32,000 nucleotides of DNA from Aciduliprofundum boonei T469 (GTDB lineage: Archaea > Thermoplasmatota > Thermoplasmata > Thermoplasmatales > Aciduliprofundaceae): NCBI RefSeq assembly GCF_000025665.1, contig NC_013926.1, forward strand, positions 420,001 to 452,000, given 5' to 3'. The position numbers and the translations under genes are program-made. This document shows, piece after piece, positions 1 to 32,000 of the stretch. The stretch's first letter is position 1. The number at the start of each line of letters is the position of its first letter. Below the pieces are notes generated by a model. It worked only from the letters and a program-made list of their open reading frames with translations. It had not been told where the DNA came from and did not search any database.

Positions 1-1289
1 TGAGCAGAGAGTAATGTACCTATGGAGTATGTTGGGAAATATCCAATGGTGCCATGAGCCCAATGTATATCCTGCAAAATACCATCAGCATAGCTCTTGG
101 GTCTTATTCCCAGCAATTTTTCCATCTCATCGTTCCAAAGCTCAGGTAGATCCTTGGCTTTTATACCTTCATTGATCATTATCTTTTCAAGCTTGAATCT
201 AAGTAAGATATGGAAATTATAGGTAACCACATCTGCCTCCGTTCTTATGAAATCAGGCCTAACTATGTTGAAATAATTGTAAATATCCCTGGGCGTATAA
301 TCCTTTATCTCTGGCAAGTTCTCTTGCAATATGGGATAAATCAACTCTGCAAACTCCACGCTTCTCCCAATTATATTTTCCCAAAATCTGCTCTGACTTT
401 CGTGAATTCCCAAAGAAACCCCGCCGCGAATTGGTGAGAACATAAAGCGCTCGTCCTGCTGAAGCTCATAGAGGGCATGGCCGAATTCATGCACGGTGGA
501 TAGTATTGTTCTCCTAAAATCAATACCTTCATACCTTGTGGTTATGCGCACATCTTTAATTCCAAATTCTGTAGTGAAGGGATGTGGCGAGATATCTATC
601 CTTGAACGCTTCCCAAGAGGAAATCCAAAGAGCTTCAAAATTTCTTTATTCACCTTCTCCATATTCTCCCTCTTGTATTCCAATTTTTCAAGAGGGTGCT
701 CTCTTGGAACCTTTCCCTCTTCGAGTATTCTATCCAGCACGGGCTTCAATTCCTTCTCAAGTTTTTCAAACATTGCATTTACTTCATCCGTAGTCAAGCC
801 CTCTTCAAACAAATCTAAGAGAGCATCGTAAGGATACTTTTCGTAGCCAAGATAATCCGCACCTTTCTTGGCAAGTTCCATTATCTTATCTAACCACGGA
901 GCAAACTTATCATAATCATTCTTTTCCTTCGCTTCTGTCCAAGCAGCAGTTGCTTTGCTCGTTGTCTCACTTAACTCTCTCAAGAATTCTGGTGGGAAAG
1001 AGCTGCTTATTCTTATCTCTCTCTTCAAAACCCTAACAACTCCCTTCTCGTACTCATTCAATCCTTCTAAGCCATCCGCTTTATTAACAAGCTCCACAAA
1101 CTTCGGTGCGAGGAGAGTCTCCTGCTGCATAACGGATAGCTCCCCTTGAGCAACACTTCTCTCCGTTATTCCCTCCTTCGGCATATTTACCTCCATATCC
1201 CAACCAAGAACACTCTGGGCATGGCCAATTGCCCAAATTCTCCTGTACTTTTCAATTATTTCTTTGATAACTTCATTCTCAAAGACCAT
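1..1289 (-). CDS. M32 (Taq-type) metallocarboxypeptidase, partial (C-terminus beyond window start)
   Basis: Not in the ORF track because it runs off the window edge. My reverse-complement translation from the ATG (complement of 1287-1289) reads MVFENEVIKEIIEKYRRIWAIGHAQSVLGWDMEV...STVHEFGHALYELQ...GIHESQSRFWEN...FIRTEADVVTYNFHI...GILQDIHWAHGTIGYFPTYSIG with no stop down to position 1. It carries the HEFGH zinc motif plus the HESQ, IRxEAD and QDxHW motifs typical of family M32. Confidence 0.85.
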   Translation of the reverse strand, partial: MVFENEVIKEIIEKYRRIWAIGHAQSVLGWDMEVNMPKEGITERSVAQGELSVMQQETLLAPKFVELVNKADGLEGLNEYEKGVVRVLKREIRISSSFPPEFLRELSETTSKATAAWTEAKEKNDYDKFAPWLDKIMELAKKGADYLGYEKYPYDALLDLFEEGLTTDEVNAMFEKLEKELKPVLDRILEEGKVPREHPLEKLEYKRENMEKVNKEILKLFGFPLGKRSRIDISPHPFTTEFGIKDVRITTRYEGIDFRRTILSTVHEFGHALYELQQDERFMFSPIRGGVSLGIHESQSRFWENIIGRSVEFAELIYPILQENLPEIKDYTPRDIYNYFNIVRPDFIRTEADVVTYNFHILLRFKLEKIMINEGIKAKDLPELWNDEMEKLLGIRPKSYADGILQDIHWAHGTIGYFPTYSIGTLLSA

Positions 1290-1371
1290 TTGAATCACCA
1301 TGCAACAATCTCCTTCAAATTAATAAACTTCACTCTTGCTATAATTTGGCATGCTATTATTTATCTATGGA

Positions 1372-1379
1372 AATATTTA
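1372..1379 (+). promoter_or_regulatory. TATA-like box (aatattta) for the aminotransferase gene
   Basis: This A/T octamer is centred about 30 nt upstream of the ATG at 1406, which implies a leader of a few nt at most. Confidence 0.4.
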
Positions 1380-1405
1380 ATTCCCTGCATATCTTCTCTA
1401 TACTC

Positions 1406-2530
1406 ATGTTCTCAGACAGAGTGCTCAATATTGAACTCTCAGGCATAAGAAAGATTTTTGATATGGCCCAAGGAGAAGTTATAAACCTCGGCCTTGGAGA
1501 ACCAGATTTTCAACCACCACCGGAGGCAATGGATGCCATAAGAGAGGCCGTTGAGAAAGGGTACAATAAATACGGGCCCTCTAAGGGATTTCCACAACTT
1601 AGGGAAGCTTTAGCTCAAAAGTTTGAGAAATATGCAGATATCACTGCAGAGAATGTTCTAGTCACTGTTGGTGCCACAGAGGGTATGCTAGCTGCCATGC
1701 TGAGCTTGATAAATCCAGGAGATGAGGTCCTTTATCCCAATCCCGGATTCGTGCTTTACAAACCCCACACGATAATAGCCGGTGGCAAGCCTGTGAATTA
1801 TCCCCTTTTGCAGGAGAATGAATTCGTGCCAACGCAGGAGGATTTGCAGGATAGAATTACCAAAAAAACTAAGGCAATAATAGTGAATTATCCAAACAAT
1901 CCCACTGGGGGAGTTTTAAATGATGAGAATATCAAGATGATAATCGATTTAGCAGAGGATAACGACTTGATAATAATTTCGGATGAGGTTTATTTCAACA
2001 TAACTTATAATGGTGAGCCAAGAACATTCTTGGGCAAATACGATAAGCTCATATTCTTGAACTCATTCTCAAAAGAATTCGCAATGACCGGTTGGCGCCT
2101 TGGATATATAATCGCACCTAAAGAGTACGTTGAGCAGATTGGAAAAATTCATTACTACACGGTTGCTTGTCCCCAGAGTCCAATTGAATACGCAGCCCTA
2201 ACTGCATTGGATAAGAGCGGTTATTACTCTAAAATGATGGTTGAGAAGTTCAAAAGACGCAGAGATTTAATTTACGAGCTTCTAAGCAAGATGGATGGAG
2301 TGAAGCCAAATTTACCAAAGGGTGCATTTTACATATTTCCAAAGATTGAATTGGATGCAAATCCAGTGGACATTGTTAAAGGTGTGGTTAAGAACGGCGT
2401 GCTTTGCACACCCGGCGAGGCATTTGGAGATATGGGTAAAGAGCACATAAGATTCTCTTACGCAGCAAGCGAGGAAGACATAAAGAAGGGTATGGAAATA
2501 TTTGACTCTGTACTCGATAAGTATAGGTAA
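1406..2530 (+). CDS. Class I/II PLP-dependent aminotransferase (aspartate/aromatic type)
   Basis: ORF 1346..2530. I prefer the internal ATG at 1406 (MFSDRVLNIELSGIRKIF..., a typical N-terminus). It has the PLP-lysine motif NSFSKEFAMTGWRLGY and NPTG. A TATA-like box lies at 1372-1379. Confidence 0.9.
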   Translation: MFSDRVLNIELSGIRKIFDMAQGEVINLGLGEPDFQPPPEAMDAIREAVEKGYNKYGPSKGFPQLREALAQKFEKYADITAENVLVTVGATEGMLAAMLSLINPGDEVLYPNPGFVLYKPHTIIAGGKPVNYPLLQENEFVPTQEDLQDRITKKTKAIIVNYPNNPTGGVLNDENIKMIIDLAEDNDLIIISDEVYFNITYNGEPRTFLGKYDKLIFLNSFSKEFAMTGWRLGYIIAPKEYVEQIGKIHYYTVACPQSPIEYAALTALDKSGYYSKMMVEKFKRRRDLIYELLSKMDGVKPNLPKGAFYIFPKIELDANPVDIVKGVVKNGVLCTPGEAFGDMGKEHIRFSYAASEEDIKKGMEIFDSVLDKYR

Positions 2531-2580
2531 GCATAACGAACTCTTATATTCCCTTTTTCCATGCCATCTTTGGTGATAAT

Positions 2581-4461
2581 ATGGAAGGTTATGGTAAGAT
2601 TTTGAGGGTTAATCTGAGCACTGGAGAGATAAAAAAGGAGGATATCCCTCCCAGCATCGCAAGAAAGTTTCTCGGAGGGCTTGGAATTGCCGCTTATTAT
2701 CTTTATAAGGAAGTACCCAAGGGTGCAGATGCACTGGGCGAAGAGAATAAAATCTTCATAGCCCCAGGATTGCTGACCCCCTACGGAATTCCAACTGCAT
2801 CTAAAACCACAATGACTTCAAAATCCCCACTAACTGGTGGGTTTGGCAGGAGTGTTGTTGGTGCTCCAATGGGTGTAGAGCTCAGCAAGGCAGGATATTC
2901 CCTTCTCATTATCGAGGGAAAGAGCGACAAACCCGTTATTTTGAGAATTGAAGACGATGAGGTCTCTATTGATGACGGCTCAGAACTCTGGGGAATGACA
3001 ACGAAGGAAGCACAGAAGAAATTAAAGGAAAAATATGGAAAGGTTAAAACAGCCGTAATAGGCCCCGCTGGTGAGAATTTAAGCAAGATAAGCGGAATTG
3101 ATTTCGAAGAGAGACAGGCAGCCAGAAACGGCTTAGGAGCTGTTTGGGGAAGCAAGAAACTAAAGGGACTGGTTGTAAAGGGTACAAAGAAACCAAAGGC
3201 ATACGATGAGGGTGCACTTCGCAAGCTCATAGCAAAATGGGCCAAGATAATAAAAGATCATCCCGCAACAAAGGATGATATGGGTTATGGAAGCGGAGAA
3301 TTTCTGCGCTGGATGAACCTTGAGCGTGGAACATTCCCAACTAGGAACTGGCAGTGGGGTTATTTCCAGAGTTTTTACGATAAGGCAAAAGAAGGAGAGT
3401 TACTGGGTATAGACCCATACTACTGGGTACCTAAATTTAGAAGCGGAAGAAATCCATGCCCGAATTGTACAAAGCCGTGCTCACAGGTGTTCAAACTCAC
3501 AAAATACAGACCAGGAGAGGAAATAGACGGGCCAGAATACGAGACCCTTTACTCGTTAGGAGGAGAATTGGAAATAGATGACCCTGAGGCTGTGGCATAC
3601 CTGAATCTCCTGTGCGATGAATACGGCTTGGATACAATATCCGCTGGCGTAACAATAGGATGGGCAATGGAAGCATACGAAAAGGGATTGCTCACCAAGG
3701 AAGATACTGATGGTTTAGAGCTCAAATTTGGAAATGTGGAGGCAGCAGCTGAGGCGCTTCGCAAGATGGCTTATCGTGAGGGGAAACTTGGAGAGCTCCT
3801 TGCAGATGGTAGCAAAGTTGCAAGCGAGAAATTGGGTAAGGAGAGCTACAAATTTGCCATACATGTCAAGGGCCAAGAGCTACCAGCTTACGATGTTCGC
3901 GGCATAAAGGGGATGGCCCTCGCTATTGCCGTATCTTACAGGGGCGCTTGCCACCTAACTGCTGGAATATACGGCACAGAGCTCGTGGGCAAGTGGTGGA
4001 AATTTGACGGAATAGATAGATTAAGTGCAGAGAACAAAGGGTTTGAGGTTAAAACTCACGAAGATTTGATGCAGGTTTATGATGCTCTCGGCATCTGCAA
4101 GTTCTCCCGTCATATGTACTTCCTAGAAGGATTTCCAGAGTTAGTGCATGCAGTCACTGGCTTTGATATGAGCTATGCAGAGCTTATGGTTATTGGAGAG
4201 CGCATATACAATGTGGCCCGCGCCTTCAATGCCCGCGAAGGATTTACCCGCAAGGATGATACCCTGCCATGGCGCATTCTCCATGAGCCCATACCAAAGG
4301 GCAAGAGTGCTGGTGCCTATGTAAAGCCAAAGGAACTGGAACATATGCTTGACGAGTACTATCAGGCGAGAGGCTGGAGCGAAGAGGGCATACCAACCAA
4401 AGCGAAACTGGTATCTTTGGATTTGGATGATATCGCCGAGGAAGTGGGCGTAGGTCATTAA
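2581..4461 (+). CDS. aor: Aldehyde:ferredoxin oxidoreductase (tungstopterin AOR family)
   Basis: 626 aa. The N-terminus MEGYGKILRVNLSTGEI is typical of AOR family proteins, and the length and general pattern fit throughout (GLGIAAYYLY, EYETLYSLGG, LCDEYGLDTIS, GICKF). Confidence 0.92.
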   Translation: MEGYGKILRVNLSTGEIKKEDIPPSIARKFLGGLGIAAYYLYKEVPKGADALGEENKIFIAPGLLTPYGIPTASKTTMTSKSPLTGGFGRSVVGAPMGVELSKAGYSLLIIEGKSDKPVILRIEDDEVSIDDGSELWGMTTKEAQKKLKEKYGKVKTAVIGPAGENLSKISGIDFEERQAARNGLGAVWGSKKLKGLVVKGTKKPKAYDEGALRKLIAKWAKIIKDHPATKDDMGYGSGEFLRWMNLERGTFPTRNWQWGYFQSFYDKAKEGELLGIDPYYWVPKFRSGRNPCPNCTKPCSQVFKLTKYRPGEEIDGPEYETLYSLGGELEIDDPEAVAYLNLLCDEYGLDTISAGVTIGWAMEAYEKGLLTKEDTDGLELKFGNVEAAAEALRKMAYREGKLGELLADGSKVASEKLGKESYKFAIHVKGQELPAYDVRGIKGMALAIAVSYRGACHLTAGIYGTELVGKWWKFDGIDRLSAENKGFEVKTHEDLMQVYDALGICKFSRHMYFLEGFPELVHAVTGFDMSYAELMVIGERIYNVARAFNAREGFTRKDDTLPWRILHEPIPKGKSAGAYVKPKELEHMLDEYYQARGWSEEGIPTKAKLVSLDLDDIAEEVGVGH

Positions 4462-4480
4462 TTTCCTTTTTTCTTATTTT
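4462..4480 (+). terminator. Oligo-T tract after the AOR gene
   Basis: tttccttttttcttatttt directly follows the TAA at 4459-4461. Archaeal intrinsic termination uses oligo-T runs. Confidence 0.45.
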
Positions 4481-4492
4481 CAAAAATAGAAA

Positions 4493-4500
4493 GTTAAATA
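4493..4500 (+). promoter_or_regulatory. TATA-like box (gttaaata) for the DDAH-like gene
   Basis: It is centred about 26 nt upstream of the ATG at 4522, and no SD is present, so the transcript is probably leaderless. Confidence 0.45.
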
Positions 4501-4521
4501 CCCGCAAAACCATAATCCCCT

Positions 4522-5337
4522 ATGCTCAAGGGAATATTTCACGATGGAAAGGCGTTGAGAAGGGTAATTGTGAGCCCCCCTGAAAAGGAGTATTTTAAGG
4601 TTGAAAATTTAGAAGAGCACAATATTATGGAGAGAGCAAATGTAAATGAGGCAAGAGAGCAGCATAAAAAATTGAGAGAAATTATGCGCATAGCAGGTGC
4701 TGAGGTAATTGAGGTTAAAGAATTAGAGGGGCATCCAAACTCCGTTTTCACAATGGACACGGCATTATCCTTGGGGGACTCATACATCAAGTTGAGAATG
4801 GGACTTCCAGCGAGAAGGGGAGAAGAGGAATGGATGGGCAAGATTTTGGAAAATTTTGGGTTGGAGAGAGAGGGAGAGGTAAAAGCTCCCGGCACTGCTG
4901 AGGGTGGGGATTTAATACCCGCATATCCTATTTTCTTCATAGGACGCTCTACGAGGACAAATAAGGAAGGAGCAGCACAAATTGCAAAAATCGTAGAAGA
5001 ATTGGGGTATGAAGCAAGGATAATCAAAGTTCCAGATTTGCATCTTCATCTTGGTGGAGCAATGACATTGATAGGAGAGGATAAAATCCTAGCTTGTAAT
5101 TACATACCAAGAAATTTGCTAAAGGGATTTGATGTAATATGGCTTAATTGCAGTTCTTTCATTTCGGGAAATGTTATTTATTTAGGCAATGAAAAAGTAA
5201 TCGTGGAGAGAAGGAATGAGGAGGCAAGAAAGAAATTGGAAAAGGAGGGTTATGAAATATTCACCTTGGACCTCTCAGAGTTCGTGAAGGGCTCTGGTGG
5301 TCCCTCCTGCTTGATTCTCTCTTTGGAGAGAGGCTAA
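4522..5337 (+). CDS. Amidinotransferase-fold enzyme (DDAH / arginine deiminase-like, guanidino-group modifying superfamily)
   Basis: 271 aa with TAEGGDL, GRSTRTN and HLHLGG, plus a C-terminal GSGGPSCLILS carrying the catalytic-type Cys. This pattern matches the dimethylarginine dimethylaminohydrolase family. Confidence 0.7.
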   Translation: MLKGIFHDGKALRRVIVSPPEKEYFKVENLEEHNIMERANVNEAREQHKKLREIMRIAGAEVIEVKELEGHPNSVFTMDTALSLGDSYIKLRMGLPARRGEEEWMGKILENFGLEREGEVKAPGTAEGGDLIPAYPIFFIGRSTRTNKEGAAQIAKIVEELGYEARIIKVPDLHLHLGGAMTLIGEDKILACNYIPRNLLKGFDVIWLNCSSFISGNVIYLGNEKVIVERRNEEARKKLEKEGYEIFTLDLSEFVKGSGGPSCLILSLERG

Positions 5338-5338
5338 A

Positions 5339-5346
5339 TTTTTTTA
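5339..5346 (+). promoter_or_regulatory. T/A-rich box (ttttttta) upstream of cysS; may double as an oligo-T terminator for the upstream gene
   Basis: It is centred about 26 nt upstream of the ATG at 5368. The T7 run begins 2 nt after the upstream stop codon (5335-5337). Confidence 0.4.
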
Positions 5347-5367
5347 CCCTAAAGGCCATGCAAGGAT

Positions 5368-6735
5368 ATGAAGATATATGATACTCTGAGCGGCGAGAAA
5401 AAGGAGTTTGTGCCTGTGCATGAGGGGCGTGTAGGTATATATGTGTGTGGTCCAACAACCTACGATTACGCTCATATTGGCCATGCTAGGCCCGCAATTT
5501 TATTTGATATTTTTAGAAGATTCCTTGAATATATGGGTTATGATGTCATTTTAATTTCTAACATAACAGATGTGGATGATAAAATAATCAACAAGGCAAA
5601 TGAATTAGGAAAAGACCCTATAGAGATGGCCCATTACTATGCGAGAGAGTACTTGAAGGACATGGATGCATTGAGAGTTAGAAGAGCAAATATTATACCC
5701 AAGGCAACTAGGCACATTGAAGAGATTATCAATCTTATTAAAACTCTCGTGGATAAGGGCTATGCGTACGAAAGCGGGGGGGATGTCTATTTTTCTGTTA
5801 AAAAATTCAAAGATTACGGAAAATTATCCCATCGCAAAATAGAAGATATGCTTGCGGGAGCAAGGGTTGAGGTGAATGAGAAGAAAAGAGACCCCTTAGA
5901 TTTTGCTCTGTGGAAAGCCTCCAAACCGGGAGAGCCTTCTTGGCAATCCCCGTGGGGCTCTGGAAGGCCCGGATGGCACATAGAATGCAGTGCTATGAGC
6001 ATGAATTACCTAGGTCCAACTCTTGATATTCATGGTGGAGGAGCCGATTTAATTTTCCCCCATCATGAGAATGAAATAGCGCAAAGTGAGGCAGCCACGG
6101 GTAAGCCATTTTCAAAGTACTGGATGCATGTTGGCTTGGTAAGATTTGAGAAGGAGAAGATGAGCAAATCTATTGGCAATGTTTTCCTTATAAAAGATTT
6201 TCTCAAAAAATATCCTGCAGAGGTGCTGCGCTTGATGTACCTTAACTCTCATTACCGCAAGCCCTACGATTTTAGCGAGAAAAATATTGAAGAAGCTTTG
6301 CCCCTTTTAGAAAAAATTTGGAGCACTTACCAAATATTGAAAAATTCTGCAATGCAAGAAGAGCCTTCAGAGGAAGTTATAGAAGAAATAGATTCTGTAA
6401 GGAAGAAGATAATTGCTGCCTTAGAGGATGATTTCAATACAAGAGAAGCTATGAAAGAGTACCTATCCTTCATAAATTTTGCCAGAGAATTAAAGGGAGG
6501 AGATGCCCTCGCCGCTCTTAATTTCCTAAAAGAAATGGATGAAATCTTCGATATTCTGCCAAGGGGTGACAATGAAGGGAAAGAAAGTGAGCTTATTGAG
6601 CTTCTCCTAAATGTAAGGAATGAGGAGAGAAAGAGAAAGAATTATGAAATAGCGGATTACATAAGGGATGAGCTTGAAAAAATAGGGATAAAAATAGAAG
6701 ATACTAAAGAGGGTACGAAATGGTACAAGGTTTAA
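5368..6735 (+). CDS. cysS: Cysteinyl-tRNA synthetase
   Basis: 455 aa with the class I HIGH motif (YAHIGHAR), KMSKS, and the CysRS-typical YVCGPT and WHIECSAM. Confidence 0.95.
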
Positions 6736-7724
6736 GCGTCCCTTATGCCCTCTTTAACAATTTTTATAACAACTTCCCCATCGGGTAAGGCAGGAGAGTC
6801 AATTAATCTCGCAATTCTCTTATTTCCCCTACTCTTTCGTAGATAAATTCTGTAGGTAGCTGTATGTCCAACTATGTTTCCCCCAATGGGCTGTGTGGGG
6901 TCTCCAAACATCATGCCAGGATTTGAAGATACCTGATTTGTGACTGCCACAACGGCATTGTTCAAATCTGCAAATTTTAGCAAATCGTGCATATGCTTAT
7001 TAAGCAACTGCTGCCTCTCTGCAAGGGAGCCCCGCCCGACATACTCTGCGCGGAAATGGGCTGTGAGGGAATCAACTATAAGGAGCCTAACAGGGTATTC
7101 CTTCGCCAATTCCATCGCTTTATCTACAAGCAATATTTGATGATTTGAGTTAAAGGCACGAGCAACATGTATCTTTTTTAACACCTCCACTGGATCCAAT
7201 TCCAAGGCCTCGGCCATCTGCTTTATTCTCTCAGGCCTAAATGTGTTTTCAGTGTCTATATAAACAGCATGGCCCTCCAATCCTCCCTTATCCTTTGGCA
7301 ATTGAACATTCACGGCAAGTTGATGCATGATTTGCGTTTTCCCAGAGCCAAATTCACCGAAAAACTCAGTTATGGCCTGTGTTTCTAACCCACCACCGAG
7401 AAGAGTATCAAAATCTGATGAGCCAGTTGTCAATTTTGTGACCTTTTTTCTGCGCTCGTAAATAACATCTCCAGTTTCAAAACTTCCCACATTAGCATAC
7501 TTCCTAGCAGCGAGTATTATCTTCTGAGCTACACCTTCCCCTATCCCAACTGTATCTGCTAGATCCTTGGGCGAGGCTACCGCCAACTCTATCAAATCCG
7601 TATAACCTGCCTCTCTTAATTTCTCAGCAGTGGTGGGTCCAACCCCAGGCAAATCCTCGAGAGTATATTCTTCCTTTTCCTCCTTCTTTTTTGCCAATAC
7701 AATCACCTTCAATATCCCATGCAC
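6732..7724 (-). CDS. radA: DNA repair and recombination protein RadA
   Basis: 330 aa with an N-terminal HhH ([20 protein letters not shown]), Walker [10 protein letters not shown], and Walker [13 protein letters not shown]. The start at 7724 is GTG. An alternative TTG start about 27 nt downstream, preceded by AGGTGA, is possible. Confidence 0.95.
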
Positions 7725-7742
7725 ACTCTTTTATTAATCTTT

Positions 7743-8741
<999 letters not shown>

Positions 8742-8834
8742 TTAAGCCCACCAATTCATAATCTCTTTAGCATATTAAATCTTTATCTTCGCAAATTTTA
8801 AATGTCTTAGGGGGATTTAGGCACGGTGAATAAG

Positions 8835-9950
8835 ATGGATAAGATAACAATAAGCTTGATTAAAGCGGATGTAGGAGGTTGGCCCGGACACTCCACCGTG
8901 CATCCAGATTTGATTGAAACTGCCAAAGAAGCTTTGCAGAAAGCAAAGGACGAGCACATTTTGGAAGATTTCCATGTGACAGGCGTAGGAGACGATTTGC
9001 AACTCATAATGACCCATCGTAAAGGTGTGGATAGTGAGGAAATCCACAAATTAGCATGGAACACCTTTGAGAAGGCAACCGCCGTGGCTAAAGAATTAAA
9101 ACTATATGGCGCTGGGCAGGACTTACTAAAGGATGCTTTTAGCGGGAACATAAGGGGTATGGGCCCAGGAATAGCAGAAATGGAAATAACGGAGAGGAAG
9201 AGCGAGCCAATTGTGGCTTTTATGATGGATAAAACAGAGCCGGGAGCTTTCAACTTACCCATATACAGAATATTTGCGGATCCATTTAATACAGCAGGAT
9301 TGGTAATTGACCCAAGTATGCACGATGGTTTCAAATTTGAAGTATGGGATATAATGGAGCACAAGAAAGTTATAATGCACTCTCCAAAAGAGATGTACGA
9401 TTTGCTCGCTTTGATAGGAGCGAAAAGCAGGTATGTCATAAAGAGAGTTTATGCTACCGAGAGCAATCCAAAGGTAAAGGGAGAGGTTGTAGCAGTGGTT
9501 AGCACAGAGAAACTCTACCAGATTGCAGGAGAGTACATTGGAAAGGATGACCCTGTGGCATTGGTTAGGGCACAGAGCGGTTGCCCAGCGTTGGGCGAGG
9601 TACTAGAGCCCTTTGCATTCCCCCACCTCGTATCAGGATGGATGCGTGGTTCTCACAACGGTCCTCTTATGCCCGTTAGCATAAAACAGGCACACTGCAC
9701 AAGATTTGATGGTCCACCAAGAGTTGCAGCATTAGGATTCCAAGTGGCAAATGGAAGGCTCGTTGGACCTGTGGATTTATTTGATGACCCCGCATTTGAT
9801 AGAGCCAGGGAAACTGCTCAATACATAGCCGACTACATGCGCCGCCATGGACCATTTGAACCCCACAGATTGCCACTGGAGGAAATGGAGTATACTACCT
9901 TACCAAAGGTTCTCACAAAACTCAAGGACAGGTTTGAAAAAATTCAATAA
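8835..9950 (+). CDS. fbp: Fructose-1,6-bisphosphate aldolase/phosphatase (class V FBPase)
   Basis: ORF 8826..9950 starts at GTG. I prefer the ATG at 8835, which is preceded by GGTGA. MDKITISLIKADVGGWPGHSTVHP is the characteristic N-terminus, and the length of about 370 aa fits. Confidence 0.93.
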   Translation: MDKITISLIKADVGGWPGHSTVHPDLIETAKEALQKAKDEHILEDFHVTGVGDDLQLIMTHRKGVDSEEIHKLAWNTFEKATAVAKELKLYGAGQDLLKDAFSGNIRGMGPGIAEMEITERKSEPIVAFMMDKTEPGAFNLPIYRIFADPFNTAGLVIDPSMHDGFKFEVWDIMEHKKVIMHSPKEMYDLLALIGAKSRYVIKRVYATESNPKVKGEVVAVVSTEKLYQIAGEYIGKDDPVALVRAQSGCPALGEVLEPFAFPHLVSGWMRGSHNGPLMPVSIKQAHCTRFDGPPRVAALGFQVANGRLVGPVDLFDDPAFDRARETAQYIADYMRRHGPFEPHRLPLEEMEYTTLPKVLTKLKDRFEKIQ

Positions 9951-9965
9951 CCCTTTTTTATTTTT
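9951..9965 (+). terminator. Oligo-T tracts after fbp
   Basis: ccctttttta ttttt (T6 then T5) directly follows the fbp stop codon. Confidence 0.45.
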
Positions 9966-9991
9966 AGGTTACCCGAAATTGTTTAATTAAG

Positions 9992-9999
9992 TTTAAATA
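9992..9999 (+). promoter_or_regulatory. TATA box (tttaaata) for the feo operon
   Basis: This near-consensus archaeal TATA is centred about 26 nt upstream of the GTG at 10021, so the transcript is probably leaderless. Confidence 0.5.
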
Positions 10000-10020
10000 T
10001 GCCCTCTCCATCCTTAACTC

Positions 10021-10452
10021 GTGAAATTGAGTGAGCTTAGGCCTGGAGAAACGGGCGTTGTAACAAAAGTTACGGGAACGGGAGCTATACATAGAAGGCT
10101 CTTAGCCATGGGTATACTTCCAGGCACTGTGATTCGGGTAGCCCGTTTATCTCCGTTTGGAGATCCTATTGAGTATGAAATAAGAGGGGTTTTTATATCT
10201 CTGAGGAGAAGCGAGGCCGAGTATGTTGAAATCGATAGAATTGTCCCTCTACATTTAATTCCTGCCGGGGAGAAAGTTAGAATTGTAATACTCGATGGAG
10301 GGATGAATTTCATAAGAAATATGGGGAGCATAGGAATTTCCCCGGGAAAAATTATTGAGATAATAAGCCCATGCTGTCCTATGCGAGTCAGAACTGAGCT
10401 GGGAGAATACTATGTTGGAAGGGGAGAGGCATATAGAATTTATGTGAGGTGA
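10021..10452 (+). CDS. feoA: FeoA-FeoA tandem-domain ferrous iron transport protein
   Basis: 143 aa, GTG start. It contains two FeoA-like SH3 modules: LRPGETGVVTKVTG...RRLLAMGILPGTVIRV and IPAGEKVRIVILDGG...IGISPGKIIEI. It lies directly upstream of feoB. Confidence 0.8.
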   Translation: MKLSELRPGETGVVTKVTGTGAIHRRLLAMGILPGTVIRVARLSPFGDPIEYEIRGVFISLRRSEAEYVEIDRIVPLHLIPAGEKVRIVILDGGMNFIRNMGSIGISPGKIIEIISPCCPMRVRTELGEYYVGRGEAYRIYVR

Positions 10453-10456
10453 TTTC

Positions 10457-12454
10457 TTGCTAATTGCCCTGGCTGGAAATCCAAACACAGGCAAAAGCAG
10501 CCTTTTTAACGCTATAACTGGTGCGCATCAACATATTGGTAACTGGCCAGGGGTAACTGTTGAGAAAAAGGAGGGTATAATAACCTTTGAGGGAAAGAAA
10601 ATAACGATAGTGGATTTACCCGGCACATACTCTTTAACGGCATACTCTCTCGAGGAGGTCATAACCAGAAATTTCATTTTGGAGGAGGAGCCAGATGTGG
10701 TTGTAGATGTAATTGATGCCACAAACTTAGAGAGAAACCTGTACCTTCTCACAGAATTGATGGAGCTCACAGATAGAATAGTCATAGCATTAAATATGTT
10801 TGATGAGGCAAAGAGAAAGTACAAACTCGATGTAAAGAAGATGAAGGAACTTTTGGGCATACCTGTTATTCCAACAGTTGCAATAAAGAATAAAGGAGTG
10901 AAAGAACTCCTGCACGCCTGCCTCCATGGAGATTTCACACCAAAGAAATTTTACTATCCCGAGGATGTGGAAAATAGAATCGAAAAACTTCAAGGAATAA
11001 TGGAAAAATTAGATTTAAAGAATAAAAGATGGCATGCTATAAAGCTTATTGAAAATGATAGTGAGGTACGCAAAAAATTTGCAAATTTAGGCAGAAAGGA
11101 TATTTTGCACGAGGCGGAGCATCTCAGGCACGAAATTGAAGACATATATGGGGATGATATAGAAACATTGATGGCCTCGTTCAGGTATTCTTTCGCCCAT
11201 GGCCTGTTCCACGAGGTGGCAGAGCCCTTGAATGTCGGTGGAGTTACAATAACTGATATGATTGACCATGTTGTGGCGCATAAAATATTCGGCTTGCCCA
11301 TATTCTTGGTCATTATGTACCTCTCATTCGAATTCGTATTCGTTGTTGCTGCACCTTTTCAAGATGCAATTGACCTGATTTTTAATGGGAAAACACTACC
11401 TTCTGGGCAGCACATAAACGGATTGATAGACATCTCATATCACTGGATGGCTTCTTTTATACCTGCCTGGGCTGCTTCTTTCATAAATTATGGTATGCTA
11501 AGAGGTTTAGCAGCTGTTCTTACATTTACCCCAATTATAATGTTTCTATTCCTCATTCTCTCAATACTTGAGGATTCTGGATACCTCGCTAGAGTCGCAT
11601 TCTTGATGGACAGGTTGATGCGCAAGATCGGTTTGGAGGGGAGGGGCGTAATATCCCTGATGCTTGGATTTGGATGCAATGTGCCGGCAGTTATGAGTAC
11701 TAGGGCTTTAAAGAATGAGAGAGAGAGAAAATTGAGCATAGCATTAAATCCACTAATTCCCTGCGGTGCTAGAATACAGGTGTTTGCATTCATAACAGCC
11801 ATATTTTTCAAACACAATAAAGCTCTTGTTATGTGGTCTCTTCTACTTCTTTCCATGGCAGTTGTAGCCGTCTTGGGTTACATTTACAGCAAAACGATTT
11901 TTAAAGGAAAGGCAGAGCCCTTTGTTATGGAATTGCCCCCGTACAGAGTACCATCTCTAAAAGGAATAATCATACATATGTGGGAAAAAAGTGAGGGGTT
12001 CTTACGCAAGGCAGGAACTATCATCGTAGGAGCCGCTGGAATAATCTGGCTTTTAGCTGCCTTGCCTTGGGGCGTTAAATTCGGCGGAGAGAATAGCTAT
12101 ATTGGGCAAATTGCCCATTTTCTTGCCCCAGTAGGCGCTCCATTTGGAATCACTCCAGAATCAATCATAGCCCTATTTTTTGGATTCTTCGCAAAGGAAG
12201 TTGTGATAGATGTATTCTATGTGCTATACGGCACAAAAGAGGCAATGCTTGCAGCCATGACTCCCTTGCAGGCATATTCATTGCTCCTATTCATCCTATT
12301 TTACACACCTTGCGTGGCCACATTGGCAACAATATACAATGAGACAAGGAGCATAAAATTCGTCATATTTGTAATTCTTGAGGGCTTTGCCTTAGCATTG
12401 CTCTTCTCCTTCCTCGCATATAATATAGGCTCATTTATGGGGGTGGGAGGTTGA
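10457..12454 (+). CDS. feoB: Ferrous iron transporter FeoB (GTPase plus permease)
   Basis: 665 aa. G-domain motifs GNPNTGKSSLFN, DLPGTYS and ALNMFD are followed by a polytopic membrane domain. The start is TTG, preceded by GAGGTGA. Confidence 0.93.
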   Translation: MLIALAGNPNTGKSSLFNAITGAHQHIGNWPGVTVEKKEGIITFEGKKITIVDLPGTYSLTAYSLEEVITRNFILEEEPDVVVDVIDATNLERNLYLLTELMELTDRIVIALNMFDEAKRKYKLDVKKMKELLGIPVIPTVAIKNKGVKELLHACLHGDFTPKKFYYPEDVENRIEKLQGIMEKLDLKNKRWHAIKLIENDSEVRKKFANLGRKDILHEAEHLRHEIEDIYGDDIETLMASFRYSFAHGLFHEVAEPLNVGGVTITDMIDHVVAHKIFGLPIFLVIMYLSFEFVFVVAAPFQDAIDLIFNGKTLPSGQHINGLIDISYHWMASFIPAWAASFINYGMLRGLAAVLTFTPIIMFLFLILSILEDSGYLARVAFLMDRLMRKIGLEGRGVISLMLGFGCNVPAVMSTRALKNERERKLSIALNPLIPCGARIQVFAFITAIFFKHNKALVMWSLLLLSMAVVAVLGYIYSKTIFKGKAEPFVMELPPYRVPSLKGIIIHMWEKSEGFLRKAGTIIVGAAGIIWLLAALPWGVKFGGENSYIGQIAHFLAPVGAPFGITPESIIALFFGFFAKEVVIDVFYVLYGTKEAMLAAMTPLQAYSLLLFILFYTPCVATLATIYNETRSIKFVIFVILEGFALALLFSFLAYNIGSFMGVGG

Positions 12455-12885
12455 AACTTCAAACAAAGGTGCTTCTCTCCGTTATTTACTCATCCATCCT
12501 CGCTTCCTTCTCACTTATTCTGGGCATACTTGAAATAGCTGGCTTTTTGGGTTTTCACACAAATTTTGCTCCTGCGGATATAATGGGTGGCTTTTCACTC
12601 ATAGTGGCTTCCACCCTTATTCTCTATGGTGCTAAAAACACTGCAAAGCTTCTATACGATGGGCTTTCATTTTACCTTGTGGGCCTCTCTCTCCTCATAG
12701 CCATTGGATTTTTAAATATAATAATAGCTCTTGCAGATTTACTTGATTATTACATCCTGTGCATTGGAGAGAACTGCCCCGGCTATGCAGCCTATGTTCG
12801 TCCAGAGATATACATTTTCTTCTTGGCCCTCCTTGGACTCTACCCATTCTTTGCTCGCTGGCATTTCAGGAGGAAAACTCCATGA
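12451..12885 (+). CDS. Small multi-pass membrane protein of unknown function, embedded in the feo operon
   Basis: 144 aa with about four hydrophobic segments. Its start overlaps the feoB stop by 4 nt, and its stop overlaps the next start (ATGA). I recognise no family. The start codon (TTG) is uncertain. Confidence 0.55.
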   Translation: MKLQTKVLLSVIYSSILASFSLILGILEIAGFLGFHTNFAPADIMGGFSLIVASTLILYGAKNTAKLLYDGLSFYLVGLSLLIAIGFLNIIIALADLLDYYILCIGENCPGYAAYVRPEIYIFFLALLGLYPFFARWHFRRKTP

Positions 12886-13133
12886 TTAAGGATGTTCTGC
12901 GTGGCATATACCAAGGAAAGAGCATAGCACAAATTGCAGAAGAGCTCAATATGGAGTACTCTGCACTCATGGGCATGATTGAGCATCTGATAAAAATGGG
13001 ATACATACTCGCCGCGGATAGAAAACCTCAGGAGCTTGGCCCTTGCAAAACATGCCCTCTTTACAAAGTATGCTCAAAGAACGGCCCGAAAATATACTAT
13101 TTAACAGAAAAAGGGAAGAGGGCAATAAAATAA
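12882..13133 (+). CDS. FeoC-like small winged-helix protein with a C-terminal Cys cluster
   Basis: I use the internal ATG at 12882 of ORF 12759..13133, preceded by AGGAGG. The 83-aa product reads MIKDVLRGIYQGKSIAQIAEELNMEYSALMGMIEHLIKMGYI (wHTH-like), then CKTCPLYKVC (C-x2-C-x5-C). Its position after feoB supports the call. Confidence 0.6.
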   Translation: MIKDVLRGIYQGKSIAQIAEELNMEYSALMGMIEHLIKMGYILAADRKPQELGPCKTCPLYKVCSKNGPKIYYLTEKGKRAIK

Positions 13134-13157
13134 ATTAATCAAATACCATTTACCTCC

Positions 13158-13661
13158 ATGCTTGTGGGAATAATAAGCGATACACATGATAATTTGGATT
13201 CTGCAAAAAAAGCGGCTGAGATTTTCAGGGAGAGAGATATAAAGATAATTTTTCATCTCGGTGATTTCATAGCCCCGTTCACCCTAAAAGCATTCGAGGG
13301 CTTTGAATTGTATGGAGTTTTTGGAAACAACGATGGGGAGAAGTTCTTAATAAAAAAAATTGCAGAAGAGTTTGGTTTTAAAATTGATTTTGCACCCTTT
13401 GAGGTCGAGCTTGAAGGCAAATCTTTTTTGCTCCTGCATGGATTTGGAAGTATAGAAAGAACTTTAAAAATTGTTAATTCTTTCGCCGCCTCTCAGAATT
13501 ACGATTTCGTCCTATATGGTCACACTCATAAAAGAGATTTAAGAAAAAAGGGGAAAACGATGATAATCAATCCTGGGGAGGCATGCGGATATTTAACTGG
13601 GAAAAGAAGTATTGCTATTCTGAACATAGAAAATAAAAGCGCAGAATTCGTTGAATTTTGA
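13158..13661 (+). CDS. MJ0936/YfcE-family metallophosphoesterase
   Basis: 167 aa carrying the calcineurin-like motifs ISDTHD, GDFIAP, GNNDGE, LLHG and GHTHK. Confidence 0.85.
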   Translation: MLVGIISDTHDNLDSAKKAAEIFRERDIKIIFHLGDFIAPFTLKAFEGFELYGVFGNNDGEKFLIKKIAEEFGFKIDFAPFEVELEGKSFLLLHGFGSIERTLKIVNSFAASQNYDFVLYGHTHKRDLRKKGKTMIINPGEACGYLTGKRSIAILNIENKSAEFVEF

Positions 13662-13679
13662 GATACTTTAGTACAAAAA

Positions 13680-13687
13680 ATTAAATA
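13680..13687 (+). promoter_or_regulatory. TATA box (attaaata) for KaiC-like cassette 1
   Basis: It is centred about 28 nt upstream of the ATG at 13712 and is preceded by an A-rich BRE-like stretch. Confidence 0.45.
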
Positions 13688-13711
13688 CATTTAAAGAAAT
13701 AGGGAAATACC

Positions 13712-13942
13712 ATGGAGATACTCTGTTTCCACAGCAGCGAGGAATATAGAAGCAAGATTTCGGAGCATTTGAAAGAGATGGGTTTTGAGTTTGAATGCTT
13801 TGAGCTGGAAGATTATAAAGGTATTTTATCCCTATGGAAAAAGTATTCTCCATCAATAATCTTAACTGAATTAACGGATAAAAATATAAAAATTCTTGAG
13901 GAGGATATTTTTCGTAGTGCCTATCATAAAACATTTGAATAG
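13712..13942 (+). CDS. Small protein resembling the first half of a receiver (CheY-like) domain, without the phospho-acceptor residues
   Basis: 76 aa. By eye, MEILCFHSSEEYRSKISEHLKEMGFEFECFELEDYKGILSLWKKYSPSIILTEL lines up with receiver beta1-alpha1-beta2-alpha2-beta3. The acidic DD pair is replaced by HS, and the phospho-Asp position is Glu or Thr. It is the first gene of a tightly packed operon. Confidence 0.45.
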   Translation: MEILCFHSSEEYRSKISEHLKEMGFEFECFELEDYKGILSLWKKYSPSIILTELTDKNIKILEEDIFRSAYHKTFE

Positions 13943-13949
13943 GGCACTT

Positions 13950-14558
13950 ATGACCAAGTATGCAAATAGAGATTTCATAATTCTGGATGAGTTAACAAAG
14001 AATTTCAGAAGGAGTTTTATGAGCATCCTTTTATCACATAAGGATAAGAAAAGCGTTGCAAAAATACTTTCAATACCGAGAATTGCAAAGAACTTGATAT
14101 ACGCTTACGATTTTGAATGGGGGAGAACTTTCATAGTGCCCACAAGCGCAAAGGATGAACTCTACAAAATTCTACCAAAGATCTCCGATTGGAATGTACA
14201 AATATTTATGGCAATAAGAGAGAGGGCTGGTGTGCCTAAAAATTTGAGCAATGCAAAAATTGTTTGGATAACGGATATCGTGGGCAAAGATAGAATTAAA
14301 CCCCACAATCTAACAATTTTAACGGATAGTATAATAAGATTTATTGAAGAGAATGAGCACACCTTCATCGTGGTGGATTGCATAGAATATCTCTTGCTCT
14401 ATAACGATTTTATAAATGTGCTCAGAAATATTGAGCTAATAAATAGCTATGTGATGGAGCATAATGCCATTTTAATTATCATAACTGATAATGAAGCTTA
14501 TACAACTAAAGAGTATTCTTTATTAAGGAGATATGCAATAGAATGGAAAGGAGTGTGA
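13950..14558 (+). CDS. DUF835-type protein (P-loop-less KaiC/RecA-like fold)
   Basis: I use the internal ATG at 13950 of ORF 13896..14558. The C-terminal half IVWITDIVGKDRIKPHNLTILTDSIIRFIEENEHTFIVVDCIEYLLLYNDFINVLRNIELINSYVMEHNAILIIITD matches the DUF835 pattern as I recall it (W-T-D, P..L, hhhhD-EYL, hhhhhD). There is no Walker A. Confidence 0.7.
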   Translation: MTKYANRDFIILDELTKNFRRSFMSILLSHKDKKSVAKILSIPRIAKNLIYAYDFEWGRTFIVPTSAKDELYKILPKISDWNVQIFMAIRERAGVPKNLSNAKIVWITDIVGKDRIKPHNLTILTDSIIRFIEENEHTFIVVDCIEYLLLYNDFINVLRNIELINSYVMEHNAILIIITDNEAYTTKEYSLLRRYAIEWKGV

Positions 14559-14562
14559 TAGG

Positions 14563-15879
14563 ATGATACCTCAAGAAGTCATCGGATTCTTCAAAAATAA
14601 AGGCGGGCACTCTTTAATCATAAAGGGTGAGCCGGGTAGTGGAAAAACCACATTTGCACTGGAGATTTTGAATTCTCTAAAGGACCATTTTGAAATCCAA
14701 TACCTATCTTCACGGGTTGCGGATGATGTCCTATTTCTCCAGTTCCCTTGGCTGGAAAATGTGTTAAAGAAGAAGATCAAAAAAAGCAATAGTAAAAAAA
14801 TAAAGCGTGAGGAACTCAACAAGCTGGAGGGACTTATAGAAGAAGGGTTGATGGAAGAGAAAGCAACATTCACGGAAAATGAGGCCATATTTGAAATAGG
14901 CTCTATGATGCCAGAAATTGATGAAATCTATGATTTTGTAGAAAATGTTCATCCTAAAAAGGCATTAGTGTGTGTGGATTCTATCGATGGACTTAGCGAA
15001 AAGTACGGTGTACCAGCTGAAAAATTGCTCTACACTCTCCAAAAAGACCTAGTGGAAGAGGGTGTTGCAAATATTGTATTTGTGCTTGAGAGCTCTGGAT
15101 TTGAGAATATAGAATACTTGGGAGACGGAGTAATAAGCTTGCACCACGAGCCTTGGAACTCCAGCTGGAAGAGATATATGTACATAAAAAAGCTCAGGGG
15201 CTCTCCAATAAAGAGATCAAAATACATTTACACTCTGGAAGGCGGGCATTTCAATGTCCTCAACTACAATAATTTCTCATTGGATAACATAAAAAGCATA
15301 GATTTATCAAATCTGATTTCATACTTGGAGAGCATCGACTCTTCATCTTTGAATTTAATAATCTCTCCAAATTTTCCTGTTGAGTTATTACAGGCCATTG
15401 TGCTATCATTCTTGAAAATGAGTAAGGAAGATTCTTTAATTATTCCTCCAATATCTTACCCAAGCACGAAGGTAAAAGAGCATTCTTCAAAATTCTTAGA
15501 TAAGGATGTGAAAACTGCAGGATTTAACAAAGAGAAGGCGGACATAATCCTTGAAGGAAGTGATATGCTTATTGAATTATCTCCAGATATCGTTAATTAT
15601 CATATAAAAGAGGGCGCAAATGTAATAATAAGCTTAGACACCCTCTTAGGCCTCTACGGAGATTTAAGAGACCTGCCAAGATTAATTGAGAGGATGAAGA
15701 GAAGTCACAGGGTAATACTTCTTAGCTGGAATAACGAAATAAATGCTGGCATAGAGAGAACAATAAATATGGTTATGATGGAAAATATACCTGTTATAAA
15801 TGATTCTAAGAGCGCAAAAGCGATAATTCCTAAAATGAGCAACGATGGTATATCGCTAGAGCTTATACCCCTAATGTAA
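14563..15879 (+). CDS. KaiC/GvpD-like RecA-superfamily P-loop ATPase with a second, degenerate C-terminal domain
   Basis: 438 aa with Walker A GEPGSGKT (14626-14649), Walker B LVCVDSIDGL, and a KaiC-type KKLRGS motif. It has a Lys-rich insert, KKKIKKSNSKKIKREELNK. The C-terminal ~190 aa have no P-loop. AAGGAGTG lies upstream of the ATG. Confidence 0.8.
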   Translation: MIPQEVIGFFKNKGGHSLIIKGEPGSGKTTFALEILNSLKDHFEIQYLSSRVADDVLFLQFPWLENVLKKKIKKSNSKKIKREELNKLEGLIEEGLMEEKATFTENEAIFEIGSMMPEIDEIYDFVENVHPKKALVCVDSIDGLSEKYGVPAEKLLYTLQKDLVEEGVANIVFVLESSGFENIEYLGDGVISLHHEPWNSSWKRYMYIKKLRGSPIKRSKYIYTLEGGHFNVLNYNNFSLDNIKSIDLSNLISYLESIDSSSLNLIISPNFPVELLQAIVLSFLKMSKEDSLIIPPISYPSTKVKEHSSKFLDKDVKTAGFNKEKADIILEGSDMLIELSPDIVNYHIKEGANVIISLDTLLGLYGDLRDLPRLIERMKRSHRVILLSWNNEINAGIERTINMVMMENIPVINDSKSAKAIIPKMSNDGISLELIPLM

Positions 15880-15882
15880 GGG

Positions 15883-16224
15883 GTGATTAAAATCGTAGAT
15901 GAATCCTATGCCTGGGATGTCCTTCATCATCTTTCGGATCCATATTCTGTTAGGATTTTGAGGGCCACATTACACAGACCATTAGATGCCATTACATTGA
16001 GCAATACCCTTGGAATTCCAATAGCCGTGTGTTATAGAAGATTGAGAGAGTTGGAAAGGTTAGGATTGATTGAAGCAGTAGGAAGAAAATTAACACAAAA
16101 GGGTAAGTGGATTACCCTTTACAAAGCTCGAATTAAGAATGCCACTGTGGTAATGAAAGAGGGTAAATTGTATTTGCGCATCTCTTTCCGGTGGGGCCAG
16201 GAGGAAGAGCTAGAGGTTGAATAA
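15883..16224 (+). CDS. Winged helix-turn-helix DNA-binding protein (ArsR/TrmB-like), paralog of 16825..17163
   Basis: 113 aa, GTG start 3 nt after the previous stop. The recognition-helix region LSNTLGIPIAVCYRRLRELERLGLIEA parallels LSQELEVPIAACYRRLHMLEKAGLIDA in the paralog. Confidence 0.7.
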   Translation: MIKIVDESYAWDVLHHLSDPYSVRILRATLHRPLDAITLSNTLGIPIAVCYRRLRELERLGLIEAVGRKLTQKGKWITLYKARIKNATVVMKEGKLYLRISFRWGQEEELEVE

Positions 16225-16697
16225 ACCTTTCTGCTAACTATGTAAAGTACGGCCATAGTTGCTAGGAAAATTATTGTGCCCAATATAGCTGCATTCATAC
16301 CGAATATTGTGGTGCGATATGCATACCACTGAGAGCTGATAGGATAGAATATCGCCAAATTATCTCCCTCCAAGATTGCATCAGAATATATGTGAGTCAT
16401 ATTTATCCCGAATATTGTGAGAAGAAGAGGCATAAACCTCTTTCTTGAATCGTAAATGTAATCAATAAGTATTAATGCGAGAGGGAGCTGCCAGAAGAAG
16501 ATAAGATTATGCGTTATGTCCTTATTTACCAGGTGAGCACCATCCGTAATAGCCTCCATTATTATGGCAAGAATAAGAGCACTAACAAACTTACCCCTCC
16601 TCTTTGGAAGAAGCAGAATGCCAGCTAAGAATCCTAAAAGAATATGCCACATGATATTTCCGACGGATGTTTCCAAGAGGAACCATGATACATTCAT
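16119..16697 (-). CDS. Membrane-bound metal-dependent hydrolase-like protein (YdjM/DUF457-like)
   Basis: 192 aa, polytopic. The His/Asp pattern (MWHILLG, TDGAHL, ITHNLIF, THIYSD) resembles DUF457. The last 35 codons lie antisense to the wHTH gene and look like low-complexity read-through. Confidence 0.55.
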   Translation of the reverse strand: MNVSWFLLETSVGNIMWHILLGFLAGILLLPKRRGKFVSALILAIIMEAITDGAHLVNKDITHNLIFFWQLPLALILIDYIYDSRKRFMPLLLTIFGINMTHIYSDAILEGDNLAIFYPISSQWYAYRTTIFGMNAAILGTIIFLATMAVLYIVSRKVYSTSSSSSWPHRKEMRKYNLPSFITTVAFLIRAL

Positions 16698-16757
16698 ATT
16701 TGTCCTTTTGCTATTTTTATTTAAATACTGTATGATGTTAAAATCTCGGGAGATTTT

Positions 16758-16787
16758 TGTGATTGATTTTCATTTGAGATAATCACA
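16758..16787. promoter_or_regulatory. Inverted repeat TGTGATT-N16-AATCACA, a candidate operator
   Basis: The arms are perfect 7-bp repeats at 16758-16764 and 16781-16787, immediately upstream of the TATA-like box of the wHTH gene at 16825. They sit in the divergent intergenic region shared with the membrane hydrolase gene. Confidence 0.3.
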
Positions 16788-16795
16788 CTGCAAAA

Positions 16796-16803
16796 TATAT
16801 AAA
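16796..16803 (+). promoter_or_regulatory. TATA box (tatataaa) for KaiC-like cassette 2
   Basis: It is centred about 26 nt upstream of the ATG at 16825, so the transcript is probably leaderless. Confidence 0.5.
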
Positions 16804-16824
16804 AATAGGATCGATGGCTTAACT

Positions 16825-17163
16825 ATGGAAAATGCATCGCTAGACAAAATTGTAAGGATTTTAACAGACAATTACGCCATAAAAATTCTGGCTGCTACAA
16901 ATAAGGAGGAGAAGAGTGCTATCCAGCTTAGCCAAGAGCTTGAAGTGCCTATCGCTGCATGCTATCGCCGCTTGCACATGCTAGAGAAAGCAGGACTAAT
17001 TGATGCATACGAGAAAATCACGCCCAAGGGTAAAAAGATGAGGTACTATATGTCAAAGATTAAGAGAGCACATATAAAAATTGAAGACAACACCCTCATA
17101 GTTGAACTATTATTCTCAAATGGAAATAAAAAGAAATACAATGGAAAGATAGTGGCTGGATAA
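16825..17163 (+). CDS. Winged helix-turn-helix DNA-binding protein (ArsR/TrmB-like), paralog of 15883..16224
   Basis: 112 aa. ILTDNYAIKILAAT...SAIQLSQELEVPIAACYRRLHMLEKAGLIDAYEKITPKGKKMRYY gives an HTH plus wing. A TATA-like box is centred about 26 nt upstream of the ATG. Confidence 0.75.
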   Translation: MENASLDKIVRILTDNYAIKILAATNKEEKSAIQLSQELEVPIAACYRRLHMLEKAGLIDAYEKITPKGKKMRYYMSKIKRAHIKIEDNTLIVELLFSNGNKKKYNGKIVAG

Positions 17164-17165
17164 AA

Positions 17166-17729
17166 ATGAATGTGAAAGAAACTTTGATATCTGAAAATCT
17201 CGCCAATTCGATTTCTAAGAACGATATTATTGTTATCAATGTGAAACCAACACATCAAACAAAAAATAATTTAATTGTTTTAAAAGCTCTTGCAGATATA
17301 AACAAATGGAGGGGACTAATAATTACCCTCGAAAAACCACACCATTATCTCACTTACCTCCTAGGAATCCAAGGAATACCTCAGAGAAATTTAACTTATA
17401 TTGATTTAGCGTATGCAAAAAAGAAGAAAATTAAGTTCCCTATAGAGATTATGAAGAACAAAGAACTGGTTGGAGGTTTCATAGATGGCAATAAAATATC
17501 TGCAGAGAACTTTGATTTTATCATGGTTGATAATATCTCAACTGCAAAAATGTACATGCGCAAAGAGAGTTTGATCGATTTCATTCATTATCTTATTGAT
17601 GAATCAAAGAAGTACAAAATTACATTGATACTGCCCATAGATGTTTCAAGAGAAAAGGATGTTTTTGAAGAAATTAAAGATGAGGTAAAGAAGATAGATT
17701 TTGAGGAGGTGTTGAAAAATGCCTATTAG
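17166..17729 (+). CDS. KaiC-fold protein with a destroyed Walker A (inactive ATPase-like subunit)
   Basis: 187 aa. DIIVINVKPTHQTKNNLIVLKALADINKWRGLIITLEKPHHYL aligns by eye with KaiC-domain xxVLISGxxGSGKTxxxxQFxxxGxxxGExxxYISxEE, but KPTHQTKN replaces GxxGxGKT. It keeps a Walker-B-like FIMVDNIS and the later strand KITLILPID. Confidence 0.6.
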   Translation: MNVKETLISENLANSISKNDIIVINVKPTHQTKNNLIVLKALADINKWRGLIITLEKPHHYLTYLLGIQGIPQRNLTYIDLAYAKKKKIKFPIEIMKNKELVGGFIDGNKISAENFDFIMVDNISTAKMYMRKESLIDFIHYLIDESKKYKITLILPIDVSREKDVFEEIKDEVKKIDFEEVLKNAY

Positions 17730-18393
17730 CCGCATTCCCTCGGGAATTAAGGGACTGGATTCGCTGGTAGAAGGGGGCTTTCCTGCACCCTCTGTTATTC
17801 TCATCTCAGGCACTGCCGGCTCTGGAAAAACGACTTTTGCATTTCAATTTTTAATGGAGGGGGCGAAGAAAGGAGAGAAGGGTTTGTACATTTCCACGCT
17901 TAGCGAGAGAACTGAGTGGATGCTCAGATTTATGTCCAACTACGAGTTCTTTGACCCAAAATACTTGGAAGATGGAACTATAATTTATGAAGATATAGGC
18001 AAGGACTTGGGAACCTTGGATAATATGAAACTCATAATAAGGATAAATGAGATTCTAGCGGAGCATGTGCCTCAGAGAATAGTGATAGACCCCATAAATG
18101 TTGTCAATAACTTTGTGGACAATTACAGACAATTTCTCTTTGAGCTCGTCACCCTTCTAAAAAATTGGTCGGCGGTCTCAATATTAACTGGAGAAATCAA
18201 AGAAGGAGAAAAATATCCAGAGGATGTTGGATACACTGCTGATGGAATAATCTCTCTTCTTATGAAAACTGAAGATAATGTAATCAAGAGGTACATACAA
18301 ATCTTGAAGATGCGAGGAACAGCCCATAGTATGGCCCTTCATCCACTTGATATAACTTCTAACGGAATAGAGGTCCTAAAAGCCAGATTCTAA
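17719..18393 (+). CDS. Single-domain KaiC-like RecA-superfamily ATPase
   Basis: 224 aa with GIKGLDSLVEGGFPAPSVILISGTAGSGKTTFAFQFL (Walker A at 17809-17832), Walker B RIVIDPIN, and LKMRGTAHS. GGAGGT lies 8 nt upstream of the ATG, and the gene overlaps the previous one by 11 nt. Confidence 0.88.
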   Translation: MPISRIPSGIKGLDSLVEGGFPAPSVILISGTAGSGKTTFAFQFLMEGAKKGEKGLYISTLSERTEWMLRFMSNYEFFDPKYLEDGTIIYEDIGKDLGTLDNMKLIIRINEILAEHVPQRIVIDPINVVNNFVDNYRQFLFELVTLLKNWSAVSILTGEIKEGEKYPEDVGYTADGIISLLMKTEDNVIKRYIQILKMRGTAHSMALHPLDITSNGIEVLKARF

Positions 18394-19272
18394 TTTTCTC
18401 CCCGTTATTCTCTCGTACATCTCTACATATAATTTTGATACTTTTTCTACCATATCTTTGGGCAATGGAGGTATTTCGGGCTCCTCTTTTCCTTCTTCCC
18501 TTGCCATCTTTAACTCTTCATAGTATCCTATGCTACGATAGTACTGCCTTACAAATTCCTTGCTTAATTGTACAATTTTCCCCCTCTCATAGGCATCTTT
18601 GTCCCACCAGCGGTCCTCATCCAGTGTACCGAAGGTGTCCACCAAATAAATCTCTCTTCCTTCACCAAATGCAAATTCCTTCTTGCCATCCACATGCAAT
18701 AATCCCCTTTTCCCAACTTCATTTGTTATTATTTCATCCACCTTTAAAATTAACTCTCTTATCTCCTCTATCTCGCTTTGTCTTAGCCCACCAATTTCTC
18801 GGGCCTCTTCAAAACTCACTTTTCTATCATAAGCTTCAAACTTCGTTGTTATCTCAAAGTACGGCTCGGGCAATTTCTCCCCATATTCTGGCATACTCTC
18901 AAACCCCAAAAGTTTGTAATCCATTTTTCCATTCTTCAATCTCTCGTATAGAGAGCCAGCAACATAATATCTAGTTATGAACTCCAAAGGGATTAGGTAA
19001 TTTTCATTCTCAATCCTTGGCTTGTTGATTATTCTAAATCTCCCAACTCGCATTTTTGAATCTTCACAGGATAAATAATGATTTTTTATTTTCATCTCAC
19101 CTATTTTTTCAAACCAGAAGGCTGCACTCTTGCAAAGTGTTTCACCTTTTCGTGGAATTTTTGAGGGTATGATTTTGTCAAAAACAGATATGTTATCTGT
19201 AAACAAAAATAGCAATTCCTTGTCATTCAAAGCATAAACTTCCTTAACCTTTCCCTTCCTTATTAATTGCAT
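18376..19272 (-). CDS. purC: Phosphoribosylaminoimidazole-succinocarboxamide (SAICAR) synthase
   Basis: 298 aa. The SAICAR synthetase pattern is present: GKVKEVY...LFLFTDNISVFD, LIPLEFITRYYVAGS and LVDTFGTLDEDR. Confidence 0.9.
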   Translation of the reverse strand: MQLIRKGKVKEVYALNDKELLFLFTDNISVFDKIIPSKIPRKGETLCKSAAFWFEKIGEMKIKNHYLSCEDSKMRVGRFRIINKPRIENENYLIPLEFITRYYVAGSLYERLKNGKMDYKLLGFESMPEYGEKLPEPYFEITTKFEAYDRKVSFEEAREIGGLRQSEIEEIRELILKVDEIITNEVGKRGLLHVDGKKEFAFGEGREIYLVDTFGTLDEDRWWDKDAYERGKIVQLSKEFVRQYYRSIGYYEELKMAREEGKEEPEIPPLPKDMVEKVSKLYVEMYERITGRKLESGF

Positions 19273-19301
19273 AAAAAGAAATAGATGAGATGTATAAAAA
19301 C

Positions 19302-19457
19302 CTAGCGATTTGCAATAATCTGTATATAATTGTACAATTGCTTTAGGTAATCCTTTATTCCGTTTACATCTTTCTCAAGCACTCTAACATCAACCTCAAG
19401 TTTGCTCAACCTATCTTCCAAATCTCTAATTTTTCTCTCCATTATATCTTCATCCAT
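19302..19457 (-). CDS. Small predicted coiled-coil protein (51 aa)
   Basis: Below the ORF-track length cutoff. My translation reads MDEDIMERKIRDLEDRLSKLEVDVRVLEKDVNGIKDYLKQLYNYIQIIANR. GGAGGTGA lies 5 nt upstream of the ATG, 11 nt after the stop of the upstream membrane-protein gene. It shows heptad-like Leu/Val spacing. Confidence 0.4.
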   Translation of the reverse strand: MDEDIMERKIRDLEDRLSKLEVDVRVLEKDVNGIKDYLKQLYNYIQIIANR

Positions 19458-19468
19458 TTATTCACCTC

Positions 19469-19843
19469 CTAACTCGGTGGCGGTGGTGGTAAAATTACAG
19501 ATTTCTCCTGAGGCTTCTTCCAAGTTAGTGCCAAAATACCACCTATTAGAAGAAGTATGAATGCTATAATGCTCCATATAGTAATAACCGCTGCGATAAT
19601 AGCCAGTACTCCTCCACTATGCACTTTTTCTGGGTTTCTCATCCAAAATGCTGCTAAGAATCCAAGAACTGAGCCTATAATTCCAACAATCGCACATACT
19701 ACTCCAAACCAAGAGACAGAAGATTCTGGATACGAACTAATCATTACCCCTGCAATAGAGATAATTAACCATCCAAATAGAGCAAATATCGCCCCTATTA
19801 TAGTTATTATGAATGCTGCCGAAGGATATTCTTCCGCCATCAT
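19469..19843 (-). CDS. Small 4-TM membrane protein with a poly-proline C-terminal tail
   Basis: 124 aa with four hydrophobic segments and the C-terminus KKPQEKSVILPPPPPS. I recognise no family. Confidence 0.55.
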   Translation of the reverse strand: MMAEEYPSAAFIITIIGAIFALFGWLIISIAGVMISSYPESSVSWFGVVCAIVGIIGSVLGFLAAFWMRNPEKVHSGGVLAIIAAVITIWSIIAFILLLIGGILALTWKKPQEKSVILPPPPPS

Positions 19844-19894
19844 ACCACCATGAAATGATAACTTTAAAACTATTAAATTTTGCCATTGAGAAAA

Positions 19895-19902
19895 AATAAA
19901 TA
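19895..19902 (+). promoter_or_regulatory. TATA-like box (aataaata) for the PrsW gene
   Basis: It is centred about 26 nt upstream of the GTG at 19925. Confidence 0.4.
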
Positions 19903-19924
19903 ATCCATATTCAATTAATCCTCC

Positions 19925-20683
19925 GTGAACCTCATATTTCTATCGATAATAGTATCCGTAGCCCTGCTTCCGTCTCTCATTTATATGATTATAGTTAGAA
20001 ATACAGAAAAATATGAAAGAGAGCCGTGGAGAGCTGTGCTGCGCTCGTTTATAACTGGCGCCTTCTTTGGCACAATAATGGCTGCAATTATAGAGCTCAT
20101 CGCGGTATTCGTATTCAAATCATCCCTAGAATTTCTGAGAGGTTATGAGTTCATAGCCGAGCATGGTGCAACCTTATCCTCTCTCACTCTCGCCCTCGTA
20201 ATCGCCCCCGTGGTGGAAGAAGCTACAAAGGCATATGGTGTTCTGGTTTCAAAGAGATATATAGATGAAATTGAAGATGGGCTCGTTTACGGGGCCTCTT
20301 CAGGTTTTGGATTTGCATTTATGGAGAATTTACTGTACGAGATCTCTGCACTTCTTTCCGGTGGGTTCTTTGCCTGGTTAACCGTTTCTATAATACGCTC
20401 ATTATCATCAGCATTGCTTCATGGGAGTTCTACTGCCTTTACAGGTTTGGGCTACTCTATGAGAAAAATAGCGAGAAGAAGTTCTATGGGAAGGGGGTAT
20501 CTAAAAGCTGTCACCATGCATTCATCCTTCAATCTTTTAGCTTCCATTCCAATCTTGCTTGGTGGCATACATCCAATATTTTATCTAGCCCCACTGCTTA
20601 TAGCCATTGTCTATGGATTTATGGCATTTTCTTACATAAGAAAGAAGATCAAGATGTACGATAGACCTCTTCGGCAACGATGA
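19925..20683 (+). CDS. PrsW-family intramembrane metalloprotease
   Basis: 252 aa, polytopic. It has the conserved EExxK motif (VVEEATKAYG) and the HxxxN motif (MHSSFNLL), plus LHGSSTAF. The GTG start has a TATA-like box centred about 26 nt upstream. Confidence 0.75.
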   Translation: MNLIFLSIIVSVALLPSLIYMIIVRNTEKYEREPWRAVLRSFITGAFFGTIMAAIIELIAVFVFKSSLEFLRGYEFIAEHGATLSSLTLALVIAPVVEEATKAYGVLVSKRYIDEIEDGLVYGASSGFGFAFMENLLYEISALLSGGFFAWLTVSIIRSLSSALLHGSSTAFTGLGYSMRKIARRSSMGRGYLKAVTMHSSFNLLASIPILLGGIHPIFYLAPLLIAIVYGFMAFSYIRKKIKMYDRPLRQR

Positions 20684-20858
20684 TACAAGCTAATAAATCA
20701 TCTAATGTGTGCAAAAGCTTTGATGCCTTCTCCGCCCGAGTTTCACATATGACTTTATTTCCTTTCACCGTACAATCTAAAAATTGGTAATTATCAACAT
20801 CTATACTCTCGTATATCGCCCTTGCCATCTCCTCGTTCTCATACTCTAAAGTAATCAT
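20649..20858 (-). CDS. Pcc1-like KEOPS complex subunit
   Basis: I use the internal ATG at 20858 of ORF 20649..20909, 5 nt after the upstream stop. The 69-aa product MITLEYENEEMARAIYESIDVD...VKGNKVICETRAEKASKLLHTLDDLLACIIVAEEV follows the Pcc1/CTAG pattern (beta-strand, A..IY helix, then a C-terminal L..L...L...I.VAEEV helix). Confidence 0.6.
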   Translation of the reverse strand: MITLEYENEEMARAIYESIDVDNYQFLDCTVKGNKVICETRAEKASKLLHTLDDLLACIIVAEEVYRTS

Positions 20859-20863
20859 TCCCT

Positions 20864-21793
20864 TTATCCAGTGTAAATTTCCCTTCCCAGACGCTTTGAA
20901 TACTGCCATTCTTCCTCACCACCTTCAAATTCTCGCAAAGATAAATCAATCATATCCGCATAAAATAGAATATATGCCTCTTTCGTTCTTATCCTCTGAG
21001 GTACATTATCCACTATCGGAGAGTGGTGAGAGATTATAGCATGCAATAACTTCTCTCTCAAATCGCTCGGAAAATCAACAATCTCCTTTATCCTAGATTC
21101 AACCATATTGAAGCTTAAAACTGTGTGCCCCAATAATTTTGCCCTATCTCTCTGCTTTATTATAGTATCTATCTCGTAAGAATCTACCTTGCCCACATCG
21201 TGCAATAGAGATGCTGTTATAAGCAGTTCTCTATCAATATCGTAAGTTTTGGCCATAGAATCGCATATTCTTGTTACATTTAATGTGTGCTCGGCAAGTC
21301 CTCCAATATACGCGTAAACTTCATAGGAGGACCATGGCGCCTCTTTAAACCTATCCAAAAATTCATCCTGGGAGAAAAAGAAATTAAGCAATTGAGAGAG
21401 ATGTTCATTTTCAACCGAATCTACAAATTTCTGTATCTCTTGCATTATTCCTTCTATATTATCTACTGCGGGCACAAATCTCTTCTTATCAAAATTCTCA
21501 ATCTTCTTTATGTAATCGTATTCTGCATCCACAGATATTGTTGGCTGTGTGTCCTTCTGAAAAGTACCTCGGAGCTCAATAACATCTCCCTCTCTTATCT
21601 CATTGTACAATCTTTCAGTTAATCTATCATCATTACCCCAGTATTTAACTATAACCTTTCCAGTTTTATCTCCTGCCTCAATAACAAAGTACTTTCCAAA
21701 CTTTGCTCTGTACTCCCTTATTCCAAACTTTTTGCGTACTGCAAGGTGCAAAATAGCATTTTCACCATCCTCTAACTCGCTCAAATATTTCAT
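20864..21793 (-). CDS. OB-fold plus HD-domain hydrolase (YhaM-like putative 3'-5' nuclease)
   Basis: I prefer the ATG at 21793, preceded by AGGTGA, over the TTG at 21841. The N-terminal OB-like region reads FVIEAGDKTGKVIVKYWG...GDVIELRG. The HD domain shows GGLAEHTLNV, LLHDVGKV and ISHHS. Confidence 0.8.
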   Translation of the reverse strand: MKYLSELEDGENAILHLAVRKKFGIREYRAKFGKYFVIEAGDKTGKVIVKYWGNDDRLTERLYNEIREGDVIELRGTFQKDTQPTISVDAEYDYIKKIENFDKKRFVPAVDNIEGIMQEIQKFVDSVENEHLSQLLNFFFSQDEFLDRFKEAPWSSYEVYAYIGGLAEHTLNVTRICDSMAKTYDIDRELLITASLLHDVGKVDSYEIDTIIKQRDRAKLLGHTVLSFNMVESRIKEIVDFPSDLREKLLHAIISHHSPIVDNVPQRIRTKEAYILFYADMIDLSLREFEGGEEEWQYSKRLGREIYTG

Positions 21794-21874
21794 AATTTGA
21801 TATTCACCTATTAAAGATATAATTTTCCCCAAACTGAACAAGAAGTTTTTATATTAATAACCATTTTTTGATGC

Positions 21875-22558
21875 ATGTGCGTTGAATACCGCGGATTCAA
21901 AAATTACTTCATTAGGAGGAGAGGGAGCAAGAGAGTTTTTCTCTACATATCTTGGCTTTTAAAATTATCCTTCATAGCACTTATGGGGTGGGGTATATAT
22001 CGCCACGATTTGATGCTCATAGGAAAGTCCATATTTGGATTTGTCATCGCCATCCTTCCCTTCCTGCTCGAAAAAAGATTTGGCATCGTCACTCCTGCCT
22101 TTTTAGATTTTCTGATAACCCTTGCCCTGTTGCTGCACCAGAGGGGTGTGGCTTTCAATTTATATGATAAATTTCCATACTACGATGTTGTTCTGCACTC
22201 TTTCTCTTCAATAGTTCTTTCCACCCTCCTGATACTTACCTTTTATCTTCTGGAGAGAAACTCTCCAAATCTAAAGATGAGTTATGGGTTCATAGCCCTT
22301 CTTGGAATAGTGTTTACCATGGCTCTTGGAGTAGTATGGGAAATAGGGGAATTCACCATAGACCAGCTATTTGGATACCATACTCAACCAAGCCTCGCAG
22401 ATACCATGGAAGATCTCATTCTAGACACAATTTCATCAACCTTCGTTGCCATTCTTGCCTACATATCAATGAAAAGAGGAAGCTTTGAAAATGCTGTCAA
22501 AGAGACAAATGATAGTATAAAGGATTTGCTAAAAAGAAGGAGAGAGAAGATTTCTTAA
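21875..22558 (+). CDS. Multi-pass membrane protein, unknown function
   Basis: 227 aa with about 5-6 hydrophobic segments and an acidic loop, WEIGEFTIDQLFG...LADTMEDLILD. The family is not recognised and the start is uncertain. Confidence 0.55.
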   Translation: MCVEYRGFKNYFIRRRGSKRVFLYISWLLKLSFIALMGWGIYRHDLMLIGKSIFGFVIAILPFLLEKRFGIVTPAFLDFLITLALLLHQRGVAFNLYDKFPYYDVVLHSFSSIVLSTLLILTFYLLERNSPNLKMSYGFIALLGIVFTMALGVVWEIGEFTIDQLFGYHTQPSLADTMEDLILDTISSTFVAILAYISMKRGSFENAVKETNDSIKDLLKRRREKIS

Positions 22559-23640
22559 ACTTCTATTAACTCATCCTTCTGGGCAGATGTTAACACTTCG
22601 TATCCATCCTTCTTAACTAACACATCATCCTCTATACGCACACCGCCAAATCCCGGGATGTATATGCCCGGCTCAACAGTTACAACCATTCCTTCTTTGA
22701 GAGGTACATCGACCAACCTTGATAAGCCAGGATGATCATGAACTGCAAGTCCTACACCGTGGCCCGTAGAATGTGTCATTCTTCCCCTGTACCTTGTAGA
22801 ATCTATGATTTCATGCACCTTCGTATCTATATCCTTGCCATTGACCCCTTCCTTTATCATCTCAATGCCCATCTTTTGCACTTTTAGTACCGTGTAATAA
22901 ATATCCCTCTGCATCTCCGATGCCTTTCCAAAAACAAAGGTACGGGTTATATCAGAATTGTAATGATGGTACCTTGCACCGAAGTCACAGAGTACAAAAT
23001 CTCCCTTCTTCAACTTCCTCGCCCCTGCCGTGTAATGGGGTTCTGCAGTGTTCTCCCCGAAAGCGGATATCGTTGTAAAGGCCTCACTTTCTGCTCCTCT
23101 TCTCAGCATTTCATAAACTATGCGAGCTGCTAACTCGTATTCCCTCATGCCCTCATGCAAGAAATCCGGAATATCGTCTGCTACCTCGCTTGCAATTTTC
23201 GCAGCTTCTCTCATCAATTTTATCTCTTCGCTGCTTTTTATCTTCCTTGCTTCCATTATCACATCTGCCACATTTATATATTCCCTTTCTCCCAGCACTT
23301 CCTTTAACTTCTCAAAATCTCTAACAGTTAGAGTTTCAAAATTTAGGCCTATCCTTTTAGCGTTTCCAACAAGTTCTTTTAACATCTCATTCCTTTCTTT
23401 ACCCGTACGATATATCTTAACCTCATTTTTTCCTTTTTTAGCGCTCGTCTCCTCAAGCAGGGATGTGAGCACCGTAACCTTATCGGGCCTAACAAGAGCA
23501 TAAGAGCCTTCGAATATTCCGCCTTCAACAAGCCCTGTTACATAGAAGAAGTTGAGTTCTACAACTGGCTCTCCTCTGTTAAATAATAAAATTAGATCCA
23601 CATCTTCCTTCAAATTCCCAAATATCTTTTCTTGGTGCAT
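22555..23640 (-). CDS. M24 family Xaa-Pro dipeptidase/aminopeptidase
   Basis: 361 aa with the pita-bread metal ligand pattern: [35 protein letters not shown] and VRIEDDVLV. Confidence 0.9.
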
Positions 23641-23663
23641 AGGTGGGTATCAATTGCATCTAT

Positions 23664-24236
23664 TTACAATTTTTCTATGTGTGTTATCCACCAAATCAAT
23701 GTGTAAACCCAGATAAAGAGAGTGAACGCTCCTGTAAATTCCGCTATGGCTACGCCTTTGAATTTGTTTAAGGCCCAAATTGCAATAGCCCAGCCAATTG
23801 AGAATAGGAGAATGGAGAATATGCCCATTCCACGATGTTTCCAGAGAAATCCTATGCCTGTGATCAAAATTCCAAAGGAAGATAGAAGGAAGAATGACCA
23901 GCTAACATACCAGTGTGGTGGCGTACCTTCTGGAAAAGTTCCAATCAAAAAGAGGGAAATCATGCCTAAGAGGAGGACATACAGACCCGCTTTAATTATG
24001 CCCGAAAATTCTTTTATGAGTCCTATAGTGAAATATGTCATTCCCGCACCCGCAATAATAAGGCCAGTACTGAGAACCCAAGGATAATTCACCCAAGGAT
24101 GGTATATGTTACCCAAATCACTTATTGCATTATCAGTTAATCTCCACCAAGAAGAGTTGAGATAAATGGCAATTCCAATGAAAATAAAGCCTATGATGGG
24201 AGAAACTATCCCAGAATAGATGTACTTTCTATCCAT
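23664..24236 (-). CDS. DUF998-like polytopic membrane protein
   Basis: 190 aa with six hydrophobic segments. An N-terminal AISDLG motif after the first TM is typical of DUF998 as I recall it. Confidence 0.5.
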   Translation of the reverse strand: MDRKYIYSGIVSPIIGFIFIGIAIYLNSSWWRLTDNAISDLGNIYHPWVNYPWVLSTGLIIAGAGMTYFTIGLIKEFSGIIKAGLYVLLLGMISLFLIGTFPEGTPPHWYVSWSFFLLSSFGILITGIGFLWKHRGMGIFSILLFSIGWAIAIWALNKFKGVAIAEFTGAFTLFIWVYTLIWWITHIEKL

Positions 24237-24261
24237 ACTTCAAAAATAAAATACAAATATT

Positions 24262-24621
24262 TTAATTTTTCTCATCAAATTCCATCACACTCTCGGCAGC
24301 TTCCCTAAAAGCCCTTGCAACACCACCCACACCGAGTTTTATACCCCCGAAGATTCTTGATACCACAATTGCCCTATTCTTTGCATTATATTTCTTCAAC
24401 ACGCTTAGGATAACCTTGCCTGGATGTCCCACTTCACCATCATCCTTATATTTCTCTTCCCCATCAACTATTGCCGCCCAGCAGTGATGAACTGCCTTCT
24501 TGTATTTCCTTCTATGCTCTTTTAAAATCTCTTCCATATCGGCCATACCCTCTATCTCGTAAAGATGCGCGTAGAACTTTGAGTTTTTGACCTTTATCAT
24601 TCCTGCTGCTATTTCACGCAT
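24262..24621 (-). CDS. IMPACT/YigZ (UPF0029) N-terminal-domain protein
   Basis: KNSKFYAHLYEI...AVHHCWAAIV...DDGEVGHPGKVILSVL...AIVVSRIFGGIKLGVGGVARAF matches the SKF...HxCxAY...DDGEP...RYFGGxKLGxGGL pattern. The start is ambiguous between 24648, 24621 and 24600. Confidence 0.75.
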   Translation of the reverse strand: MREIAAGMIKVKNSKFYAHLYEIEGMADMEEILKEHRRKYKKAVHHCWAAIVDGEEKYKDDGEVGHPGKVILSVLKKYNAKNRAIVVSRIFGGIKLGVGGVARAFREAAESVMEFDEKN

Positions 24622-25525
24622 TATCTTCCCTCCTAAATTTGTTGGCATATATGTGTGCTAACCTAAGGGGCTCAGGATTTTTATACTTCAAGTACTTTTT
24701 CACTACTCTCACCGCAGAATCCAGTGTTATCCTATGCCCTGGAGAAACATATATTCCCTTTTTTCTCCCGCTTTGTATGTATTGCCCCACCAATTGAGAG
24801 CCAATATAAACCTTTCCTTCTCTAACTTCTCCCATAAGCAGAGATTTTGCAACTCCAATGGTTGCCACATTATTCTTAACTCCAACATAAGTAGCTAGGC
24901 CCATAAAACGAGGATGTAAGATACCGTTACCATCGATCATCAGGAGAATATCATCATCCACTTTTTTTAAAATTTCCAAGATTATTGGCTCCTCACGGAA
25001 TGCAAGATATGTAGGAATGTAAGGGAAATCAACTCTCATTTTCTCTCCTATCACTTCATATTTCCCATCTCTCATAATAACAAGGGCAACATAGGCATTT
25101 CTAGAGGAATAGGAAACATCCACACCCCCTATTAACGAAGGATGTGCATCCTCCAAAATCACCTTTTTCCTCAATTCTTCCTGCTCTTTTCTCAATTTTT
25201 TCAATGGATAATCCGTTTTAAAATCTTCAAATAGAACTTTGGAAAAATCCTTAACTTTGCCATTCTCTATTTTTATCCCCTCACTGCGCAAGAGCTCTAT
25301 TTTGCGCTTTATGCCCTCTGGATGCGTAAAACCCCCCAAGCTTCCATCACTCATAACTACGCGATGGCAAGGTATTCGTGGAGGATCTGGATTTTGGGAG
25401 AGCATGACACCACAAGCCCTTGCAGCCCTTATATCCCCAAGTGCCCTCGCTAATGCCCCATAAGTGCTAACTCTTCCCTTTGGAATCTGCATTACGAGAT
25501 CATAAAAATATGAGTAGAGGTCCAT
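24614..25525 (-). CDS. Fusion protein: O6-alkylguanine-DNA alkyltransferase domain plus endonuclease V
   Basis: 303 aa. The N-terminal ~90 aa read IPKGRVSTYGALARALG...AARACGVMLSQNP...IPCHRVV (PCHR active-site Cys codon at 25367-25369). The C-terminal ~200 aa read IGGVDVSY...FPYIPTYLAFRE...IDGNGILHPRFMGLATYVGV...IGVAKS, which are EndoV motifs. Confidence 0.88.
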   Translation of the reverse strand: MDLYSYFYDLVMQIPKGRVSTYGALARALGDIRAARACGVMLSQNPDPPRIPCHRVVMSDGSLGGFTHPEGIKRKIELLRSEGIKIENGKVKDFSKVLFEDFKTDYPLKKLRKEQEELRKKVILEDAHPSLIGGVDVSYSSRNAYVALVIMRDGKYEVIGEKMRVDFPYIPTYLAFREEPIILEILKKVDDDILLMIDGNGILHPRFMGLATYVGVKNNVATIGVAKSLLMGEVREGKVYIGSQLVGQYIQSGRKKGIYVSPGHRITLDSAVRVVKKYLKYKNPEPLRLAHIYANKFRREDNA

Positions 25526-25534
25526 ATCCTCGCC

Positions 25535-26128
25535 TCATATCCTATCATCTATTATTTTTCTAACATCCTCATAAACTTCATTCAGATTTCTATTACTATC
25601 CACCACAAAGAATCCATACTTATCTGCGAGATCCATATATATATCCTGCACCCTCTCCAAAAACTCTTCCCTCTCAAACTTCTCCTTGAAATCCCTTGTA
25701 TTGACAAAATCTAACCCTCTCCTTGGTTCTATCTTCAATAGAATAACCATGTCCGGGTCAAGGCGCATGGGCTCATACACGCCTTCTAACCATTTTAAAG
25801 CTTTATCCAGGGGCATTAGTTTTTCCATTTGCGCCCCTTGATAGGCGAAAGTTGAGTAAACATATCTATCCGAGATGACAATCTTCCCATCTTCCAAATT
25901 TTTCTTTATTGCCTCAACATGCTCGGCTCTATCTGCAAAGAACAATAACGCCTGTGATAATGGATTTTTTTCCTCCTCAATTGCTCTGCGAACATCCTTT
26001 CCCATCCAGGTTGTTGTGGGCTCTTCTGTGAGAAAAATATCATGGCCTAAAGAGCTCAAATGCTTAGCAATCCTCCTTGCAATCGTGCTCTTGCCACTAC
26101 CGTCAATGCCCTCAAAGACGATAAACAT
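25535..26128 (-). CDS. tmk: Thymidylate kinase
   Basis: 197 aa with MFIVFEGIDGSGKST (P-loop), the DRY motif (SDRYVYST), and a Tmk-like lid region. Confidence 0.92.
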   Translation of the reverse strand: MFIVFEGIDGSGKSTIARRIAKHLSSLGHDIFLTEEPTTTWMGKDVRRAIEEEKNPLSQALLFFADRAEHVEAIKKNLEDGKIVISDRYVYSTFAYQGAQMEKLMPLDKALKWLEGVYEPMRLDPDMVILLKIEPRRGLDFVNTRDFKEKFEREEFLERVQDIYMDLADKYGFFVVDSNRNLNEVYEDVRKIIDDRI

Positions 26129-26149
26129 AAGGGCTTATAGGATAGCAAG

Positions 26150-26157
26150 ATATTTAA
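26150..26157 (+). promoter_or_regulatory. TATA-like box (atatttaa) for the HPS-RraA-like gene
   Basis: It is centred about 26 nt upstream of the ATG at 26180. Confidence 0.45.
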
Positions 26158-26179
26158 CTTTGCACCCCATGTTTATTCT

Positions 26180-27460
26180 ATGCCCATACTTCAAGTTGCA
26201 TTAGATTTTATGATTTTAGAGCGTGCCTTAAAAGTGGCAGATGAGGCAGTTAAAGGTGGTGCTGATTGGATTGAAGTTGGAACTCCGTTGATAAAGAGCG
26301 AGGGTATGAGAGCGGTTAGAGAGATTAAGAGAAGATTCAAAAAGACCGTGGTAGCGGATTTAAAAACCATGGATGTTGGCCGTGTTGAAGTTGAGATGGC
26401 CACAAAAAGTGGTGCCTCCGTGGTAACAGTTCTATCCTTAGCAGATGATTCAACAATAGAAGATTCCATAAAAGCCGCCAGAAAATATGGAGCAAGGGTT
26501 ATGGTAGATTTAATAAATCATCCAGAGCCGGCAAAGAGGGCCAAAGAAGTGGAAAAATTAGGAGCAGATTATGTGTGCGTGCATGTGGGCGTGGACCAGC
26601 AGATGCTTGGCAAAAACCCATTGGAGATTTTGAGAGAAGTTGCTTCAACTGTGAGCATACCCGTTGCTGCTGCTGGAGGCATAAACAGCGAGACCGCTGC
26701 GGATATTGTGAAGAATGGTGCTGATATTGTTATTGTTGGTGGCGCTATAATAAAAGCTCCCAATGTGGAGGAGGCTGCAAGGAAAATTAAAGAGGCGATA
26801 GAGAAGGGGATTAAAATAAAAAGTGAACTATACAAAAAGTACGGAGAGGAAGAATTGAAAGATGCCTTTATGAAAGTTTCAACTCCAAATTTAAGTGATG
26901 CCATGCATCGTAAAGGTGCTTTGGGAGATTTTATAAAATTAGGCGGTGGAAAAGTTGTGGGTAAAGCGGTAACGGTGAGAACATTGGATGGTGATTGGGC
27001 AAAAGCGGTTGAAGCAATAGATGTTGCAAATCCTGGAGATGTTATTGTCATTGACGCACAGGATGGAAAAACGGCTGTTTGGGGAGAACTAGCCACATGG
27101 AGCTGCAAGGTAAAAGGCATAGCAGGAGTGGTAATTTATGGGGCTGCAAGAGATGTGGATGAGATTAAAAAAGCGGATTATCCGGTATTTGCAAGACACA
27201 TTGCACCAAATGCTGGAGAGCCAAAGGGATTTGGTGAAATTGGAGTAGAACTGAATATTATGGGCGTAAAAATCAAGCCGGGAGATTGGATAATCGGGGA
27301 CGAGAGCGGAATAGCCGTAGTGCCGAGAGAGGATGCAGTGGAGATAGCAAATCGCGCCTTGGATGTTATGGAGCATGAGAATAGAATTCGAGAGGAGATA
27401 AAAAGAGGTGGAACACTCTCCTCTGTTATGGAATTAGAAAAATGGGAAGTTGAAAGATGA
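26180..27460 (+). CDS. Fusion protein: 3-hexulose-6-phosphate synthase (OMPDC-fold) plus RraA-like/HMG-aldolase-like domain
   Basis: 426 aa. The N-terminal ~210 aa read ILQVALDF...WIEVGTPLIK...VADLKTMD...VHVGVDQQ...AAAGGI...VIVGGAI, an HPS pattern. The C-terminal ~200 aa read TPNLSDAMHRKGAL...GDVIVIDA...AVWGELAT...KGIAGVVIYGAARD, an RraA/MenG-like pattern. Confidence 0.85.
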   Translation: MPILQVALDFMILERALKVADEAVKGGADWIEVGTPLIKSEGMRAVREIKRRFKKTVVADLKTMDVGRVEVEMATKSGASVVTVLSLADDSTIEDSIKAARKYGARVMVDLINHPEPAKRAKEVEKLGADYVCVHVGVDQQMLGKNPLEILREVASTVSIPVAAAGGINSETAADIVKNGADIVIVGGAIIKAPNVEEAARKIKEAIEKGIKIKSELYKKYGEEELKDAFMKVSTPNLSDAMHRKGALGDFIKLGGGKVVGKAVTVRTLDGDWAKAVEAIDVANPGDVIVIDAQDGKTAVWGELATWSCKVKGIAGVVIYGAARDVDEIKKADYPVFARHIAPNAGEPKGFGEIGVELNIMGVKIKPGDWIIGDESGIAVVPREDAVEIANRALDVMEHENRIREEIKRGGTLSSVMELEKWEVER

Positions 27461-27973
27461 TTAGAACCTGCTATCTACCTGCATAAATTCCTCATCGTAC
27501 ATTACACTTTCAAATTCTATTATCTCCTCGTATTGCTGCTTGAGTATCTTGTAATGTCCCTCTTCAATCTTTGCCATATACTTCATTATCGTTTTTACCC
27601 TTGTATCTTTCATCTTCTCTGCTATGCTCTCGTAATAATCCTTAGCACTAAGCTCTGCTCTCATGGCTCCTTCAAGAATCTTTCTTATATCCGTGGTTCC
27701 ACCCAACTCCTTAAATATGCTTATTTCTGGAAATTCAGGTATAAAATCAGGATTCTCTGGTGGTTTTGGCTCCTTGCCATTGAAAAGGTCCTTATAAAGT
27801 TCAACGAGAATTTCCCTGTGCCTGTCCTCCTCCTTGGCAAGTGCCTCAAGTCTGGTCTTTAAAAATGGATTTTTTGCCTCTTCCGCTACCTTGCTGTAAA
27901 CTTCCTTTGCAACTTCCTCGCTCTTTATTCCAAGCAATATTAAATCCTCTAAACTATATTTGCTTACATCCAT
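27461..27973 (-). CDS. Ferritin-like/rubrerythrin-family diiron-type protein (no rubredoxin domain)
   Basis: 170 aa with two helical repeats carrying E...ExxH pairs (SEEVAKEVY...AKEEDRHREIL and MRAELSAKDYY...IEEGHYKIL). Confidence 0.7.
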   Translation of the reverse strand: MDVSKYSLEDLILLGIKSEEVAKEVYSKVAEEAKNPFLKTRLEALAKEEDRHREILVELYKDLFNGKEPKPPENPDFIPEFPEISIFKELGGTTDIRKILEGAMRAELSAKDYYESIAEKMKDTRVKTIMKYMAKIEEGHYKILKQQYEEIIEFESVMYDEEFMQVDSRF

Positions 27974-28180
27974 AGCAAGGGATAAACTCTCAAGAGTATA
28001 AACATTTTCCTAGCATAAAGATAATTATACTACTTCGCCATATCTTTAAGGCGGTGAGAACTCTTGAAAAATAACATTACAAAGAGAAATCTCACAAAAT
28101 ATGAAATGAGAAGAGCTATGCTTCGCAAACACAAGATTCAAAGGTATTTCAAAAGATTACTCCTAATAAAAAGAGGTTTT

Positions 28181-29278
28181 ATGTTTAAAACCCTCAGAAC
28201 TTCAACAATAAAGGTAACAAAACCAAAAATTAGTGTTGGCGAGGGGCTCGCAATATTGATAGGCACTCAAATCGGTGCGGGTGTTCTAGGACTTCCCTAC
28301 GCTGCTGCTCAAGTAGGTTTAATCCCAGCCATCATAATTTTATTTGGGATTATGGGAATTCTTCTGCTAACCGCCCTCTTAACACTCAAACTCTCCGTAG
28401 AAATGGGTGGAGCTCAGATGAGCACAATAGCGTATAGAACTTTGGGAAGTTTGGGTGGATGGATTATGTATATAAGCATAAGTGTTATGAGCTTTGGAGC
28501 TCTTTTAGCTTACATATCTGGAATGGGCAGTGTTATGAGTTCTTTATTTTCAATAAACACCACTCTGGGTGCATTGATCTTCTGGATTTTTGCCTCTATA
28601 ATCATATATATGGGCATAGAGGCGAGTGGTAAAACTGAACTTATAATGAACTATGTGATGATTCTTCTTTTTATAGGGGTAATAATAATGCTAGTTCCCC
28701 ATGCTAATGTAAAAAATGCTCTTTATGTTAAATGGGGTGGTATTTTCGCCATAACTGGTGTATCCATATTTGCATTGGGCTGTCATATGGTAATACCGGA
28801 TGTGTATAAGGGAATTGGAGATTACAACAAAACTAAGAGAGTGATTGTCTTATCTTTCTTAATACCCACCATAATTTATTCCCTGTTTATGGCAGCATTC
28901 TTGCTTGTATATGGAGCAAAAACTCCACAAATTGCTACACAGGCCCTTAGCTCGTTTTATGGTAAATTTGGGGAGATTGTGGGAAATGTTATCCCTTTTA
29001 TAGCAATTATCACCAGTTATATCGGCGTGGGTTTAGCCCAGCAAAGCAACAGTGTTGAGTATATCAATATGAAAAAGTGGCTGGCATGGAGCTTAACAGT
29101 CGTACCACCTCTTTTAGTTTACCTGCTTGGAATTTCAAACTTTACTTATATTCTGGCATTTGCAGGAAGTACCGGGGATCTCACAGCGTTTATAATTCTA
29201 CCGCTAGCTATGTGGCTCGTAAAATGGTTGAGAAATTACAAAAAGATTAAAATACCTAGCCCAATTGTAAGGAGGTGA
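28181..29278 (+). CDS. Amino acid permease (hydroxy/aromatic amino acid permease-like)
   Basis: I prefer the internal ATG at 28181, preceded by AGAGG. The upstream 39 codons of ORF 28064 start at TTG and are extremely basic. The 365-aa product has about 11 TM segments and an N-terminal LIGTQIGAGVLGLPYAAAQVG motif typical of this transporter class. Confidence 0.8.
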   Translation: MFKTLRTSTIKVTKPKISVGEGLAILIGTQIGAGVLGLPYAAAQVGLIPAIIILFGIMGILLLTALLTLKLSVEMGGAQMSTIAYRTLGSLGGWIMYISISVMSFGALLAYISGMGSVMSSLFSINTTLGALIFWIFASIIIYMGIEASGKTELIMNYVMILLFIGVIIMLVPHANVKNALYVKWGGIFAITGVSIFALGCHMVIPDVYKGIGDYNKTKRVIVLSFLIPTIIYSLFMAAFLLVYGAKTPQIATQALSSFYGKFGEIVGNVIPFIAIITSYIGVGLAQQSNSVEYINMKKWLAWSLTVVPPLLVYLLGISNFTYILAFAGSTGDLTAFIILPLAMWLVKWLRNYKKIKIPSPIVRR

Positions 29279-29283
29279 GAAAT

Positions 29284-29514
29284 ATGATAACTGGATATAT
29301 ATTAATTGCTGTAGCACCTGGAATGGAAGATGCAGTATATGCCCAACTTAAAAAAATACCGGAAATAAAGCAGATTAAATCAGTGTTTGGCGAATACGAT
29401 ATAATAGCTACAATAGATTCAAAGAATATAAAAGAGTTGAGCAAGATCATAGTAAAGAAGATAAGGCCCATTGAAGGTGTTATCACCACGGGTACATTGA
29501 TAAGCATGGAGTGA
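29284..29514 (+). CDS. Stand-alone Lrp/AsnC-type ligand-binding (RAM) domain protein
   Basis: 76 aa. MITGYILIAVAPGMEDAVYAQLKKIPEIKQIKSVFGEYDIIATIDSKNIKELSKIIVKKIRPIEGVITTGTLI shows the beta-alpha-beta-beta-alpha-beta RAM pattern with no HTH. GGAGGTGA lies 6 nt upstream of the ATG. Confidence 0.7.
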   Translation: MITGYILIAVAPGMEDAVYAQLKKIPEIKQIKSVFGEYDIIATIDSKNIKELSKIIVKKIRPIEGVITTGTLISME

Positions 29515-29532
29515 AGGATAATTTATTTTAGC

Positions 29533-30255
29533 ATGCGTCCCTATATCTCCTCAATGATTAATTTCCATATCCATAGCACCTGGAGCGATGGCTTATACAC
29601 CCCTGAAATAATAGTTAGAGAGGCAATAAAGAAAAAAATGGAAAAAATAGCAATTACAGACCACTATGAGACAAAGAAAGTCAACTCTGTACCAAAGAAA
29701 TATCTAAAAATGTATGTGGAAGATTTGAAAGCTCTTAGAAGGAAGTATGGAGATAAAATAGATATTTACATAGGGATTGAAGTTGATTTTTCACCTCGCA
29801 CAAATATTGATAATTTACCAAATTTTGAGGAGTTCGATCTTGTTCTATTTGAATATGTTCAAGATTCTCTCTGGGACGGGTACCCGCTCTGGATGCTCCT
29901 TGACAAAAGAAAGGAAATTGACGCCTTCGTAATCTTAGCTCACAATGACCTAAATAAAAACTTTGGAGATGCCAATATAGATGCTTTTTTGCGAGTTTTA
30001 GAATCTGATAGAATAGGTGTGGAATTGAATACGAGTATGAATTACACAAAACTTGGCACTTACTACTATCGCCTTGCAGAAGATATATTCAAAGAGATGA
30101 AAAATTACAAAATCCCGATATCTGTGGGAAGCGATATGCATGAGGATATTGAGAGAGTTGATGATGTTAAAGATGCACTTTCATTCATCCAAGAATTACA
30201 TCTTGAAGATAACCTAAAATTGTTCTTGAAGGAGGTGAGTGAGAATGAAGGATAG
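29533..30255 (+). CDS. PHP-domain phosphoesterase (HisJ/histidinol-phosphatase-like)
   Basis: NFHIHSTWSDG, ITDH, GIEVD, AHN and GSDMH are PHP metal-ligand motifs. An alternative start at 29554 (MINFHIHS) gives the canonical PHP N-terminus. Confidence 0.8.
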   Translation: MRPYISSMINFHIHSTWSDGLYTPEIIVREAIKKKMEKIAITDHYETKKVNSVPKKYLKMYVEDLKALRRKYGDKIDIYIGIEVDFSPRTNIDNLPNFEEFDLVLFEYVQDSLWDGYPLWMLLDKRKEIDAFVILAHNDLNKNFGDANIDAFLRVLESDRIGVELNTSMNYTKLGTYYYRLAEDIFKEMKNYKIPISVGSDMHEDIERVDDVKDALSFIQELHLEDNLKLFLKEVSENEG

Positions 30256-31048
30256 AGTTGCGATTGTTTGTGGTGCAAGCAAGGGCATGGGTAAAGCAAT
30301 AGCGAAAGAGTTTGCAAAGAATGGAGCCAAGGTTGTCCTCGTGGCCCGTAATGAAGAGAATCTCCTAAAAACTATGCAAGAAATAACAGCAGAAAATGTA
30401 CAGAGGTTTGATAAGGGAATCACAAATAGGGTCTTGGCCATCCCAGGAGATGTTAGAAACAAGGATGATATTAAAAGAGTGATTAAAGAAACTGTAGATG
30501 AATTTGGTGCAATACATATCCTTGTAAATAATGCCGGTGGTCCACCAGCAGGATATTTTGAGGATTTCAAAGATGATGACTGGTACAACGCATTTAACTT
30601 AACATTTATGAGTGTAGTTAGATTCATACGCGAGGTTGCACCCTACATGAAAAATCAAAAGTATGGAAGAATAATAAACATAACATCCATGAGCGTGAAA
30701 CAACCGATAGATAATCTAATTCTTTCTAACACGATGCGCCTTGCTGTGGTTGGCTTAGCAAAGACCCTAGCAACTCAGTGGGCAAAGTATGGAATCACAA
30801 TAAACAACATAGCTCCTGGACCAATATACACTGAGAGAATTAAAGAATTGTCGTGGAGCATAGCTGAGAAAAAGGGCATTACCTACGAAGAAGCTTTAAA
30901 AAGTTGGATTAAGGAAGTCCCTGCAGAGAGATTTGGTGAGCCTGAGGAGGTTGCCTATCTCGCCTCTTTCATAGCTTCCGAGCGTGCTGGTTATATAAAC
31001 GGAACGACCATTCAAATAGACGGTGGCACAATAAAATTCGTTCTTTAA
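30245..31048 (+). CDS. Short-chain dehydrogenase/reductase family protein with an atypical catalytic site
   Basis: The ATG at 30245 lies 6 nt after GGAGGTGA. The protein has VCGASKGMGKA (Rossmann), VNNAGG and NITS. SNTMR occupies the position of the YxxxK motif. Confidence 0.88.
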   Translation: MKDRVAIVCGASKGMGKAIAKEFAKNGAKVVLVARNEENLLKTMQEITAENVQRFDKGITNRVLAIPGDVRNKDDIKRVIKETVDEFGAIHILVNNAGGPPAGYFEDFKDDDWYNAFNLTFMSVVRFIREVAPYMKNQKYGRIINITSMSVKQPIDNLILSNTMRLAVVGLAKTLATQWAKYGITINNIAPGPIYTERIKELSWSIAEKKGITYEEALKSWIKEVPAERFGEPEEVAYLASFIASERAGYINGTTIQIDGGTIKFVL

Positions 31049-32000
31049 TCTCTCTTTTCTCCAATTTTGAAAATTATTGCTCCAAGAAATGCAATTACAA
31101 AGGAAAAGATCATAAGATAACGGTACTGGTTTACAATGCTCATAAACACTCCTCCAAGAATTGGGCCTAAGAATGCACCTATACCTATTGATGAATTCAA
31201 TAACCCTGTGGCTGTTGCCTTTTCCCTATTTTTAGTAGTCAGGTAATTAAGAGAGCCCACATAGAGGAATGCCCAAGAGGTTGCGAGCATAACCTGAACA
31301 GGTATCATCTCCCAAACATTCGTGATTATAGAATACGATAGAAATGTAAGCGCGGATAAAACCAAGCCCCACAAAATCAAACTCGAACTTCTCTTTGTGT
31401 CTGCATAATAAAACATGATGAAAAATTGTGCTGTGGAGTTTATTCCCATCGTGGCAGCCTGCCAGAAAGAGTTTCCTCCGATGGATTTAACAAAGAGGGG
31501 CCAGTAAGCCCAAATCATCGTAGCTGCAGAGTGCCTGAATATGTAGCCAAGATAAAGGTTCCAGTTTCTTTTTATAACCCCAAGAGGTATCTTGGGCACC
31601 TTCTCAACTCTAACTCCAGTATCTTTAATCCCCGAGGATATTGCAAAGGCTATTAAAAAAATCAAAGATGAAAAAATATAAGTTGCTTTGAGTCCAAAAA
31701 AGAGGGAAACTATGCCCGCTATGTAAGAGCCCATTGCCCATCCTGCTGCTCCAAACGCCGATAACTTTCCCATCCTCATATTTTCATCATGAGCCAGCGA
31801 GATTATCGCTGCTGGAAATATTCCTGCTGCAAATCCAGCGAGCACTCGAAGGAGTAAGAGCGAGTAATAATTCCAGTAAAAATACTGAAAGAGAAATGCG
31901 ATAGATGCAACGAGAAATCCAGAAATAATGAATATCTTTCTCCCATGCAAATCTGCCAAACGACCAAAAATCATAGAGGATAGAAAATAAGCAAGATTGT
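31045..32000 (-). CDS. Major facilitator superfamily transporter, partial (N-terminus beyond window end)
   Basis: ORF 31045..31974. The frame stays open upstream to position 32000 (...NLAYFLSSMIFGRLADLHGRK). GRLADLHGRK is the MFS TM2-TM3 loop motif, so TM1-2 lie outside the window. About 10 TM segments are visible. Confidence 0.8.
   Translation of the reverse strand, partial: NLAYFLSSMIFGRLADLHGRKIFIISGFLVASIAFLFQYFYWNYYSLLLLRVLAGFAAGIFPAAIISLAHDENMRMGKLSAFGAAGWAMGSYIAGIVSLFFGLKATYIFSSLIFLIAFAISSGIKDTGVRVEKVPKIPLGVIKRNWNLYLGYIFRHSAATMIWAYWPLFVKSIGGNSFWQAATMGINSTAQFFIMFYYADTKRSSSLILWGLVLSALTFLSYSIITNVWEMIPVQVMLATSWAFLYVGSLNYLTTKNREKATATGLLNSSIGIGAFLGPILGGVFMSIVNQYRYLMIFSFVIAFLGAIIFKIGEKRD

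What the first reader, a model, noticed from the sequence alone, without database searches (positions are those of the whole stretch)
13712..18393. Two tandem cassettes of wHTH + P-loop-less KaiC-fold protein + intact KaiC-like ATPase: candidate uncharacterised ATPase-driven transcription switch
Seven + strand genes lie in two operon-like blocks between housekeeping genes (phosphodiesterase 13158-13661, purC 18376-19272). Block 1: receiver-like fragment (13712-13942), 7-nt gap, DUF835-type protein (13950-14558), 4-nt gap, 438-aa P-loop ATPase (14563-15879; GEPGSGKT, LVCVDSIDGL, KKLRGS), 3-nt gap, 113-aa wHTH (15883-16224). Block 2: 112-aa wHTH paralog (16825-17163), 2-nt gap, 187-aa KaiC-fold protein with KPTHQTKN in place of Walker A (17166-17729), 11-nt overlap, 224-aa canonical KaiC-like ATPase (17719-18393; GTAGSGKT, RIVIDPIN, LKMRGT). 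The same three parts therefore occur twice, in permuted gene order and with translational coupling: a DNA-binding output, a catalytically dead KaiC-fold, and a live KaiC-fold ATPase. Comparative genomics has proposed KaiC-like ATPases as signal-transduction hubs in archaea (Makarova, Galperin and Koonin 2017). To my knowledge no wHTH-linked dead/live KaiC module has been characterised biochemically. The closest functional analogies are KaiC with its non-enzymatic partners, and the haloarchaeal P-loop protein GvpD antagonising the activator GvpE. My inference is that the dead subunit co-assembles with or gates the live ATPase ring, whose nucleotide or phosphorylation state controls the wHTH.
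Basis: partly seen in the sequence, partly recalled or inferred. Interest (0 to 1): 0.8.

Follow-up and report, generated by a model that had tools for sequence, protein, structure and literature searches.

The report
GvpD-like KaiC ATPase–regulator gene cluster
In the deep-sea archaeon Aciduliprofundum boonei, a conserved gene cluster pairs KaiC-family ATPases, several with dead ATP sites, with two small DNA-binding proteins. It is a relative of the gas-vesicle GvpD/GvpE switch used for some other purpose, and this kind of module has been predicted by comparative genomics but never tested in the lab.

Summary
The genes are real and the domain calls mostly hold. The window is the finished A. 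boonei T469 genome.

**Corrections to the finding**
- The "receiver-like fragment" and the DUF835 ORF are one 281-aa gene, split by a 1-nt insertion (T-run 13908-13912). The split is seen only in this assembly.
- A conserved minus-strand YdjM-like membrane gene (16119-16697) between the blocks was missed.

**What the parts are**
- The 187-aa protein is a P-loop-less KaiC fold (AF2 pLDDT 87; Foldseek top hits mainly KaiC, with RadA, RecA and FlaH).
- The 438-aa protein is a full-length homologue of genuine GvpD (hhalign 99.9%). Its first domain has a P-loop; its second is a dead KaiC-like domain.
- It is followed after 3 nt by a wHTH gene, the position gvpE holds after gvpD.

**What comparative genomics shows**
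- The locus is not two equivalent triads. The deep core is a GvpD-like ATPase plus 1-3 wHTHs of this family, found across Thermoplasmata.
- A separate dead-KaiC→live-KaiC coupled pair also occurs without any wHTH.
- Only the Aciduliprofundum clade joins both modules.
- The divergent promoter (16698-16824) is 67-87% conserved where third codon positions are 33-50% identical. It carries a unique 18-bp palindrome.

**Verdict**
Most likely this is an ATP-dependent, GvpD/GvpE-like switch acting on autoregulated wHTH factors. Its targets are unknown, although purine genes are recurrent neighbours. It is a new variant of a known, computationally predicted kind. Interest is moderate.

The parts
13658..13711 (+). 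Block-1 promoter. It holds a TTGAGATA box (13658-13665) about 9 nt upstream of the BRE/TATA-like CAAAAAATTAAATA (13674-13687), with a short or absent leader before the ATG at 13712.
   Evidence: The sequence CAAAA[AG][AT]TAAATA is conserved upstream of the orthologous gene in 7 of 8 loci, including L008 and L009 where the upstream flank differs. Function is inferred.
13712..14558 (+). One gene for a 281-aa protein: an N-terminal pseudo-receiver-like domain plus a C-terminal DUF835 (inactivated KaiC) domain. In this assembly it is split by a 1-nt insertion in the T-run 13908-13912 and annotated as ADD08249 (76 aa) plus ADD08250 (213 aa).
   Evidence: tblastn of the intact 281-aa orthologue matches two frames of the window. 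The corrected translation is 100% identical to the draft-genome protein P0014. Eleven of the 12 members of its 90% cluster are full-length (ten of 281-282 aa, one of 213 aa). DUF835 scores 3.6e-38, and DUF835 is listed as iKaiC in PMC5847659. The N-terminal domain gives only weak CheY/flavodoxin-like PDB hits (E 0.002-0.15), and the phospho-acceptor Asp is replaced by Glu or Pro.
14563..15879 (+). 438-aa GvpD homologue. The N-terminal KaiC-CI-like domain has Walker A (GEPGSGKT), Walker B (VCVDSIDGL) and KLRGS. The C-terminal KaiC-CII-like domain has no P-loop.
   Evidence: Pfam GvpD_P-loop scores 72.4 bits against a cut-off of 24. The family profile A3 matches genuine Halogeometricum GvpD at hhalign 99.9%, E 5e-32, over 452 columns and the full length. 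The AF2 model has pLDDT 86; the Foldseek top 50 are all double-domain KaiC at E about 4e-16. The profile aligns across the KaiC CI-CII junction. There is no catalytic Glu.
15883..16224 (+). wHTH1 (Aboo_0441), 113 aa, an ArsR/Phr-type winged helix with a beta-rich C-terminal extension. It has a GTG start 3 nt after the ATPase stop, the position gvpE holds after gvpD.
   Evidence: HTH_20 scores 8.5e-07. Family alignment is A4. The nearest solved structures are P. furiosus Phr 2p4w (4.9e-5) and PH1932. The gvpD-gvpE spacing in L084 is 4 nt.
16119..16697 (-). 192-aa polytopic membrane protein, weakly YdjM-like. It is convergent with wHTH1 (106-nt 3' overlap) and divergent from wHTH2.
   Evidence: The ORF is. 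YdjM scores 2.8e-4, below the cut-off. It keeps this position in every locus of the clade long enough to show it (L001-L013, L078). YdjM-like genes also lie next to GvpD-like/wHTH genes in L028 (3e-6) and L017 (1.8e-6).
16698..16824 (.). Divergent promoter/operator region. Elements are: the TATA for the membrane gene (TATTTAAATA, 16718-16727); a perfect 18-bp palindrome AAAATCTC-GG-GAGATTTT (16740-16757); TGTGATT-N16-AATCACA (16758-16787), which includes TTGAGATAATCAC; and the BRE/TATA GCAAAATATATAAAAA (16790-16805) for the wHTH2 operon.
   Evidence: The region is 67-87% identical to five orthologous loci, while third codon positions of the flanking genes are only 33-50% identical. The alignment gives 28 invariant columns over nine loci. 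The palindrome core is unique in the window (1 match, 0.11 expected). Protein binding is inferred.
16825..17163 (+). wHTH2 (Aboo_0442), 112 aa, paralogue of wHTH1 and first gene of block 2.
   Evidence: It is 41% identical to wHTH1 (E 6e-22). HTH_20 scores 1.4e-06 and wHTH-PRTase_assc 27.1 bits. NCBIfam Phr_regulator scores 1.2e-07.
17166..17729 (+). 187-aa P-loop-less KaiC-fold protein (Aboo_0443), an iKaiC. The Walker-A position reads VKPTHQTKN, and a Walker-B-like FDFIMVDNIS is retained.
   Evidence: The AF2 model has pLDDT 87 and pTM 0.86. Foldseek PDB hits are KaiC, RadA, FlaH, SSO2452, PH0186 and RecA. A profile search finds 117 relatives; of 65 scanned, 19 hit Pfam KaiC, 18 DUF835 and 18 DUF7504. 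None of the 116 relatives has a Walker A. UniProt already names it 'KaiC-like domain-containing protein'.
17719..18393 (+). 224-aa single-domain KaiC-like ATPase (Aboo_0444). It has Walker A (GTAGSGKT), Walker B (RIVIDPIN), LKMRGT, and one of KaiC's two catalytic Glu ('LSE'). It overlaps the iKaiC gene by 11 nt.
   Evidence: Pfam KaiC scores 1.2e-49. phmmer against PDB KaiC gives 2.4e-47, with PH0186 and PH0284 at 1e-27 and 1e-26, and residue-level alignments.

Best explanation
The locus is a regulatory cluster built from two modules.

**Module A** is a homologue of the haloarchaeal gvpD-gvpE pair. A two-domain KaiC-family protein (P-loop domain plus dead domain) is followed by small wHTH transcription factors. 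This module is found across Thermoplasmata.

**Module B** is a translationally coupled dead-KaiC then live-KaiC pair. It is also found on its own in other archaea.

In the Aciduliprofundum clade the two are joined:
- wHTH2 heads module B.
- A pseudo-receiver-DUF835 protein precedes the GvpD-like gene.
- A YdjM-like membrane protein sits between the modules.

**Proposed working (inferred).** The wHTH proteins bind the conserved palindromic half-sites (GAGATTTT / GAGATAAT) in the divergent promoter. They would thereby control their own operon and the membrane gene. The KaiC-family oligomers bind the wHTH proteins in a nucleotide-dependent way and lower their activity or abundance, as GvpD does to GvpE. 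The P-loop-less domains (DUF835, the C-domain of the GvpD-like protein, the 187-aa protein) would serve as non-catalytic ring partners or input sensors.

**Shown:** gene content, folds, homology to GvpD, conservation of the gene pairs and of the promoter.
**Inferred:** every protein-protein and protein-DNA contact, and the direction of regulation.
For: - GvpD homology covers the full length: hhalign 99.9%, E 5e-32; Pfam GvpD_P-loop 72 bits.
- Genuine gvpD is followed 4 nt later by gvpE, which carries a PadR-type wHTH (Pfam 2.3e-8). Here a wHTH follows after 3 nt.
- GvpD binds GvpE and lowers its amount, and needs its Walker motifs to do so (PMC4390858).
- A wHTH of this specific family (A4) lies in 21 of 29 loci holding a GvpD-like gene. 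In most of these it is directly next to that gene, and in several there are two or three copies. These loci come from Thermoplasmata and Methanomassiliicoccales MAGs.
- The dead→live KaiC pair, with a 4-nt gap or a 4-14-nt overlap, is conserved in the clade and in four of five remote relatives.
- The whole eight-gene layout is kept in L008 although its upstream flank differs.
- The divergent promoter shows a strong phylogenetic footprint: 67-87% identity against 33-50% at third codon positions. It holds a unique 18-bp palindrome and repeated GAGAT(T/A) boxes just upstream of BRE/TATA.
- A TTGAGATA box also lies just upstream of the TATA of the GvpD-like gene in the distant L040.
- No match to any defence system and no RNA family.
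Against:
- The wHTH family is not demonstrably homologous to GvpE beyond the shared fold (hhalign probability 1.8%).
- The GvpD-like P-loop domain lacks the catalytic glutamate of KaiC. The window protein gives no Pfam GvpD_bR2 hit and has no arginine cluster where GvpD's C-terminal RKRADR stretch aligns.
- Direct BLAST similarity to haloarchaeal GvpD is limited to the first 57 residues.
- Block 2 is absent from this site in L009. The iKaiC+KaiC pair occurs without wHTH or GvpD-like genes. So the two modules need not work together.
- No target other than the cluster's own promoter was found in the window.
- If the frameshift in the DUF835 gene is real, part of the system is broken in this strain.
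Confidence: 0.55

Rival explanations
1. Two independent regulatory modules lie side by side. Block 1 with the membrane gene is a GvpDE-like switch. Block 2 (wHTH2, iKaiC, KaiC) is a separate ATPase-controlled regulator. There is no cross-talk, and the adjacency is inherited gene order.
For: - L009 keeps block 1 and the membrane gene but has purC directly after them, with no block 2.
- iKaiC+KaiC pairs stand alone in L079-L082.
- GvpD-like plus wHTH stands alone in about 15 Thermoplasmata loci.
Against: - In other Thermoplasmata the two wHTH paralogues are adjacent, both behind the GvpD-like gene (L014, L016, L018, L019, L022, L026, L040). This suggests wHTH2 belonged to module A before the membrane gene came between them.
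- The eight-gene order survives a change of upstream flank (L008).
- Both promoters in the window share a TTGAGATA box about 9 nt upstream of BRE.
Confidence: 0.25
2. The cluster senses purine nucleotides or ATP and regulates purine biosynthesis and salvage. The KaiC-family domains, including the dead ones, would be the ligand sensors and the wHTHs the regulators of pur genes.
For: Different de novo purine genes lie immediately next to the module in three different gene orders:
- purC, convergent, in the Aciduliprofundum clade, including L008 and L009.
- purB, divergent, in L021 and L026 (Pfam), and in L029 and L040 by BLAST clustering with those two.
- purH, convergent, in L023 and L027.

In L014-type loci a PRTase, an amidohydrolase and a PNP-family phosphorylase lie 1.5-5 kb downstream. 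The three enzymes purC, purB and purH catalyse consecutive steps (established pathway knowledge).
Against: - Adjacency may be a relic of one ancestral neighbourhood rather than independent events.
- No copy of the palindrome or of GATAATCAC lies at the purC-operon promoter in the window.
- L010 has no purC next to the cluster.
- L014-type loci are flanked upstream by PolX and UDG instead.
Confidence: 0.12
3. The KaiC/RadA-family proteins are recombination or repair accessory factors (aRadC-like RadA paralogues). The wHTH proteins would be DNA-binding partners rather than transcription factors.
For: - Foldseek and sequence hits include RadA, RecA and Rad51.
- PolX and uracil-DNA glycosylase are neighbours of the module in L014, L018, L022 and L024.
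Against: - The best matches are KaiC and GvpD, not RadA.
- Three of the five KaiC-type domains have no P-loop.
- The wHTHs are typical ArsR/Phr-type regulators.
- The strongly conserved palindromic promoter points to transcriptional autoregulation.
Confidence: 0.05
4. The cluster is a KaiC-type timer (clock or hourglass) based on autophosphorylation cycles of the 224-aa KaiC-like ATPase, with the wHTHs as output.
For: KaiC224 matches both KaiC domains strongly (2.4e-47) and keeps Walker A and B, one catalytic Glu and the KxRG motif.
Against: - It is a single-domain protein.
- No kaiA or kaiB gene was seen in the ±8-kb Pfam gene lists of the orthologous loci that cover this part of the window.
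- The organism lives at dark deep-sea vents (organism identity; habitat from my own knowledge).
- Conservation of the phosphosites was not established.
Confidence: 0.03

Closest known systems
GvpD-GvpE regulatory pair of haloarchaeal gas-vesicle clusters
   Same: - The 438-aa protein is a full-length homologue of genuine GvpD, with a P-loop domain and a degenerate second domain.
- A small wHTH-containing regulator gene follows within 3-4 nt in both.
- GvpD oligomerises, binds GvpE and reduces its amount in a Walker-motif-dependent way (PMC4390858). This gives a tested precedent for the proposed mechanism.
   Different: - No gvp genes are nearby.
- The protein is about 100 aa shorter, gives no Pfam GvpD_bR2 hit, and has no arginine cluster at the aligned C-terminal position.
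- The partner is an ArsR/Phr-type wHTH, present as two paralogues, rather than the PadR-type GvpE. Homology between the two is not shown.
- Extra components are present: pseudo-receiver-DUF835, a membrane protein, and an iKaiC/KaiC pair.
Archaeal KaiC-like 'signal transduction hub' neighbourhoods (Makarova, Galperin and Koonin 2017; Galperin et al. 2018)
   Same: These also combine KaiC-like ATPases, inactivated KaiC domains (DUF835, MEDS) and HTH outputs. REC-DUF835 is listed for Thermoplasmata (PMC5847659).
   Different: This is a computational proposal, and the 2017 paper could not be read here. I therefore cannot say whether this exact neighbourhood is described in it. The N-terminal domain here is not a detectable REC domain and lacks the phospho-acceptor Asp.
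Cyanobacterial KaiC with KaiB, SasA and RpaA
   Same: It has the same fold and a two-tier (CI/CII) architecture, for the GvpD-like protein. ATPase state is passed on to a DNA-binding output.
   Different: - No KaiA, KaiB or SasA is present.
- The second domain here is dead.
- The output is a stand-alone wHTH rather than a response regulator.
- There is no evidence of rhythmicity.
CirA (KaiC-like) and the regulator CsmR in Haloferax volcanii
   Same: A KaiC-family protein is proposed to tune a transcription factor post-translationally (PMC13286277).
   Different: The link there comes from overlapping transcriptomes; a gene-adjacent pair was not described in the passages I read. CirA's biochemistry is also uncharacterised, and the regulator family is different.
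ArlH (FlaH) and single-domain archaeal KaiC-like proteins PH0186, PH0284 and SSO2452
   Same: KaiC224 is of this single-domain type. ArlH acts through nucleotide-dependent binding to partner proteins.
   Different: There is no archaellum context. Here the gene is coupled to a dedicated dead paralogue and a wHTH.

Membership tests
GvpD (Pfam PF07088 GvpD_P-loop + PF20440 GvpD_bR2) | P-loop domain matches the family model above its cut-off | tested here: met
   72.4 bits against a cut-off of 24, E 5.9e-20, residues 9-194.
GvpD (Pfam PF07088 GvpD_P-loop + PF20440 GvpD_bR2) | Full-length homology to a GvpD encoded in a genuine gvp cluster | tested here: met
   Profile A3 against Halogeometricum pHBOR01 GvpD: hhalign 99.9%, E 5.2e-32, 452 columns, 5-490 against 12-535. 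BLAST alone sees only residues 1-57.
GvpD (Pfam PF07088 GvpD_P-loop + PF20440 GvpD_bR2) | C-terminal basic region 2 (arginine cluster that affects repression) | tested here: not met
   The window protein gives no PF20440 hit. The aligned C-terminal segment has no arginine cluster. The 500-545-aa Thermoplasmata relatives hit PF20440 only weakly, at 27-29.5 bits.
GvpD (Pfam PF07088 GvpD_P-loop + PF20440 GvpD_bR2) | Encoded in a gas-vesicle (gvp) cluster next to gvpE | tested here: not met
   No gvp family appears in the gene lists of the orthologous loci (±8 kb). The downstream gene is an ArsR-type wHTH with no significant similarity to GvpE.
KaiC family (PF06745), active ATPase: 224-aa protein | Family model match, Walker A, Walker B, arginine-finger motif, catalytic Glu pair | tested here: met
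   169.2 bits. GTAGSGKT, RIVIDPIN and LKMRGT are present, and 'LSE' aligns to KaiC 'FEE', so one of the two Glu residues is kept. Enzymatic activity was not tested.
Clock KaiC (double-domain, with KaiA/KaiB) | Two tandem active domains and kaiB/kaiA partners | tested here: not met
   KaiC224 has a single domain. The GvpD-like protein has two domains, but the second lacks a P-loop. No kaiA or kaiB appears in the ±8-kb gene lists of the orthologous loci.
Inactivated KaiC (iKaiC): 187-aa protein | RecA/KaiC fold without Walker A, with relatives in recognised iKaiC families | tested here: met
   AF2 pLDDT 87. Foldseek hits are KaiC, RadA and FlaH with TM 0.47-0.58. Of 65 relatives, 19 hit PF06745, 18 PF05763 and 18 PF24336. 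None of the 116 relatives has a Walker A. Direct profile-profile comparisons with narrow alignments were not significant.
DUF835 (PF05763) | Family model match above its cut-off | tested here: met
   130.9 bits against a cut-off of 33.1. Listed as iKaiC in PMC5847659.
Response-regulator receiver (REC): N-terminal domain of the DUF835 protein | Response_reg model match and a phospho-acceptor Asp at the end of beta-3 | tested here: not met
   The full-length protein gives no Response_reg hit at E<=0.1. The profile gives only weak CheY and flavodoxin-like hits (E 0.002-0.15). The Asp position holds Glu or Pro across the family. hhalign against CheY gives 18.5% probability over 24 residues.
ArsR/HTH_20-type wHTH regulators | Family model match above its cut-off and nearest solved relatives | tested here: met
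   29.3 and 28.6 bits against a cut-off of 27. The nearest PDB entries are Phr 2p4w (4.9e-5), an ArsR-family regulator 7r22 and PH1932. DNA binding was not tested.
YdjM (PF04307) membrane proteins | Family model match above its cut-off | tested here: inconclusive
   20.9 bits against a cut-off of 29 for the window protein. Analogous neighbours in L028 and L017 score 27.3 and 28.0 bits.

The most novel reading that the evidence does not exclude
The GvpD-like ATPase plus wHTH pair is the widespread, ancestral form of the haloarchaeal GvpD-GvpE switch. In Thermoplasmata it works as a nucleotide-state sensor that governs purine biosynthesis and salvage genes. The neighbours are purC, purB or purH, depending on the lineage. 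The P-loop-less KaiC domains (DUF835, the GvpD C-domain, the 187-aa protein) would act as ligand-binding inputs. This would be the first archaeal purine regulon controller, and the first assigned function for dead KaiC domains.
Probability: 0.12. Interest if true: 0.75.

Novelty: new variant of a known kind. Interest (0 to 1): 0.5.

Why it matters
KaiC-family proteins are greatly expanded in archaea. They have been proposed, from genome comparisons only, to be a main signalling system there, yet almost none has a known partner or output.

This locus offers a compact, testable case.
- It has a true GvpD homologue with a wHTH gene in the gvpE position.
- It has a conserved dead/live KaiC gene pair.
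- It has a sharply conserved 60-bp operator-like region, which gives an immediate DNA probe.

Showing that the ATPases control these wHTH factors would extend the one experimentally known example (GvpD reducing GvpE) into a general archaeal ATPase-to-transcription-factor switch. It would also say what inactivated KaiC domains are for. The recurrent purine-gene neighbours give a first guess at the physiological input or output.

Tried and rejected
- **Pairwise BLASTP.** The 187-aa protein against DUF835 and against KaiC224 gave nothing.
- **Profile-profile comparisons.** hhalign with my narrow family alignments was not significant for 187-aa vs KaiC224, DUF835-C vs KaiC224, GvpD-C vs KaiC224 or vs DUF835, or the N-terminal domain vs CheY. 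Only GvpD-N vs KaiC224 reached 98%. The fold assignments therefore rest on structure prediction and on transitive hits, not on direct profile matches.
- **PDB sequence search** with the 187-aa family profile found nothing meaningful.
- **Makarova et al. 2017** is not in the held library. I could not check whether this neighbourhood is already drawn there.
- **Defence-system reading rejected.** PADLOC gives only generic Csa3-type wHTH similarity.
- **RNA element rejected.** No Rfam match.
- **Bacterial promoter/terminator scan** is uninformative for an archaeon and showed no excess.
- **GvpE homology of the wHTH family** was tested and not supported.
- **L025 145-aa ORF.** This ORF between wHTH and KaiC is not an iKaiC; it gives only weak RHH-like hits.
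- **BLAST clustering of neighbour ORFs** in high-GC MAGs was polluted by antisense shadow ORFs. I relied on Pfam labels of chosen representatives instead.
- **GAGATWWT excess** in the window (27 matches against 11±3.4, half of them inside the cluster) was set aside as probably compositional.
- **Programmed frameshifting** in the DUF835 gene was rejected, because all other members of its cluster are intact.

Full report
**Source and observation.** The window comes from the finished genome of Aciduliprofundum boonei T469 (Thermoplasmatota, DHVE2). The 438-aa protein is 100% identical to a protein on a 1,486,778-bp contig named for that organism. The other proteins are ADD08249-ADD08255, with Aboo_0441, Aboo_0442 and Aboo_0444 given as locus tags.

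Pfam confirms the following:
- DUF835 at 3.6e-38.
- The 438-aa ATPase as GvpD_P-loop (5.9e-20) and KaiC (6.4e-13), on its first ~228 residues only.
- Both small proteins as HTH_20 wHTHs just above the cut-off.
- The 224-aa protein as KaiC at 1.2e-49.

The two wHTHs are paralogues, 41% identical with E 6e-22.

**Three corrections.**

First, the "receiver-like fragment" (13712-13942) and the DUF835 ORF are one gene. The intact 281-aa orthologue aligns to two reading frames of the window that join at EEDIF|VVPIIKH. Removing one T from the run 13908-13912 restores the frame. The corrected translation is 100% identical to the draft-assembly protein ABOONEI_2616. In its 90% cluster, both draft copies and nine environmental members are 281-282 aa; only the finished genome carries the 76-aa + 213-aa split. 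This is an assembly error or a mutation of the sequenced culture, not biology of the family.

Second, a 192-aa membrane-protein gene lies on the minus strand between the two blocks (16119-16697; weak YdjM match at 2.8e-4). It overlaps the end of wHTH1 by 106 nt. It keeps this position in every locus of the clade long enough to show it.

Third, purC is on the minus strand, convergent with the last gene.

**The P-loop-less proteins.** The 187-aa protein has no Pfam or NCBIfam hit and no pairwise similarity to DUF835 or KaiC224. Its close family is confined to Aciduliprofundum-like genomes, with 13 clusters. Three lines of evidence still place it in the KaiC fold:
- An AlphaFold2 model built on that family is confident, with pLDDT 87 and pTM 0.86. 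Its Foldseek PDB matches are dominated by KaiC CI/CII, with RadA, RecA/Rad51, FlaH, SSO2452 and PH0186 among them (E 1e-4 to 1e-3, TM 0.47-0.58).
- A profile search of 1.84 billion representatives finds 117 relatives at E<=1e-3. Of 65 scanned, 19 match Pfam KaiC, 18 DUF835 and 18 DUF7504.
- None of the 116 relatives has a Walker A motif.

UniProt already names the protein "KaiC-like domain-containing protein". DUF835 is listed as an inactivated KaiC domain by Galperin et al. 2018, who also list REC-DUF835 proteins in Thermoplasmata (PMC5847659).

The N-terminal ~120 residues of the DUF835 protein give only weak matches over most of their length to CheY and flavodoxin-like folds (E 0.002-0.15). 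The phospho-acceptor Asp position holds Glu or Pro across the family. It is at best a pseudo-receiver.

**The 438-aa protein is a GvpD homologue with two KaiC-like domains.** Its family profile (A3) aligns across the CI-CII junction of cyanobacterial KaiC. In the longer Thermoplasmata relatives the second domain begins with the KaiC-type "STGxxELDxxLGGGL" motif but has no P-loop. The AF2 model (pLDDT 86, pTM 0.81) matches full-length double-domain KaiC over about 500 columns at E ~4e-16.

Against a genuine GvpD from the gas-vesicle cluster of Halogeometricum borinquense pHBOR01, the profile gives hhalign probability 99.9%, E 5e-32, over 452 columns and the full length. In that cluster gvpD is followed 4 nt later by gvpE. 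By Pfam, that gvpE contains a PadR-type winged helix (2.3e-8). In the window a wHTH gene follows the GvpD homologue after 3 nt.

There are differences from genuine GvpD:
- The window protein gives no Pfam GvpD_bR2 hit and has no arginine cluster at the aligned C-terminal position.
- No gvp genes are nearby.
- The wHTH family is not significantly similar to GvpE.
- The P-loop domain has no glutamate at the position of KaiC's catalytic Glu. It may bind ATP rather than hydrolyse it.

KaiC224 keeps Walker A and B, the KxRG motif and one of the two catalytic glutamates.

**Comparative genomics changes the anatomy.** Within the Aciduliprofundum clade the order is: DUF835, GvpD-like, wHTH1, membrane gene (reverse), wHTH2, iKaiC, KaiC. 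This order holds in every locus long enough to show it, with protein identities down to about 45-50% (L001-L008, L010-L013). It also holds in L008, where the upstream genes differ. The Feo genes and the metallophosphoesterase upstream are therefore not part of the unit.

L009 keeps block 1 and the membrane gene but has purC directly after them, so block 2 is dispensable at this site.

I scanned species-representative genomes and labelled the ORFs with HMMs built from the locus. In Thermoplasmata and Methanomassiliicoccales MAGs the GvpD-like gene is accompanied by wHTH genes of this same family, whose signature is LTDxYAxKIL...IPIAACYRRI...KGK:
- It is followed by one or two of them in L014-L016, L018, L019, L021, L022 and L024-L026. 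L040, whose GvpD-like gene is split by frameshifts, shows the same layout.
- It is preceded by one in L020, L023 and L027.

By BLAST clustering, 21 of 29 loci with a GvpD-like gene hold such a wHTH.

Separately, remote relatives of the 187-aa protein (P0054, P0056, P0060, P0067; 24-29% identity) are each followed by a clear KaiC224 orthologue, after a 4-nt gap or a 4-7-nt overlap. In L079-L082 there is no wHTH or GvpD-like gene nearby. A fifth relative stands alone.

The locus is thus a clade-specific union of two modules plus accessory genes. It is not a duplicated three-part cassette. YdjM-like membrane genes recur next to GvpD-like/wHTH genes in L017 and L028, so the membrane protein may belong to the system.

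**Regulatory DNA.** The 127-nt divergent region between the membrane gene and wHTH2 (16698-16824) is 67-87% identical to five orthologous loci. Third codon positions in the flanking genes are only 33-50% identical. The region contains:
- Two TATA-like boxes about 75 nt apart, each about 25 nt from its start codon, which suggests leaderless transcripts (my reading).
- A perfect 18-bp palindrome, AAAATCTC-GG-GAGATTTT, at 16740-16757.
- The block TGATTTTCATTTGAGATAATCAC directly upstream of the BRE/TATA GCAAAATATATAAAAA.

The palindrome core occurs once in the window, against 0.11 expected. A TTGAGATA box also lies about 9 nt upstream of the BRE of block 1 (13658-13665). Another lies just upstream of the TATA of the GvpD-like gene in the distant Methanomassiliicoccales locus L040. 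L009's block-1 promoter has GATAATCA-N4-GCAAAAG with the spacing of the block-2 promoters. I read this as an operator for the wHTH proteins, that is, autoregulation. This is inference.

**Mechanism.** The only tested precedent is GvpD. It oligomerises, binds the activator GvpE and lowers its amount, and this requires its Walker motifs (PMC4390858). The case for a similar mechanism rests on the full-length homology, the same gene order, the tight coupling and the conserved operator.

The most likely working is that KaiC-family oligomers bind the wHTH factors in a nucleotide-dependent way and lower their activity or abundance. The wHTHs in turn control their own divergent promoter. The dead domains would be non-catalytic ring partners or input sensors. 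The 187-aa/KaiC224 pair can be seen as a split, order-swapped version of the live+dead two-domain architecture of the GvpD-like protein.

None of the contacts is shown. I give this 0.55.

The main rival is that blocks 1 and 2 are independent modules (0.25). L009 and the stand-alone pairs support it. The adjacency of both wHTH paralogues behind the GvpD-like gene in other lineages argues against it.

**Possible physiological link.** The gene next to the module is a de novo purine gene in three different gene orders:
- purC in the Aciduliprofundum clade.
- purB, divergent, in L021 and L026 (by Pfam), and in L029 and L040 (by clustering with those two).
- purH, convergent, in L023 and L027.

L014-type loci have a PRTase, an amidohydrolase and a PNP-family gene a few kb downstream, and PolX and UDG upstream. 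This could be a relic of one ancestral neighbourhood. No operator copy was found at the purC-operon promoter in the window. I rate a purine-linked function at about 0.12.

**Novelty and score.** The general idea of KaiC-like ATPases, inactivated KaiC domains and HTH outputs as archaeal signalling modules was proposed in 2017. I know this from citations, as the paper itself was not available. No paper in the searchable library characterises this module. The nearest recent work links the KaiC-like CirA to the regulator CsmR in Haloferax.

What is added here:
- Full-length homology of the 438-aa protein to GvpD.
- A Thermoplasmata-wide pairing of the GvpD-like ATPase with wHTH genes.
- A conserved dead→live KaiC gene pair.
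- An operator-like footprint in the divergent promoter.
- The corrections to the annotation.

I class it as a new variant of a known kind, with moderate interest (0.5). It is a good experimental entry point rather than a surprise.

Noticed in passing
window 13908-13912: A one-base insertion in a T-run splits the 281-aa DUF835 gene into ADD08249 (76 aa) and ADD08250 (213 aa) in the finished T469 genome only. Both draft-assembly copies and nine environmental relatives are intact.
   Followed up: yes
window 16119-16697 (minus strand): The membrane-protein gene has no ADD accession from the CP001941 record; only RefSeq WP_048102877 and TPA HII55050.1 cover it. Its 3' end overlaps wHTH1 by 106 nt. 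The overlap recurs in the orthologous loci, and the membrane protein's C-terminal tail there looks like the antisense translation of the wHTH1 coding sequence.
   Followed up: partly
window 18376-19272; L021, L026, L029, L040 (purB); L023, L027 (purH): Three different de novo purine genes (purC, purB, purH, which catalyse consecutive steps) lie immediately next to the GvpD-like/wHTH module in three different gene orders across Thermoplasmata.
   Followed up: partly
L084 7568-8146 (Halogeometricum borinquense pHBOR01): The gvpE gene of a genuine gas-vesicle cluster hits the Pfam PadR winged-helix model (2.3e-8, residues 90-149). The review I read describes GvpE only as resembling a leucine-zipper protein.
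   Followed up: partly
window 16765-16773 (minus strand): A conserved ATGAAAAT(C/T) lies inside the conserved promoter block. In the window it opens an 11-codon micro-ORF (MKINHKNLPRF*), and in L008 it was taken as the start of the membrane gene. It could be a leader peptide, or simply part of the operator.
   Followed up: no
L077 839-1497 and L078 1359-1734; L040 1632-3252; L041 7947-9460: In some relatives the 'live' genes are broken. The KaiC224 orthologue is split into two ORFs in two separate assemblies (L077, L078). The GvpD-like gene is split into three ORFs in L040 and L041. These are either pseudogenes or assembly errors.
   Followed up: no
window 13218-18254: GAGATWWT occurs 27 times in the window against 11±3.4 expected. 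About half of the matches fall within the 5-kb cluster. This is probably a composition effect of AT-rich coding sequence, but the motif matches the half-site of the promoter palindrome.
   Followed up: partly
window 10021-13661: An upstream iron-transport cluster runs FeoA, FeoB, an MJ0565-like membrane protein, a FeoC-like wHTH, and then a YfcE-type metallophosphoesterase. The FeoC-like ORF listed from 12759 (124 aa) is probably about 83-85 aa, as in the orthologues. This flank is replaced in L008 and L009, so it is not part of the module.
   Followed up: partly
L081 3429-4688: A HisKA_7TM-DUF835 membrane protein lies convergent to a stand-alone iKaiC+KaiC pair, with a second KaiC224-like gene downstream. 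This is another link between a DUF835 sensor and this ATPase pair.
   Followed up: no
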